Origin: an uncultured Chloroflexia bacterium
GTDB taxonomy: Bacteria > Chloroflexota > Limnocylindria > Limnocylindrales > CSP1-4
Reading direction: 5' to 3'
NCBI GenBank assembly: GCA_963752475.1
Contig: CAVVYR010000007.1
Coordinates: 224,001-288,000 of the forward strand
DNA: 64,000 nt
Both the position numbers and the translations under genes were made by a program. The notes under the pieces were generated by a model that saw only the letters and a program-made list of their open reading frames with translations, was not told the DNA's origin and made no database searches. This document shows positions 1 through 64,000 of the stretch, in pieces. Each line of letters opens with the position of its first letter. Within the stretch, counting starts at the first letter, position 1.

Positions 1-747
1 GTCGTCTTCCTCCAGATGCCCGGCGTGCGCGACTCGATCCGATTCCCGTTGGACATGTACCTCAGCCAGCGCGGCTTCTACATGCCCCGGCCGGAGGTGG
101 CGCCAGACGGCCCCGCATGGCTGGTCTCGATCGTCATCGCGGTCGTCGCCTTCATCACCCTCTGGGTCGTGGCTGGCCGTCGAGAGGCGGCCGGCCGGCC
201 CACGATGGGCCTCCGCTGGATCGCCGCAGCCGTGCTCTTCGGCTTGCCGTTGCTGGTCTGGTTCCTCATCCCCGGCGGCCCGCTCGTCTTCGAGAACCCT
301 GAACTGGGAAGCTTCAACCTCAGCGGCGGCCTGCGCTTCAGCCCTGAGTTCCTGGCCTTGACCGTCGGCCTCGCGCTCTTCACCGCGGCCTTCATCGCGG
401 AGATCATCCGCGGCGGCATCCAGGCCGTGAGCAAGGGTCAGCTAGAGGCGGCGCGCACCATCGGCCTCAAGGAAGGCGAGGTCCTGCGCCTGGTCGTCCT
501 GCCGCAGGCACTGCGCATCATCATCCCGCCGCTGACGAGCCAGTACCTCAACCTGATCAAGAACTCGAGCCTCGCGCTGGCTATCGGCTATGCCGACATC
601 TTCAACATCAGCCGCACGATCTCGGAGCAGACGGGCCAGCCGGTGTCGGTGCTGGCCATCGTCATGGGCGTGTACCTCATCGTCAGCCTCGCGACCTCGG
701 TGCTCATGAACTTCTACAACCGAATGGTGCAGATCCATGAGCGGTAG
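1..747 (+). CDS. Polar amino-acid ABC transporter permease (AapQ/BztB-like), 5'-partial
   Basis: Frame open from base 1; EIIRGGIQAVSKGQLEAA (EAA loop) and LPQALRIIIPPL..NLIKNSSLA; multiple TM helices. Confidence 0.9.
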   Translation, partial: VVFLQMPGVRDSIRFPLDMYLSQRGFYMPRPEVAPDGPAWLVSIVIAVVAFITLWVVAGRREAAGRPTMGLRWIAAAVLFGLPLLVWFLIPGGPLVFENPELGSFNLSGGLRFSPEFLALTVGLALFTAAFIAEIIRGGIQAVSKGQLEAARTIGLKEGEVLRLVVLPQALRIIIPPLTSQYLNLIKNSSLALAIGYADIFNISRTISEQTGQPVSVLAIVMGVYLIVSLATSVLMNFYNRMVQIHER

Positions 748-1963
748 CCCCGACACCGGCGCCATGCCAGCGCCCGAGGAGGTCCGGCCGCCGAGCACCG
801 AGGTCGGCGTCGTCGGCTGGCTGCACCACAACCTCTTCAGCAGCAAGCTCAGCGGGCTTCTGACCATCATCGTCGGGCTGCTGGTTGCGGCCGTCATCTA
901 CGGGCTAGCCCAGTGGATCATCTTCTCCGCCAACTGGAGTGTCATCACCGAGAACATGCGCCTGTTCCTGGTGGGCCGCTATCCGCCGGAGGAGATCTGG
1001 CGCGTGTGGGTGGCGCTGACGCTGCTGTCGGCCGCTACCGGACTCTCCGCCGGTTCGTCGAGCAGTGGCGCGGTGCGCATGCTGGCGATGATGCTGATGG
1101 TCGGCCAGCTCCTGCTGGCAGCGCTCATCCTTGTCTCGGACCTGGGCATCGCTGCTGCGGGCGCGCTTGTCGTCGGCGCTGCGGTGGTCTACGTCTTCAT
1201 GCTCGCGGCCCGGCGCTTCCCGGTCCGACGCCTGTGGATCTCGCTGGTCTGGCTCGGCGCGGCGGTGGCCATGGTGCTGCTGCTGGCCGGCTTGGGAGGG
1301 GCTGGCCTGACCGCTGTCTCGTCGAACCTTTGGGGCGGCCTGCTACTCACGATGGTGCTCTCGATCGCGGGCATCCTGCTGTCGTTCCCCCTCGGTGTGG
1401 CCCTCGCCATCGGGCGGCAGAGCCGGCTGCCGGTGGTGCGCGTCGTCTCGATCGCCTACATCGAGATCATCCGTGCCGTGCCGCTCATCAGCATCCTCTT
1501 CATGGCCCAGTTCCTGTTCCCGCTGGTGCTGCCTGACGGCCTGCGCATCGACAACGTCATCCGCGCCATCGGCGGCATCACGCTCTTCAGCGCGGCCTAC
1601 GTGGCGGAGAACGTCCGCGGTGGCCTCCAGGCCATCCCCAGGGGCCAGCACGAGGCGGCGTTCGCGGTCGGCCTGCGGACGTGGCAGACGACGATCTTCA
1701 TCGTCCTGCCGCAGGCGCTGCGGATCACCATCCCGGCCAACGTGGGGCTGTTCATCAGCCTGCTCAAGGACACCACGCTGGCCTACATCATCGGCCTGCT
1801 CGAGCTGCTCGGCATCGGTCGCGCGGTCCTGGCCAACCCCGAATACCTGGGCACCCAGTTCGAGGTCTACAGCTTCATCGCGGTAGTCTTCTTCGTCCTC
1901 AGCTATGCCCTCAGCCAAGCCAGCTATCGACTCGAAAAGGAACTAGGGATCGGTGAACGATGA
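737..1963 (+). CDS. Polar amino-acid ABC transporter permease (AapM/BztC-like)
   Basis: [30 protein letters not shown] motif; overlaps upstream stop. Confidence 0.92.
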
Positions 1964-2787
1964 GTGAGCCTCTGCAGAGCAACGAGCCCGAAGTCAAGGG
2001 CATCACGACCAAGCCTCGGGATGTGACGCGGACACCGCCCGGCCCCGACGCCGAGGACATCGTGGTGTGCAAGAACGTGCACAAGTGGTTCGGAGAGCTG
2101 CACGTGCTCAACGACATCAATATCAACATCAAGTCGGGCGAGGTGCTCGTCATCGCGGGCCCCTCGGGCTCGGGCAAGTCGACCTGGATCCGCTGCATCA
2201 ACCGGCTCGAGGAGCACCAGCGCGGCGACATCATCATCGACGGCATCGAGCTCTCCAACGACATCCGCAACATCGCTGCCATCCGCTCCGAGATCGGCAT
2301 GGTCTTCCAGCAGTTCAACCTGTTCCCGCACCTCTCGGTGCTGCAGAACATCACCCTGGGACCGATCCGGGTGCGCAAGATCAGGCGCGAAGAAGCGGAG
2401 GAGCGTGCCATGCAGCTGCTCAACCGCGTGGGCATCCCCGAGCAGGCCATGAAATATCCGGCACAGCTGTCGGGTGGTCAGCAGCAGCGTGTGGCCATCG
2501 CGCGGGCCCTGGCCATGGACCCCAAGATCATGCTCTTCGATGAGCCCACATCGGCGCTGGACCCGGAGATGATCTCCGAGGTGCTCGATGTCATGCGCGA
2601 GCTGGCCGAGTCCGGCATGACCATGCTCTGCGTGACGCACGAGATGGGCTTCGCCAAGGCCGCCGCCGACCGCATGGTCTTCTTCGACTTCGGCCAGATC
2701 GTGGAAACGGGTACGCCCGAGCAGATCTTCGACGATCCGCAGCACGACCGCACCAAGCTCTTCCTGAGCCAGATCCTGACTCACTAG
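1960..2787 (+). CDS. Amino-acid ABC transporter ATP-binding protein (GlnQ/AapP family)
   Basis: Walker [17 protein letters not shown] signature, Walker [17 protein letters not shown]. Confidence 0.96.
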
Positions 2788-2807
2788 CGGGAGCGCCTCG
2801 GTCCACC

Positions 2808-3018
2808 CGCTACCCAGCGGGCGGGTCACCGAGCCGGGGCTGGCCGCCGTTCTCCGCTGTTTCACCCAACACAGGGGTCAGGCGACGAAATCCGCCGTCG
2901 TTCCACCTCCGGGTGGGTGAAACGGCATACCTCAGCCACGTGCTTCGTCCAGTGACCCACGGGGCGGGTCGGCGTTGACTAGCCGCGCTGATGGCTCCAA
3001 GACGACCCACCGCGGGTC
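2808..3018. repeat. Intergenic palindromic (REP-like) cluster
   Basis: GTTTCACCCA (2859-2868) / TGGGTGAAAC (2914-2923) inverted pair; unit tcgtccagtgacccacggggcgggtcggc matches the 43.5-kb repeat unit at 25/29 positions. Confidence 0.5.
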
Positions 3019-3058
3019 CGCGCCCGAGCCATTCGACCCTTGACCGTGCGGGCCCGGC

Positions 3059-3721
3059 ATGAAGATGATGGCTGGGGAATCACGCATGGACAAGCGATCG
3101 ATGTGGACCGCGCTCCTGGCGCTCGCGGCGACGGTGTCCCTGACGGGCTGCGCCCTGTTGGATGAGCTTGACCCGGGGCCGCGGTCGATGCCAGCCGACG
3201 GCCGTGTCGAGGCGCCCCAGGCGGGCATCGCGCTGGCATTCCCGGATGGCTGGCTGCTCGAGTCGCGCCCGACCATCGACGGCGTCGGAGTGGCCTCTTC
3301 CCTCGGTCCTGCCGAGCGAGCCCTGCTGGTCCCCCTGGTTGCGGCCATGCCCGGACACCGTCACGACCGATGCCTGGCCGTGGACGCCACCCGGATGGTG
3401 CAAGCATGGTCGGAGCGACCGGCGCTCGATGAGGTGGTGGACCGGTTCGTGACCAGCCTGGGGGTCGACCGTCGCTGGGTCGGACTCGAGTCGACGCTCA
3501 TCGACCTGCCCACGAGTCGTGCCGGGCGCATCCTGCGGGAGCGGGTCGGCGAGTCAGAGAGCGTGAGCCTCTGGATCTTCACGCAGTCCGACGCATGGTT
3601 CTACCTCGAGTGCGTCAACCACTCGAGGCTCGCAGAAGACTGGCGATCCATCGCCCAGACGGTCGAGTTCCTGCCTGCGTCAGACGCCTCCTCACCGGGC
3701 GCGACTCCGACCCTCTCATGA
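3059..3721 (+). CDS. Hypothetical lipoprotein
   Basis: Hydrophobic signal ending LTGC lipobox; true start may be ATG 3086. Confidence 0.6.
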   Translation: MKMMAGESRMDKRSMWTALLALAATVSLTGCALLDELDPGPRSMPADGRVEAPQAGIALAFPDGWLLESRPTIDGVGVASSLGPAERALLVPLVAAMPGHRHDRCLAVDATRMVQAWSERPALDEVVDRFVTSLGVDRRWVGLESTLIDLPTSRAGRILRERVGESESVSLWIFTQSDAWFYLECVNHSRLAEDWRSIAQTVEFLPASDASSPGATPTLS

Positions 3722-3774
3722 TCGCCGCCGATGGCAGGCGCATGCCGTGCCCGTCGCGGCGAGACCGATCGGCT

Positions 3775-4521
3775 TCAGCGAAGGGCGCCGTCGGCTCGAT
3801 CGAAGACGGGCAGGAGTTCCCGTACGAGCTGCGCCGAGCTGGCCGCGGCCGCATCGATGAAGGCGTTGAAGTCGTCGAGTGAGTCCTCGCCGGCGCGATC
3901 GGACAGCGCCCGGACCACGAGCCAGGGCACGCCGAACCGTTCGGCCACACCGCACAGGGCTGAGCCTTCCATCTCGATGGCCAGGCCATCCCACTCGCCC
4001 GCAAGCTCGTCACGCTCCTTCGGTGAGGCCAGGTAGGCGTCGGTCGTGAGGATCGTGCCCAGCGTGGCCTCCAGACCGGAGTCGGCGAGACGCCCGCGAA
4101 CCCGCTCGAGCAGCGGCTCGGGCAGCTGGTAGCCAGGATCCGGCTTCTCCTCGGGGATGGGCAGCACGCCCGGCTGGTAGACGATGCGACCCTCCGGCGT
4201 GAGCCTGCCGTAGTCGATGTCGATGAGCCGAGCAGCGATGACGATGTCACCGATGCTCGCGTCTGCCGACAGCCCGCCCGCGACGCCGCTGAGCACGAGC
4301 GCCCGGCAACCGAGTCGTTCGACCATGAGCGTGGCCGTGATGGCGGCCTTGACCTTGCCCACGCCAGCGGCGGCGATGACGACCTCGTGGCCGTCGAGCA
4401 CGCCCCGGCGCGCCTCGATGCCCGGATGGGGCAGGGGAGCGGGGTCGCCGATGGCCGCCAGCAGTAGCTCCTGCTCCTGCGGCAGCGCGCACATGATGCC
4501 GATGGGTCCGTCGGTAGTCAT
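3775..4521 (-). CDS. mtnN: 5'-methylthioadenosine/S-adenosylhomocysteine nucleosidase
   Basis: GIMCALPQE, GVGKVKAA, SGVAGG, IEMEGSA, VRALSD motifs. Confidence 0.9.
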   Translation of the reverse strand: MTTDGPIGIMCALPQEQELLLAAIGDPAPLPHPGIEARRGVLDGHEVVIAAAGVGKVKAAITATLMVERLGCRALVLSGVAGGLSADASIGDIVIAARLIDIDYGRLTPEGRIVYQPGVLPIPEEKPDPGYQLPEPLLERVRGRLADSGLEATLGTILTTDAYLASPKERDELAGEWDGLAIEMEGSALCGVAERFGVPWLVVRALSDRAGEDSLDDFNAFIDAAAASSAQLVRELLPVFDRADGALR

Positions 4522-4583
4522 GGCCGGATGCTAGTCGATGCGTCCGGGCGTCAGGTCACGGCTCGTCGCGCTAGGCTCTGGCC

Positions 4584-5627
4584 GTGACACGATCGGTCCC
4601 GCGACCCGGCATGCCTGCGCCCATCGCCTCGATGCATACGCGCATGTCGCGCGAGCAGCGCAGATCGCTCGTAGCCCTTCAGCGCAGTCGCTGGGGCCGG
4701 CACCACCGGTTGGCCACGACGTTCGTGCGCGAGATCTTCGACGACGACCTGCTCGGGCTCGCCGCGGAGCTGTCCTACCGCTGGCTGTTCGCGCTGTTCC
4801 CGGTGATGATCATGCTCGTGGCCATGAGCCGCTGGGCGGCCGAGAGCCTGTCGGTCACCGACCCTACCGATGCGCTCATCGAAGCCGTCGGTCAGCAGCT
4901 ACCGGCTGAGGCCACCGAGCTCATCCGCCCGCAGCTCGAGACCGTCATCGGGGAAGGGAGCCTGGCGCTCTTCTCGCTCGGCCTGCTCTTCACCGCGTAC
5001 GCCGCATCGTCGGGCATGAAGGCGTTGATCAAGGCCCTGAACCGGGCCTACGACCTGACCGAGGTCCGCTCGTTCGGGCGCCGGCTGTTCATCGCCTTCG
5101 CCCTCACGTTGCTGCTCGCGACGAGCGTGGTCGTGTTCTTCGTGCTGCTGCTGGGCGGTCAGCAGGTGACCCACGACCTGGCCCGATCAGCGGGCTTCGG
5201 CGACGTCTCCATCGAGGTCTTCGAACTGGTGCGCTACCCGCTGTCCGTGCTGGCGCTGGCCATCGCGTCGGGATTCCTCTACTGGGCAGCGCCGGCCACC
5301 AAGGTGCGGCCTCGCTCGGTCCTCCCGGGTGTGCTGCTGTTCGTGCCTTGCTGGATCGGCATGACGCTCGGCTTCGGCCTCTACATCACCGAGTTCAGCT
5401 CGTATGGGGAGACCTACGGGAGCGTCAGCGGGATCATCATCCTGCTGCTGTGGCTCTACTTCGTGGCGCTCATCCTCCTCCTCGGCGGTGAGCTCAACGC
5501 CACCATCGGGCAGTACTTCGAGGCGCAGCAGGAGCGCAAGGCACGGCTCGCGGCACGGAGGCAGGAGCTGATCGCAGAGCGCGCGGCCGCACGCGCTGAC
5601 GCGACGCCGGGCGGTTGGCCGGGGTAG
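4584..5627 (+). CDS. YihY/BrkB family inner-membrane protein
   Basis: AAELSYRWLFALFP, LNRAY, YGSVSGIIILLLWLY..LLGGELNA. Confidence 0.9.
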   Translation: MTRSVPRPGMPAPIASMHTRMSREQRRSLVALQRSRWGRHHRLATTFVREIFDDDLLGLAAELSYRWLFALFPVMIMLVAMSRWAAESLSVTDPTDALIEAVGQQLPAEATELIRPQLETVIGEGSLALFSLGLLFTAYAASSGMKALIKALNRAYDLTEVRSFGRRLFIAFALTLLLATSVVVFFVLLLGGQQVTHDLARSAGFGDVSIEVFELVRYPLSVLALAIASGFLYWAAPATKVRPRSVLPGVLLFVPCWIGMTLGFGLYITEFSSYGETYGSVSGIIILLLWLYFVALILLLGGELNATIGQYFEAQQERKARLAARRQELIAERAAARADATPGGWPG

Positions 5628-5697
5628 GGCGGCCCGTCCTCACCGGCGCACATCTGAGAGACTCAAGGGACGACGGTTGAAGCCGAAGGGGGGTTGG

Positions 5698-7281
5698 ATG
5701 AAGCGAGCGATCGTGGTGGTGCTGGCGATGATGCTGCTGGCGCCCGCGGGGGCGACGGCCCAGACCGATGACCCATGGGCCCAGGTCCGCAGCCTGGTCC
5801 CGACGAACCTTGATCTCGAGTGCGAGGACTACGGCGCTCGCGAGATGTGGAAGCTCGTCGGTTCGACCGTCGCCGCGGTGCGGTGCGACTACCTCGGCTC
5901 CGAGAAGGTCACCGACTTCTCGCTCTTCCTCTTCGATGAGGAGTGGGGCCTGCGCGACCTCTGGAAGCAGCGCAAGAAGCAGCGCGTCGGGAAGGCGACC
6001 GGCGGCTGCGCCGACAATCGAGCCGGCATGATGCGGACCGACCGAGGCGAGCTCATCTGCTACAAGAGCGGCGGCAAGGCGCGGATCCGCTGGATCGACG
6101 AGGAGTTCCTGACGTATGGCGCGCTCGACACCGATTGGGGGCGGATCGACTACGCCTATGACTGGTGGCAGAAGAACCTCGAGCCCGTGCCCTCGAGCGC
6201 GACCCGGCCCCAGCGGCCGTGGGAGCTGCGCGCCGATGATCCGATCGACGTCGCGTTCCAGCCCGCGGACCAGGCGTTCGACGGGTTCCGCGGGGTGCTT
6301 GTCGATGCGCTCGCCGAGACCCGCGGGCGACTCGCCGCTGCGTCCGAATGGATCGAAGACCCTGACTGGTATCTCGAGCGTACCCCTGACTCCGGTGTCG
6401 TCGGGTTCCGCCTCTCGCGCCTGGGGGACCACGCTGCGCTGCTCGCGGATCCCGGGTTCGCCGCGCGGGCCGACCTGCTCGATGACCCGGTCAACGCCTG
6501 GGACACGGAGTTCGCCCTGGCTCTGGGGTTCATCCGCGATGAGGCGGGTGCCGGTGACCCGACCGAGGCGGCCGAGCGGCTGGCCGCGACACTGCCCCAA
6601 TCCAGCGAACACAAGAAGCAGTTGCTCCAGGTCGAGCGCAAGGCGTTCCGTGCCGACCGCGACCAGCTCGTCGAAGCCATCGACGAGTACGACGCTGTGC
6701 TGGCGGGGATCGGCATCGAGCCCGCGCCGGTCGCGGCCGCTGACGTGGCGCCGACGTCACCCGTCCTGGCGGACGATCCGATCGGTCTGGTCATGGCCTT
6801 CCGTGATGAGCTGGTCGCCGACCGCGCCGCGGTCCACGAGCGCATCAGCAGCTGCCGCACCGCCATCGACGATGAGATGATCGCGGCCTTCGGTGCGCCC
6901 GATGGTCTCGATGTCGTCACGACGCTCGATCTGGAGGCATGGCCCGGCTACACCTACTTCTTCGAGTACTTGCGAGAGCGTGCCGTGGGCTGGGCGGCCT
7001 TCGAGCCGTGGGCGGCGCAGGACACGTCGCTTCGAGCCGCGCTGGCTCGGTTCCAGCGTTGGCAGGACTGGCCTGGGGGGCTGATGCGGACCATCGCGGA
7101 TAAGGACGTCGTCGAGCGCTTCGACTTCCCCACCGCCAAGGAGGACCGCGCGATCTGTCGCCCGGAGATCGAGGTGCTGCAGCCCGAGCGAGATCGGCTG
7201 GACACGGCCATCGCCGCGCTCGACGAGTACCTCACGCTGCTCGCGATCGACGCCGAGCCGACACCCGAGCCCGACGCCTGA
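5698..7281 (+). CDS. Secreted hypothetical protein; Pro/Thr/Glu tail continues out of frame to TAG 7450
   Basis: Signal peptide [21 protein letters not shown]; Cys-containing N-domain ending YDWW; one extra base at 7270-7273 relative to the downstream repeat units. Confidence 0.7.
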
Positions 7282-7360
7282 GCCGACACCCGAGCCCACG
7301 CCTGCGCCGACACCCGAGCCCACGCCTGCGCCGACACCCGAGCCCACGCCTGAGCCGACG
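7257..7360 (+). repeat. 24-bp coding tandem repeat (PTPEPTP[E/A])
   Basis: gccgacacccgagcccacgcctg(a/c) about 4 copies. Confidence 0.85.
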
Positions 7361-7516
7361 CCCGTCCCGACCGCGACGCCCGAGCCCGAGCTGACCCCCG
7401 AACCCGAGCCGACCGAGTCGCTGGCCCCGAACCCGTTCGCCGACCTCTAGCGACCTGGCGCTGATGACCGTCGCTCCCGATCCGCGTATCGTCTGCGACC
7501 CGAGGGGTCTCTACCG

Positions 7517-8248
7517 ATGACGCGTTTCGTGCCGTTCTTCATCGCGCTGCTTGCGGCCTCGCTCCTGGTCGCGAGCCTGCCGGTGCCTGCCGCCGGCGCG
7601 AGCGTCAACAGGAACGATTGCTCCAAGCCGTACTGGAACAGCCGCACGACCCCGCCTCCGAGCATCCGCGTGGGCATCACCGGCCGGCACGACGATGTCT
7701 CGGCCACGAGAGTCAAGCGCATCAAGACCGTGCCCTTCAAGCGCTACGTGAAGACCGTCATGCGCGTCGAGTTCCCGGGCTGGATCGCCAAGAAACGGAA
7801 GGGCGGCTCGGCCTACATCGCGGCCGGTGCGATCGCGGCCAAGCAGTACGCCTGGTACTGGGCGACACGGAAGCCCCGCTATCGCTTCGGCGGCACGTGC
7901 TTCGACGTCTACGACAACGTCCGAGACCAGGTCTACGACCCGCGGGTGAAGCAGTCCGCCGCGGCCGAGGCCCGAACGAGCGCCGCGGTCGATTCCACCT
8001 GGAAGCGGATCATCCGCCGCCGGACGCGCGGTGGTGGGTCCGAGTTCGTGCTGCCGTTCTACCTGCACGATCGATCCAGGGCCGCCGGCGTCTGTGGTGG
8101 CACGCCGCCTGGCTACAAGCGCGGGTATCGCATGTTCCGCGGCAATGCCCTCAAGTGCGCCAAGCGAGGCAAGGGTCCGAACGCGATCCTCGTGCGCTCC
8201 TATACCCCGAGAGCGACCCGCCAGGCCTTCGTCGTCATCCCGCGCTGA
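7517..8248 (+). CDS. Secreted SpoIID/LytB-like domain protein
   Basis: Signal peptide; VPFKRYVKTVMRVEF..AGAIAAKQYAWY..DVYDNVRDQVY resembles the SpoIID core. Confidence 0.6.
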   Translation: MTRFVPFFIALLAASLLVASLPVPAAGASVNRNDCSKPYWNSRTTPPPSIRVGITGRHDDVSATRVKRIKTVPFKRYVKTVMRVEFPGWIAKKRKGGSAYIAAGAIAAKQYAWYWATRKPRYRFGGTCFDVYDNVRDQVYDPRVKQSAAAEARTSAAVDSTWKRIIRRRTRGGGSEFVLPFYLHDRSRAAGVCGGTPPGYKRGYRMFRGNALKCAKRGKGPNAILVRSYTPRATRQAFVVIPR

Positions 8249-8302
8249 CGCTCCCTCACTGCCGCTGATCCACTCAGACCGTTCGGGAGCTCGGCGGTGG
8301 TC

Positions 8303-8330
8303 ATATACGGTACATATATGTATCGGATAT
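8303..8330. promoter_or_regulatory. Probable TetR operator overlapping -10 (TATCAT 8328-8333)
   Basis: ATATACGGTACATA/TATGTATCGGATAT, 12/14 inverted repeat, AT-rich, directly upstream of tetR. Confidence 0.7.
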
Positions 8331-8339
8331 CATGAGCCC

Positions 8340-8966
8340 ATGACGACACCCTTGCCGATCTCGCCCGTCCGGGACCGGCCGCGACCGCGAGGACGGCCAC
8401 GCAGCAGCGCCGTGGATGCAGCGATCCTGCAGGCGACGATGCGCTGCCTCGCGCGCGACGGCTACCAGGAGCTGACCCTGTCCGCGGTGGCGAAGGACGC
8501 TGGTGTCGGGCGCGCCGCCATCTACCGTCGCTACGGCTCGAAGTCGGAGCTGGCCGCGGACGCGCTGCTGCACGTCTCGGAGACCGAGCCGACCGAGCTG
8601 CCGTACGACACGCGCGATGCGCTGCGTTCGCTCCTCGGTGCCGCGGGGGCGGCATTGTCCGATCCGGGCGCCCTGACCATCATCGGCTCCCTGCTGGCAC
8701 AGGGTCCCCGTGAGCCGGAGCTCTACGGCGTCCTGCGACGGGTCATCTTCGAGCCGCGTCGCGAGGTCGTGACCGTGGTCCTGACGTCTGGGATCGAGCG
8801 CGGCGATGTGCGCACCGATGTGGACACCGAGGTCGTCGTCGACCTGCTGTTCGGCGCGCTACTCGCACGAGCCACGGACCAGCAGCCCATCACCGACGGC
8901 TGGATCGACCGCGTCCTCGAGGGCGTGTGGCCGGCCATCAAGGGCAATGGAGTAGCACACGCATGA
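8340..8966 (+). CDS. TetR/AcrR family transcriptional regulator
   Basis: RGRPRS..AILQAT..GYQELTLSAVAKDAGVGRAAIYRRYGSK HTH; start reassigned to ATG 8340. Confidence 0.92.
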   Translation: MTTPLPISPVRDRPRPRGRPRSSAVDAAILQATMRCLARDGYQELTLSAVAKDAGVGRAAIYRRYGSKSELAADALLHVSETEPTELPYDTRDALRSLLGAAGAALSDPGALTIIGSLLAQGPREPELYGVLRRVIFEPRREVVTVVLTSGIERGDVRTDVDTEVVVDLLFGALLARATDQQPITDGWIDRVLEGVWPAIKGNGVAHA

Positions 8967-9835
8967 ATGGTCCCATCGTCGTCACCGGCGCCCTCGGCAA
9001 CGTAGGCTCGGCCGTGGTGGAGCACTTGCTCGGCCGGAGCGCCTCCGTGCGCGCGGTGGACATCCACCCTGACGCGCTGACGGCGCGCTTCGGCTCGGAC
9101 CTCGAGGTCGCCAGGCTCGACTTCGGGGAACCAGCCAGCTTCGCCCCCGTGCTCGATGGCGCGAGGAAGGTCTTCCTCATCCGACCCCCGGCCATCAGCC
9201 GCGTGGGACCGACGCTCAACCGCTTCCTCGATGACGCCGCCGAGGCCGGCGTCGAGCACGTCGTCTTCAGCTCGGTCGCGGGCGCGGACACCAACCGGGT
9301 CGTGCCCCATCACCGCGTCGAGCAGCACCTCTTCGCAGGCGATCTCGCTTGGACCATCCTGCGGCCCGGCTTCTTCAGCCAGAACATCGGCAGCGCCTAT
9401 CGACAGGACATCGTGGAGGACGACCGCATCTTCATCCCCGCGGGGGAGGGCAAGGTCGCCTTCATCGACGCGCGCGACATCGGCGAGGTGGCCGCAGTGG
9501 CCCTGACCGAGGACGGCCACCAAGGTCAGGCCTACCATCTCACCGGGCCCCAGGCGCAGACGATCGAGGAGGTCGCGGCGGTCATGTCCGAGGTCCTGGG
9601 TCGGACGATCAGGTACGAGCCGGCGTCGGCCTTCGGCTACTTCCGCCACCTCCGCGGACAGGGGCTGGTGGTGGTCCAGGCGGTGGTGCAGACGATCCTC
9701 CACGTCGGACTGCGCAAGGGTGATGCCGAGCCGGTGACCGACACCATCGAGCGACTGCTCGGCCGGCCGGCCCGGAGTGTGCAGGAGTACGTGACCGACC
9801 ACGCGGACCTCTGGGCTCAAGACTCCAAGGGCTGA
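8963..9835 (+). CDS. NmrA-like / atypical SDR NAD(P)H-binding protein
   Basis: VTGALGNVG, WTILRPGFFSQN, FIDARDIGEVAA; ATGA overlap with tetR. Confidence 0.9.
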   Translation: MNGPIVVTGALGNVGSAVVEHLLGRSASVRAVDIHPDALTARFGSDLEVARLDFGEPASFAPVLDGARKVFLIRPPAISRVGPTLNRFLDDAAEAGVEHVVFSSVAGADTNRVVPHHRVEQHLFAGDLAWTILRPGFFSQNIGSAYRQDIVEDDRIFIPAGEGKVAFIDARDIGEVAAVALTEDGHQGQAYHLTGPQAQTIEEVAAVMSEVLGRTIRYEPASAFGYFRHLRGQGLVVVQAVVQTILHVGLRKGDAEPVTDTIERLLGRPARSVQEYVTDHADLWAQDSKG

Positions 9836-9992
9836 TATGCGTCGTTGTACGGGGTCGGATGATGACACCGACCCCACGTGGAGACCAGCGAGTGGCTAGC
9901 GACAGGTCCGACCCAAGCGATATGCGTCGTAGCACGGGGTCGGATGATGACATCGACCCCACGGGGAGACCAGCGAGTGGATAGCGACAGGT
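9834..9992. repeat. 74-bp direct repeat x2 (period 85) with internal hairpin
   Basis: Copies 9834-9907 and 9919-9992, 5 mismatches; each holds GGGGTCGG-atgatgaca-(C/T)CGACCCC. Confidence 0.85.
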
Positions 9993-10253
9993 GGACGATA
10001 GCGGCACGGCCGCGAACAAAGGTGACCGAGAGATGTCGAGGAGGTCCCCAGACCGACTGAACTTGATGCCGGCCCCCCGACCCTTGGCCGTGACGCTTCG
10101 TCCTGCCGAGTGTGATGCCCACAGGACGATGGTCTCTACGAGCTGCTACGTGCCGCCCCAACGGGAGTCGTGGCCGATTTCTCGGCGTCGTCCGAGAGCG
10201 TGCGGTCGCTTGGCGCAGGGAAGTCGGGTCGAGCTCACGTATGCTCACGACAG

Positions 10254-10646
10254 ATGAGTTCGAACGAGAAGACCAAGGGGCCGGTGCGAGGCTGGGTCCG
10301 GCCCGGCGCGCGTCGCGGTCGCTGGATCGAGCCGTTCGTATTGCTGCTCATCGCCGAAGGACCGATCCACGGGTACTCGGTCATCAGCCAGCTGAACAAG
10401 CTCGGTCTCAACTCCGACGGCGTCGACGTCGGGATGGTCTACCGCACACTGCGAGAGCTCGAGGCCGAGGGCCTTGTCAGCACGAAGTGGGGCCTCGAGG
10501 AGGGACCGCCGAAGCGCGAGTACCAGCTCACCGCGAATGGGCAGGAGTCACTCGATGAGTGGGTCGCGGTGATGATCGAGCGTCGACGCCTCATCAAGAC
10601 GTTCCTTGAGCGGCGTCGTCGGATCGGAGGACCCGAGGAGGGCTGA
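10254..10646 (+). CDS. PadR family transcriptional regulator (copy 1)
   Basis: EPFVLLLIAEGPIHGY..GMVYRTLRELEAEGLV..KREYQLTANG; start reassigned to ATG 10254. Confidence 0.92.
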   Translation: MSSNEKTKGPVRGWVRPGARRGRWIEPFVLLLIAEGPIHGYSVISQLNKLGLNSDGVDVGMVYRTLRELEAEGLVSTKWGLEEGPPKREYQLTANGQESLDEWVAVMIERRRLIKTFLERRRRIGGPEEG

Positions 10647-10714
10647 CACGGATCCGGCGGGAGTGCCTTGGGCCTTGCTGCCACCGGCCTGGAACTCCGG
10701 ACTCGACGGATCAT

Positions 10715-10765
10715 GGGCCCTTCGGCCCTTGCCGATCCGTTCGTACAACGTATGCTATTAGCATA
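10715..10765 (+). promoter_or_regulatory. Putative promoter with GGGCCCTTCGGCCC box, -35 TTGCCG and palindrome TATGCTATTAGCATA over -10
   Basis: Perfect 7-1-7 palindrome 10751-10765; same architecture at 17947-17997 and on the minus strand at 17696-17747. Confidence 0.7.
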
Positions 10766-10923
10766 TGACTGCGATAGACATCATTGGCCATGGACCTGCG
10801 GCCGGGTACGTCCAGTTCGAAACTCTGGAGGTTCGCGCGGACAGGCTGCGTGAGCAGCTCGAGCACGTCGAATCGGAGTTCGAAGACCTGACGCCGCAGC
10901 GACGTCAGGCTGGCGGGAGCTAG
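10765..10923 (+). CDS. 52-aa small coiled-coil protein (DUF5320-like tail), absent from the ORF track
   Basis: MTAIDIIGHGPAAGYVQFETLEVRADRLREQLEHVESEFEDLTPQRRQAGGS*; heptad segment aligns with the C-terminus of 18742..19077; stop 4 nt before the radical SAM start. Confidence 0.65.
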   Translation: MTAIDIIGHGPAAGYVQFETLEVRADRLREQLEHVESEFEDLTPQRRQAGGS

Positions 10924-10927
10924 ACCC

Positions 10928-12013
10928 ATGACCTCGGGAGTCGCCACCGGTGGCCCCGCGACGGGAGCCGCCGGGCGCACCAACGAGACCGCGACCGATG
11001 TGTCTGCGCACGCCCATCAGTTGCCGATCGTGTTCGGGCCCGTCCACTCGCGTCGCCTCGGCTGGAGCCTGGGTATCAACAACGTGCCGCCCAAGACGTG
11101 TTCCTACGCCTGCATCTACTGCCAGGTCGGCGCTACCACGCGCGCCAGCATCAGGCGAGAAGCCTATCTCGAGCCGAACCTCGTGGCCGAGTCTGCCCTC
11201 GAGCGCATCAGGGCCTGTCGAGACTCCGGGCAGACCATCGACTACGTCACGTTCGTGCCGGACGGCGAGCCGACATTGGATGTCAACCTCGGCGAGGCGA
11301 TCCGAGCCATCCGCGCGCCGGACGTCCGGGTTGCGGTCCTCACCAACGCCAGCCTGCTCTGGCGCGAGGATGTCAGGGAAGACCTCATCGCTGCCGACTG
11401 GGTGTCGCTCAAGATCGACACCGTGGACGAGCGCACGTGGACGCAACTGAACAGACCCATCCGGCGACTCGATCTCACGGTGGTGCTCGAGGGCGTTCGT
11501 CGCTTCGCTGAGGACTTCCGCGGCTACCTCGCGACCGAGACCATGCTCGTGGCCGGCGTGAACGACGACGAGGACGGTGTGCGAAGCGTGGCCGACTTCG
11601 TGCGGTCGCTCCAGCCCTCCCGTGCCTACATCTCGGTCCCGGTCCGGCCCGCTGTCGTGCCCTGGGTGCGACCGCCCCTGGCTGACGTCGCCTTGCAGGC
11701 CGCCGAGTCGTTCGCAGCGACCGGCCTACGGACCACGCTACTCAGTTGCGATCAGGCCGATACGGGTTTTGCACCAGCGCAAGATGTGATCGAGGGACTG
11801 ATAGGGATCCTCGCCGTGCACCCCATGACCGAGCGGGCGGTACGTGAGTACGTGGCGAGGTCGGCGGTCGAATGGCGACGTGTCGAGGAACTGATCGACG
11901 AGGGCACGCTCATCCGGACGCCGCGTGGCCTGACGACGTACCTGTGCCTTGATCATGCCCGCCTGCGAGGTAGCGACGGCACGATGACGGGCCCCGGGCG
12001 GCAAGGAGCGTGA
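10928..12013 (+). CDS. Radical SAM Fe-S protein (COG0731-like, function unknown)
   Basis: FGPVHSRRLGWSLGIN..CSYACIYC (CxxxCxxC), DGEPTL, ETMLVAGVND. Confidence 0.9.
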   Translation: MTSGVATGGPATGAAGRTNETATDVSAHAHQLPIVFGPVHSRRLGWSLGINNVPPKTCSYACIYCQVGATTRASIRREAYLEPNLVAESALERIRACRDSGQTIDYVTFVPDGEPTLDVNLGEAIRAIRAPDVRVAVLTNASLLWREDVREDLIAADWVSLKIDTVDERTWTQLNRPIRRLDLTVVLEGVRRFAEDFRGYLATETMLVAGVNDDEDGVRSVADFVRSLQPSRAYISVPVRPAVVPWVRPPLADVALQAAESFAATGLRTTLLSCDQADTGFAPAQDVIEGLIGILAVHPMTERAVREYVARSAVEWRRVEELIDEGTLIRTPRGLTTYLCLDHARLRGSDGTMTGPGRQGA

Positions 12014-12016
12014 CCC

Positions 12017-12967
12017 ATGCGAGCGCAAGGACTCCTGTCGTACGTCCTCTGTCTGTCGTTGACGGCCGTGCTGACCCTCGGCGGCTGCACGGGCTCCAGC
12101 GCCGAGATCGACACCGACCGTCCCGTGGTCGTGGCCACGACGACCATCCTCGGCGACCTCGCTTCGCGTGTCGCCGGGGACGAGGCTGTGGTCGAGGTCC
12201 TGATCCCCATCGGCGCTGACCCGTGCACGTACGAGGCGACGTCGGAACAGGCCATGAACCTCCTCCGGGCCGACCTGGTCATCTCGAGCGGCCTTGGCCT
12301 CGAAGCGGGACTGGCTGAGGCTCTGGGCGAGGCGGAGCGCCGAGGCACCCGGATGCTGCGGCTCGGAAACGAGCTCTACCCGCGCCACGTCGGTAGCGCC
12401 GACGAAGCGCTCGACCCCTACTGGTGGATGGATCCCCTGCGCGCCGCGGGCTCGGTCACGCTCATCGCCGACAGCCTGCTCGGGGTCCGCGATGGCGACT
12501 GGGTGACGCGAGCGCTGGAGGCCGACAAGGCGCTCTGCGCTCTCGATGACCAACTTCGCGATGTGCTGCGACGGAGCGGATCCGAGCCGCGGCGCCTCAT
12601 CACGGACGGGCAGGGGCTCGGGTACTTCGCCGAACGATACGACTGCATCGTCACGGACCTGGACCTGTCACCCCTCGAGTCGCTGGGTCCGTCGTCGGTC
12701 ACGATGGCTCCGACCTGGGCTGACGAGTGGTCCGGCGGAAGCGAGAGCCGGATCCCGCTGAACGTGCCGAGACGACGGGGCGTCAGCCTGGTGGACCCCC
12801 ATATGCCAGGCGGCGTGAGCGCGGAGACGGTAAGCGTCTACGTGGACTCGCTCGGAGCGCCGGGATCAGGGGCCGAGACCTACGAAGACATGATGCGCAC
12901 CAACGCGGATCGGATCACCCACGCCGGGCAGAACGTGCTCGTCGAGTGGACGCATCCGGACGTGTAG
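12017..12967 (+). CDS. ZnuA/TroA-fold solute-binding lipoprotein with non-canonical ligands (copy A)
   Basis: LGGC lipobox; VVATTTILGDL, PIGADPCTYE, GLGLE, DPYWWMDP, DSLG..TYEDMMRTN. Confidence 0.8.
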   Translation: MRAQGLLSYVLCLSLTAVLTLGGCTGSSAEIDTDRPVVVATTTILGDLASRVAGDEAVVEVLIPIGADPCTYEATSEQAMNLLRADLVISSGLGLEAGLAEALGEAERRGTRMLRLGNELYPRHVGSADEALDPYWWMDPLRAAGSVTLIADSLLGVRDGDWVTRALEADKALCALDDQLRDVLRRSGSEPRRLITDGQGLGYFAERYDCIVTDLDLSPLESLGPSSVTMAPTWADEWSGGSESRIPLNVPRRRGVSLVDPHMPGGVSAETVSVYVDSLGAPGSGAETYEDMMRTNADRITHAGQNVLVEWTHPDV

Positions 12968-13023
12968 CCAAACGACAGGCGGAGGCCGGATGATCGCCAT
13001 CCGCCGACAACAGGAAGGTGGCA

Positions 13024-14070
13024 ATGGCCATGGAGAAGTCCGAACTCGATCCACGTTCGACCGCTCGTGCGCTCGTGGCGCCGGGCAAGGGGATCCTCGC
13101 CGCCGACGAGTCGTCCCCGACGATCGAGAAACGCTTCAAGTCGGTCGGTGTGGAGTCGACCGAGGAGAACCGGCAGGCATACCGGGAGATGCTCTTCCGC
13201 ACCCCGGGCATCGAGGCCTACATCAGCGGGGTGATCCTCTTCGACGAGACGATCCGGGGTTCGACCTCGGACGGGACTCCCTTTCCCGAGCTGCTGGCGG
13301 CCCGAGGGATCATCCCCGGCATCAAGGTGGACAAGGGCGCGAAGCCGCTGGCCGGGGCCGCGGGCGAGAAGATCACCGAGGGCCTCGACGGCCTGCGCGA
13401 GCGCCTGGTCGAGTACCGGGATCTGGGGGCTCGCTTCACGAAGTGGCGGGCCGTCTACGCCATCGGTCCCGGGACCCCATCTGAGCGGTGCGTCCGCACC
13501 AACGCCGTCGAGCTGGCCCGCTTCGCGGCGCTCTCGCAGGAGGCCGGACTCGTGCCCATCATCGAGCCCGAGGTCTTGATGGATGGGGAACACGACATCG
13601 AGTCGAGTGCGGACGTGACCGGTCACGTCCTGCAGTCCGTCTTCGAGGAGTTGCATGTCCAACGCATCCGGCTCGAGGAGCTCCTGCTCAAGACGAACAT
13701 GGTGCTGTCGGGCTATGACAGCCCGGACCCGGAATCGCCCGACGTGACAGCCCTTTGGACGGTTCGCTGCCTGGCACGCCACGTCCCGGTGGCGGTACCA
13801 GGCGTCGTATTCCTGTCCGGAGGCCAGTCCGAGGAGCTGGCCACGGTGAACCTCGACGCCATCAACCGGCGCGGTGGCCATCCCTGGGAGCTGTCGTTCT
13901 CGTTCGGGCGAGCGCTCCAGTCCAGCGCACTCCGCGCCTGGGCGAACGATCCCACCGATGTCGCCAGCGCCCAAGGTGAGTTGCAGCGGCGCTCCGCCGA
14001 CACGGCTGCGGCGCGGACCGGCTCGTACGTCCCGAGCGATCCACCCACGAACGTCGGCGCCCATGCCTAG
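13024..14070 (+). CDS. Fructose-bisphosphate aldolase class I (Schiff-base, animal/plant type)
   Basis: GKGILAADES, GIKVD, KWR, IEPE, LLKTNMV, FLSGGQSE, SFGRALQ all intact. Confidence 0.95.
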   Translation: MAMEKSELDPRSTARALVAPGKGILAADESSPTIEKRFKSVGVESTEENRQAYREMLFRTPGIEAYISGVILFDETIRGSTSDGTPFPELLAARGIIPGIKVDKGAKPLAGAAGEKITEGLDGLRERLVEYRDLGARFTKWRAVYAIGPGTPSERCVRTNAVELARFAALSQEAGLVPIIEPEVLMDGEHDIESSADVTGHVLQSVFEELHVQRIRLEELLLKTNMVLSGYDSPDPESPDVTALWTVRCLARHVPVAVPGVVFLSGGQSEELATVNLDAINRRGGHPWELSFSFGRALQSSALRAWANDPTDVASAQGELQRRSADTAAARTGSYVPSDPPTNVGAHA

Positions 14071-14094
14071 CCCATCCTCCAGCTGGTCCGGAGC

Positions 14095-14316
14095 CATGGC
14101 CAACGGTGGTTGACGCCCCCTTGCCGGAATCGCAGCCCCGGTTTCCGCCGCCGCTTCTCGGAGACCGGCCGCATCATCGCCAAGGGCCAAGGCAACTACG
14201 AGTCGCTCAGTGAGATGGCGGCTCCGATCCACTTCCTGTTCAAGGTCAAGTGCTCTGTCGTCGCCGAGCACATCGGAGAGCCGGTGGGTACGCACGTGGT
14301 GACCCGCTCCGACTAA
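14095..14316 (+). pseudogene. C-terminal remnant of a DUF89/ARMT1-like damage-control phosphatase
   Basis: SPGFRRRF..IIAKGQGNYESL..IHFLFKVKCSVVAEHIG matches the DUF89 C-terminal KGxGNYE..KC motif; upstream NG-x-DAP is out of frame; N-terminal part absent. Confidence 0.7.
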
Positions 14317-14461
14317 TAGGGCACCTGATGCTCGGTCGCAAGCAGGGCTGTCGGGCGGCATCCGTCCGGCTCGGCCGAAGCGTGGGCCCTACCAGACGGC
14401 ACGGTGATCGGCTGCGGCTCGGCCCGAATCCCAGTCGAGGGTGCGGAAGCGTCTCCGGATG

Positions 14462-15235
14462 TCAGATACGGGAGCGGCCTTGGGCGGCGACCGCGGCCTC
14501 CGCTGCTGCGATCGTCTCGGGATCGCCGAGGTAGCGATGCTCGATCGGTCGGAGCGACCTGTCGAGGCGATAGAGGAGTGGTGTCCCCGTGGGGATGTTC
14601 AGGCCGGCGATCGCCTCGTCATCCAACTGATCGAGGTGTTTGACCAGGGCTCTGAGGCTGTTGCCATGCGCCACCAGCAGGACCCGCTGACCGGCATCGA
14701 GCTGAGGCGCGACCTCGGCATCCCAATACGGGAGGACCCGCTCGATGGTGTCTGCCAGCGACTCGGAACGCGGTAGCAGATCCGTCGCGATGTGGGCATA
14801 GCGCTCGTCCCGCGTCGGCACACGATCATCCCCCGGATCGAGCGCCGGCGGGCGCACCCCGTAGCTGCGGCGCCAGGCATGGACGAGCTCCTCGCCGAGT
14901 CGCTCGGCGGTCTCCGACTTGCTCAGCCCTTGAAGCGCCCCGTAGTGACGCTCGTTGAGCCGCCATGATCTCTGGACCGGGATCCACATCGACTGAAGAT
15001 CATCGAGGACGATCCATAGGGTCCTGATGGCACGCTTCAGGACGGAGGTGAAGGCGACATCGAACCGCAGGTCGGCCTCTCGCAGGTACCGCGCCGCGTC
15101 ATGTGCCTCGGCGATGCCCTGGTCGGTCAGATCGACGTCGGTCCAGCCGGAGAAGCGGTTCTCTCGGTTCCACGTGCTCTCGCCGTGGCGTAGCAGCACG
15201 AGGATCCGCTCAGTGCCGCTGTGGTGCATCGCCAT
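14462..15235 (-). CDS. gpmA: 2,3-bisphosphoglycerate-dependent phosphoglycerate mutase
   Basis: [39 protein letters not shown]. Confidence 0.96.
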
Positions 15236-15249
15236 CTCTGTGCTCCTTC

Positions 15250-15606
15250 CTAGGCCGCGGGCAGCTCGTGGGGCACGGCGTCAGAGGGGCTGCCCCCTCG
15301 CTGGATCGTAAACCGGTAGTCGTCGCCCAGCCTGACATCGAGCAGGGGGTTGCCCGAGGCATGCGTCCACGCGAGCAGGACCAGGACGGAACTCGGGTCA
15401 CTGGACAGGACCTCAAGGACTTCTCCACAGAGGAGACGGCTGATGGCTCGGGAGATCGCGGGCATGGCGTCGGCTACCGAGATCCCGCGTACGTCCGTCC
15501 TGGCGCTCGTGCGGGACTCGCGGTCCTGGGGGACCGTCCGGCCTGGCAGGTCATGGCGCCCGGGCCATGGGAGCCGCAGGAGTGGACCTGATGCGAGGCG
15601 ACTCAT
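15250..15606 (-). CDS. TusA/SirA-fold protein lacking the CPxP cysteine
   Basis: DVRG.......[25 protein letters not shown] pattern; ATGA-coupled to the upstream gene. Confidence 0.65.
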
Positions 15607-16511
15607 GTCAGAGCCTCAGCGATCCGATCGGCGGTCGTCCACATCATCTCGTAGTAGGTCTCGGCACCGGATCCGGGTCCTCCCAGGGAGCACAGGTCGA
15701 GTGCTACGACCTCCGTGCCCTTGCCCGCCTCGGCAGCGAGAGCTTCGGCGGAGTCCACGGATTTGATGGAGTCGGTGAACACTACGTTGATCCCGTCGGC
15801 CTGCATGATGTCAGCGAGGTCGGCGAGGCTCTCGGGGTCATGCCGTGGACCGGTCGCCCTGCCATCTTCGACGACGCCTCCCACCTCGAAGCCGAAACGG
15901 TCCGCGAAATAACGCAACTCACCGTGCGATGTGAGCAACCGCCGATCGTTGGGTGGAACCCGACCAAGCGCGTTGGCCATCTGTTGGCCGAGCATCGACA
16001 GGTTCGCCGCCACCGCCTCGGCTCTCGGCGCCAGTCTGAGGCACACCGCGGGATCGTCACTCTCCGCGGACAGTCGCTCGGCGATGAGTCGGACCGCTGC
16101 AGCGGCTCGGTTCGGATCCAGCCACCAGTAGGGATCGAGCCTGGTATCGTCCTCTGCTATCGCGAGCGGTCCGAGCATGGCGCCCAACTCGAGGATGGGA
16201 ACGCCCTCGGTGCTGGCCGCGGCGAGAGCGTCGGCGAGGCCAGCCTCCAGGCCGAGTCCGCTGGTGACGATCAGATCAGCGTCGCGCATGTCGGTGGCCT
16301 GGCGGGCCGACGGTCGGAAGTCGCAAGGATCGGCCCCGATGGGCATCAAGACCTCGAGCTGCACCGTGCCGCGACCGATCTGGTCGACGAGATCACCGAC
16401 GATGGACGTCGTCGCGACGACCCGCATCCGGTCCCCCTCGCTCTGGGCGCCCATACATCCGGTCAATGCGAGGGCACTGGCCAGGGCGAAGGTCAGTAGG
16501 CGGATGATCAT
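15603..16511 (-). CDS. ZnuA/TroA-fold solute-binding lipoprotein with non-canonical ligands (copy B)
   Basis: LTGC lipobox; VVATTSIVGDL, PIGADPCDFRPS, DPYWWLDP, TSHGELRYFA, LCSLG..TYYEMM. Confidence 0.85.
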   Translation of the reverse strand: MIIRLLTFALASALALTGCMGAQSEGDRMRVVATTSIVGDLVDQIGRGTVQLEVLMPIGADPCDFRPSARQATDMRDADLIVTSGLGLEAGLADALAAASTEGVPILELGAMLGPLAIAEDDTRLDPYWWLDPNRAAAAVRLIAERLSAESDDPAVCLRLAPRAEAVAANLSMLGQQMANALGRVPPNDRRLLTSHGELRYFADRFGFEVGGVVEDGRATGPRHDPESLADLADIMQADGINVVFTDSIKSVDSAEALAAEAGKGTEVVALDLCSLGGPGSGAETYYEMMWTTADRIAEALT

Positions 16512-16562
16512 GGCTCACACTCCTCATGTCTCGGGATCGGCTGGCCTCGCACGGCGTGCGCG

Positions 16563-17591
16563 TCAGGCTGCAAGGACGACGGCCGGTGTCGTCCGACGGG
16601 CGCGATCACAGGTCGCGAGGCGAGTGGCCCAGCGGCAGAGCATGTCCTGGGCCGCGTGCGCATCCCTGTCATGCCGTGCCCATGCACGCAGCGTGCTCGC
16701 CATGGCGTCCGGGCCCAACGAGTACGACAGCGGCCACGGGAGGTCGCGCCGGCGTTGGATCCTCTCGCAGGATCGCGCAACCACGGCTGCTGGCAACGAC
16801 TCGGCCGAGAGCACCACGCCCGGCACCTCCTCGGGAACCTGCCCTCGGAGACAGCCCAGGGTCGCCATCGCGACCGAGTCGGGATCGACCTTCTGCATGA
16901 AGCCATGGTTCGGCGCGATGAGGCTGGCGCCGATCAGGAGATCCTCGATGCTGGCGTGATGGACGTAGAGCTCGGCGACCAGCGTGGCGAGGGCATCTTC
17001 CATGGTGCGACGGCTCCGCTCGATATCGTGGTCACCGAAGGGGGCGATCCGGACGTCGACGATGGGCAACAGGCCGGCCTGCTGCGAGAGGGTCGCGAAG
17101 TTGGCCAGTCGGACCGCGTTCGTCCTGATGCACGTCTCGGTAGGCATGTCGTGGTCGATGAGGCAGTACGCACGCCAGGTCGCGAACCTCGCACCACGCC
17201 GGCGGTACTGCTCGAGTCGATCGGGGAGATGCTCGATGCCGGCGGTCACGCCCTCGCGGGACGAACCTGTGAACATGCGCTGCCCCAGGTCGACCCGGAT
17301 CCCCGGCATGAGCTGTCGCTCGGCGAGCAGCTCCACGAATGACGGGCCCTTCGTGACTCGCTGTCGGATGGCCTCGTCTGAGAGGACTACCCCGCTGACG
17401 TGCTCTTCGAGGCCCGGGGTCGTGAACAGCATCTGCCGGTATGCTCGCCGGTCCTCCGCGGTCGAGCCGAGCCCGGCCCAGCGGAAGCGTCGCTCCACGA
17501 TCGGGACCGGTTCATCGACCGCGAGGATCACCTTTCTCGGCGCGACCAGGGTCAGTGCCTGGTCCGACAGTTCCTGTGTTGCGCGCTGCAT
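16563..17591 (-). CDS. Class I aldolase homolog with degenerate active site (pseudoenzyme candidate)
   Basis: Co-linear with 13024..14070 (RAYRQMLFTTPG, CIRTNAVRLA) but GIRVD, ATWR, IVDVR, LIGASL, SLGPD replace the catalytic motifs; GAAGGGA RBS before ATG 17591. Confidence 0.8.
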   Translation of the reverse strand: MQRATQELSDQALTLVAPRKVILAVDEPVPIVERRFRWAGLGSTAEDRRAYRQMLFTTPGLEEHVSGVVLSDEAIRQRVTKGPSFVELLAERQLMPGIRVDLGQRMFTGSSREGVTAGIEHLPDRLEQYRRRGARFATWRAYCLIDHDMPTETCIRTNAVRLANFATLSQQAGLLPIVDVRIAPFGDHDIERSRRTMEDALATLVAELYVHHASIEDLLIGASLIAPNHGFMQKVDPDSVAMATLGCLRGQVPEEVPGVVLSAESLPAAVVARSCERIQRRRDLPWPLSYSLGPDAMASTLRAWARHDRDAHAAQDMLCRWATRLATCDRARRTTPAVVLAA

Positions 17592-17678
17592 GGCGTCCCT
17601 TCTGCCTCGCCTGGAGATGGTGTCCGCGGCGCTGTCCGTTGCCTCCACGTGGCACGACTACCCCAGTCGCGTTTGGTT

Positions 17679-17747
17679 AGTGTTTTTAGCATTTGTATGC
17701 GTTTAGCATCTATATGTTAGACGCGTTCCACAAGGGCCGGTAGGCCT
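17679..17747 (-). promoter_or_regulatory. Putative promoter/operator array for the minus-strand operon
   Basis: AT-rich; three variants of the TATGCT-N3-AGCAT motif at 17679, 17696, 17713 (17-bp period); minus strand reads GGCCC-TTGTGG-N17-GATGCT. Confidence 0.65.
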
Positions 17748-17946
17748 CATCGGTCGTGCCCTGCGGACTGGGTCTCCGGATCGAGAGACGTGACATCTCG
17801 ACATCCCGAGCGAGGGATGACAGGAGGCTGTGGAGCGTCCGGATCGGAGGGATAGACGTCAACGGGAGCGCATGGGCGGGTCCGGCATCGACAGGGTCGA
17901 CCGGACGCCACGCCCGGCTCCAAGAGGTTCTCCGACCGGCCACGTG

Positions 17947-17997
17947 ATGCCTTCTGGCCCTTGGCGTCGACTGTGGCACACGTATGCTAAGAGCATG
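17947..17997 (+). promoter_or_regulatory. Putative promoter with island palindrome TATGCTAAGAGCAT
   Basis: GGCCC-TTGGCG-N16-TATGCT, same geometry as 10715-10765. Confidence 0.6.
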
Positions 17998-18165
17998 CAG
18001 ATGTCATTGACGATCTCCCACCGAAGGCAGCAAGAGATGAACCCAGGGACTCGACGACGCGGATACGTGCCTGAGTCGCGCCAGCTTGTCACGCTGGCGA
18101 AGCCTGGTCGCCTGCCACAGGTCCCGGGCCAGACGCCTCCGGAGTTGCTGCTCGAACTGCTCTAG
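17995..18165 (+). CDS. Possible 56-aa small ORF or non-coding transcript
   Basis: ATG 6 nt after TATGCT; no recognisable homology. Confidence 0.25.
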   Translation: MQMSLTISHRRQQEMNPGTRRRGYVPESRQLVTLAKPGRLPQVPGQTPPELLLELL

Positions 18166-18309
18166 GCGTGATGGGTGTGCCCAAGCAGGCTCACCCTACC
18201 CGCCGTGGACAGCACCGCCGTGGCCGTCGAAACGGGGAACGAGGGTTCGACACCAAGCGCTCTCCCGGGACCCGCAGGCTGGCGCAACCTCGATGGAACC
18301 CAAGAGGTG

Positions 18310-18324
18310 TATGCTGTTAGCATA
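18310..18324. promoter_or_regulatory. Island palindrome TATGCTGTTAGCATA over the -10 and start of padR copy 2
   Basis: gtatgct(a/g)ttagcatatgactgcgat shared with 10750-10775. Confidence 0.7.
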
Positions 18325-18740
18325 TGACTGCGATGAACACTGAGCGACGAGTCGGAAGCGGCTGGAGCACACGAGGACACCATCACGGCGCGCACCACAG
18401 TTCACGTCGGGGGCGCTGGGTGGAACCCTTCGTCCTGCTGCTCGTGGCCCAGGGGCCGACCTACGGATACAAGCTCATAGGTGAGTTGGACGAGCTGGGT
18501 GTGGCGCCTGAAGGGATCGATCCCGGGATGGTCTATCGCACCTTGCGAACCATGGACGCAGACGGCCTCGTGACCACAGCATGGGGCCTGGAGGGCGATC
18601 AGCCCCGACGTGAGTACCGCCTCACCGAGGATGGTGCCTGCGCCCTCGAGGACTGGCTCGACGTCATGAACGAGCGGCGACGCCTCATCGACCACTTCAT
18701 CCAGCACGGAGCTGCCATCACACGAGAACAGGGGAGATGA
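18324..18740 (+). CDS. PadR family transcriptional regulator (copy 2), His-rich N-terminus
   Basis: RGRWVEPFVLLLVAQGPTYGY..GMVYRTLR..RREYRLTEDG; GHHHGAHH leader. Confidence 0.92.
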   Translation: MTAMNTERRVGSGWSTRGHHHGAHHSSRRGRWVEPFVLLLVAQGPTYGYKLIGELDELGVAPEGIDPGMVYRTLRTMDADGLVTTAWGLEGDQPRREYRLTEDGACALEDWLDVMNERRRLIDHFIQHGAAITREQGR

Positions 18741-18741
18741 T

Positions 18742-19077
18742 ATGAGTTGCCATCACCGCTACTACCCGCATGGCTGCGGCGATTGGCCCGCGCCACCACC
18801 CGACTGGTACGACGCCTATGGCTACCGGCCGAGCCGCTATCGCGATGACGTCGTCGTGCTGCGCGACGAAGGTGACGAGGACTTCGCGGAAGAACGTCCA
18901 CGCCGACGCCGTGGAAGCGGACGAGGACGCTATCGCCGAGCAGGCGACATCGTCACCGAAGAGGCCACGGTAGCGTCGCTGCAGTCCCAGGCTGAGGCAC
19001 TTCGAGATGAGCTGGTCCGGATCGAAGCTGAACTGGCCAAGCTTTCGGCGGAGCCCAGCCAGGCGTCGGATACCTGA
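18742..19077 (+). CDS. Small Cys/His-rich, Arg/Gly-rich, C-terminal coiled-coil protein (DUF5320-like architecture)
   Basis: MSCHH..HGCG N-terminus; SLQSQAEALRDELVRIEAELAKL heptads; GGGGAG RBS, starts 1 nt after the padR stop. Confidence 0.7.
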   Translation: MSCHHRYYPHGCGDWPAPPPDWYDAYGYRPSRYRDDVVVLRDEGDEDFAEERPRRRRGSGRGRYRRAGDIVTEEATVASLQSQAEALRDELVRIEAELAKLSAEPSQASDT

Positions 19078-19309
19078 TCCGAGCTGGAGGCTGCGAGTAG
19101 GACCCTTGGGCGTTAGAACTCGCGGCTGGAAGGCGCGGCCGCCCTGCAGTTGACGCTCTTCGAGGAGCTCGAGCCGACCGCCTGAAGGGTCCACTCACCC
19201 GGCCGCCAGCCCCTGTCTAAGGGGCGCAAGAAGGTCTTGACACAAAGGTGTACTGCGGCGGTACTATATCGCCGCCAAAGCGGGGGGTGAGGAAGAGAGG
19301 AGCACCCAC

Positions 19310-20209
19310 ATGACCCGAGATCGAAGTTGGCTAGCACTACTGAGCCTGACCCTCTCGCTACTGCTTGTAGCACCGCTGACCGTCGCAGCCCAGGAGGATT
19401 CGTTCGACTCTGACGGAGTGCCCATCGCCTACACGGACACCGGTGGTGATGGCGAGCCCGTCGTGCTGATCCACAGCTTCCTCAGCTCCTCGGACATGTG
19501 GACCAACGCCGGGTTCGAGCCGTCCGACGATCTCCGCTTCATCGCGCTCGATCTTCGTGGCCACGGTGACAGCGGGAAGCCAGAGGGCCCCGAGGCCTAC
19601 GGGCTCGAGGTAGTCGAAGACGTGGTTCGTCTCATGGACCACCTGGGGCTCGAGGATGCACACGTCGCCGGCTACTCGATCGGGGCGGAGGTCGCCCTCC
19701 GGCTGGCCGCCGAGCACCCCGAGCGGCTGCGCTCGCTCGTCGTTGCTGGCTCTGGCTGGTCGGATCCGGCCAAGGAAGGCGAAGTGTATTCCGGCGTGGC
19801 CATGGGCCTCGCGGCCAGCCCCACCATCCGCGACCTGGTCATGGCCGGCATGCCGGAGGACATCGAACAGGAGACGCTCGACTTCATGTTCGGGGTGATG
19901 GAGCAGCACGGCATCGACCTCGACTACGACGGCACCACCGGACTCGCCGGCGTGGCCGGATCGATGAGCGAGATCCTCGGCCTGACCGAGGAGGACATGG
20001 CCGCGATCGATGTCCCGGTCCTCGGCCTCGTGAACGAGAACGACAGCGAGCGCCCCAACATCGAGCGCATGGAGGGCGTGGTCCCGGACTTCGAGCTCGT
20101 GCTCATCCCAGCCGGCCCGACGGGCGAGTCCGACCTGGACCACCTGGGAACCACCACCGACCCGCTGTTCAAGAGCAGCATCATCGAGTTCCTGTCCGCG
20201 CAGGCATAG
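19310..20209 (+). CDS. Secreted alpha/beta hydrolase
   Basis: Signal peptide; DLRGHGDS, GYSIG nucleophile elbow, DH near C-terminus; GAGGAG RBS. Confidence 0.9.
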   Translation: MTRDRSWLALLSLTLSLLLVAPLTVAAQEDSFDSDGVPIAYTDTGGDGEPVVLIHSFLSSSDMWTNAGFEPSDDLRFIALDLRGHGDSGKPEGPEAYGLEVVEDVVRLMDHLGLEDAHVAGYSIGAEVALRLAAEHPERLRSLVVAGSGWSDPAKEGEVYSGVAMGLAASPTIRDLVMAGMPEDIEQETLDFMFGVMEQHGIDLDYDGTTGLAGVAGSMSEILGLTEEDMAAIDVPVLGLVNENDSERPNIERMEGVVPDFELVLIPAGPTGESDLDHLGTTTDPLFKSSIIEFLSAQA

Positions 20210-20352
20210 CGCCAGTAGCGGCTCGGCGAGGGCTTCGTGTCCGATGCGACGAGCCGAACCACAAACACCTCGAGGGGTGGCACGCCCGACTCTACAAGCG
20301 CGGACGTGCCCCTCGCGAGGTTGCAGCGACACGATGAAGGGAGGAACGAGCA

Positions 20353-20805
20353 ATGTCAGCTGAGGCGAACAAGGCGCTCGTGCGCCGGTTCATGCAGGCC
20401 TACAACGACCGGGAGATGGACATCTTCGAGGAGTTGGTGGCCGAGGACTACATCGACCACGTCTTCGAACAGACCGGGCGCGACGCCCTCAAGTCGCTGT
20501 TCACGATGGCTTTCGAAGGCTTCCCCGACTGGTACGAGGCCATCGAGGACATCATCGCCGAGGACGACCGGGTGTGGCTCCGCGTCAAGGCCACCGGAAC
20601 GCATACCGGCGACTGGGACCTGCTCGGCGTCAAGCTGCCGGCGACGGGCAAGAGCGTGGAGCTCAACATGGTCTTCATCTGGCGCATCGCCGATGGCCAG
20701 ATCGCCGAAGGCTGGGAACTGGACGACAACATGCCGTTCCTGCAGGCACTCGGCGTGGTGGACTACACCGAGTTCGGCAAGCCCCTCGAGGCGGTCTTCC
20801 GGTAG
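20353..20805 (+). CDS. SnoaL-like ester cyclase family protein
   Basis: EANKALVRRF..FPD..IEDIIAEDDRV..GTHTG..PATGK..RIADGQIAE. Confidence 0.88.
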   Translation: MSAEANKALVRRFMQAYNDREMDIFEELVAEDYIDHVFEQTGRDALKSLFTMAFEGFPDWYEAIEDIIAEDDRVWLRVKATGTHTGDWDLLGVKLPATGKSVELNMVFIWRIADGQIAEGWELDDNMPFLQALGVVDYTEFGKPLEAVFR

Positions 20806-21052
20806 CACGGAGGCGGCGCGAGGCCGATCGCTCGTGACGGGCGGGCGAGTTCAGGTCCTGCCCTGACCGCGTGCACGCAAAGGCCCGAAGTCGCATGTGC
20901 GCGAACCGAGTCCGCGATCCCGATCGGCCGTAGTGCCTGGAACCCCTGGCATCCCATGTCCATCGCTGCGTCAACTTCGTGGGCACAGGGCGTGTCATCT
21001 TGATGTCCAGCTGACACCGCACGGCGATGGACTCGGCGCTCACGCCGGGGGC

Positions 21053-21166
21053 TGTCAACCCCTTTGTCAACCCCTTGGGGGCCGAAAGTGTCGGTTTCTC
21101 TCCTTGTCAACCCCTTTGTCAACCCCTAACATGGAGTTCTAGCGCCTTGTCAAGACTTGACAAGGC
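21053..21166. repeat. Four TGTCAACCCC direct repeats plus a perfect palindrome upstream of dnaG
   Basis: Copies at 21053, 21065, 21105, 21117; GCCTTGTCAAG-A-CTTGACAAGGC at 21144-21166. Confidence 0.8.
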
Positions 21167-21289
21167 CACTGGTATGTCCGCCACATCCTGCGCTGGCGGA
21201 TGAGGACTCGGGGCGGGTCGACCCGCTGGTGAGGGTCGGAACCGGGATTCAGCCGCAAGGCGGACACGAGAGCAAGAGGCATTCCCTAG

Positions 21290-23234
21290 TTGTCAGTCGG
21301 CGTCGCCGCAACCATCAAGGAGAAGCTGGACATCGTCGAGATCGTCGGCGAGACCGTCCAGCTCAAGAAGGCCGGGACCATCTTCAAGGGTCTCTGCCCC
21401 TTCCATGGCGAGAAGACACCCTCGTTCACGGTCACGCCCACGCGTGAGCGTTGGCATTGCTTCGGCTGTGGTCGAGGCGGGGATATCTTCAACTTCGTCA
21501 TGGAGCGGGACGGCGTGGATTTCCCCACGGCGCTTCGGTCGCTGGCGGGGCGAGCCGGCGTGGAGCTCAGCGAGCGCACGACCCGCGAGGATGCTCAGCG
21601 CAAGCGCATCCGTGACGCCCTCGACGGTGCCATCGCCTTCTACCACACGGTCCTGACCAGCCATCCTTCGGGCAAGCCCGCGCTCGACTACCTGCACGAT
21701 CGCGGCTTCACCGACGAGACCATCGAGACGTTCCGCCTCGGCTGGGCGCCAGATGCCTGGGACGCCATGAACACCGCCGTCCGCCGCAAGCGCCAGGTCG
21801 CCGAACAGGACCTCGAAGCTGCCGGTCTCATCAGCCGACGCCGCTCCGGCCGCGGCTTCTACGACCGCTTCCGGGCGCGCGTCATCTTCCCCATCCGCGA
21901 CGCCAGCGGCGGAGCCACGGGCATGACCGGCCGCATCCTCGGCGCGCAGGGCCCGGACACCGGCCCCAAGTACCTCAACACACCCCAGACGCCGCTCTTC
22001 GACAAGGGCCGCACGCTCTTCCTCATCGACAAGGCCAAGACCGCCATCCGCAAGGCCGGCGTGGCCGTCCTCGTGGAGGGCAACACCGACGCGCTGATGG
22101 CCCACCAGTCGGGTTTCGAGAACGTGGTCTGCTCCATGGGCACCGCTCTCACCGCGGGCCAGGTGGAGCTGCTCACGCGCTATGCCCCACGCATCGCGCT
22201 GGCCTATGACGTCGACGCGGCAGGGCAGGGGGCTGCCGCCTTCGGTGCTACCGAGCTGACCGCGCTCGTAGGCGAGATCGAGCGTTCTCCATACCGCGGC
22301 CGACTGACCGATGTCGATGTCGTCCGCCTCCCGGACGACCGAGATCCCGATGAGATCATCCGCGACGATCCCGATACCTGGCGGGCGGCCACCGAGGACC
22401 CCCAGCCGATCATGGAGTTCCTCATCGATCGCGCCGCTAGCCGCCACGACCCGTCCTCGGTGGGTGGCCGAGAGAAGCTCGTGGCGGAGGTGCTGCCCAC
22501 GCTACGCACCATCGGCGACCCCGTCCGTCGCGATGGCTATCTACAGTTGCTGGCCCGCCGCTCGGGCGTAGAGGAGCGCACGCTGCTGGAGGCGCTCCGG
22601 CGCCGCGAGGAGCCGCTCCCCGGTGGCGCTCGCGACCAGGCGCATGTCGGCTCGCGCATCAACCTCGAGGCCGTCATGGCCCAGCCTGACGCGCTCGATC
22701 CTCGCGCGGTGGAGCGTGCCGTCGAGCCCGCCGAGGCCGCACTCCTTCGCCTGCTGATGCGCTACCCCAGCCGCTATCATGCGACCGCCGAGAAGATCGA
22801 CGGTGACCCCTTCGTGACCACTCCGGCTCGCGAGCTCTGGAAGGCCTTCTCCGCGAAGGTCACCCAGGACGGCTCCGACCACTTCGAGCTCAAGGCCTTC
22901 ATCGAGGCCCTCGAGCCGACCACGCGCACGGTGGCGCAGACGCTCATCGCCCAAACCTCTCCGCTGCCCGATGACGAGGCCTATATCCAACAGGCCATCG
23001 ATCAGAGCCTGCTGACCCTGGAGCGGGCGCGACTCGCGGAGCAGATCGAATACACCCGCGCCCGCCTCGCGGAGGCGGAGGCGGCGCATGACGAAGCCGA
23101 GCTCGAACGGCTCCAGCGTGAGGTCCTCGACCTTCAACGCCGCCGGCTCGAGCTCGACCGAGCGGTCGACGATTCGTCGCTGCTCGCCCGAAGACGGATC
23201 AACCCCAAACAAGCGGATCAATTGGAGGTAGCAC

Positions 23235-23245
<11 letters not shown>
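21290..23245 (+). CDS. dnaG: DNA primase
   Basis: [15 protein letters not shown] zinc finger, DRFRAR, KYLNTP, TOPRIM VEG..D and YDVD. Confidence 0.97.
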
Positions 23246-25097
<1,852 letters not shown>

Positions 25098-25457
25098 TCC
25101 TGCTGCGGCCGGTGCCCCTCCGGGCGCCGGCCACCATCCCCGAACGATCCGCTCCGAGGCCGGCCCCTCCCACTGGGCCGGTCTCGCTGTTTCCCGCAGC
25201 CCGGCACCACGTGTGCCGTGACACCCTGCGAAACCGACCACGGGCCACACGCCGTTGGCATGCGCCCCGCCCAGCCCAGCCTCGCCCCGCCCATTTCTGG
25301 TGTGCACCCAGCGTGCAACCTCGAGTCAGCTGCACGCGTTCTGGTCGATCCTGCCCGCGCCGCGCACACTGATGACACTGCTGCTCATCCCGCGTGCGCG
25401 ACCGACACGAATCGGTGCAGCGCGGTCGAGATTGCCCACTCCCGGCACAGCGGCTTC

Positions 25458-26111
25458 CTACAACAGGATGATCGCGTTGCCTCCGGGATCGCGGCCCGCG
25501 GCCAGGCACCTCAGGGCCGTGCCGCCATCGACCGGGAACCCAGCCCGGAAGTCGGCACCCGCAGCGCGAAGGAACGCCCGGTTGTGGCGCGTGTCGGCCA
25601 GCAGGAGGATCACCTGGTCGACGCCGCCGTCACGTTGCTTGGCGTTGAGGCGTCGCTGCAACTCCTGGCTGTCCTGGGCACGTGTCTCTGCCTCCACCCC
25701 GATGCGAACGCCAGGAAGGCGAACCAGCGCGTCCCATGCTCGCTTGTCACCGGGATTCGGAAGCGGCACCTCGGTCGTCCACCGAGCGCCCGCTGCCAGA
25801 TGGACTCGCAACCGCTCGAGCAATCGGACGTGAGCCTCGTCGCGTAGCACTCGGCCACCGGGATATGCCTTGATGCGGAGGTCGAGGCCGACGACCGCGG
25901 CAGCGCGAGCGATGTCGATGACCTTTGTGCCGTGCACCTTTCCGTGCTCCAACCGGCTCCAGGTCGAGTGAGAGATGCCCGCTGCAGCGCCGGCCACCGT
26001 CTGGCTCAGGTCGTGGTTCAGCCTGGCGAGGCGTAGCTCTCGGCCGATCTCAGCAAGGTCTCGGAGCGCCACGCGCTCGGCGCGGTTGGTGTGCTTCTCG
26101 TGGGCGGGCAT
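25458..26111 (-). CDS. XRE-family HTH fused to a PD-(D/E)xK-like domain
   Basis: LRLARL..LSQ..AGISHSTWSRLEHG HTH; TEVP..AWD..IGVEAETR C-domain. Confidence 0.75.
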   Translation of the reverse strand: MPAHEKHTNRAERVALRDLAEIGRELRLARLNHDLSQTVAGAAAGISHSTWSRLEHGKVHGTKVIDIARAAAVVGLDLRIKAYPGGRVLRDEAHVRLLERLRVHLAAGARWTTEVPLPNPGDKRAWDALVRLPGVRIGVEAETRAQDSQELQRRLNAKQRDGGVDQVILLLADTRHNRAFLRAAGADFRAGFPVDGGTALRCLAAGRDPGGNAIILL

Positions 26112-26158
26112 GGTGGCACGGTGCCACCGAACGGCCTACTGCCACTTATGCTCGGCTT

Positions 26159-26794
26159 ATGCCCGACATCCGCTATCCCAGCCACGAGGACCTCACGCGT
26201 TTCACAGCGGATCGCAACGGGTTCATCGGCCGTCTCCTGGACGTCATCGAGCATGACATCGTGCCGCTCACCCGCCGAGGAGTCGAGGAGGGCAACAAGA
26301 TCTTCGGGGGCGCCGTCCTGCGCAAGGATGACCTGAGCACCGTCGTGGCCGTGACCAATCGCGAGACTGCCAACCCGCTGAACCATGGCGAGATCGCCAC
26401 CATCAACGCCTTCTACGACATCCCCGCAGCCGACCGCCCAGCCGCAGCCGACACCATCTTCCTCAGTACCCACGAGCCCTGCCCGCTGTGCCTCGGTGGC
26501 ATCACCTGGGGCGGCTGGGACAACTTCTTCTACCTCTTCAGCTACGAAGACACCATGGACGCGTTCGCCATCCCGCACGACATCCGCCTCAACGAGGAGA
26601 TCTGGCGCGTCGCGAATGGTGAGTACGACCACAAGAACCGCTACTGGTGTGCCTGGCACATCCGACAGCTCATCGCCGACGCGGCCGATCCAGCCCTCCA
26701 GGCCCGGGCCGACCGACTGACCGAGGCCTACGCCGAGCTCAGCGCCACCTATCAGCGGACGAAGGGTACGGGCGCCGAGATCCCGCTGCCCTAG
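26159..26794 (+). CDS. Zn-dependent nucleoside/nucleobase deaminase
   Basis: HGE and EPCPLC motifs; start reassigned to ATG 26159. Confidence 0.88.
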   Translation: MPDIRYPSHEDLTRFTADRNGFIGRLLDVIEHDIVPLTRRGVEEGNKIFGGAVLRKDDLSTVVAVTNRETANPLNHGEIATINAFYDIPAADRPAAADTIFLSTHEPCPLCLGGITWGGWDNFFYLFSYEDTMDAFAIPHDIRLNEEIWRVANGEYDHKNRYWCAWHIRQLIADAADPALQARADRLTEAYAELSATYQRTKGTGAEIPLP

Positions 26795-27477
26795 CCGGCC
26801 GCCTTGATCCGTTCGAGGCTGTCGAGGATGGCGTCGAGCGCAACCTCGAAGTCGGTCCCGATGTCGATCGTGCCGGACGCCGAGAGCCGCGCGATGCCGA
26901 CGAGGTTCGGGAACTCCGACTCGTCGGTCCGATCGACGAACGCCTCGGCCAGCTCCCACTCTCGGTCGCTCGTCTCCGGTGGCCACGCCACCCACGACAC
27001 CTCCTGCAACGTGAAGCCGTAGACGAACGAGTCGAGGGTCAGGTTCGCGCGGTAGGCTCCCAGCTCACTGAAGCCGGCCTCGCGCAGGACCCCCAGCAGC
27101 GAGTCGTAATAGCGCATGCGCACCGGACCCGTACGCACACGTGACTCGGCCAGGGCTGCGGTCCACGGATGACGCAGTAGCACTTCGTGCTGGGCCATCA
27201 CACATCCGCGGAGCACGGCCCGCCAGTCGTCGCCGGGCATCGACCCGGGATCGGCGAACTCCGCGGTGACCGCATCCACGATGCCGTCAAGCAGGTCGTC
27301 CTTGTTGGCCACGTGGTTGTACAGCGACATCGCCTCCACGCCCAGCGCGCTCCCGAGCCGACGCATCGAAAGCGCTTCCAGCCCGTCGCGGTCGGCCAGT
27401 TCCACCGCGGCCTGGAGCACACGCTCACGGCTCAGCGGCTTGCGGGTCTTGCTCGGTCGCTTCCTGGTCGTAGCCAT
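26791..27477 (-). CDS. TetR family regulator with TetR_C domain
   Basis: LSRERVLQAA..LSMRRLG..LGVEAMSLYNHVANKDDLL. Confidence 0.93.
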   Translation of the reverse strand: MATTRKRPSKTRKPLSRERVLQAAVELADRDGLEALSMRRLGSALGVEAMSLYNHVANKDDLLDGIVDAVTAEFADPGSMPGDDWRAVLRGCVMAQHEVLLRHPWTAALAESRVRTGPVRMRYYDSLLGVLREAGFSELGAYRANLTLDSFVYGFTLQEVSWVAWPPETSDREWELAEAFVDRTDESEFPNLVGIARLSASGTIDIGTDFEVALDAILDSLERIKAAG

Positions 27478-27499
27478 CGCCCCCTCGCGAGATTCGGTG

Positions 27500-27565
27500 T
27501 TGACAGACTTACAGTGTAGACGATACGGTACTTACATCGTACACTTACGTTGTACGTACATCGTA
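27500..27565. promoter_or_regulatory. Promoter (TTGACA-N18-TACGGT) with four TAC-N3-GTA operator cores
   Basis: TACAGTGTA 27510, TACATCGTA 27533, TACGTTGTA 27546, TACATCGTA 27557 between divergent tetR and MDR genes. Confidence 0.75.
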
Positions 27566-27580
27566 CCACGAGGGACAGTC

Positions 27581-28534
27581 ATGAAGGCCATCATCAGAGA
27601 CCGCTTCGGTAGCCCGGACGTGCTCGAGCTTCGAGACGTCGAACGGCCAACGATCGAGCGTGACGAGATGCTCGTCCGCGTCCACGCCTCCACCGTCGCC
27701 ATCGGCGACTGGTTCTGGCTCACGGGCACGCCGCGCATCATGCGCATGGCATCGGGCATCTTCCGCCCGCGCGACCCGATCCTCGGGCGCGACGTGGCCG
27801 GCGTCGTCGAAGCCACAGGCAACGGCGTCACCGACTTCGTACCGGGCGACCAGGTCTTCGGCGAGATCCCCAACGGCGCGCACGCCGAGTACATCGCCGC
27901 TCCGGCCGAGCTCTTCGCTCGCAAGCCGGCCGAGCTTTCGTTCGAGGAAGCCGCCGCCGTTCCGATCGCCGGCGTGACCGCGCTACAGGGACTGCGCGAC
28001 AGCGGCCGCATCAAGCCCGGCCAGCGCGTGCTCATCAATGGCGCTTCGGGTGCCGTCGGCACCTTCGCGGTCCAGATCGCCAAGTCCTATGGCGCGGACG
28101 TCACTGCCGTCTGCGGTACCGACAGCGCTGATCTCGTGCGCGAGCTCGGAGCCGATCACGTCATCGACTACCGGACGACGGACTTCACGGCCGGCACGGA
28201 GCGCTACGACCTCATCTTCGACCTCGCCGGCAGCCAGCCCATCGGCCGCTGCCGCAAGGTCCTCACGCCGACCGGCATATACGTCGCCTCGACCAGCAAC
28301 CTCAGCGTGCTGCTGCGCGCGGTGCTGGCCTCGTTGGTGTCTGGCGGCCAGGTGGTCATGCACTCGGCCAAGGAGTCCCAGGCCGACCTCGAGTTCCTGT
28401 GCGGCCTCATCGAGAAGGGCGCCATCACCCCCGTCATCGACCGCCGCTACGAGCTGGCCCAGGTCCCTGACGCCTTCCGGGACCAGGGTGCCGGTCACGC
28501 CCGCGGTCGGAAGGTCATCACCGTCGCCGCCTGA
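27581..28534 (+). CDS. Zn-independent MDR-family NAD(P)-dependent oxidoreductase
   Basis: MKAII..LGRDVAG..INGASGAVG..VIDRRY..RGRKVI. Confidence 0.92.
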   Translation: MKAIIRDRFGSPDVLELRDVERPTIERDEMLVRVHASTVAIGDWFWLTGTPRIMRMASGIFRPRDPILGRDVAGVVEATGNGVTDFVPGDQVFGEIPNGAHAEYIAAPAELFARKPAELSFEEAAAVPIAGVTALQGLRDSGRIKPGQRVLINGASGAVGTFAVQIAKSYGADVTAVCGTDSADLVRELGADHVIDYRTTDFTAGTERYDLIFDLAGSQPIGRCRKVLTPTGIYVASTSNLSVLLRAVLASLVSGGQVVMHSAKESQADLEFLCGLIEKGAITPVIDRRYELAQVPDAFRDQGAGHARGRKVITVAA

Positions 28535-28563
28535 GCGGCCGAAACGCAGAGAGGAGCCCCACC

Positions 28564-29556
28564 ATGAAGGCTGTCACCTACCACCGCTACGGCGCGCCCG
28601 ATGTCGTCGGCATCGAGGAAGTCCCGACCCCCAGCCCCGTCGAGGGCGAGATCCTCATCCGCATCCACGCCGGCGTCGTGACCCCGTCCGACGGCGCTGC
28701 GCGCAAGGGCGAACCCTTCCTCATCCGCCTCATGGGTGGCATCCGGCGCCCCAGGCAGCCCATCCTCGGCTCCGAGATCGCCGGCGAGGTCGCCGCGGTC
28801 GGGGGAGCGGTCACTCGCTTCAAGGTGGGCGACCGAGTGATGGCGGCGACCGGCGACACCTACGGTGGTCATGCCGAGTACGTGGTCCTGGCCGAAGACG
28901 CCGCGGTCGAGCACATGCCCAAGGGTGCGACCTGGGAGCAGGGCGTGGCCCTGGCCGAGGGACCCGCGACGGCGATGCCGTTCCTGCGCGACCACGGGCA
29001 CGTCCAGCCCGGCATGCATGTGCTCATCAACGGTGGCTCGGGCTCGGTCGGATCGGCGGCCATCCAGCTGGCCAAGCACCTCGGCGCCGAGGTCACCGGC
29101 GTCGCCAGCACCCCCAATCTGACCTTGATGCGCGAGCTCGGCGCCGACCACGTGGTCGACTACACGCAGGCTGACTTCACCGCCGTGCGCGACCGCTACG
29201 ACGTGGTCTTCGATGTCGCCGGGAAGTCGAGCTTCGGTGCCGTCAAGGGCGCGCTCCGTGATGGCGGGGTCTACCTCGATACCTACCCTTCGCTGAACAC
29301 CGTCTGGCACCAGCTGGTGACGTCGCGACTCGGCTCGAAGAAAGCCGTCTTCGCCGCGACCGGACTGCGCAAGCCCGAGCAGAAGCGGCCCGATCTGGAG
29401 CTCTTCCGCGAACTCTTCGAGTCCGGTGGCCTCACGGCGGTCATCGACCGCACCTTCCCGATGGAGCAGGCGGCACAGGCGCACGCCTACGTCGACACCG
29501 GCCACAAGACCGGCAACGTCGTCCTCCACTTGTCCGGCGAGGGGAGCGGTGCCTAG
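28564..29556 (+). CDS. Zn-independent MDR-family NAD(P)-dependent oxidoreductase (tandem paralog)
   Basis: MKAV..LGSEIAG..INGGSGSVG..GHKTGNVVL. Confidence 0.92.
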   Translation: MKAVTYHRYGAPDVVGIEEVPTPSPVEGEILIRIHAGVVTPSDGAARKGEPFLIRLMGGIRRPRQPILGSEIAGEVAAVGGAVTRFKVGDRVMAATGDTYGGHAEYVVLAEDAAVEHMPKGATWEQGVALAEGPATAMPFLRDHGHVQPGMHVLINGGSGSVGSAAIQLAKHLGAEVTGVASTPNLTLMRELGADHVVDYTQADFTAVRDRYDVVFDVAGKSSFGAVKGALRDGGVYLDTYPSLNTVWHQLVTSRLGSKKAVFAATGLRKPEQKRPDLELFRELFESGGLTAVIDRTFPMEQAAQAHAYVDTGHKTGNVVLHLSGEGSGA

Positions 29557-30132
29557 TCAGCTCTCGGCGTAGATGTCCGCCGTGGGCCGCTCGCGCTCGT
29601 CATCGTCGGCGGAGAACATCTCCGCTTCCTTCCAGCCGAAGAGCGGCCGAAGGAGCGCGCCAGGGATCGTCGTGATGGCCACGTTGTACTGGAACACCTG
29701 GTTGTTGAAGAGCTCTCGGCGTCGTGCGATGAGCGTCTCCAGTCGCTCGATCTCCTCCTGCAGCGCCATCACGTTCGCGTGCGACTTGAGCTCGGGGTAG
29801 TTCTCGACGGTCGCGAACAGCGAGCGGACGGCTGACGTGGTCTCCTCCGAAACCACCGCCTTGTCGTGGATCGAGGCTTCGGGCTCGTACGCCGCGCGCG
29901 CCTGCGTGACCCGCTCCAGCACCTGCTCTTCGAAGGCCATCACGCCGCGGACCGCGGCCACCAGGTTGGGCAGCTGGTCGTGGCGCTGCGTGAGCGCGAC
30001 ATCGATGTTGGCCCAGGCCCGCCGGCAGCGTCGCTGAAGCGAGATGACGTTGTTGTAGGTCACGACGGCAAGGAAGGCGGCGAGCACGATCGCCAGCACG
30101 ACCCCCACCGTCACCGCCAACTGCATCGCCAT
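29557..30132 (-). CDS. lemA: LemA family protein
   Basis: TM helix then YN..AWANIDVAL.QR...PNLV, ENYPELK, RRELFN. Confidence 0.92.
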   Translation of the reverse strand: MAMQLAVTVGVVLAIVLAAFLAVVTYNNVISLQRRCRRAWANIDVALTQRHDQLPNLVAAVRGVMAFEEQVLERVTQARAAYEPEASIHDKAVVSEETTSAVRSLFATVENYPELKSHANVMALQEEIERLETLIARRRELFNNQVFQYNVAITTIPGALLRPLFGWKEAEMFSADDDERERPTADIYAES

Positions 30133-30134
30133 CG

Positions 30135-31235
30135 CTACAGGCTACCCGTCAGCATGGCCACGAGTGCGAAGGTGCTGATCGCGGCCATGACGGCACCGAC
30201 GACGCCCAGCAGGAACGCCTCGTCGTGGTGCTCCGTGGCTTGCTGTGGCGCGCCCAGATAGATGGCCATGCCGCCGGTGAGGCCGCGCGAGAGGACCAAC
30301 TCCTCGTCGGGGATGTCGTACTTCTCGAGGGCTTCCCGGTGCACGCTCGGGTCCTGGGGTACGTCTGGCTGGCTCGCCTTGGGGTCGAGCTCCGGTCTGG
30401 CCGTGGGTTCGCCGATGCCGAAGCCGGGGATGGCCGCGTTGCCCCAGGCCTCCTCCGGGCTCGAAGCCAGGATGCCCATCTCCCGCGCCCAGGCGAGGTC
30501 GCCGGCGATGTCGCGTTCGATGTTGTCGCTCGGATTCGAGGTCATCACGACTTCCTGCACTTCGCCCCAGGGCCAGGCTTGGCCGAGGACCGTCACGGTC
30601 TGTCCGGGCTCGAGGCGCGACTCGCGATAGCGTCGACCCTCGCGCTTGGTCGAAGCCAGGAAGCTGCCGCCACCTTCGTCCCATTCGCCCGAAGGGTTCG
30701 AGGTCGCCGGCCGCTGGACGGTGAGCAGCGCCTGCGCCGCGGCCTCACGCTCGAGCTCGGTCATCTCCGACGGGTCCTGGTCGAAGTCCGCATAACGCGC
30801 ACCCGTGCGGCGCTTCAGGCCGGGCGGCTCGGCACCGGTCCAGCTGGTGGACTCGTCGAAGGCCTGGCGGATCTCCCATCGCGCACCACGCGGCACGACC
30901 CTGATGCCGCCGTGCTCGTCCTTGATACGGAACTCCCGCGACTGCTCCTCGGCAAGCAGCACGCGGCTGTTGTCGCCGGTCGTCTCCACCTTCGCCCGGT
31001 ACCAGACACAGGGCACCGACTGGAGGGGCGAGACGAGCGTTCCGTTGATGGGTTCGACCACCCCGCTCACGCGGACTTCGCCCGCGGCGATGCCGTCGAG
31101 CGTAGAGGTGGCGACCGACGAGATGAGCCGGTCGCGCCGGTAGGCCAGCAGCCCCCGCGCGAACAGCACGATCCCGCCTACGAGCCCGATCGCCGGGAAC
31201 AGCAGGACGGGCCCGAATTCGGTGAATCCGATCAC
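30135..31235 (-). CDS. GIDE-domain membrane protein
   Basis: N- and C-terminal TM; SPL..PCVWY, FRIKD..G, RYRESRLEPG..VTVLG; adjacent to lemA. Confidence 0.7.
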   Translation of the reverse strand: MIGFTEFGPVLLFPAIGLVGGIVLFARGLLAYRRDRLISSVATSTLDGIAAGEVRVSGVVEPINGTLVSPLQSVPCVWYRAKVETTGDNSRVLLAEEQSREFRIKDEHGGIRVVPRGARWEIRQAFDESTSWTGAEPPGLKRRTGARYADFDQDPSEMTELEREAAAQALLTVQRPATSNPSGEWDEGGGSFLASTKREGRRYRESRLEPGQTVTVLGQAWPWGEVQEVVMTSNPSDNIERDIAGDLAWAREMGILASSPEEAWGNAAIPGFGIGEPTARPELDPKASQPDVPQDPSVHREALEKYDIPDEELVLSRGLTGGMAIYLGAPQQATEHHDEAFLLGVVGAVMAAISTFALVAMLTGSL

Positions 31236-31361
31236 GCCGGCATGCTACTGGCGCGCGCACGCACCAGGGAAGGGGTTCGGAAGTACCGCCGATGGGAGGG
31301 TCTGGATGGAGGTGCTATCCTTCTCCGACACGACGATTCGTGGCTGTTTCATCGTGAGCGA

Positions 31362-31436
31362 TCCGGCGTAGCTCAGTGGTAGAGCGTTCGGCTGTTAACC
31401 GAGTGGTCGTAGGTTCGAATCCTACCGCCGGAGCCA
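31362..31436 (+). tRNA. tRNA-Asn (GTT)
   Basis: TCCGGCG/CGCCGGA acceptor stem, AGCTCAGTGGTAGAGC D-arm, CTGTTAA loop, GGTTCGAATCC, encoded CCA. Confidence 0.97.
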
Positions 31437-31488
31437 CCCTTTCCCTTCTTGTCTGCCCTGTTTCGCTGCGCGGAAGACTCCGAGATGA

Positions 31489-32100
31489 GGCGGATCCTCG
31501 GCTTGTGCCGGATATGACGGGCTGGCCGACCCCGCCGAGGCGCTCGATCCGAACGCGCTGCTCATCGACGAAACCTCGAACCAGGCGTTCCCCAACGGCG
31601 GCGCGCTGTGGCCCGACGACCTGCGCCTGCCGGTGACCGAGGGCCCGCCACCTCCGGGTGCGGTTAGCCTGCCGCTCGCACGGGTCTGGTTCGGACCCGA
31701 CTCGCCCATCGATGCACCCTGGTTGCGCGAGGGCTTCGCGTCCTGGCTCGGCTGGCGTGCTATCGGCGAGAGCTGCCCCACGACACCGACGTACCCCGGA
31801 TACTTCGACGCCTTCGGACCAGACCTCGACGGCTACTGCGTCGTGCCTGAGACCTACGCCGCCGAGTGGGACCTGTGGATCTGGCAGTCTGCGAGCGCCT
31901 GCGGCATCGTGGAGTCCGCCGCGGGTATCATCGACCCTGAGGTCATGGCCGAGGTCATCGCCGAGCTCGTCGCGTCGAGCGAGCCGGTCAGCCCGAGCGA
32001 CGGGCTCGTCGGCTCCCTCCCGGGTGATGTATCGGCCTCGGCGATCTCCGAGGCCCTCGCGCCTGCGCTCGACGCCGCCGGGTCGAGCCGGACGGTATCT
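31489..32100 (+). pseudogene. 5'-truncated paralog of the C-terminal half of 32161..33459
   Basis: LARVWF..WLREGFASW..WQSASACGIVE aligns with LARAWF..WVREGIATW..QQSALACRVVE; homology extends upstream of any start codon to TGA 31486. Confidence 0.6.
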
Positions 32101-32160
32101 TCGCTGATGGCTTCGAATCAGGAGATACATCGGCCTGGACCACGGGGGACGAGAACGACC

Positions 32161-33459
32161 ATGCGGACCGCACCACTCACGCTGCTCACCACCGTCGCGC
32201 TGCTCGCGACGGCGCTACCGGCGGTCGCCGAGGATGAGGGGCCGGTGCTGGAAGTGACGACCCACACGACGTACACCGTGCGGCCCGACAAGGGCGACGT
32301 CGCAGTCGTGGCCAAGACGACGCTCGTCAACCGGGACAAGCCCAAGGGCGGCGCGTCCTCCGGCTTCTCGGGCTGGGGCACCATCTCCGTCCCGCCCGAG
32401 GCGAGCGGTATCAAGATCAAAGGCAAGGGCATCAAGCCACACAAGGACTTCGCCGGCGAGGACGGGTCCTCGTGGTCGGTCTCGTTCCCCCTGATCTGGT
32501 TCCGCGAGAAGCAGCGCCTGACCACTCGTTTCGTGCTTGCTGGCGACGGCAGCGGCTCGACCGTCGTGACCGACGACTACATCCATCTCTGCTGGACCGG
32601 CATCAGCGGCGACAAGGGATCGATCACCGCCCGCCTGCCCGAGGGCTGGGAGCTCCGGCACACCGGCCGCGGCGGGGAAACGGTCGCGCAGTCGGCCGAT
32701 GAGCAGGGTCTTGTCCTCGTGAGCGACCGCGTTACCGCGCCCGACGGTCGCGACACCTGCACCGAGGCCATCCGTCCCGACGGGCTCGAGCAGCGGACGA
32801 TCGGCACGGGTCCGACCCGGCTCGAGCTGCGCACGCATCGCGCCGACACGGCACGGGTCGAGGCGGCAGCCGACGAGCTCGAGACGACGCTCGACTGGCT
32901 CGAGACCCACGTCGGAGCGCCGGCGTCGGCCGACGAGACGACGTTCATCATCACCGAGAGCGCACGCGCCGCCTGGCCCTACTCGAGCGGCGGGCTGCAG
33001 CCTGACGAGCGCGGGCATCTCTCGCTCGTGTTCGAAGACACCGAGCCCGGCGCCCTCGCGCCCTCGCTCGCGCGGGCCTGGTTCACCACACTCGACGCGC
33101 CCGACTGGGTACGCGAGGGCATCGCGACCTGGAGTGCCGCCGAGGCCCTCGGGCTCGCCTGTCCCGCCGCACCCGAGGCCGCCGCGGAGCCGGCCGACCT
33201 CGATGGCGCCTGGAGGACGATGACTTTCGGCTTCCCGCTCGAATGGGAACGCTGGCACCAGCAGTCCGCGCTCGCCTGTCGCGTCGTCGAGGCGGTCGCC
33301 GCAGACGTCGGCACCGAAGCGCTCATCGAACAGGTCGCCGAGGCTCGCGTCGCAGAGACACCCCTCGACGATGTGAGTTGGCTGCCTGCGAGCGATGCGT
33401 GGTCCGCGCCGGTCATCGCGGCCTTCGACACCGCCGGCATCGACCTCCCGCCCGGCTGA
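32161..33459 (+). CDS. Secreted protein with degenerate gluzincin/M1-peptidase-like domain
   Basis: Signal peptide MRTAPLTLLTTVALLATALPAVA; LAPSLARAWF..WVREG where HExxHxWF..WxxEG is expected. Confidence 0.65.
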   Translation: MRTAPLTLLTTVALLATALPAVAEDEGPVLEVTTHTTYTVRPDKGDVAVVAKTTLVNRDKPKGGASSGFSGWGTISVPPEASGIKIKGKGIKPHKDFAGEDGSSWSVSFPLIWFREKQRLTTRFVLAGDGSGSTVVTDDYIHLCWTGISGDKGSITARLPEGWELRHTGRGGETVAQSADEQGLVLVSDRVTAPDGRDTCTEAIRPDGLEQRTIGTGPTRLELRTHRADTARVEAAADELETTLDWLETHVGAPASADETTFIITESARAAWPYSSGGLQPDERGHLSLVFEDTEPGALAPSLARAWFTTLDAPDWVREGIATWSAAEALGLACPAAPEAAAEPADLDGAWRTMTFGFPLEWERWHQQSALACRVVEAVAADVGTEALIEQVAEARVAETPLDDVSWLPASDAWSAPVIAAFDTAGIDLPPG

Positions 33460-33570
33460 ACGCACGTCCATCACGCTCCGCCCTGTGCGACACCGCCGGT
33501 TGGCAACCGCAGAAGTTCGCCGTGTTCGAGTAGCTCGACATGTGTCGGCACCCGCCCGATACTCGCGGCG

Positions 33571-34086
33571 ATGTCCGTGAAACCTGGCCTCCTGACGCTC
33601 TCCGAGGAGGACCGGCGCATGCTGGCTCCGTGGGTGGCTGACTGCGTGGAGCGGGCCCTGCCGTCGTTCGAAGAGGTGGCTCCCTCGGACCTTCGTCCGC
33701 GCCTCGCAGTCGAGGCGTTGCGGGCGTTCGCACGATGCGACCAACAGATCGAGGCGCTCCGGAGGCTGGCGTTCGAGGCCCACGCCGCCGCGCGCGCCGT
33801 CACCGAGCCAGCCGCGGTAGCGGCAGCCCGGGCCGCGGGTCAGGCGGCCGGCGTCGCTCACATGGCAGGACACGCGTTCCCCGCGGCCGCGTACGCGGTC
33901 AGGGCTGTGAGTATCGATACGACCGACCCCGAGATGGCAGCTGCTGCCGAAGTCCGGTGGCAGTTCCGGGCGACCAGTGCGTCCGTGCGCTCGATCTTGC
34001 GACGGCTGCCCAGACAGCAGCGCCCTGCCGGAGGGGCCTTCGGGGCGACGGCTCAGCTCCTTGACCTGATCGCTAGCGACGACTGA
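33571..34086 (+). CDS. Imm5-like putative immunity protein
   Basis: ADCVERAL..RPR.A..AARAAGQAAGVAHMAGHA. Confidence 0.7.
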   Translation: MSVKPGLLTLSEEDRRMLAPWVADCVERALPSFEEVAPSDLRPRLAVEALRAFARCDQQIEALRRLAFEAHAAARAVTEPAAVAAARAAGQAAGVAHMAGHAFPAAAYAVRAVSIDTTDPEMAAAAEVRWQFRATSASVRSILRRLPRQQRPAGGAFGATAQLLDLIASDD

Positions 34087-34208
34087 CGTGGACGCGAGGC
34101 ATCAGTGCGACGTCTTCCCCGCACGGTGTGTCCGCTCGGCGACGGCAGGTAGCCCGCTGCCAGGCTCGAGCCCGGCAGCGGGCGGAAGTGAGTGGAGCCG
34201 AGTTCGAC

Positions 34209-34664
34209 TCAGGCGCGGCCGCGCGGCACCTTGATCACCGGGCACACGAACTGGCGTACGACGGTGTCGCTGGTGATGAAGCCGCCCGCCCTGGCAGCTT
34301 CGACCTCCTGCTCGGAATCGATGTCGCCACTGGCGTTGTCGTCGACCGCGGCGACCGCGGCCGAGTAGTCACTGAACGTGAGTGCATGCACCATCCAGCG
34401 TCCGCCGTTGTAATCCCGGTCGCCCGGCGCCGCGGTCGCGACGTTCGGCTGGTCGTCGATCGCGTAGATGATGTCGAAGCTGTGTGGCGGGGCGCCGGTA
34501 TGGCTCAGATCGGTCGGCGTGGTGACCGTTCGGTACAGCACGCCGTCGACATAGAATGCCGGTCCGGTGACTCCACCGGCTCCGTTGCCGGCGGCCACGG
34601 TGGCTCCCAGCACGAGCGTGAGCAGGGCGGCCAGTGCCGCCGAGATCGGTGTCCTGCTTCCCAT
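34209..34664 (-). CDS. Secreted hypothetical protein
   Basis: Signal peptide; AGGAGA RBS; PGDRDYNGGRW..FVCPVI. Confidence 0.7.
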   Translation of the reverse strand: MGSRTPISAALAALLTLVLGATVAAGNGAGGVTGPAFYVDGVLYRTVTTPTDLSHTGAPPHSFDIIYAIDDQPNVATAAPGDRDYNGGRWMVHALTFSDYSAAVAAVDDNASGDIDSEQEVEAARAGGFITSDTVVRQFVCPVIKVPRGRA

Positions 34665-34898
34665 GGATCTCTCCTTTGCTTGCCTCTGTCGCGTTGGCTG
34701 GGCCCTTGAGTACCAACGTGTCCCAGACGCTAGGGAGCCGGGATGTCCTGGGCGTGAAGCGGAAGCCTCGATACCGCGACGCTGGGATGTCGGGCCGATG
34801 ACGGACCTCGGCCATCTCGCGGACCGAAGACGGCTTCCTCACAATGAGTTACCTTCGCGCTGACACATACGAGACAGCAGCCTTACTCGGAGGGACCG

Positions 34899-35459
34899 AT
34901 GAGCTCGATGAACAAGTGGTGGCTGGCAGCACCCCTCGCCATGGGCCTGGTCGTGGCGGCCTGTGGTGGTGACGATGACTCGGCCGACGATGCGGCCACC
35001 GAGGCTCCGGCAGAAGCCGCGGCCACCGAGGCCGCAGCCGAGGAGCCCACCACGGAGCCCGTAGACGACAGCGCCGACCAGGCGCCCGGCAGCGGGATCG
35101 CGGTGGCCATGCTCGGCGACGAGGAGATCACCATCGAAAGTGCCCTCTGCTTCTTCGAGGAGCAGGAACGGGCCGGCCTTGGTGGCGTCTGGACGCACAC
35201 CGCGCAGGCCAGCGGCACCAACGCCGCCGGCGAGCCGGTGACCATCGGCCTCGACCGGGCACGCAACGAAGACGAGACCATCGAGGACTCGATCTACGTG
35301 AACATCGGCGAGCCCGCGGCTGACGACTTCGTGGGCCTGACCGCCGATGGCCCCGAGGGCCTCATCGAGTTCGGTGATTCGTCCGTCTCGGCTGAGGGCG
35401 TCGAGGTGGGTGAGTTCGGCAGCGATCCGCTCTCGCTGACGATCAGCTTCGACTGCTAG
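34899..35459 (+). CDS. Acidic lipoprotein
   Basis: VAAC lipobox, Ala/Glu linker, GGAGG RBS. Confidence 0.8.
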   Translation: MSSMNKWWLAAPLAMGLVVAACGGDDDSADDAATEAPAEAAATEAAAEEPTTEPVDDSADQAPGSGIAVAMLGDEEITIESALCFFEEQERAGLGGVWTHTAQASGTNAAGEPVTIGLDRARNEDETIEDSIYVNIGEPAADDFVGLTADGPEGLIEFGDSSVSAEGVEVGEFGSDPLSLTISFDC

Positions 35460-35491
35460 CACCAAGTGGCGAGTGAGGGCATCCTAGGCGC

Positions 35492-36655
35492 ATGTCGTCC
35501 GCTCTCGCTCGCCGTCTGGCGGCGCTGCTCGCCGTCGTCATCTTCACCACTGCGATTCCGCTCCCGGCGCTTGCTGCCGATGCCGACAAGGACGGCCTGA
35601 CCAACGCCTTCGAGACCAAGTGGCGCCTGACCTCGCCGACGAAGCAGGACAGCGATGGTGACGGCGTCATCGACTCCGCCGAGGACTTCGACAAGGACGG
35701 CCTGGGAGCCTTCGGGGAGCAGCGCGCCGGCACCAACCCGCGCAAGGCCGACACCGACGGCGATGGCGTAGCCGACCCCCACGAAGACCACGACGGCGAC
35801 GGCCGGATCAACGCCCTCGAGCAGGATGAGCGCCGCGTTCCCTTGGCCCTCAAGCCGACGCTCGCGAAGGCGGCCCGGGATCGGCCACAGATCAAGGGCA
35901 AGTGGTGTTCCCCGCCTCCCGGCAGCTCCAGGGTCAAGACCTGCCACTTCGGCAACCCCAGGAGCGACACCACGGTCGTGCTCATGGGCGACTCGCACGC
36001 CGTCGCCTGGTCGGAGGCCGCCTGGCGGGCCGCCGAGTCGCGAGGCTGGCACCTCATCACGCTCTTCAAGAGCGCGTGCGTGCCGCTGAAGGGGGTCTAC
36101 TCGGTGGCCATGCACAAACGGAACCGGGGCAAGGCCTGCACGGGCTGGCGTGACGATGCGCTGGAGTGGATCGCCAAGCGCGGCCGGAAGATCGATGTGC
36201 TGATCCTCGCGACCTCGGATGCCTACACCCTGGCCCGGCCCAACGGCTCGGTCATCAAGGCCGCCGCGAGCGCTCCCATCTGGGCCTCCGGCATGCGCAG
36301 GACGCTGAAGGCCATCCCGGAGCGGATCAAGGTCATCGTCCTTGGCGACGTGCCGCGAAACACCAGGGACCCGGTCACCTGCCTGAAGCACAACCGCCGG
36401 GACATGTCGCGCTGTGTCACACCCCGTGAGGGCGGGGCCTCACTCGTCGTGGCCAACGCGCTGCGCCGGGCGACCCGGAGCCAGGGTGAGTACCACCGTT
36501 CGCTGAACGGACAGATCTGCCCCTACGATCCGTGTCCGCTGGTCCAGGGTACGACCATGATCTGGCGTGACAAGTCGCACCTCACGGGCACCTTCGCGCG
36601 CAAGCTCATGCCCTCGTTCCGACGCATGGTCGGCACGGTCCTCAAGGGCAAGTAG
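35492..36655 (+). CDS. Secreted SGNH hydrolase with N-terminal DxDxDG Ca-binding repeats
   Basis: DADKDG, DSDGDG, DTDGDG repeats; MGDSHA and DKSH catalytic motifs; K-S-A-C. Confidence 0.85.
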   Translation: MSSALARRLAALLAVVIFTTAIPLPALAADADKDGLTNAFETKWRLTSPTKQDSDGDGVIDSAEDFDKDGLGAFGEQRAGTNPRKADTDGDGVADPHEDHDGDGRINALEQDERRVPLALKPTLAKAARDRPQIKGKWCSPPPGSSRVKTCHFGNPRSDTTVVLMGDSHAVAWSEAAWRAAESRGWHLITLFKSACVPLKGVYSVAMHKRNRGKACTGWRDDALEWIAKRGRKIDVLILATSDAYTLARPNGSVIKAAASAPIWASGMRRTLKAIPERIKVIVLGDVPRNTRDPVTCLKHNRRDMSRCVTPREGGASLVVANALRRATRSQGEYHRSLNGQICPYDPCPLVQGTTMIWRDKSHLTGTFARKLMPSFRRMVGTVLKGK

Positions 36656-36660
36656 CCCCG

Positions 36661-37038
36661 CTATCGCGGTTTCGACAGCCGCCTGAGCTGGGAGCGGGCG
36701 TAGGTCCGGGCCCGCCGCTGGCCGCCGTTCTCCTCGATGGCTGCCTCCAGGGATGCGAGCACACGGATGAGCGCCTCGCGGTTCGGGTGCCAGCCTCGCC
36801 GTTCACACTCCTCGAGCCACTCGCTCGGCGTGCGGTGACCGCGCTGGCCGTTGCAGCGACTGCAGGCCGCGACCTCGTTCTCGATCCAGCTCGGCCCGCC
36901 CTTGAGACGGGGCACGACATGCTCGGTCGTGGCCTTGACGAGCCCCACGCCGATCTCACGACCACACCACACGCAGGCACGCCCGTCCCGCTCGAAGATG
37001 AGCGCCATGCGTGCCCGTCGGTCAGGTTTGGTGGCCAC
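36661..37038 (-). CDS. Small HNH endonuclease
   Basis: RDG..CVWC..EHVVP..GG..N..ACSRCN. Confidence 0.88.
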   Translation of the reverse strand: MATKPDRRARMALIFERDGRACVWCGREIGVGLVKATTEHVVPRLKGGPSWIENEVAACSRCNGQRGHRTPSEWLEECERRGWHPNREALIRVLASLEAAIEENGGQRRARTYARSQLRRLSKPR

Positions 37039-37054
37039 GGCACAGAATGGTCAC

Positions 37055-37957
37055 ATGAGCGGTCGCTTCGCGCCGTCCCCGACCGGCGAGCTCCATCTGG
37101 GCAACCTCCGCACCGCCGCCGTCGCCTGGCTGGCGGCGCGGGCGTCGGGGGCGCCCTTCCTCATGCGCATCGAGGACCTCGACCGCGGACGTTCGCGCCC
37201 CGAGCACGAGGAGCGTCAACTGGCCGACCTCGCGGCCATCGGGCTCGACTGGGATGGCGAAGTCGTACGACAGAGCGAGCGCTTCGACCGCTACGACGCG
37301 GCCATCGACCGGCTCACCGAGGCCGGCCTGGTATACGAGTGCTTCTGTACGCGCCGTCAGATCCGCGAGGAGATCGAGGCCGCCCCCAGTGCCCCGCACC
37401 TGCCGCCCGATGCCTATCCCGGGACCTGCCGCGACCTCCCCTCCGACCGAGCGGTCGAGCGACGAGCCTCCGGCCGAGCGCCGGCGCTGCGCCTCCGCAC
37501 TGAAGGGCAGCGCATCGACTTCGACGACCGGCTCCACGGGCCGAGTGGGGGAGGGGTGGACGACTTCGTCCTTCGCCGCAACGACGGCACCCCGGCCTAC
37601 AACGTGGCCGTCGTCGTCGACGATGCCGAACAGGGGGTCACCCAGGTCGTGCGCGGCGACGACCTGCTCGACTCGACCCCACGGCAGGTCCTGCTGCAGC
37701 GACTGCTGGGCTATGCCACGCCCGAGTACCTGCACGTCCCGCTGGTGGTCAACACAACCGGTCAGCGCCTGGCCAAGCGCGACGGCGCCGTGACCCTCTC
37801 GGCTCTCGCCGAACGAGGCGTGTCGCCGGATGCGGTGGTCGACTGGATCGTCAAGTCACTCGGGATGGGCGAGGTCGGCGGGCTCTCCGAGCTCATCGAC
37901 CACTTCGATCCCAGCCCGCTACCGCGAGGCCCGATCGTGGTGCCGGACCTAGCCTGA
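37055..37957 (+). CDS. gluQ: tRNA glutamyl-Q(34) synthetase
   Basis: GRFAPSPTGELHLGN, RIEDLD, CFCTR, VRGDDLL, RLAKRD; no anticodon-binding domain. Confidence 0.9.
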   Translation: MSGRFAPSPTGELHLGNLRTAAVAWLAARASGAPFLMRIEDLDRGRSRPEHEERQLADLAAIGLDWDGEVVRQSERFDRYDAAIDRLTEAGLVYECFCTRRQIREEIEAAPSAPHLPPDAYPGTCRDLPSDRAVERRASGRAPALRLRTEGQRIDFDDRLHGPSGGGVDDFVLRRNDGTPAYNVAVVVDDAEQGVTQVVRGDDLLDSTPRQVLLQRLLGYATPEYLHVPLVVNTTGQRLAKRDGAVTLSALAERGVSPDAVVDWIVKSLGMGEVGGLSELIDHFDPSPLPRGPIVVPDLA

Positions 37958-37970
37958 CGCCGGTTCCACG

Positions 37971-38834
37971 CTAGCGGTCGACGATGGGGCCGTTCGGCTC
38001 CGAGCCACTGGCGACCGGCATGTCGCTGGCGGACCAGTCACTGAACGAGCCGATGTAGACGAGCGGGTCGGGCAGGCCGGCCACGCGTGCGGCCAGGGCG
38101 CCGTAGCAGGCGGTCACGCCACTCTGGCACGACACGACCAGCGGCAGCTCGGCCCGATCACCCTCGCCGCGGATCAACGGGCGGACCTCATCGGCCGGCT
38201 TCATCCGGCCGTCCTCGGTCATCATCGAGCCGCAGGGTCGGTTGCGCGCGCCGGGGATGTGACCACCGATGGTGCCGGGGGTAGCTTCCTTGCCGCTGTA
38301 GGCATCGGGAGCCCGGACGTCGACGAGGTCGACCCTGCCCTCGAGTTCGGTCAGCTCCTCACGATCGACGGTGCCGGTCCACTCGGTGGCCAGCGTCATC
38401 GTCGCGGGCTCGGGGGCCGGCACTTCCGTGGTCCAAGGGCCGCCGACCTTCTTCCAGGCCGCGATACCGCCGTCGAGCATCTTCACGTTCGGATGGCCGA
38501 GCCGGTCGAGCATGGCCCACATGCGGGCGCCGAACTGGCCGCTGGCCGCGTCGTGGATGACGATCGTGTGCTCGCTGCCGAAGCCGAGCTCGCCCATGCG
38601 GGCGGCGAAGGCGACGGGATCGGGCACCGGCTTGGCGCCGGGACCGTCGGGTGCCGCGAGGTCGGTGTCGAGGTCGACGTAGACGGCACCTGGGATGTGG
38701 CCTTCGTCGTACTCCTTCCTGCCGCGGCCGGGCTCACCGAGGAAGAAACGGACGTCGGCGATGCGGATGCTGGGATCCGAGAGGGCCTCCAGCAGTTCGG
38801 CGGCAGAGATCAGGGGAAAGGTCTTCTCGTTCAT
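37971..38834 (-). CDS. Two-domain sulfurtransferase (rhodanese/SseA-like)
   Basis: GHIPGA x2, LDGG, CQSGVTA loop, YIGSFSDW; start 38834 or 38846. Confidence 0.9.
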   Translation of the reverse strand: MNEKTFPLISAAELLEALSDPSIRIADVRFFLGEPGRGRKEYDEGHIPGAVYVDLDTDLAAPDGPGAKPVPDPVAFAARMGELGFGSEHTIVIHDAASGQFGARMWAMLDRLGHPNVKMLDGGIAAWKKVGGPWTTEVPAPEPATMTLATEWTGTVDREELTELEGRVDLVDVRAPDAYSGKEATPGTIGGHIPGARNRPCGSMMTEDGRMKPADEVRPLIRGEGDRAELPLVVSCQSGVTACYGALAARVAGLPDPLVYIGSFSDWSASDMPVASGSEPNGPIVDR

Positions 38835-39748
38835 GGTCTTGAACATATGCTCAAGGCCGCAACTGCCGAAAGGCCGGAAGGCCTGAATTGAGACTGAGTG
38901 TCAGCCTGCGTCGGGGTCGACTCGACAGACATCCCGGCGCCCACCCAGTCGCTGTAGGAGCCCGGGTAGAGGATGGGGTCCGGTAGCTCGGCCACGCGCG
39001 CTGCGAGCATCCCGAAGCAGGCGGTCACGCCGCTGCCGCAGGAGATGACCAGCGGCCGCTTGGCGCGTTCACCCTCGCCGCGGATGAGCAGCCGGACCTC
39101 CTCCGCCGGCAGCAGGCGGCCGTCGTCGGTGACCATCGATCCACATGGTCGATTGCGCGCGCCAGGGATATGGCCGGCGACAACCTCCATCGGCTCGACT
39201 TCGCCGCGATAGCGCTCGGGCGCACGGACGTCGACCAGGTCGATCGCGTCCTTCGAGGCGGCGACGGTCTCGCGGTCCATCGTGCCGGGCCACTCGGGCG
39301 CCAGCGTCATCGTCGCTCGCATGGGCGTGGAGCGTTCGGCCGTCCACGGGCCATCGGCCGCCTGCCAGGCCGCGATGCCGCCGTCGAGCATGTAGACGGA
39401 GTCGTGGCCGAGCCGATCGAGCATCCACCACATACGCGCGCCGAACTGCCCGTGCGCCGCGTCGTAGATGACGACCGTGTGCCCGTCACCGAACCCGAGC
39501 TCACCCATGCGGTCGGCGAAGCGGGTGGGGTTCGGCAGAGGATGCCGGCCCTCGCCCGGGGGCGCCGCCAGGTCTCGGTCGAGGTCGACGAAGACCGCGC
39601 CGGGGATGTGTCCCTGCGCGTACTCCGCCTGGCCGCGTTCGGGCTGACCGAGGAACCAACGCACATCGGCGATACGCAGGCTGGGATCGCCGAGCGCCTC
39701 GAGCAGCTCGTCAGCGGAGACGAGGGGGTAGCGGTGTTCGTCGGTCAT
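38831..39748 (-). CDS. Two-domain sulfurtransferase (3-mercaptopyruvate type)
   Basis: GHIPGA x2, GRHPLP, CGSGVTA loop, YPGSYSDW. Confidence 0.92.
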   Translation of the reverse strand: MTDEHRYPLVSADELLEALGDPSLRIADVRWFLGQPERGQAEYAQGHIPGAVFVDLDRDLAAPPGEGRHPLPNPTRFADRMGELGFGDGHTVVIYDAAHGQFGARMWWMLDRLGHDSVYMLDGGIAAWQAADGPWTAERSTPMRATMTLAPEWPGTMDRETVAASKDAIDLVDVRAPERYRGEVEPMEVVAGHIPGARNRPCGSMVTDDGRLLPAEEVRLLIRGEGERAKRPLVISCGSGVTACFGMLAARVAELPDPILYPGSYSDWVGAGMSVESTPTQADTQSQFRPSGLSAVAALSICSRP

Positions 39749-39761
39749 GCCGACCACGGTA

Positions 39762-39878
39762 TCAGCGCCGGCGACGGGTGCCCGAGTCGCGCATGGTGGG
39801 CACGTCGTTGAACAGGAAGTAGCCGCTCAGCACGATGAGCACAGCTACAGCCAGGATCAGGAAGGTAGTCAGGTCCAC
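39762..39878 (-). CDS. 38-aa single-TM small protein
   Basis: GAGGGAG RBS, GTG start, MDLTTFLILAVAVLIVLSGYFLF followed by a basic tail. Confidence 0.5.
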   Translation of the reverse strand: MDLTTFLILAVAVLIVLSGYFLFNDVPTMRDSGTRRRR

Positions 39879-40110
39879 GGGGTCTCCCTCTCTCGCACGG
39901 TGTCGACACGGATCGACGCTACCTTTATGACGCGCGGCGTCGACCGTGCCAAGGGCTCGATGAGGTACCTGCCCGGTGGCCGACTTGGACTCCCCGCGGT
40001 CCGTCGGTACCACTGACGGTCGGCAGGGATCGGGTCGCTACGGTGCCGTCGGATCGTAGAAGATCTCGACGTCAAGTGGGCCAGATATGCGTCGCTGGTC
40101 TGCGTGCCGA

Positions 40111-41121
40111 CTACGGGAGGTAGAGCTCCACCTCGATGAAGTAGTCATCGTCGAAGGTGCCCGGGAACTCGACGTTCAGCTCCACGGCCGGCTGGCTGGG
40201 CGCAGTGGATCCCGTCTGGATCGCGTCGCTGCCGCTGGCGCAGCCGTCGCAGATGTTGACGTCTGGCTCTGTGTACTGGTCGTCGGCGCCCGTCGTCGCC
40301 AGCCGATACCAAGAGTGGACGTCGCCGGACTGGCTGGTGATCCCGAGGCCGTTCGGGCCGGTGAAGCGCGGACCCGAGATGGTGTGCTGATCCTTGTCCC
40401 AGGCTGCGAAATCCCGGGGCCACGCCGGCTGGTGGGTGGTGGGGTACAGGCCCATCTCGACGATATCGCCGGCATCGGGCCCGTTGCCGTCAGTGTCGAC
40501 CAGCTGGGCGATCATCACGTCGCCCGCATCAGGGACCTGGTTCTTGTTGAGGTCCGCGTAGGCGATGGCGATCACGTGGGTCAGGTCGATCGGTACGGGC
40601 TGAGGCTCAGGGGACTGGGGTGGCGACGGCAGCAACGGCAGCAACGGCAGTTCGCAGTTCACTCTCGGCGCTCTGCCTGCGTTCTGGAAGCAGCGGTCTG
40701 TTCCGGGGCCGCCGTCGAGGCCATCGTTGCCGGCCCGTCCGACTACCAGGTCGTCGCCCACGCCGCCGAAGAGCTGGTCGGGGCCCTTGCCCCCGAAGAG
40801 GCGGTCGCTGCCGGCGTTGCCGTAGATGCGATCGAGCCCACGGTTGCCCGCGATGCGGTCATCACCGAGCCCACCGCAGATGAGGTCGTTGCCACCACGC
40901 CCGAGGATGATGTCGTCACCCGGGCCCGCGGCGATGATGTCGCGCCCGTTGGTGCCCCGGATGATGTCGTCACCAGGCGTTCCGCTGATCGTGGCCTCGG
41001 CTCCGCGGCACATGGGGTCGGCAGCGGCCGTCGGCATAGCCACCATGGCAGCAGCGAGCGTGGTCAGCAGAGCGGCACTCGTCACCATCGCTGTGCTGCG
41101 GCGGAGTCGGCTCATCCTCAT
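40111..41121 (-). CDS. Secreted RTX/hemolysin-type Ca-binding repeat protein (paralog 1)
   Basis: GGxGxD nonapeptides; RR-containing signal; C-domain shared with 54412..55344. Confidence 0.85.
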   Translation of the reverse strand: MRMSRLRRSTAMVTSAALLTTLAAAMVAMPTAAADPMCRGAEATISGTPGDDIIRGTNGRDIIAAGPGDDIILGRGGNDLICGGLGDDRIAGNRGLDRIYGNAGSDRLFGGKGPDQLFGGVGDDLVVGRAGNDGLDGGPGTDRCFQNAGRAPRVNCELPLLPLLPSPPQSPEPQPVPIDLTHVIAIAYADLNKNQVPDAGDVMIAQLVDTDGNGPDAGDIVEMGLYPTTHQPAWPRDFAAWDKDQHTISGPRFTGPNGLGITSQSGDVHSWYRLATTGADDQYTEPDVNICDGCASGSDAIQTGSTAPSQPAVELNVEFPGTFDDDYFIEVELYLP

Positions 41122-41169
41122 CAGGTAGTGGTCCTCCCTCTGTGGCCTGCGCGAAGGGGATGGGCGCGA

Positions 41170-41212
41170 GACCGTATGAGGAAAGGTACAGCGTCGCAGT
41201 AGGTATTACCAG
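41170..41212 (-). promoter_or_regulatory. Conserved upstream element of the RTX paralogs
   Basis: CTGGTAAT-N16-TACCTTTCCTC..ACGGTC, also at 55374-55415. Confidence 0.6.
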
Positions 41213-41364
41213 TCCGCCGCGCTCCGGCAGAGACGGCGCAGCCTGCCCCGCGACGCATCGTCGATGCACAGCGATGCGGTTCGCGTCGTCGCGGTCGCGC
41301 GCCGGTGACCAGACGCGGGGCAGGAGCCGTTGGGGTCGTCGGCTGGCGTGAGTACGACTGACCT

Positions 41365-41760
41365 TTACCGGGTGATCGAGTCGACCGTCGCCAGCGGCAC
41401 CACGTCCCGAGCAGCCCTGGCGAGCCGTTCGTCCACGGTGATGAAGGCGTCGGCCTGAAGGGTCGTCAGCGCGATGTACTCGGCGTCGTACGTCGCGGGC
41501 CAGTCGAGTCGGTCGGCGAGCTCCCAGGCCACACGCTGCATGACTGCGTCCCCAAGCAGCCGCATCCGGAGCCCACGGATGTAGGTCAGGCGCTGACGCG
41601 CGGCCTCGGCCTCAAGCTCCCCTCGATGGACGTCTTCGTGAAGCATCGACAGGACATGTGACCGACTCGAGCTCGGCGCGAGCAGCTCGTGCTCGTCGCT
41701 GATGAGCGCGCCGGACTCCGCCAGGTACAACAGGGCAGTGTGGTGAACGACGAAGCGCAT
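41365..41760 (-). CDS. PIN-domain (VapC-like) protein
   Basis: AWELA....TYDAEYIAL....AFITVD; first-strand Asp replaced by His. Confidence 0.75.
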   Translation of the reverse strand: MRFVVHHTALLYLAESGALISDEHELLAPSSSRSHVLSMLHEDVHRGELEAEAARQRLTYIRGLRMRLLGDAVMQRVAWELADRLDWPATYDAEYIALTTLQADAFITVDERLARAARDVVPLATVDSITR

Positions 41761-41941
41761 CGCCCCAGTCTATGGTGACCTTGCCTCCGATCCGACAGGC
41801 CACGCCGGTGCTGCGATCGGAGCAGCAGCCGCCCGGATCGATGGTCGCAGGGAGTACGACTCGACCGACAGACTACGCGTGGCGTCCCCGAAGAAGCCCT
41901 CCGGCTCTTGACTCGCTGAGCCGAACGGCGAGCATGAGTCG

Positions 41942-42187
41942 TTGTCAGGAGGTGACCTCACCTTGACTTCGCGTGACGCGCGACCCCCGCGGCTTGATCG
42001 CACGATCCGCGCTCTGCGCCGCTATCTGTGGCTCTTCGATGGCAACGTCCGAACTGACCGCAGCCGAGCGGGTAGGGGTTTCTACGTCGGTGGGCCTCCG
42101 GTGTCGTGGAGGTTCTTCCTGATCGTTGGCCTCGTGGGCGTCCTTCTGGCCCTGGCCCTCAGCATGCTCGGGCTAGCCCCGTCATAG
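41942..42187 (+). CDS. Possible small membrane protein
   Basis: C-terminal TM helix; start uncertain. Confidence 0.4.
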   Translation: MSGGDLTLTSRDARPPRLDRTIRALRRYLWLFDGNVRTDRSRAGRGFYVGGPPVSWRFFLIVGLVGVLLALALSMLGLAPS

Positions 42188-42205
42188 GGGCACGGGGCTC
42201 GGTCG

Positions 42206-42868
42206 CTAGCGTTCCAAGGCGGCGACGCCGACGCCGACGGGGCAAGCCACGCCGGTACCGTGGTCCGGACAGTAGCCGCCCGGAGTCTTGCTCAGGTACT
42301 GCTGGTGGTAGGGCTCGGCGTAGTAGAACTCGCCGGCTTCGACGATCTCGGTGGTGATGTCGCCGTAGCCGGCTTTGCGCAGCTGTGCCTGATACGCGTC
42401 ACGTGAGGCCGCGGCCGTCACTCGATCCTCATCGGAACCGACCATGATCAGCGAGCGGTACTGCGTGCCCTGATCGTTGCCCTGGCGCATGCCCTGGGTC
42501 GGGTCGTGGTGCTCCCAGAAGACCTTGAGCAGTTGCTCGTAGCTCACGCGCCCCGGGTCGTACACCACGAGCACGACCTCCGCGTGGCCGGTCTTGCCGC
42601 TGCAGACTTCCTCGTAGGTGGGGTTCGGGGTGTAGCCGCCGGCGTACCCGACCGCCGTCGAGATGACGCCTTCGGTCTGCCAGAAGTCCTTCTCGGCGCC
42701 CCAGAAGCAGCCGAGTCCGAAGATCGCGGTTCGCGCACCATCGGGCCAGGGCGGTGTCAGCGAGGAGCCGTTGACGTGGTGCGGCTCATCGATGGAGATC
42801 GATTCGGCCCGGCCAGGGAGGGCGTCCTTGGGATCGGGCATGGCGGAGGGTCGTCGGAAGAGGAACAT
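42206..42868 (-). CDS. msrA: Peptide-methionine (S)-S-oxide reductase
   Basis: [32 protein letters not shown]. Confidence 0.96.
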
Positions 42869-42959
42869 GCCGCCATGGTAGTGCCGCCTCGTCACGGCGC
42901 CATGACGTCCGGCCGGCGCGCTACCATTCCTGCGAGCCACCAACAGGAAGGAGCCAGGA

Positions 42960-43325
42960 TTGTCCTCTGAGGGCCTGTCTGAAGATCCCAAGGTCTACCG
43001 CGAGCGGCTGAACGAGCAGCCGGACGAGCAGATCGATGCCTGGATGATCGAGTTCATGCGCGACATGTCCATCCGTCGCGGCGTGCTTCCGGTGCTGGCC
43101 GACTTCCGCAAGGCCACCGGCTTCGGTGATGCCGACATCGAGCGCGCGTTCACCGCCGGGGGAGGGGCGCCTGCGACCATCGGCCGCACGAAGGACGGCG
43201 AGTTGATGGTGCCGGCCATCTCACTGCACTTCCTCGTTCCCGGCCTTCGTTCCCGTTCACCGAAGGCCCGCGAGCAGGAGATCGACTTCCTCGTCGAGGG
43301 CTTCCACGACGTCGTCTACATCTAG
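42960..43325 (+). CDS. Hypothetical protein
   Basis: AAGGAG RBS, TTG start, GC3-biased codons. Confidence 0.7.
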
Positions 43326-43333
43326 ACGCCAGG

Positions 43334-43740
43334 GCTACCCGCTCGGGTCTACCCACATAGCGGGTCACTGGGCCAAGCGGGCGTCCTTCGTTCTCCATCG
43401 CACCCGCGGCGAGGGTGAAACGGCCAGCTGCTGGCGATGTGACCCGTGCCATGGGTAGAACAGCGCACGGCGCCGGCCCTGAGGGCTGCTGCTTGGCCCA
43501 GTGACCCACCCCGCGGGTAGGCCTCGCCCAGTCACCCACGGCGCCGGCCCTGAGGGCTGCTGCTTGGCCCAGTGACCCACCCCGCGGGTAGGCCTCGCCC
43601 AGTCACCCACGGCGCGGGTAGGCCTCGCCCAGTCACCCACGGCGCGGGTAGGCCCCGGCTCGGGTCTACCGACACGGCGCGTGGCTGGGCCCCGGGCCCC
43701 GGCTCGGGTCTACCGACACGGCGCGTGGCTGGGCCCTGGA
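43334..43740. repeat. Compound tandem REP/BIME-like repeat between convergent genes
   Basis: 71-bp unit at 43466 and 43537; 30-bp subunit at 43608 and 43638; gccccggctcgggtctaccgacacggcgcgtggctgggccc x2. Confidence 0.85.
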
Positions 43741-43758
43741 CCTGCCCACGCCGCAGAG

Positions 43759-44247
43759 CTAGCTCGGCGGCCCGTCGTCGATGCGGCGGTCGTCGCCGAC
43801 GGAGCGTGCGCTCGCGACCCGGGTCTTGTCCGAGCGCGCCATCTTGGCCTCACGCTGCAGCATCTTGAGGATGCCCTCGACATCGCTGCGCAGCGCCCGG
43901 TCGCGGATCCTGTCGGTCCAGGACGCGCCGCTGACGGCCTCACGCTTGTCGATGTCGACATCGATGTAGCCGAGGTCCGGGTCGTCCTCGTCGACGTCGT
44001 CGAAGACGACGCGCATGACGATGAAGTGGCCGCTCGCGAGCTGCCACGCCGCCACGAACGAGTCGCCCTCAGCGACCTTCCAGCGGATGACGTGGCGCCG
44101 CGCCTCAAGGCGTCCTTCGGCGGGCAGCCCCTTGTAGTCCTCGCGTCGGATCTCGATGCCGCCGTGTCCGGTGAAGTAACGGTATAGCAGGTAGCCGAGG
44201 ACGAGAGCAGCGATCAGGTAGAGCAGCTCGTTGGGGATGTAGGGCAT
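43759..44247 (-). CDS. Hypothetical membrane-anchored protein
   Basis: N-terminal TM helix; GC3-biased codons. Confidence 0.7.
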   Translation of the reverse strand: MPYIPNELLYLIAALVLGYLLYRYFTGHGGIEIRREDYKGLPAEGRLEARRHVIRWKVAEGDSFVAAWQLASGHFIVMRVVFDDVDEDDPDLGYIDVDIDKREAVSGASWTDRIRDRALRSDVEGILKMLQREAKMARSDKTRVASARSVGDDRRIDDGPPS

Positions 44248-44277
44248 GGCGAGAGGAGAGCGTAGCGCCTCCGCCGA

Positions 44278-45432
44278 TTACTTCTCGGCCGCAGGAGCCT
44301 CGTGAGTGGCCTCGTGCGCGTCCCACTTCGCGGCCAGCTGACGAGCCAGCGGCTGGCTTGCGCCGTGGGCATCCCCGGCGCGGACGACCGCGATGGCGTT
44401 CTCGAGCTTGATCTTGGCCAGCGTCAGGTGCTTGGCGAAGAGCTGCCGCTCGATCGATGAGGCCTCGGCGAGCGCAGGATCGGTGGTCAGCGCATCCACC
44501 AGGTCGGCCACGGCCTGCTCCAGGTGCCCGGCCGCATCGTCGATGGTGGGATCGTCCACGGCCAGTCCCTCGGGCTCGATGGGGATGGCCACGTACGCCG
44601 CCTGCTGTGGCTCTTCGACCTCGATCGCAGCCTCGACCGCGGCCTCGTTCAGCGTCTCCCACTCGACATCGGCCATGGGCTCGGGCTCGGCGGCCAGCTC
44701 GGCTTGCTGCTCGAGCTCGGCGTCTCGCCTCGCCTGTGCCTCGATACGCCTGCGCAGCTTCACCAGGCTCAGCTCGCCCGAGGCGACCTGCTTGGCCAGG
44801 CGGCGTCGTCGCCGCGGATCTTCCACCTTCATCAGCTCGTAGGCGTGCGAGAGCGTGTCGCGGCGGACCGCCACTAGCTCGCGAACGTCATCAGGAGCGT
44901 CTACCAGGCGCAGTCGGTTCTCAAGGTAGCCCTTGTCCTTGCCCAGCTTGGTCGCCAGCTTGCGCAGGCTGTAGCCGTGTTCCTTGGTCATGCGCTCGAA
45001 CATCTCGGCTTCCTCGAGCGGAGAGATGTCCTCGCGCTGGAGGTTCTCGATGATGCCGATCTCGAGCGCGGCCTCTTCGTCGAGGTCCTCGATGATCACG
45101 GGGATCTCGGTCAGGCCGGCCATCTTCGCCGCCCGCCAGCGACGCTCGCCGGCCACGATCTGGTACCGCCCCTCGTCATAGGGACGGACGAGCACCGGCT
45201 GCAGCACACCGTGCTCACGGATCGACGCGGCGAGGTCGGCCAGCGCCTCCTCGTCGAAGTGCTGGCGCGGCTGATCGGGGTTGGAGTCGATACGGTCGAC
45301 CGGCATGCGGCGCACGTCCCTGACCGTTCCCGGCTCGTCCGGCTTGAGGAGGTCGATGAGGGCGGGGGTGTAGCCGGTGCGCTCGGTCGCGAGACGCGCA
45401 GCGGCCTGTGAACGGAAGTCTGGTCTAGCCAA
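44278..45432 (-). CDS. parB: ParB/Spo0J family protein
   Basis: [37 protein letters not shown]. Confidence 0.93.
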
Positions 45433-46195
45433 GGTCGATCACCTCCTGTGCCAAGCCGCGATAGGCCTCGGCTGCGGCCGAACGGCGGGCGTACGACGTC
45501 ACGGGCTTTCCCGCCAGCGGTGCTTCCCCCAGTCGGACTGTCTGCTTGATGATGGCGTCGAAGACGTGGTAGTCACCGAGCTCGGACAGCTCCGCGAGCA
45601 TGTCCTTGGCCAGGTTGGTGCGGCCGTCGTAGAACGTCGGCAGGATGCCCATGATGCGAAGGCGCGAGTTGAGACCCTTGCCCTGGATCTGCGTCACGAG
45701 GTTGGCCAGCGCGCGGAAGCCCTTGAGGCTGTAGTACTGCGTCTGGACGGGGATGATCACGCTGTCCGCGGCCACCAGCGCGTTGATCGTGAGCAGGCCC
45801 AGCGTCGGCGGGCAGTCGATGATGACGTAGTCGTACTGCTTCTCGGCCCAGCCGTGGAGCACCTCGCGCATGGCGTGCTCGCGCCCGATGCTGCTGAAGA
45901 GCTGGTTCTCGGTGGCCGAAAGGTCGATGTCCGAAGGGGCCACGTCGACGTTCTCGGTCTCGGTGGTCTCGACGATGTCCTCGAGCGAGAGCGAGGCGTC
46001 GAGCAGCACGTTGGCGATCGAGATCTCGATGTCCTGGGCGTTGAGGCCGAGGCCGACGGTGAGGTTGGCCTGGGGGTCGAGGTCGACGCAGAGGACCTTC
46101 AGCCCCTGTTCGGCGAGCGCACCTGCGAGGTTGATGGAGGTCGTGGTCTTGCCCACGCCACCCTTCTGGTTGGCGATCGCGATGATCCGTGCCAA
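45425..46195 (-). CDS. parA: ParA/Soj family ATPase
   Basis: [25 protein letters not shown]. Confidence 0.95.
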
Positions 46196-46256
46196 GTTCG
46201 CTCTCCCAGTGATGCCGTGCGACGACTACGCGGCATTCCGCGCGAAGTCTACAGTA

Positions 46257-46276
46257 GTGGTGCGTCGACGCACCAC
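46257..46276. promoter_or_regulatory. Perfect 20-bp palindrome upstream of parA
   Basis: GTGGTGCGTCGACGCACCAC. Confidence 0.5.
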
Positions 46277-46445
46277 CCTGTCCGTACGGCGCGGCCACGC
46301 GTGGAGACAGCGCTTCGAGCCGCGCGGGGTCGGTGGTCGGTGCCGCCAGCTCGCGGGCCGCTTGCCACTGAACGGGCGAAGGCGACGAGTTCGTCAGTGG
46401 CTGGCCGGCAACGCCCGCTGGACTGACTCGGACGGTCGGCAAGCA

Positions 46446-46501
46446 ACGGCAACTCGGCTCGGCCCAGTCGAATACGGCAACTTGGCTCGGCCCAGTCGAA
46501 T
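46446..46501. repeat. 28-bp tandem duplication
   Basis: acggcaact(c/t)ggctcggcccagtcgaat x2. Confidence 0.8.
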
Positions 46502-46606
46502 GGCGCCGCGATCGGCGTGCGCGGCAAGACCCGCCAGCGGTACCGACACGGGCGGCGCTACGATGCATCGGCCATGGGGAGGCGATAGAGCGGAGGAGAG
46601 CCAAGG

Positions 46607-48160
46607 GTGAGCGACAACCGGGCGCAGATCGACCATCTCCACGAGCTGCGTGCCGAGTCGCGCCTCGGCGGCGGGCAGGTCCGCATCGACAAGCAGCACG
46701 AGAAGGGCAAGCTCACCGCGCGCGAGCGCCTGGAGCTGCTGCTGGACCCCGAGTCGTTCGTCGAGTTCGACGCCTTCGTCACGCACCGCTCGCGCGACTT
46801 CGGCCTCGAGAAGCAGAAGTACCTCGGCGACGGCGTGGTCACCGGCCACGGCAAGATCGACGGCCGGCTCGTGTTCGTCTTCAGCCAGGACTTCACCGTC
46901 TTCGGCGGCTCGCTCAGCGAGACCCACGCCGAGAAGATCTGCAAGGTCATGGATCTCGCGTCGAAGGTCGGCGCCCCGCTCATCGGGCTCAACGACTCAG
47001 GCGGCGCTCGCATCCAGGAGGGCGTGGAGTCGCTCGGCGGCTATGCCGACATCTTCCTGCGCAACGTCATGTCGTCGGGCGTCATCCCGCAGATCTCGCT
47101 GATCATGGGTCCGTGCGCCGGCGGTGCCGTCTACTCGCCGGCCATGACCGACTTCACGATGATGGTCGAGGGCACGAGCTACATGTTCGTGACCGGCCCC
47201 GGCGTGGTGAAGACGGTCACGCACGAGGATGTCGACTTCGAGCACCTCGGCGGTGCCTCGGTCCACACGTCCATCAGCGGAGTGGCCCACTACGCGGCGC
47301 CTGACGAAGGGGCACTCCTCGCGAGTGCGCGGCGTCTGCTCGGCCACCTGCCGCAGAACAACACCCAGGAAGCGCCGCGCGTGGCCACCGCCGACCCACG
47401 AGACCGCCGCGAGCCTGAGCTCGACGAGATCATCCCCGAGTCCTCGTCCCAGCCGTATGACATGCACGAGGTCATCGGTCGCATCGTCGACCACGGCGAG
47501 TTCCTCGAGTTGCAGCCGGCGTGGGCGGGCAACATCATCATCGGCTTCGCCCGACTCGATGGGCGTTCGGTCGGCGTGGTCGCGCAGCAGCCGTCGGTGC
47601 TGGCCGGCGCGCTCGACATCGACGCGTCGGACAAGGCCGCCCGTTTCGTCCGCACCTGCGACGCCTTCAATGTGCCGCTGCTGACCATCGAGGACGTGCC
47701 GGGCTTCCTCCCGGGCGTGTCCCAGGAGCACGGCGGCATCATCCGCCACGGGGCCAAGCTGCTCTACGCCTACTGCGAGGCCACGGTCCCGAAGGTCACG
47801 GTCATCACGCGCAAGGCCTACGGCGGCGCCTACGACGTGATGAGCAGCAAGCACGTCCGCGGCGATGTGAACCTGGCCTGGCCGACCGCACGCATCGCGG
47901 TCATGGGCGCGGAGGGCGCGGTCGGCATCCTCTACCGCGATGAGCTGGCCGAGGCCGAGGACAAGGATGCCGAGCGCGCCCGCCTCACGGCCGAGTACGA
48001 GGAGGCGTTCGCCAACCCCTACGTCGCCGCCGGCCGCGGCTACCTCGACGACGTCATCGTCCCGTCGGAAACGCGACCGCGCGTCATCGATGCCTTCGAG
48101 ATGCTCGAGGGCAAGCGCGACGACCAGCCGCGTCGCAAGCACGGCAACATCCCCCTGTGA
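46607..48160 (+). CDS. pccB: Acyl-CoA (probably propionyl-CoA) carboxylase, carboxyltransferase subunit
   Basis: [46 protein letters not shown]. Confidence 0.92.
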
Positions 48161-48191
48161 TCGAGTCTTTGCGCAAAGACGGGGCGGGGCA

Positions 48192-49721
48192 GTGACGCCG
48201 CCCTTCCGCCGGCTGCTCGTGGCCAATCGTGGCGAGATCGCCGTGCGCATCTTCCGCACCTGCCGGGAGCTGGGCATCGAGACGGTCGCGGTCTACTCCG
48301 ATGCCGACGCGGGAGCCCTGCATGTCCGCCTGGCCGACCGAGCAGTGCGCCTGGGTCCCGCACCGGCGCCCGAGTCCTACCTGCGGGCCGATGCCATCAT
48401 CGAGGCCGCTGTCGCGACCGGTGCCGAGGCCGTCCACCCCGGCTACGGGTTCCTCTCAGAGCAGTCGACGTTCGGGGCGGCGGTGGAGGCGGCAGGCCTC
48501 GCGTTCGTGGGGCCGACGCCCGACACGTTGGCCTCGCTCGGTGACAAGCTCGAGGCGCGTGCGACGGCCATCGCCGCCGGTGTGCCGATCGTGCCGGGCA
48601 TGTTCGACCCGTTGCCCACCGGCGATGAGGCCGCCGTGACGCTCATCGAGGAGTCGGCCGCGGACATCGGCTATCCGCTGCTCATCAAGGCCGCTGCTGG
48701 TGGTGGCGGACGTGGCATGCGTCGCGTCGACGAGGCCGGGGAGCTATCGGCAGCCGTGTTCGCCGCAGCCCGCGAGTCGGAGCAGGCCTTCGGCGATGGC
48801 TCGGTGTATCTGGAACGGCTGGTCGAGGGCGGACGCCACATCGAGGTCCAACTGCTGGGCGATGCCGCGGGGGCCGTCGTGGCCCTGGGCGAGCGCGATT
48901 GCTCCACCCAGCGGCGCCACCAGAAGCTCGTGGAGGAAGCGCCGGCACCCGGTCTGAGCCAGGCCCAGCGTGAGGAGCTCCACCGGCTGGCGGTAAGGGT
49001 GGCCAGGCAGGTCGGGCTGCGTAACGCCGCCACGGCCGAGTTCCTCTACGCTGCCGATGGTTCGTTCTACTTCCTCGAGGTCAACGCGCGGCTGCAGGTC
49101 GAGCACGGCGTCACCGAGCTCGTCAGCGGCCTCGACCTCGTCCGCGAGCAGCTCTTCATCGCCGCCGGTCGGCCACTGTCGCCAGAGGTGCTCGCCGCCG
49201 CCGAGCGTGCCGCTACCCCCGATCGCCACGCCATCGAGCTACGCATCAGCGCCGAGGATCCCGCGCGCGAGTTCATGCCCGTGCCGGGTCTCGTCACCCG
49301 CTGGCGTGAGCCGGCCGGACCCGGTGTGCGCATGGACTCCGGCCTGGAGCAGGGCTGGCTGGTACCCGGCGACTACGACCCCATGCTCTCGAAGGTGCTG
49401 GCCGTGGCACCCGATCGCGAGCGCTGCCTCGCCCGTGCCCGCCGGGCGGTCGATGAGTTCGAGACCGGTGGCGTGCAGACGACGCTGCCGTTCCATGCCT
49501 GGCTGCTGGCCCATCCCGAGTTCACCGAGGCGCGTCTGCGGACCGACATGATCGCGCGCGACTGGGATCCGGGGCCATTGCGAGCTGCCGCGGCCGAGCG
49601 TGCCGCTGACGCCGTCACCCGCCACGTCAGCCGTGTCGAGGCGGGCTCGGACGGCGGCTCCGAGGCACCCGGTCCCTGCGCCGATCCAGCGCATGGCTGG
49701 AAGCCGGAGCCCTGGGCATGA
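48192..49721 (+). CDS. Biotin carboxylase subunit
   Basis: LVANRGEIAVR, HPGYGFLSE, GGGGRGMR, RDCSTQRRHQK, EVNARLQVEH. Confidence 0.94.
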   Translation: MTPPFRRLLVANRGEIAVRIFRTCRELGIETVAVYSDADAGALHVRLADRAVRLGPAPAPESYLRADAIIEAAVATGAEAVHPGYGFLSEQSTFGAAVEAAGLAFVGPTPDTLASLGDKLEARATAIAAGVPIVPGMFDPLPTGDEAAVTLIEESAADIGYPLLIKAAAGGGGRGMRRVDEAGELSAAVFAAARESEQAFGDGSVYLERLVEGGRHIEVQLLGDAAGAVVALGERDCSTQRRHQKLVEEAPAPGLSQAQREELHRLAVRVARQVGLRNAATAEFLYAADGSFYFLEVNARLQVEHGVTELVSGLDLVREQLFIAAGRPLSPEVLAAAERAATPDRHAIELRISAEDPAREFMPVPGLVTRWREPAGPGVRMDSGLEQGWLVPGDYDPMLSKVLAVAPDRERCLARARRAVDEFETGGVQTTLPFHAWLLAHPEFTEARLRTDMIARDWDPGPLRAAAAERAADAVTRHVSRVEAGSDGGSEAPGPCADPAHGWKPEPWA

Positions 49722-50200
49722 TCGATCATCGCGGCCACCTGCAACTGCACATCGATGGCGTCACCGACGAGGCCTATCACCGGGACCCGGCGGAGGTCGG
49801 GCCGCCCCAGGGCCGCCAGCCGGAGGTGCGGGTGCTGCCGCAGACGGCCGATGACCGCGCTGCCGGCATCCATCGCTACGAGACCACCGTCGATGGCTGG
49901 GTCTTCGAGGTCGGTGTCGAGGACGAGCCGCGCGCACTGTTGCGCCAGAAGGCGGGGCAGGGCGCCGGCGCCGGCGGCCGCAAGGGCAGCGATACCATCC
50001 GCGCCCAGATCCCCGGGCGTGTCGTCCGGCTGTGGGTGGCCGAAGGCGACGTGGTCGAGGCCGGTCAGCGGCTGCTGGCCATCGAGGCCATGAAGATGGA
50101 GAACGAGGTCCACGCTCCGCACGCCGGCACGGTCGAGTCGATCGCCGTCGAGGCTGGCAGCAGCGTCGAGCTCCGAGATGAGCTCCTGCGGCTGGCCTAG
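49718..50200 (+). CDS. Biotin carboxyl carrier protein
   Basis: EAMKMENE biotinylation motif. Confidence 0.93.
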   Translation: MIDHRGHLQLHIDGVTDEAYHRDPAEVGPPQGRQPEVRVLPQTADDRAAGIHRYETTVDGWVFEVGVEDEPRALLRQKAGQGAGAGGRKGSDTIRAQIPGRVVRLWVAEGDVVEAGQRLLAIEAMKMENEVHAPHAGTVESIAVEAGSSVELRDELLRLA

Positions 50201-50265
50201 CTTGAGGTGTACCCGGCCACGAGAGGTCGTCCCTAGGTCGAGTTGGCCGCACCCTCCGCGTCGGA

Positions 50266-52056
50266 TCAGCGGGAAAGACCCGGATCCCTCTCGAGCAGGA
50301 TCTGGTCGAACAGCGCGAGCTGGAAGGCGGCCTTCTCGCGCTGGGCTTGGGGCAGACGCTCGTCGAGGGCCTGGTACGCGAAGAGCAGCCTCACCAGGTC
50401 CGTGGCCGTCGCCGGCTTGAAGGTGAGCTGCTCGTAGCCGGGGACCGGCAACTCGAGCGAAGGCTGGGTCGTGCCATCTGCGGCGGTGGGCTGGTCCGCT
50501 GAGGGATCGCCGCTGCCGGTCTTGCGGAACCACAGCAGGGGCGCGTCGGGGCCGCTGGCCGTGGCGCTGCCGAGCAGTCGGCCATCCTGGTCGAAGAACC
50601 GGTACTTCCCGTCGACCTCCTTCACCTGGTACCAGGTCGTCGGCGACAGCTCGCGTGTCTCGCCATCGTGTCGCACCGAGAACCCATCCCCCGCCTGGAC
50701 CCAGCGACGTCCCTGCTTGAGCTTCGTGTCGGGCGGTCCGTCGGAGGAGCCATCCGCAGCGGCGGGCACGTCCGCTGAGGGATCGCCGCTGCCGGTCTTG
50801 CGGAACCACAGCAGGGGCGCGTCGGGGCCGCTGGCCGTGGCGCTGCCGAGCAGTCGGCCATCCTGGTCGAAGAACCGGTACTTCCCGTCGACCTCCTTCA
50901 CCTGGTACCAGGTCGTCGGCGACAGCTCGCGTGTCTCGCCATCGTGTCGCACCGAGAACCCATCCCCCGCCTGGACCCAGCGACGTCCCTGCTTGAGCTT
51001 CGTGTCGGGCGGTCCGTCGGAGGTGATCTCCCACGGCTGGGGATCGTCGGACATGGCCGCGTCGGCCTCGAGGCCTTCAGGATCGAGCGCGTCAGCTTCT
51101 TCCGCTTCTTTCCGCCCGGCGTTCATACGATCCACGACCTCGCGGAGGCCCCCTGTCAAGAGCCACTCGAGCACCTTGTCGGGATCGACCAGGAGGGCGG
51201 CCAACACGACGATGAGCTCATCCGACGTCTCTCCTGAGGGTCGCGCGACCGAGACATCGTCCGGAGGGTCGTCAGTGACCTCGGCAGCATCGTCGTGCTC
51301 GGCAGCTTCGTCGGGCTCGGAGCTGCCACTGTCCGCTTCGGCGGCGTCGTGGGCCGAGGCATCAGCGGACGTGTCCTCGTAGGACGCGGGCGGCGCGACC
51401 ACGAAGCTGGAGACTCCCGTCGCCGGGTCCCAGTCGAATGTGCCGAGGACGCGCTGGTACTCGGGCGGCGCCATGTTGCCGGTGTAGACCGTGCCCTTGG
51501 GGGGCATGGGCACGCGATCCCTGATCGTCTCCACGGTCTCGCACGGGCCGCCAGCCTCGCACTGGGTGATGGTGACGGTGATGTCGAAGCCGCTGTGTCC
51601 GTAGACGGCGGCGAGACGACCCGCGTCGAGTTCCCCCGCTGCGTCTGAGTACATGCATGGTTCGCTGACCTCAGCCATCAGCGCGTACGTTCCGGGCCGT
51701 CGCTCGATAGGATAGCCGGACGGCAACTCAGCCTCAGTGAAGATGAGTGGCGGGTCCTCCCAGCAGACGTAGCGAGAACCGGGAACACAGCCGTTGGTGC
51801 GGTTGGTGGTCCCGTCGCCTGGCTCCGGTCCCCCTGGATGTGGGGCTCGCAGTGTCATGCGGATGGCGTCCTGCTCTTCCCACTCGAAGTCGATGAGAAC
51901 AGCCGGCAACTCGTAGGGCGGATCCGGCGGCACCTCAGGCTGTCCCGAACGACAGTCCCACTCCTCCATCGCAGCCAACGAGCCTCCGGCGGTCGACAGA
52001 AGCAGCGATAGGCCCAACGTGACCGTCGCCAAGGCTCGGCTCGCGTGTCCCCCCAT
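50266..52056 (-). CDS. Secreted hypothetical protein with an exact internal domain duplication
   Basis: Signal peptide; Cys-containing N-domain; two identical about 84-aa modules. Confidence 0.7.
50494..51023. repeat. 254-bp direct repeat x2 (period 276 bp = 92 codons)
   Basis: 50494-50747 and 50770-51023 appear identical on reading. Confidence 0.9.
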
Positions 52057-52238
52057 GGACCAATGCTAGGACGCGGGGCAACCCCCGAGCCGGTCGGCGT
52101 CACCGAGGGCAGATCGTGGAGGTCTCGCCTAGTCGTCGGCGCCGGGCGCGGTGTAGCCAGAGCCCGACACGTTCCTTGCGGGAGATCGATGCGATCACGT
52201 GCCAACGACGCCACGGCAGAGGGTGCTACCGTCGAGCC

Positions 52239-53891
<1,653 letters not shown>

Positions 53892-53922
53892 TCAACCACG
53901 GCCGCGAGCCGCAGGAGGGAAC

Positions 53923-54393
53923 ATGGCAGAGGTCGGAGGCCGCACGTTCAGCCGCGTGCACCACGTGGCCTACATCGTGCGCGACATCGAGCAGTCCCTC
54001 GCGTTCTACCGGGATACGTTGGGCCTGACCGTGGGGCTCGTGCTGCCCATCGAGTCGGACGAGGTCATCGTGGCCTTCCTCGAGGTCGGTGAGACGAAGA
54101 TCGAGCTCGTGCAGCCGACCTCCGACACGACCGGCGTGGCGCGGTTCCTCGACAAGAAGGGGGAGGGCTTCCACCACGTCTGCTTCGAGACGCCCGACGT
54201 GGACCAGACCCTGGCCGATCTCGCGGCAAAGGGCATCGAGATCATCGACGAGCAGGCGCGCAAGGGGGCGGAGGGGCCGGTGGCGTTCATCCACCCGCGC
54301 TCGTGCAACGGCGTGCTCACCGAGCTCATCGAAGCACCGGGCGGCCCCGCCTGGGGCCGGCTGGGCTACGAGGGCGATCCGCTCGCACGGTAG
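53923..54393 (+). CDS. mce: Methylmalonyl-CoA epimerase
   Basis: HHVA, KIELVQP, KGEGFHH, FIHP...GVLTEL; follows the mutase. Confidence 0.92.
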   Translation: MAEVGGRTFSRVHHVAYIVRDIEQSLAFYRDTLGLTVGLVLPIESDEVIVAFLEVGETKIELVQPTSDTTGVARFLDKKGEGFHHVCFETPDVDQTLADLAAKGIEIIDEQARKGAEGPVAFIHPRSCNGVLTELIEAPGGPAWGRLGYEGDPLAR

Positions 54394-54411
54394 TGCCGTG
54401 CGACGCGCCGG

Positions 54412-55344
54412 TCACGTGCCGGGAGCGGTCATCTCCACATCGATGTGGTAGTCATCGCCAGTGCCTGGGGCGACTATCGAGATGGCGCGCGCAGGCTTCC
54501 CGGGCGAGCCGATCTCCGCATCGACGTAGTCGTTGCTATCGGACGTCCGGTCTCCGATGCTCGATTCGAAGCCCGGTCCGAATTCCACGTACTCGTCGTA
54601 CTTGCTGGTGCCGGTTCGGTACCAGTTGTGCCCGCCACCTGTACTCTGCAGCCGGATCGTGTCGGTTTCGACGTCGTACACGCTCGTCACCACATGCCAC
54701 TTCACGCCCCACTTCTCGAAGTCGGCGGCGCTGGTGGGGGTGAGCGTGGTGGGATAGCGGCCCATGACCACGAAGTCCCCGATCGAGACCACGCCATCGC
54801 CGTTGACGTCGGCGAGCTTGGCGATCATGACGTCGCCCTTGTCGAACCGCTGGTTGCGGTTCATGTCGCTGTAGGCCACCGCCAGCCACGGCACCGAGCC
54901 CAGCTCACAGGTCTCGATGGGGCCGCCGCCGGTGCCCTGGTAGCAGCCATCGATGCCGATGCCGCCACGCAGGGCATCGTTCTGCTGGCCTCCGAAGAGC
55001 ACGTCGTTGCCGGGATTGCCGAAGATGACGTCGCGTCCCCGGCCACCGAAGACCCGGTCGTTGCCCGGACCACCGATGATGCGGTCGTTGCCCCCGCCCC
55101 CGCAGATGATGTCGTTGCCGCCGCGCCCGAAGATGCGGTCGTTGCCACCGCGCGCGACGATGACGTCACCTCTGGCGGTGCCGCGGATGATCTCGCTCTT
55201 GCCGGTGCCCACGATGGTGGCGGTCTTGCCGCCGCACTTGGGCTTGGCCGCTGAGGCCGGGGCCGCCACCGAGGCTACCGCCAGCGATGACAGCAAGGCG
55301 GCAGACGTGACGATAGCGAGCGTCCGGCGGGTGATCGACGACAT
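54412..55344 (-). CDS. Secreted RTX/hemolysin-type Ca-binding repeat protein (paralog 2)
   Basis: TRRTL signal; GRGGND/GGPGND repeats; AGGAGG RBS. Confidence 0.85.
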   Translation of the reverse strand: MSSITRRTLAIVTSAALLSSLAVASVAAPASAAKPKCGGKTATIVGTGKSEIIRGTARGDVIVARGGNDRIFGRGGNDIICGGGGNDRIIGGPGNDRVFGGRGRDVIFGNPGNDVLFGGQQNDALRGGIGIDGCYQGTGGGPIETCELGSVPWLAVAYSDMNRNQRFDKGDVMIAKLADVNGDGVVSIGDFVVMGRYPTTLTPTSAADFEKWGVKWHVVTSVYDVETDTIRLQSTGGGHNWYRTGTSKYDEYVEFGPGFESSIGDRTSDSNDYVDAEIGSPGKPARAISIVAPGTGDDYHIDVEMTAPGT

Positions 55345-55373
55345 GAGCTTTCCTCCTGGCCGGTCGTGTGCAC

Positions 55374-55415
55374 GACCGTGGAGGAAATGTACAGGGCGTC
55401 GCTGAGGATTACCAG
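55374..55415 (-). promoter_or_regulatory. Conserved upstream element of the RTX paralogs
   Basis: CTGGTAAT-N16-TACATTTCCTC.ACGGTC. Confidence 0.6.
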
Positions 55416-55438
55416 CCTGGTTCCCGGTCGGTGGCGGC

Positions 55439-56053
55439 TCAGTCCGTCGATGGTCGGTCCGAGGGCTCGGTCCAGTCCCCGTTGAGGTAGTGGTCGATCA
55501 CGGGCGTGATGGCACGAACGACTTGGTCCACCGGAGTCGAGGCCAGGGGTTCGACGGCGACGACGTAGCGAGCCATGGCCATGCCCACGAACTGCGTCGC
55601 GATCATCGTCGCCCGCAGCTCCGCATGATCGGTCTCGATGGACTCCGCGAGCGGGGTCAGCACTCGCTCCGCGAGCACCACGCGCATGATCTCCGCGGCC
55701 TCGGGTTCAGATGCCGCGGCACGGACGACGGCCAGCGCGGCCCTGCGCGTGCCCAGGTCGTCGAGCGTGCCGACGAGACCCCGAGCCACCCGCTCGGCGA
55801 GCTCGTCGGGCGGTCCGTCGAAGGCTCGGGCGATGAAGGTGTCGGGATCGACCGGTAGTCGTATCGACTGCGTGAACAGCTCCTGCTTGGAGCCGAAATA
55901 GTGCGTCACCAGCCGAGCGTCGACACCCGCAGCCGATGCCACGCTACGCATCGTCGTACGTCCGTAGCCAGCGTCCGCGAACTGGTCGCGCGCAGCGTCG
56001 AGGATGGCCTCGCGGGTGTCGCTGCCCGCCGGGCGGGGTCCGCGCTTCTTCAT
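55439..56053 (-). CDS. TetR family regulator
   Basis: RGPRP..TREAILDAAR..GYGRTTMRSVA..AGVD..HYFGSK. Confidence 0.92.
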   Translation of the reverse strand: MKKRGPRPAGSDTREAILDAARDQFADAGYGRTTMRSVASAAGVDARLVTHYFGSKQELFTQSIRLPVDPDTFIARAFDGPPDELAERVARGLVGTLDDLGTRRAALAVVRAAASEPEAAEIMRVVLAERVLTPLAESIETDHAELRATMIATQFVGMAMARYVVAVEPLASTPVDQVVRAITPVIDHYLNGDWTEPSDRPSTD

Positions 56054-56065
56054 GGCACTTGCTTT

Positions 56066-56081
56066 TTCCACGTTCGTAGAA
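56066..56081. promoter_or_regulatory. Probable TetR operator
   Basis: TTCCACG-TT-CGTAGAA imperfect inverted repeat in the AT-rich divergent gap. Confidence 0.5.
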
Positions 56082-56120
56082 TAGCATTTCCCCACACGAG
56101 GAATAATCGAGGAGGCACGC

Positions 56121-57641
56121 ATGGCAGCACCGACCACAGCGGAACTGACACCGCGCCAACGCCGGCTCGTGCTGGCGACGGTCGCGCTGTCGCTGATGGC
56201 CGTGGTCTCGGCCGTGGCCGGCCTCAACGTGGCGCTGCCCAGTCTGGCCGTGGACACCGGTGCGTCGCAGACGCAGCTGACCTGGATCGTCGACTCGTAC
56301 ACCGTCGTCTTCGCCGGGCTGCTGCTCATCGCCGGCGCGCTGGGCGACCGCTACGGACGCAAGCTGCTGCTGACGGTGGGTTTGCTGGTCTTCGGCGGGG
56401 CTGCGGCCATGGGCTTGTTCGTCACCGAACCCGACCAGCTCATCGCGGTGCGCATGGTCATGGGCGTCGGTGCGGCGGCGATCATGCCTACCACGCTCTC
56501 GGTCATCACCACCTCGTTCCCCGAGGAGGAGCGGGGACGTGCCATCGGCGTCTGGGTCGGCATCGCCGGTGGCGGGGCGATCATCGGCCTCGTCGTCACC
56601 GCGCTCCTGCTCGAGTGGTTCAGCTGGTCGTCGTTCTTCGGGCTCAACGTGGCCTTCGCGGCCGTCGGCCTCATCGGCACGCTGACGGTGGTCCCGCCGT
56701 CGGTCGACAAGGAGCCGCCGGCGCTCGATGTGGTCGGCGCGATCCTCTCGTTCGTGGCGATCGGCGCATTCGTCTTCGGGATCATCGAGGGACCGGAGCG
56801 AGGCTGGACAGACCCGCTGACGTTCGGTCCCATCGTCGTCGGAATCGTGGCCGGCATCGGCTTCATCCTGTGGGAGCTGCGCCTGGAGCATCCGCTGCTC
56901 GATCCGCGCCTCTTCCGGCTCCGCGGGTTCAGCGCCGGCAGTCTCACGCTGATCGTGCAGTTCATGGCCTCGTTCGGCTTCTTCTTCGTCGTCCTGCAGT
57001 ACCTGCAGTTCGTGACCGGCCGCTCACCACTGGAGGCGGCCCTGGCGATGCTACCGCTGCCGTTCGTGCTCATCCCGACGGCGCGCAACGCGCCCAAGAT
57101 CGCCGCCAAGATCGGGTTCAACCGCACCGGCCCCATCGGCCTGCTCGCGACGGCGGTCGGCTTCTTCATCCTCAGCCAGCTGCAGGTCGACTCGGGCTAT
57201 CTGCACTTCGTCATCGGCCTGCTCTTCTTCGGCTTCGGCATGGGCCTCGCCGGCACCCCAGCAACGACCGCCATCACAGCCTCCCTCCCGATGACGAAGC
57301 AGGGCGTGGCTTCGGCCTGGAATGACACGGCCCGGGAGCTCGGCAGCGCCTTCGGTATCGCCATCCTCGGCAGCATGCTCAACCAGGGCTATCGCGACGG
57401 CATGGCGCGGGTCGTGGCCGATCTGCCCGAGCAGGTCGCCGAGCGCATGATGAGCTCGATCGCCTTCACGGCCTCACCGATCGTGGGCATGATGGGCGAG
57501 GAAGGGGAGCGTCTCGTCGAGCAGGCACGCGAGGCTTTCGTCGGCGGCGTGGGCGATGCGGTGCTCACGGCCTCCATCATGCTTCTCGCGGCGGCCGTCG
57601 TCGTGGCCGTCGTGGCACCCCGTGCGAAGCGAGCTGCGTGA
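56121..57641 (+). CDS. MFS efflux transporter (DHA2, 14-TM)
   Basis: LNVALP, WIVDSY, GALGDRYGRK, MPTTLS, E.PLLD.RLF. Confidence 0.92.
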   Translation: MAAPTTAELTPRQRRLVLATVALSLMAVVSAVAGLNVALPSLAVDTGASQTQLTWIVDSYTVVFAGLLLIAGALGDRYGRKLLLTVGLLVFGGAAAMGLFVTEPDQLIAVRMVMGVGAAAIMPTTLSVITTSFPEEERGRAIGVWVGIAGGGAIIGLVVTALLLEWFSWSSFFGLNVAFAAVGLIGTLTVVPPSVDKEPPALDVVGAILSFVAIGAFVFGIIEGPERGWTDPLTFGPIVVGIVAGIGFILWELRLEHPLLDPRLFRLRGFSAGSLTLIVQFMASFGFFFVVLQYLQFVTGRSPLEAALAMLPLPFVLIPTARNAPKIAAKIGFNRTGPIGLLATAVGFFILSQLQVDSGYLHFVIGLLFFGFGMGLAGTPATTAITASLPMTKQGVASAWNDTARELGSAFGIAILGSMLNQGYRDGMARVVADLPEQVAERMMSSIAFTASPIVGMMGEEGERLVEQAREAFVGGVGDAVLTASIMLLAAAVVVAVVAPRAKRAA

Positions 57642-57702
57642 CCACCAGGCGCCGTCACGCGGCTCGCGTCAGGCGGTTCGCGCCTGGAGATGCTTGTGGT
57701 CG

Positions 57703-57969
57703 TCAGCCGCCGGCAGCCATCAGCATCATGCCCAGCAAGCTGACGACGGCGCAGCCGACGACGATCACGAAGGATCGCCCGCGGGAGATGTGGTCGTGAT
57801 GGACCACGAACTGCATCGTGGGCGTCTCGAACTCCGTACCGCGATAGCGATCGACGAACGACTCCTGGCGAGGGGTCTCGCGATAGGAGCGGTTGACCGT
57901 GGTCGATGCCTGTGACTTGGCCTCGGTGATGCGCGTCAACAGCGATGGTCGAGAGGTCATTCGGTTCAT
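57703..57969 (-). CDS. Possible small protein with C-terminal TM anchor
   Basis: AAGGGG RBS; C-terminal hydrophobic helix. Confidence 0.45.
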   Translation of the reverse strand: MNRMTSRPSLLTRITEAKSQASTTVNRSYRETPRQESFVDRYRGTEFETPTMQFVVHHDHISRGRSFVIVVGCAVVSLLGMMLMAAGG

Positions 57970-58212
57970 GTGGTCGAAGCCCCTTGTGATCGGAGAGGGT
58001 GGAGCCTCGAGGGCTCTGGATGAAGGGTGACCCGGGATGCCACAGTTGTAGCAGCAGGTCGCTGTCGAGGTAAGTCCCACTAACCGCAGCCAACCGCGTC
58101 GCACCGCCCGATCCGTTGGGACCATCGAGCCCGGACCGGTTACTTCTGCTGACCGGCGGACCGTCGCGTGCACCGGCCCACCTGTCCCAGCCCCGCTACC
58201 CCAGCAGCCTGG

Positions 58213-58228
58213 ACGGGTCATGACCCGT
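58213..58228. promoter_or_regulatory. Perfect 16-bp palindrome in a divergent intergenic region
   Basis: ACGGGTCATGACCCGT. Confidence 0.4.
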
Positions 58229-58298
58229 AGGGAACGACCCTCCGGTTACCAAGCGGCCATGGCAGGGTGTCGACCGCCAGCGGAGGCTGCGCGGTCAG

Positions 58299-58853
58299 AT
58301 GCAACCTGCCACCTTGAGCCTCGTCCTCGAACCCCAGGCCGAGGACATCCACGAGCCTGACTACTCCGCCTACGCCCCGCTCGTGCGGTTCGAGGCCTTC
58401 CTCGCGGCGCAGCGGCTGTTCGGCTGGGTACGTCTCGACGCCGATCGCCTCACCGATCTGCTCAACTTCCACGACCTCGTCGGACTATCGAACGCACTCG
58501 TGGAGGAGAGTCGAGACGGCTCGGTGGTCCTGACTGACGAGACGCTCATCCCGACGTCGGAGATCGTCGCGGTCGTCGCAAGCGGGCCCCGAGGTGACCC
58601 GTCGCGTCGAGTCGAGACCCGCGTGCATCCAGTCCTCGTCGAATCCGGCGTCTACCGCGTCGGCGGCCTGCTCCACGCCCCGCCCGGCGTAGACCCGGCG
58701 GACCGCTTGCGCAACGGCGACCACATGGTCCCGCTGACCGAGGCCTGGCTGGAGTATCCGTGGGGTGAGCGGAGCCGACGCGACGCCCGCTCGACGGTCA
58801 TCGTCAACCGGCGGGTGGCGACCAGCTTCGAGGTCCTCCGCTCGATCTCGTAG
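58299..58853 (+). CDS. Hypothetical protein (two related beta-rich halves, DUF6812-like)
   Basis: RLTDLLN and YRVGGLLH..VPLTEA..VIVNR. Confidence 0.6.
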   Translation: MQPATLSLVLEPQAEDIHEPDYSAYAPLVRFEAFLAAQRLFGWVRLDADRLTDLLNFHDLVGLSNALVEESRDGSVVLTDETLIPTSEIVAVVASGPRGDPSRRVETRVHPVLVESGVYRVGGLLHAPPGVDPADRLRNGDHMVPLTEAWLEYPWGERSRRDARSTVIVNRRVATSFEVLRSIS

Positions 58854-58862
58854 CGTGCGAGG

Positions 58863-60281
58863 CTAGTCCCGGGAACGGCGGCTGAGCTTCTCGCCGGGCA
58901 TGGCCTCGAACCGGCCGCCCGATCGATGGTCGGAGCCTTGGCGCCTGGCGCCGTTTCGCTTGGCGCTGCCGTTGCTGGACCAGCGGCGCTTGCCGCCGTT
59001 GCCCGCCTTGGCCTCGTAGCGGGCACCATCACGGCCGCCGCTCTGTGGCTGTGACCGCTGCCCTGCGTCCGGCTGATTCGGGCGCTTCTTGCTGCGGTTG
59101 CGGCCACGCTTGGGCTGGCTTGGCGACGCCACCTTGACCTGCAGCTTGAAGCTGGGCTCGAAGCCGTCCACGACCTCGCGATCGATGGGCTTCTTGAGCA
59201 GCTTCTCGATGGCGCCCATGAGCTCCTGCTCCTCGACGCCGACGAGCGAGGTGGCGGTGCCCTCCAGCCCGGCGCGGCCGGTGCGACCGATGCGGTGGAC
59301 GTAGTCCTCGGGCACGTTGGGCAGCTCGTAGTTGACGACGTGGGGGAGGGCCTCGATATCCAGGCCGCGAGCGGCGATGTCGGTCGCGACGAGGACCTGC
59401 GACTTGCCGTTCTTGAAGGCGGTCAGGGCTCGGACTCGCTGTGACTGGCTCTTGTTGCCATGGATGGCGGCGGCATCGATGCCGGCCTTGCCCAGCTGCT
59501 CGGCGAGGCGGTTGGCACCACGCTTCGTGCGCGTGAACACGAGCGCCTGCTCGGAACTGCGCCTGCGTAGCATGTGCGCGAGCAGGTGTCGCTTCTGGTT
59601 CTTGTCGACCGGATGGACGACCTGGCGGATGGGTGCGGCGGTGGCGTTTCGCGGCGCGACGTCGATCGACACCGGGTCGTTCAGCAGGTCCTCGGCCAGC
59701 CGGCGGATGCGGGGCTCGAAGGTGGCGCTGAAGAGCAGGCTCTGGCGCTCGGTCGGCAGCAGCTGCAGGATGCGCTTGATGTCGTGGATGAAGCCCATGT
59801 CGAGCATGCGATCGGCCTCGTCCAGGACCAGGATCTCGACCCCGCCCAGATCGATCGTGCCCTGGCGGACGTGGTCGAGCAGGCGGCCCGGGGTGGCCAC
59901 CACGACATCGACGCCGTGGCGCAGGGCGCGGACCTGGCGGTCCATGCGCATGCCGCCGAAGATGGCCGCCGAGCGGACGGGCCGATGCGCCCCGTAGGTG
60001 CGGACGGAGGCCTCGACCTGGAGCGCGAGCTCACGGGTCGGCACGACGACGAGAGCGCGGACCCGGCGGGGACCCTTGCTGCGCGTCGCGTGGAGCGTCT
60101 GCAGCATCGGCAGCACGAAGGCCGCGGTCTTGCCGGTGCCGGTCTGCGCGCCGGCGAGGAGGTCTCGGCCGGTGAGGATGGCGGGGATGGCCTGCGCCTG
60201 CACGGGCGTCGGCTCGGTGTAGCCCTGGTCCGCGATGGCACGCAGGGATTCGGGCCGCAGCCCAAGGGTATCGAAGGTCAA
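58863..60281 (-). CDS. DEAD-box RNA helicase (RhlE-like)
   Basis: [34 protein letters not shown]; basic tail. Confidence 0.95.
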
Positions 60282-60593
60282 GGAAGCTCCTGACGGGGCC
60301 CGCCCGCGACGACGCGGGGCCGGTCAGGGCGTAAGGACTCGGGGGATGGTCTTAGGGAAACCAAGGCGCGGACCGGAGGCGCCCGTCGAGGTGAGTCCTG
60401 ACTATAGCGCACTCACCGACTTTCCCTTTCTCGCGACCGCAGTCGAGCACAGGCTCGACCGGACTCGGAGACCAGGCGTAGTTCCGGCGGACGTTGTCGA
60501 CAGACTCGCCCGGCGACCGCGGGCATTGGAAAGGGCAGTCCGGCACTTGTGCGCTGTCGTACTGCGGAGCATCCTGAGACTTGGAGGTCGATC

Positions 60594-60764
60594 ATGCTCA
60601 CCGGAGTCGCCCTGATCGTCATCGTGTTGGTGGGGCCGTATGTGCTCTGGAAGGGCTGGCTGAGGCTGTATCCCGGCATCTCGCTGCGGCAGGACTACGG
60701 CATCCAGGGTGGTTGGTTCGGGGCCAGGGCCTTCATCGAGCGCCTGCGCTCCGCGACCCGCTGA
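60594..60764 (+). CDS. 56-aa small membrane protein
   Basis: GGAGG RBS; N-terminal TM helix. Confidence 0.5.
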   Translation: MLTGVALIVIVLVGPYVLWKGWLRLYPGISLRQDYGIQGGWFGARAFIERLRSATR

Positions 60765-60860
60765 AACCGGACTGGGTGCGGTCTGTCAACAACGTGTCCG
60801 GGAGCTTCAGTTGGGCTCGCCCACGTACGATGGGCCCAACGGCGTCATCGCGGCGGTGGC

Positions 60861-61748
60861 TCAGTCGGGCTTGATGCCGACCTCGATGAGCATCTGCGGG
60901 ATCTGGGTCGGTGACTCGGCGACGCGGATGCCGGCTGCCTCGAGGGCGGAGATCTTGCCTTCCGCGGTGCCACCGGAGCCGCTGATGATGGCGCCGGCGT
61001 GGCCCATGCGCCGACCCGGAGGCGCCGTGCGGCCGGCGATGAACGCGACCATCGGCTTGTCCGGCATGTGCGCCGCCTTCCACTCGGCCGCGGCTTCCTC
61101 TGCCCCGCCGCCGATCTCACCCATGAGCACGACCGCGTCGGTGTCAGCGTCGCCCTTGAAGAGCTCGAGCATGTCGATGAAGTCCGAGCCGTTGACCGGG
61201 TCGCCGCCGATGCCGACGCAGGTGGACTGGCCGATGTCCATGTCGGTCATGGCCTGCACGACCTCGTAGGTCAGCGTGCCCGAGCGGCTCACCAGCCCGA
61301 CCCGGCCCGGCCGATGGATCGATCCGGGGATGATGCCGACCTTGGCCTCACCCGGTGTCGTCGCGCCAGGGCAGTTGGGCCCGACGAGGCGAGCGCCGCG
61401 AGCGGCGACCTCGTGCACCACGGGGATCATGTCCAGCGCCGGGATGTGCTCGGTGATGGCGAAGATCGTCTCGATCCCCGCATCGACCGCCTCCATGATC
61501 GCGTCAGGCGCGGCGAACGCCGGCACGAAGATGACCGATGCGTTGGCCCCGGTCGCGTCGACCGCCCGCGCGCAGGTGTCGAACACCGGCACGGCGCCAT
61601 CGAGCGCGGTCTGGCCGCCCTTCCTGGGCGTCACACCGGCGACGACGTTGGTGCCATAGGCCAGCATCTGGCTGGCGTGGAAACCACCTTCGCGCCCGGT
61701 GATGCCCTGGACGATGAGGCGCGTGTCCTTGTTCACGAGGATGCTCAT
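60861..61748 (-). CDS. sucD: Succinyl-CoA synthetase alpha subunit
   Basis: [27 protein letters not shown]. Confidence 0.97.
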
Positions 61749-62920
61749 GCGGCACCTCCCGCCAGCTCGACGGCCTTCTCGACCGCTTCATCGAGCGTCT
61801 CGGCGGTGACGATGTCCGCGCCCGAGTCGGCGAGGATCTCCGCCGCGATATCCGCGTTGGTGCCGACGATGCGCACGACCATGGGCACCGAGCGAGTCTG
61901 CTTCTCTCGGGCCTCGACAAGTCCACGGGCGACCTCATCGCCACGGGCGATGCCGCCGAAGATGTTCACGAGGATGGCCTTCACGTTCTGATCCGTGAGG
62001 ATGAGGCGCATGGCTTCGGCCACCTTGTCCGACCGAGCACCGCCACCGATATCGAGGAAGTTGGCCGGTTCGCCGCCGGCGCGCTTGACGAGGTCCATGG
62101 TGGTCATGGCCAGGCCAGCCCCGTTGACCATGCAGCCGATGTTGCCGTCGAGCCGGATGAACGAGAGGTTCGCCTCGCGCGCGGCCACGTCCGTGGGGTC
62201 CTCCTCGTCGAGGTCGCGCATCTCCTCGTGGCCCGGATGCCGGCCCAGCGCGGAGTCATCGAGGGTGATCTTGGCGTCGAGCAGCTGCAGCGTCTCGACC
62301 GGCCCATCGGGGCCATCCTCGCGCACGACCGCGAGCGGGTTGATCTCGACGAGGTCCGCATCCTCGTCGATCGCCACCTGCACGAGCCCGGCGCAGATGG
62401 CTGTTGCCTGCCTGAGGTGGTCGCCGAGCCCCAGTGCGAAGGCCATCTCGCGTGCCTGGAACGGCTGCAGGCCCAGCTGTGGATGAGCGTGGACCTTGGC
62501 GATGGCGTCGGGGTCCTCCTCCGCCAGCGTCTCGATCTCGACGCCGCCTTCGGCGGAGCCCATGAGCATGATGCGCTGCTCGGTGCGGTCGAGGACCGCC
62601 GCGAGGTAGAGCTCACGCACGATGTCCGCGCCGGGCGCGACGAGCACGCGGCGGACGGTGATGCCCTTGATGTCCATGCCGAGGATGGCTTCGGCCGCGG
62701 CCTCTGCCTCTTCGGCCGAACGGGCCAGCTTGACCCCGCCGGCCTTGCCACGACCGCCGACGAGCACCTGCGCCTTGACCACGACCGCGGACGAGCCGCC
62801 CTCGAGGTAGGACGCAGCCTGCTCTCGAGCTTCGGCCGAAGTGCCGGCGACCGAGTAGGCGGGAACGGGTAGCCCAGCTCGTTGGAGCAGGGACTTGGCG
62901 TGGAATTCTTGTAGTTTCAT
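61745..62920 (-). CDS. sucC: Succinyl-CoA synthetase beta subunit
   Basis: [45 protein letters not shown]. Confidence 0.97.
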
Positions 62921-63109
62921 GCTCGTGCTCGAGGATAGCGTGACCAAGCAGGGCCCGTGGAGGCGGCACGGTGACACATGGGTCGCAAGTCAAGCACCGG
63001 TGATGCGTTACATTGACTGGCACCGTCCACCGCCCGAACGATCGACACCGCAAGGGGAACACAGGACAGCGATGACGCCCGCGCCCATGAAGCAGCCAGA
63101 CCGCCGCCC

Positions 63110-63952
63110 ATGACCGTGACCCCGGAGGTCCAGCAGGGCCGCAAGGTCGAGCCGGCGCCAGCGACCAAGCCGCAGGGCTCAGCAAGCCGTGGCTTCGGTG
63201 ACACGTTCCGCCTGGACCGCTGGATCATCAAGCCTGCGCTCATCGCCGGCGGCCTCATCGCCTTCATCCTCTACGCGACCTGGTCGTCGATCTTCGGCAT
63301 CCCGTACTTCGGCTTCGACTACGCGGCCAACGGCTATCACTCGCCCTTCTTCGGTATCGACCTCGGCGGAGCGCTGAACCTGCCGGCCTGGTTCAGCGCG
63401 GCCATCCTCGTGCTCTGGATCCAGGTCTTCTTCCGCGCCACCTGCTACTACTTCCGCGGCGCGTACTACAAGGCCTTCTTCCTCGATCCGCCCAGTTGCG
63501 CGGTCGGTGAGCCCAAGATCCATCGTCGCTTCGCGATGGAGAACAAGTTCCCGTTCATCCTCATGAACGCGCACCGCTTCGCGCTCTACCTCGCCTTCAT
63601 CCCGTTGGTCGTGCTGTGGTGGGACCTCGTCGTCTCGATGGTCCACGACGGTCAGTTCCGACTCGGCCTGGGCGTCTTCCTCATCGCCGCAGACGCGATC
63701 CTGGTCACGCTCTACGTGGGCTCCTGCCACTCGTTCCGGCACCTCGTCGGCGGCTCCATGGACTGCTTCAGCTGCACGGCCTACACCGAGACGCGCCACG
63801 GCATCTGGAAGTGGGTCAGCCGTATCAACGTGCGCCATGGCACCTGGGCCTGGCTGAGCCTCTTCAGCATCGTGCTGGTGGATCTCTACGTGCGCGCGCT
63901 CGCACTGGACATCATCAACGAGGCCACCCCCATCATCGGAGGCTTCCTGTAG
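63110..63952 (+). CDS. Succinate dehydrogenase membrane anchor (mycobacterial Sdh1 Rv0249c-like)
   Basis: FRATCYYFR.AY, DPP.CAV.E, N.HR, SCHSFRHLVGG..DCFS; precedes the flavoprotein. Confidence 0.8.
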   Translation: MTVTPEVQQGRKVEPAPATKPQGSASRGFGDTFRLDRWIIKPALIAGGLIAFILYATWSSIFGIPYFGFDYAANGYHSPFFGIDLGGALNLPAWFSAAILVLWIQVFFRATCYYFRGAYYKAFFLDPPSCAVGEPKIHRRFAMENKFPFILMNAHRFALYLAFIPLVVLWWDLVVSMVHDGQFRLGLGVFLIAADAILVTLYVGSCHSFRHLVGGSMDCFSCTAYTETRHGIWKWVSRINVRHGTWAWLSLFSIVLVDLYVRALALDIINEATPIIGGFL

Positions 63953-64000
63953 TGGCCGGTATCGAGACCCGACCGCACGACGTCCTCATCATCGGCGCCG
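63952..64000 (+). CDS. Succinate dehydrogenase/fumarate reductase flavoprotein, 3'-partial
   Basis: MAGIETRPHDVLIIGA start of an FAD-binding motif; GTG overlaps the upstream stop. Confidence 0.7.
   Translation, partial: MAGIETRPHDVLIIGA

Follow-up and report, generated by a model that had tools for sequence, protein, structure and literature searches.

The gene island described here, from the genome of a soil Chloroflexota bacterium (4,246,097 bp), appears from its sequence to be a genuine metal-cofactor stress module under local regulation. Its co-regulation and conservation are supported by an operator repeated before its genes and by the clustered recurrence of these genes in relatives. 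The island lies in a 64,000-nt stretch of contig CAVVYR010000007.1 that was analysed as a whole (the window). In related Chloroflexota MAGs, the core cluster consists of PadR, a small CxHxxHxC coiled-coil protein, radical SAM, Dps, FbaI, GpmA and ZnuABC. The regulator pair, PadR plus the small Cys/His coiled-coil protein, is undescribed, and no described system of the island's composition was found in the literature.

Layout and conservation of the island

Gene calls and profile matches recovered all twelve genes listed in an earlier note on this DNA (Table 1). A 56-aa ORF absent from that list, orf56, has a counterpart 58% identical over 50 aa in the closest relative, L009. RNA-library contigs are near-identical to several island genes; these contigs are condition-blind and may include carried-over DNA.

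Table 1 Features of the island, with positions in the window
Feature	Position	Strand	Assignment
padR1	10254-10646	+	PF03551, 58 bits; PadR-family repressor
promoter-operator module 1	10715-10764	+	ends at ATG of cc52
cc52, 52-aa coiled-coil ORF	10765-10923	+	matches no family
radical SAM	10928-12013	+	PF04055, 62.9 bits
ZnuA-like A (lipoprotein)	12017-12967	+	PF01297, 124.6 bits
class I FBA (FbaI_A)	13018-14070	+	NF033379, 475.9 bits (cut-off 250)
DUF89 C-terminal fragment	14110-14316	+	PF01937 positions 250-310 of 311
gpmA	14462-15235	-	NF010713, 384 bits (cut-off 305); cofactor-dependent, metal-independent phosphoglycerate mutase (dPGM); final gene of minus-strand operon
TusA-like	15250-15606	-	PF01206, 21.1 bits, under Pfam cut-off 28.6
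ZnuA-like B (lipoprotein)	15603-16511	-	176.5 bits
aldolase-like (FbaI_B, pseudo-aldolase)	16563-17648	-	PF00274, 244 bits; probable start 17591
promoter-operator module 2	17697-17750	-	variant operator; faces fbaI_B operon
promoter-operator module 3	17947-17996	+	precedes orf56
orf56, 56 aa	17995-18165	+	no known family
operator 4	18311-18323	+	abuts padR2 ATG
padR2	18324-18740	+	PF03551, 54.5 bits; PadR-family repressor
cc111, 111-aa protein	18742-19077	+	weak DUF5320 match, E=0.043; 15.4 bits (cut-off 27)

Four gene types are indeed present twice, as the earlier note had claimed, and these paralogs are old (40-50% identity). In the window, the aldolase paralogs form an inverted DNA repeat (185 nt at 74%), as do the ZnuA-like paralogs (105 nt at 71% and 77 nt at 74%), while padR1 and padR2 form a direct repeat (45 nt at 82%). 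The proposed mirror layout is only a loose one. A recent mirror duplication was not borne out: the fbaI_B-znuA_B pair was inserted into an older operon, to which a padR2 cassette mobile in its own right was also added.

The earlier note had considered that the cluster might be conserved nowhere else and that its duplicated genes might evolve with dN/dS near 1. A gene-neighbourhood comparison found other genomes that combine PadR, radical SAM, class I FBA and gpmA with ZnuA-like genes. Among the best 80 radical SAM loci, padR lies just upstream in 10, six of which hold a ZnuA-like gene and four FbaI plus GpmA. With L009 as comparison partner, dN/dS is 0.20 for FbaI_A, 0.25 for radical SAM, 0.41 for ZnuA-like A and 0.41 for the TusA-like protein (69% identical). 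FbaI_B has intact orthologs and ZnuA_B has orthologs as well, and the duplicated genes are not pseudogenes drifting freely.

Promoter-operator module and PadR pair

The palindrome ATGCT-N3-AGCAT has four perfect sites genome-wide, three of them inside the island. Allowing one mismatch, five matches occur in the window against 0.86 from shuffles (0 of 100 shuffles reach five), and four of these belong to the island (10752, 17697 with one mismatch, 17984 and 18311). The sites are part of a ~50-nt module consisting of a GC-rich palindrome, TTG, ~16 nt and xATGCT-N3-RGCAT followed by ATG. Its four copies abut start codons and face cc52-rSAM-znuA_A-fbaI_A, fbaI_B-znuA_B-tusA-like-gpmA, orf56 and padR2-cc111. 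In module 1, TTG is -35-like and TATGCT is both -10-like and the left operator half, followed by N3 and AGCAT. In module 2, on the minus strand, the operator is the variant ATGCGTTTAGCAT, and GGCCCTTG lies upstream of it. Two instances of GGCCCTTG-N20-ATGCT were counted in the window versus 0.00 expected, and a whole-genome search with a loose module pattern returned the two island copies only. Upstream of padR1, TATGCT (10240-10245) is retained and the right operator half is gone.

Site enrichment and module comparison thus agree with the claim that one palindrome marks both operons and padR2, except that the 10752 site lies downstream of padR1, directly before the 52-aa ORF; the third perfect site, 17984, fronts orf56. 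Judged by this common module, the operons are probably co-regulated. A consensus sigma-70 scan of the island gave 0 promoters, so the -35, -10 and leaderless assignments are putative. Among relatives, 8/10 PadR-rSAM loci (L009-L015 and L017) have the module where padR starts, and each of the five relatives searched has a single copy of the AT-rich-spacer form in its genome, located at padR. L009 shares module 3 and orf56 as well.

PadR2 has a His-rich N-terminal tail (alignment A2), which padR1 lacks. The cc111 gene starts 1 nt past the padR2 stop, and the corresponding genes are 1-2 nt apart in 7/7 relatives parsed. Its product has an N-terminal M-S-C-x-H...H-x-C head, an Arg-rich linker and a C-terminal coiled coil. 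In an eight-row alignment of the small protein (A3), M1, C3, H5, H10, C12 and G13 are invariant, and position 2 is Gly or Ser in all rows, likewise in the profile matches inspected. According to profile searches, this partner protein is found almost only in this bacterial family. Cc52 is a truncated, chimeric relative without the Cys/His head and is unrecognised by the A3 profile; its first five codons copy the padR2 start (31-nt repeat, 90%), and conservation with L009 covers the C-terminal 23 aa. Neither padR1 nor cc52 has metal-type motifs.

Like PadR, LmrR and BcPadR, the island proteins have a PF03551 winged helix of ~110-140 aa, are encoded first in their own apparent unit and are associated with a palindromic operator. 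They and their relatives differ in the His-rich tail, the Cys/His partner, the start-fused operator and the metal-related cargo. The PadR-family literature found, including the available part of PMC3506622, contains no His-rich N-terminal tail, no obligate adjacent Cys/His coiled-coil partner, no ATGCT-N3-RGCAT operator fused to -10 and start codon and no metal-related cargo.

In 20 further PadR-small-protein loci, hemerythrin is the commonest cargo (9/20); Dps is adjacent in 2/20, GpmA in 1/20 and ZnuABC in 1/20. Genes for SufE, rhodanese, an Fe-S ATPase and NifX-like proteins are found at other loci. Given the frequent hemerythrin, the single ZnuABC and the Fe-S-type genes, zinc is not the common denominator.

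Glycolytic isozymes, binding proteins and the radical SAM gene

FbaI_A retains every catalytic residue (alignment A1). The earlier note had asked whether metal-dependent counterparts are encoded elsewhere, which is the case: outside the island, the genome has a Mn-type iPGM (TIGR01307, 589 bits, cut-off 331) and a class II aldolase (TIGR00167, 232 bits, cut-off 215.6), the latter passing a ketose-bisphosphate aldolase subfamily cut-off, short of any FBA equivalog cut-off. The genome's only class I FBA (PF00274) and dPGM genes are inside the island. Across 36 same-genus genomes, iPGM is found in 32, the class II enzyme in 23 and dPGM in four, in all of which it lies beside or within ~3 kb of class I FBA. 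According to the available parts of PMC6684088 and PMC9973326, GpmA and FdaB replace metal-dependent isozymes in Mn-starved S. aureus. The same two swaps are available here (dPGM for Mn-dependent iPGM, GpmI; class I, FdaB, for class II, FbaA), with the metal-dependent enzymes also encoded in both genomes. In S. aureus, however, the isozyme genes are not linked to each other, and ArlRS controls FdaB (PMC9973326, same part), whereas the island holds both under a common PadR-type operator and relatives have them in one operon with ZnuABC and Dps.

FbaI_B has lost K107, K146, E189, K229 (Schiff base) and R303, and E187 is replaced by Asp. Intact orthologs exist at 77-83% identity, and there is also a relative at 49%; every one of these carries the substitutions seen in FbaI_B. 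The stem branches of the clade are long and the tips short. From these sequences, FbaI_B is evidently a member of a conserved pseudo-aldolase clade. About ten orthologs of ZnuA_B, 64-77% identical, were found, and the two families share equal-sized contigs in four other cases, two only 4.8 and 5.0 kb. FbaI_B and ZnuA_B appear to form a conserved pair, non-catalytic and with altered sites, that was inserted into the gpmA operon. A role as sensors or scaffolds for this pseudo-aldolase and for the binding proteins with changed ligands, as suggested earlier, is a guess.

ZnuA-like A matches PF01297 at profile positions 1-196 and by a weak C-terminal piece only, its C-terminal lobe being divergent. 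Its ligand positions read Cys/Tyr/Gly/Asp in place of His/His/His(Glu)/Asp; a relative, P0148 (62% identity), keeps Cys/Tyr/Asp with Gln third. ZnuA-like B has Cys/Tyr/His/Cys, and its orthologs vary (H/R/C, H/Y, Q/R/H), the fourth-position Cys alone being conserved. The neighbouring small TusA/DUF2249-like protein lacks the TusA cysteine, and its gene overlaps the znuA_B stop by 4 nt. ZnuA of the relatives has His/His/His at the ligand positions. In L013, ZnuB and ZnuC are followed by a CDF of HD-HD type (H-x3-D twice), overlapping the ZnuC end by 4 nt.

The radical SAM protein has CxxxCxxC at C58/C62/C65, and a sequence search of the PDB gave no relative. Its family, which is widespread and uncharacterised, adjoins NifX-like, MinD/CbiA Fe-S ATPase, DUF134 and DUF89 genes. 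With labels assigned from example sequences, the 80 loci have as neighbours MinD/CbiA-like ATPases (23), NifX-like proteins (16), a methyltransferase (14), DUF134-like proteins (7) and a further mixed group (9), some of it DUF89-bearing. By tblastn, DUF89 lies beside the radical SAM gene in L009, L016, L041, L042, L047, L060 and L075; the island DUF89 (ARMT1-like phosphatase) is a remnant, ~790 nt of the L009 counterpart being deleted. L173, from the same family, has in a row PadR, the small protein, two NifX-like proteins, Fe-S ATPase, full-length DUF89 and radical SAM, with GpmA ~4 kb further on.

The island cluster resembles the DUF134/DUF5320/NifX-like/MinD-type Fe-S ATPase/radical SAM neighbourhood of anaerobic bacteria and archaea, itself uncharacterised, in its radical SAM family (40-50% identity), its neighbours (7-23 of the 80 loci) and a small coiled-coil protein adjoining a DNA-binding protein, cc111 matching DUF5320 weakly; L173 has the full set with PadR. 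It differs in that PadR takes DUF134's place, the island's small protein has a Cys/His head and falls below the DUF5320 cut-off, the window is without NifX-like and ATPase genes, and DUF89 is a stub.

Proposed regulation and competing explanations

The reading we favour, tentatively and at somewhat less than even confidence, is that a PadR repressor and its cc111 partner control the island as a local regulon, with a metal-free glycolytic backup upon cofactor loss. PadR2 and the presumably co-transcribed cc111 would work together on this regulon. A metal ion or cluster held by the His-rich tail and the CxH...HxC head would be the co-repressor and, with the left operator half as -10 element and leaderless transcripts, bound PadR would block initiation. 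Loss of the cofactor, either because Zn or Fe runs short or because an oxidant displaces it, would derepress the units, and FbaI_A and GpmA would take over two glycolytic steps from the metal-dependent class II aldolase and iPGM, whose genes lie elsewhere. Further targets of this cassette in relatives would be Dps, hemerythrin and a ZnuABC importer of His3 type. An older, widespread cofactor-type cluster may have left the radical SAM gene and DUF89 stub behind.

PadR proteins usually release DNA upon ligand binding, and autoregulated, repressor-first operons are typical of sensors of excess or toxins. Since the operon is autoregulated with the repressor first, the same regulon with the opposite logic fits better on this point: PadR would be freed once the N-terminal Cys/His head is oxidised or binds a toxic metal (Ni, Co, Cd, Cu). 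The operon would then counter mis-metallation, metal-free aldolase and mutase bypassing poisoned enzymes, and in relatives the Zn importer would outcompete the intruder, CDF export it, and Dps and hemerythrin handle iron/oxygen damage. We regard this as unlikely, though a serious possibility. The motif sits at the extreme N terminus with Gly/Ser at position 2, which allows Met removal and leaves a free amine beside Cys; we take the head to resemble Ni/Co/Cu sites such as RcnR, NiSOD and ATCUN. The HD-HD CDF overlapping ZnuC in L013 and the frequent Dps and hemerythrin cargo also fit, as does the report of class II FBA as the primary nickel target in E. coli (Macomber et al. 2011, as cited in the available part of PMC6460284). 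However, it would be surprising for a zinc-type sensor to switch on a zinc importer, and some other metal would therefore be needed as inducer; the sequence points to no particular one, and the loci examined contain no catalase, peroxiredoxin or dedicated Ni/Co exporter.

An improbable alternative is that the cluster, derived from the DUF134/PadR-DUF5320-NifX-like-MinD/Fe-S ATPase-DUF89-radical SAM neighbourhood, serves chiefly biosynthesis or cofactor maturation, with aldolase, mutase and DUF89 phosphatase supplying or processing a sugar phosphate on which radical SAM acts, and no glycolytic backup. The recurrent neighbours over the 80 loci and the L173 row argue for it. However, FbaI_A and GpmA score far above glycolytic equivalog cut-offs, the FbaI-GpmA pair of relatives adjoins ZnuABC without DUF89 in between, and such a pathway would be broken in the island, where DUF89 is a stub and the called ORFs include no NifX-like or MinD/CbiA-like ATPase gene. 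Another possibility, very improbable in our view, might be that there is no joint function at all, only a variable region of decaying duplicates in which the palindrome is a duplicated promoter fragment. Even L009 lacks znuA_B, fbaI_B, padR2 and cc111, the cassette is patchy (25/201 family genomes), erosion is seen in DUF89, cc52 and the half-lost padR1 operator, and three proteins have lost catalytic or ligand residues. Against decay stand the intact FbaI_B orthologs with their identical substitutions and short tips, the ZnuA_B orthologs, the recurrence of both families on equal-sized contigs, the low dN/dS values and, in the upstream comparison, operators at matching positions before start codons.

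Zur-type zinc-sparing regulons, which place zinc-independent paralogs and ZnuABC under one repressor, are among the closest known systems. The likeness extends to an importer and cofactor-independent metalloenzyme paralogs under one operator and, in relatives, to a His3-type ZnuA. The island regulator, however, is PadR-family with a small partner, while Zur is Fur-family; the operator also differs, and the PadR regulon is local, being one operon in relatives. The genome has two Fur-family genes, outside the island, and a canonical ZnuABC, which could manage zinc by themselves. The cargo of relatives points to zinc (His3 ZnuABC, HD-HD CDF) and to iron, Fe-S or oxygen (Dps, hemerythrin, NifX-like, SufE), and the signal could be loss of Zn or Fe, a toxic metal or an oxidant.

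Gene content and proposed backup glycolytic isozymes

The island lies in a window with a G+C content of 65-72% (contig C7, 224001-288000), in a genome of 4.25 Mb (38 contigs, 89% complete). The closest relatives in public databases are MAGs that carry the label Chloroflexia or Chloroflexota. Based on Pfam and NCBIfam searches, every gene named in the earlier note could be confirmed; the features are listed in the table. Within the plus-strand unit, the first two gaps measure 3-4 nt and the one before FbaI_A 50 nt. Between an NmrA-like gene and padR1, two tandem 85-nt units (93% identity over 74 nt) each contain a GC-rich hairpin; neither a further copy in the genome nor an Rfam family was found for them, and a tRNA gene is the sole Rfam match in the window.

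Features of the island and of related loci (positions are those of the window unless another contig or locus is named)
Feature	Contig or locus	Position	Strand	Remark
Tandem 85-nt units	window	9834-10003
padR1	window	10254-10646		upstream of the plus-strand unit
Operator sites	window	10752, 17697, 17984, 18311		four of the five window matches
cc52	window	10765	+	52-aa truncated relative of cc111
Radical SAM	window	10928	+
ZnuA-like A	window	12017	+
FbaI_A	window	13018	+
DUF89 stub	window		+	68 aa, after FbaI_A
46-aa ORF	window	17552-17692	-
FbaI_B	window	16563-17648	-	first gene of the minus-strand unit
ZnuA-like B	window		-	after FbaI_B
TusA/DUF2249-like	window		-	4-nt overlap
gpmA	window		-	14-nt gap
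orf56, padR2, cc111	window			beyond the minus-strand unit
tRNA gene	window	31362-31433
iPGM	C7	499576		outside the island
Operator outside the island	C29	23813		perfect site
ABC-3 permease	C29	57743-58606		only one in the genome
Fur-methyltransferase fusion	C36	51000-51359		L149:1462-2493
padR1 ortholog	L009	9564-9812		internal deletion
DUF89 and gpmA	L009	13326-14175 and 15988-16626		frameshifts
PadR-NifX-CbiA row	L173	2467-7767		genome G198, same family
~97-aa protein	L167	2834-3127		also in L168 and L169

A class I aldolase was called where NF033379/PF00274 scored above the curated cut-off and the catalytic residues were in place, which we take to be the Schiff-base Lys229, Asp33, Lys107, Lys146, Glu187 and Arg303 (rabbit muscle numbering). 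FbaI_A, with 475.9 bits against a cut-off of 250 and all six residues present, is a class I fructose-bisphosphate aldolase. GpmA is a 2,3-bisphosphoglycerate-dependent mutase (dPGM; NF010713, 384 bits against 305; TIGR01258, 375.5 against 81.7) with the N-terminal RHGE motif (LLRHGES in translation). PF00274 genes and dPGM were found in the island only. The earlier note had proposed to look elsewhere in the genome for the metal-dependent enzymes, and both are indeed located outside the island: a class II ketose-bisphosphate aldolase on contig C8 (TIGR00167, 232 bits against 215.6) and the metal-dependent mutase iPGM (TIGR01307, 589 against 331). Among 36 same-genus genomes, iPGM is present in 32, class II aldolase in 23, class I aldolase in seven and dPGM in four, each time adjoining a class I aldolase or within ~3 kb of one. 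Therefore, the metal-dependent mutase can be considered core, with the FbaI-GpmA pair as an accessory linked unit. Isozyme swapping within a metal-stress regulon is a known concept: the swap of metal-dependent glycolytic enzymes for metal-free ones is known from a pathogen under host metal starvation, and S. aureus provides the precedent (PMC6684088, PMC9973326).

Short contigs matching island genes with 0-6 differences were found in RNA runs X8, X13 and X14 (three libraries, two studies). They cover parts of the radical SAM, znuA_A, fbaI_A, tusA-like, znuA_B and fbaI_B genes and the padR2/cc111 junction; being metagenomic and tied to no condition, they allow no reading of strand, starts or levels and may be DNA.

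Pseudo-aldolase, altered binding proteins and other island genes

FbaI_B also passes the aldolase profile (276 against 250) and aligns to solved aldolases over its length (E=2e-56). Its substitutions are Lys107 to Leu, Lys146 to Thr, Glu187 to Asp, Glu189 to Arg, Lys229 to Gly and Arg303 to Pro. FbaI_B belongs to the aldolase fold family but, judged from these residues, is no aldolase by Schiff-base chemistry. The losses recur in four orthologs from metagenomes, which are 77-83% identical, and in a relative with 49% identity, mostly with identical replacement residues. In a quick maximum-likelihood tree of 51 rows, the FbaI_B clade (SH-aLRT 100) has stem branches of 0.46 and 0.70 and tips of 0-0.11, and is sister to FbaI_A and its counterpart in L009, the locus of the closest relative (95, short branch). 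Such a pattern would be expected after rapid change that later gave way to constraint, rather than from decay still in progress. No FbaI_B ortholog was found in the 36 same-genus genomes, the best match in GTDB representatives is 45% identical, and a metagenome scan for FbaI_B and ZnuA_B orthologs returned only a 41% relative.

Both ZnuA-like proteins carry a PF01297 domain and a lipoprotein-type signal sequence. The ligands of cluster A-I proteins (ZnuA/PsaA/TroA, PF01297) are His, His, His or Glu, and Asp (or water), and H/H/H followed by G, E or D is seen in 106 of the 120 proteins that were aligned; the canonical set is found in neither island protein. ZnuA_A has Cys/Tyr/Gly/Asp, the same four as in L009; in its relative P0148, the third residue is Gln, the other three being unchanged. 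ZnuA_B has Cys/Tyr/His/Cys; in about ten orthologs (64-77% identity), positions 1-3 vary (H/R/C, H/Y, Q/R/H) and the fourth-position Cys is kept. The island holds no ABC-3 permease or ATPase for a cluster A-I importer, and the only ABC-3 permease of the genome stands beside a canonical ZnuA. FbaI_B-like and ZnuA_B-like proteins were found four times on contigs of equal size (205447, 4809, 5027 and 9599 bp), and these equal sizes suggest that the two form a linked pair. A lysine-less aldolase with a ligand-altered ZnuA-like lipoprotein offers a clean case for the study of pseudoenzyme retention.

The radical SAM protein is a family member by profile (PF04055, 62.9 bits against 29.5) and by its CxxxCxxC motif, whose cysteines (C58, C62, C65) do not vary across 32 sequences. 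A PDB sequence search gave 0 hits, and the sequence is absent from the ESM Atlas. The domain of DUF89, an ARMT1-like damage-control phosphatase family, is not full-length: only profile positions 250-310 of 311 are covered, with ~790 nt deleted relative to L009. The catalytic Cys of TusA lies in a CPxP motif; the TusA-like protein has no Cys at the aligned place and scores 21.1 bits against a cut-off of 28.6, and is therefore not assigned to the TusA sulfurtransferases.

Recurrent neighbours of the 80 best radical SAM loci are MinD/CbiA-like ATPases (23), NifX-like proteins (16), a methyltransferase (14) and DUF134-like proteins (7), labels that were read from example sequences and are Pfam-confirmed only for L012 and L173. 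In L173, genes for a PadR, a small Cys/His protein, two NifX-like proteins and a 771-aa double CbiA ATPase with 4Fe-4S domains lie in a row, which continues with a full-length DUF89 and a radical SAM protein bearing a C-terminal ArsR-type HTH. This cluster links PadR to an anaerobe-type DUF134/DUF5320 neighbourhood.

PadR, a putative small Cys/His partner and a promoter-operator module

With 58 and 54.5 bits (PF03551, cut-off 27), PadR1 and PadR2 are both members of the PadR family. A small gene starts 1-2 nt after the padR stop in seven relatives; its product measures 84-92 aa, and 111 aa in the window (cc111). In this protein, M1, C3, H5, H10, C12 and G13 are invariant, the middle part is rich in Arg, and a coiled coil forms the C-terminus. 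PadR2 and its orthologs have a His-rich N-terminal tail, which is absent from PadR1. Downstream of padR1, cc52 is both truncated and chimeric: codons 1-5 are a copy of the beginning of padR2 (31-nt repeat, 90%), its match to the small ORF of L009 is limited to the C-terminal 23 residues, and the small-protein profile does not recognise it.

Against 1.84 billion representatives, this profile matched 112 proteins at E<=0.001 and 63 at <=1e-10. The pattern C-x-H-x(2-5)-H-x-C occurs within the first 40 residues of 46 of the 106 hits shorter than 150 aa, with variant Cys/His heads in many others. The small protein is present in 25 of 201 family genomes and 12 of 49 genera; a phylum-wide draw found it in eight of 401 genomes, namely that of the window, six of 23 from its family and one of 16 from one other family, with none elsewhere. 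A locus search with a single small protein found one locus. At best, cc111 may be a distant DUF5320 relative (PF17253, 15.4 bits against a gathering cut-off of 27, E=0.043, C-terminal coiled coil only). Complex prediction for two copies of PadR2 with cc111, using both alignments, gave a score of 0.00, the fold of cc111 itself being uncertain, and thus speaks neither for nor against a complex. The literature search returned no paper on DUF5320 function and nothing joining the PadR family, zinc and metal-sensing; judged by title and the start of the abstract, none of the papers naming both PadR and metalloregulator appeared relevant, and for DUF134 mainly papers on other DUF numbers came up. No description of the regulator pair, of the operator architecture or of the conserved pseudo-aldolase/altered binding-protein pair was found in the literature searched. 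Elsewhere in the same genome, a 343-aa ORF of unusual architecture fuses a Fur-family domain to a SAM-dependent methyltransferase domain.

The earlier note had seen one palindrome marking both operons and padR2. This proved correct: ATGCT-N3-AGCAT has four perfect sites genome-wide, three of them within the island and at matching start positions. With at most one mismatch, the window holds five sites against 0.86 in shuffles, and 0 of 100 shuffles reach five. The upstream regions share a ~50-nt layout of a GC-rich palindrome with a TTCG-like centre, TTG, ~16 nt, xATGCT, 3 nt, RGCAT and ATG. The ATG abutting this module opens cc52, orf56 and padR2, and in the minus-strand copy, upstream of fbaI_B, it lies 4 nt further on. 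GGCCCTTG-N20-ATGCT occurs twice in the window against 0.00 expected. Upstream of padR1, TATGCT is retained and the right half-site is lost. The same layout is found at the padR start in eight of ten PadR-radical SAM loci (L009-L015, L017). Whole-genome searches of five relatives gave a single site with an AT-rich spacer in each, located at padR; the extra hits all have GC-rich spacers and look like chance. The only perfect operator outside the island, in a 514-nt gap and 457 nt upstream of an ORF for a 479-aa HAD/5'-nucleotidase-like hydrolase, is without the rest of the promoter module and is likely due to chance as well.

From this layout, we infer that xATGCT would be the -10 element of leaderless mRNAs, and that PadR, bound to the palindrome as a dimer, would block initiation. 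A sigma-70 consensus scan of the island gave 0 promoters; two terminator-like sites were seen, a number not above that expected by chance. The 46-aa ORF of the minus strand starts 4 nt past the variant operator, in a leaderless position, and overlaps the fbaI_B 5' end in a different reading frame; it may encode a leader peptide or be a chance ORF.

Conservation, history and proposed logic

In GTDB representative genomes, padR lies just upstream in ten of the 80 best radical SAM loci (L009-L018), with ZnuA-like genes in six of these and FbaI plus GpmA in four. Thus, PadR, radical SAM, class I aldolase, gpmA and ZnuA-like genes co-occur in other genomes, as the earlier note had asked. The order in L012, L013 and L016 is padR, small protein, radical SAM, (CbiA-type ATPase, Zn-ribbon protein), Dps, FbaI, GpmA and ZnuA. 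An ABC-3 permease, ATPase and CDF come next in L013, and in L010 Dps and hemerythrin precede ZnuABC. The ZnuA ligand positions of the relatives are His/His/His, and the CDF has two H-x3-D motifs.

The closest locus, L009 (radical SAM 78% identical), is collinear over the plus-strand unit with 85% DNA identity and shares gpmA, the tusA-like gene, the operator and orf56 with the window. It is without window positions 15569-17923 (znuA_B, fbaI_B and the variant operator), padR2 and cc111. A padR2-cc111 cassette with its operator is found in the same-genus genome G001, in a different context (77% identity over 567 nt). Therefore, the 'mirror' goes back to an older operon to which genes were added, and not to the duplication that the earlier note had proposed. 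A recent duplication was rejected given that the paralogs are only ~40-50% identical at the protein level; DNA repeats between them are 71-82% identical across 45-185 nt, and on this evidence the pairs can be regarded as old. Relative to L009, dN/dS is 0.25 for radical SAM, 0.41 for ZnuA_A, 0.20 for FbaI_A and 0.41 for the TusA-like gene, not near 1. None of the observations that the earlier note had named as refuting (no conservation, dN/dS near 1, no co-regulation) was made. Its co-regulated module stands in outline, with metal-free glycolytic isozymes under a shared operator; its history does not. In L009 itself, the padR1 ortholog has a ~50-aa internal deletion removing the recognition helix and wing, and DUF89 and gpmA are frameshifted; either genuine decay or errors in the assembly of long reads may be the cause.

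In 20 further PadR loci of the family, PadR adjoins a small-protein match in all. Their cargo includes hemerythrin (9), radical SAM (3), Dps (2), adjacent ZnuABC (1) and GpmA (1), and others carry NifX-like proteins, the double CbiA/4Fe-4S ATPase, full-length DUF89, rhodanese and SufE. What these cargoes have in common is thus a general relation to metal cofactors (Zn, Fe, Fe-S). A RiPP reading of the small ORF with the radical SAM gene was rejected, since the small protein tracks PadR and not radical SAM (present in only three of the 20 loci) and is a conserved coiled coil with no leader/core layout. In L167-L169, a conserved ~97-aa protein with no Pfam family lies just after PadR and the small protein and adjoins hemerythrin or NifX-like genes.

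As to the trigger, slightly short of an even chance is given to a holo-repressor that would be let go when its metal or cluster is lost. The main rival, release of the repressor by a toxic metal or oxidant, is rather improbable, and agrees with the repressor-first layout, with the strictly N-terminal position of the Cys/His head, and with a report of class II aldolase as the main nickel target in E. coli, as cited in PMC6460284. As a whole, the following model is possible, though on the doubtful side. PadR and the small protein, with its N-terminal Met-(Gly/Ser)-Cys-x-His...His-x-Cys head, would together act as a new kind of two-protein sensor, for a transition metal or an Fe-S cluster. This sensor would stand outside all described metalloregulator families and occur almost only in a single family of Chloroflexota, with an operator that merges with the -10 element and the start codon in leaderless genes. 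Here, it would have spread to four promoters and captured a conserved pseudo-aldolase/pseudo-binding-protein pair as a non-catalytic accessory, responsive to sugar phosphate or metal.

The island suggests that free-living Chloroflexota of sediments and soils may use the same metal-sparing strategy, built into a single regulon together with genes for metal transport and storage. Should the PadR/small-protein pair prove to sense a metal or a cluster, the sensor families known so far, about a dozen, would be joined by a further one. A first lead to the function of DUF5320-like proteins, and to that of the widespread radical SAM/NifX/MinD/DUF89 neighbourhood, would then also be available.
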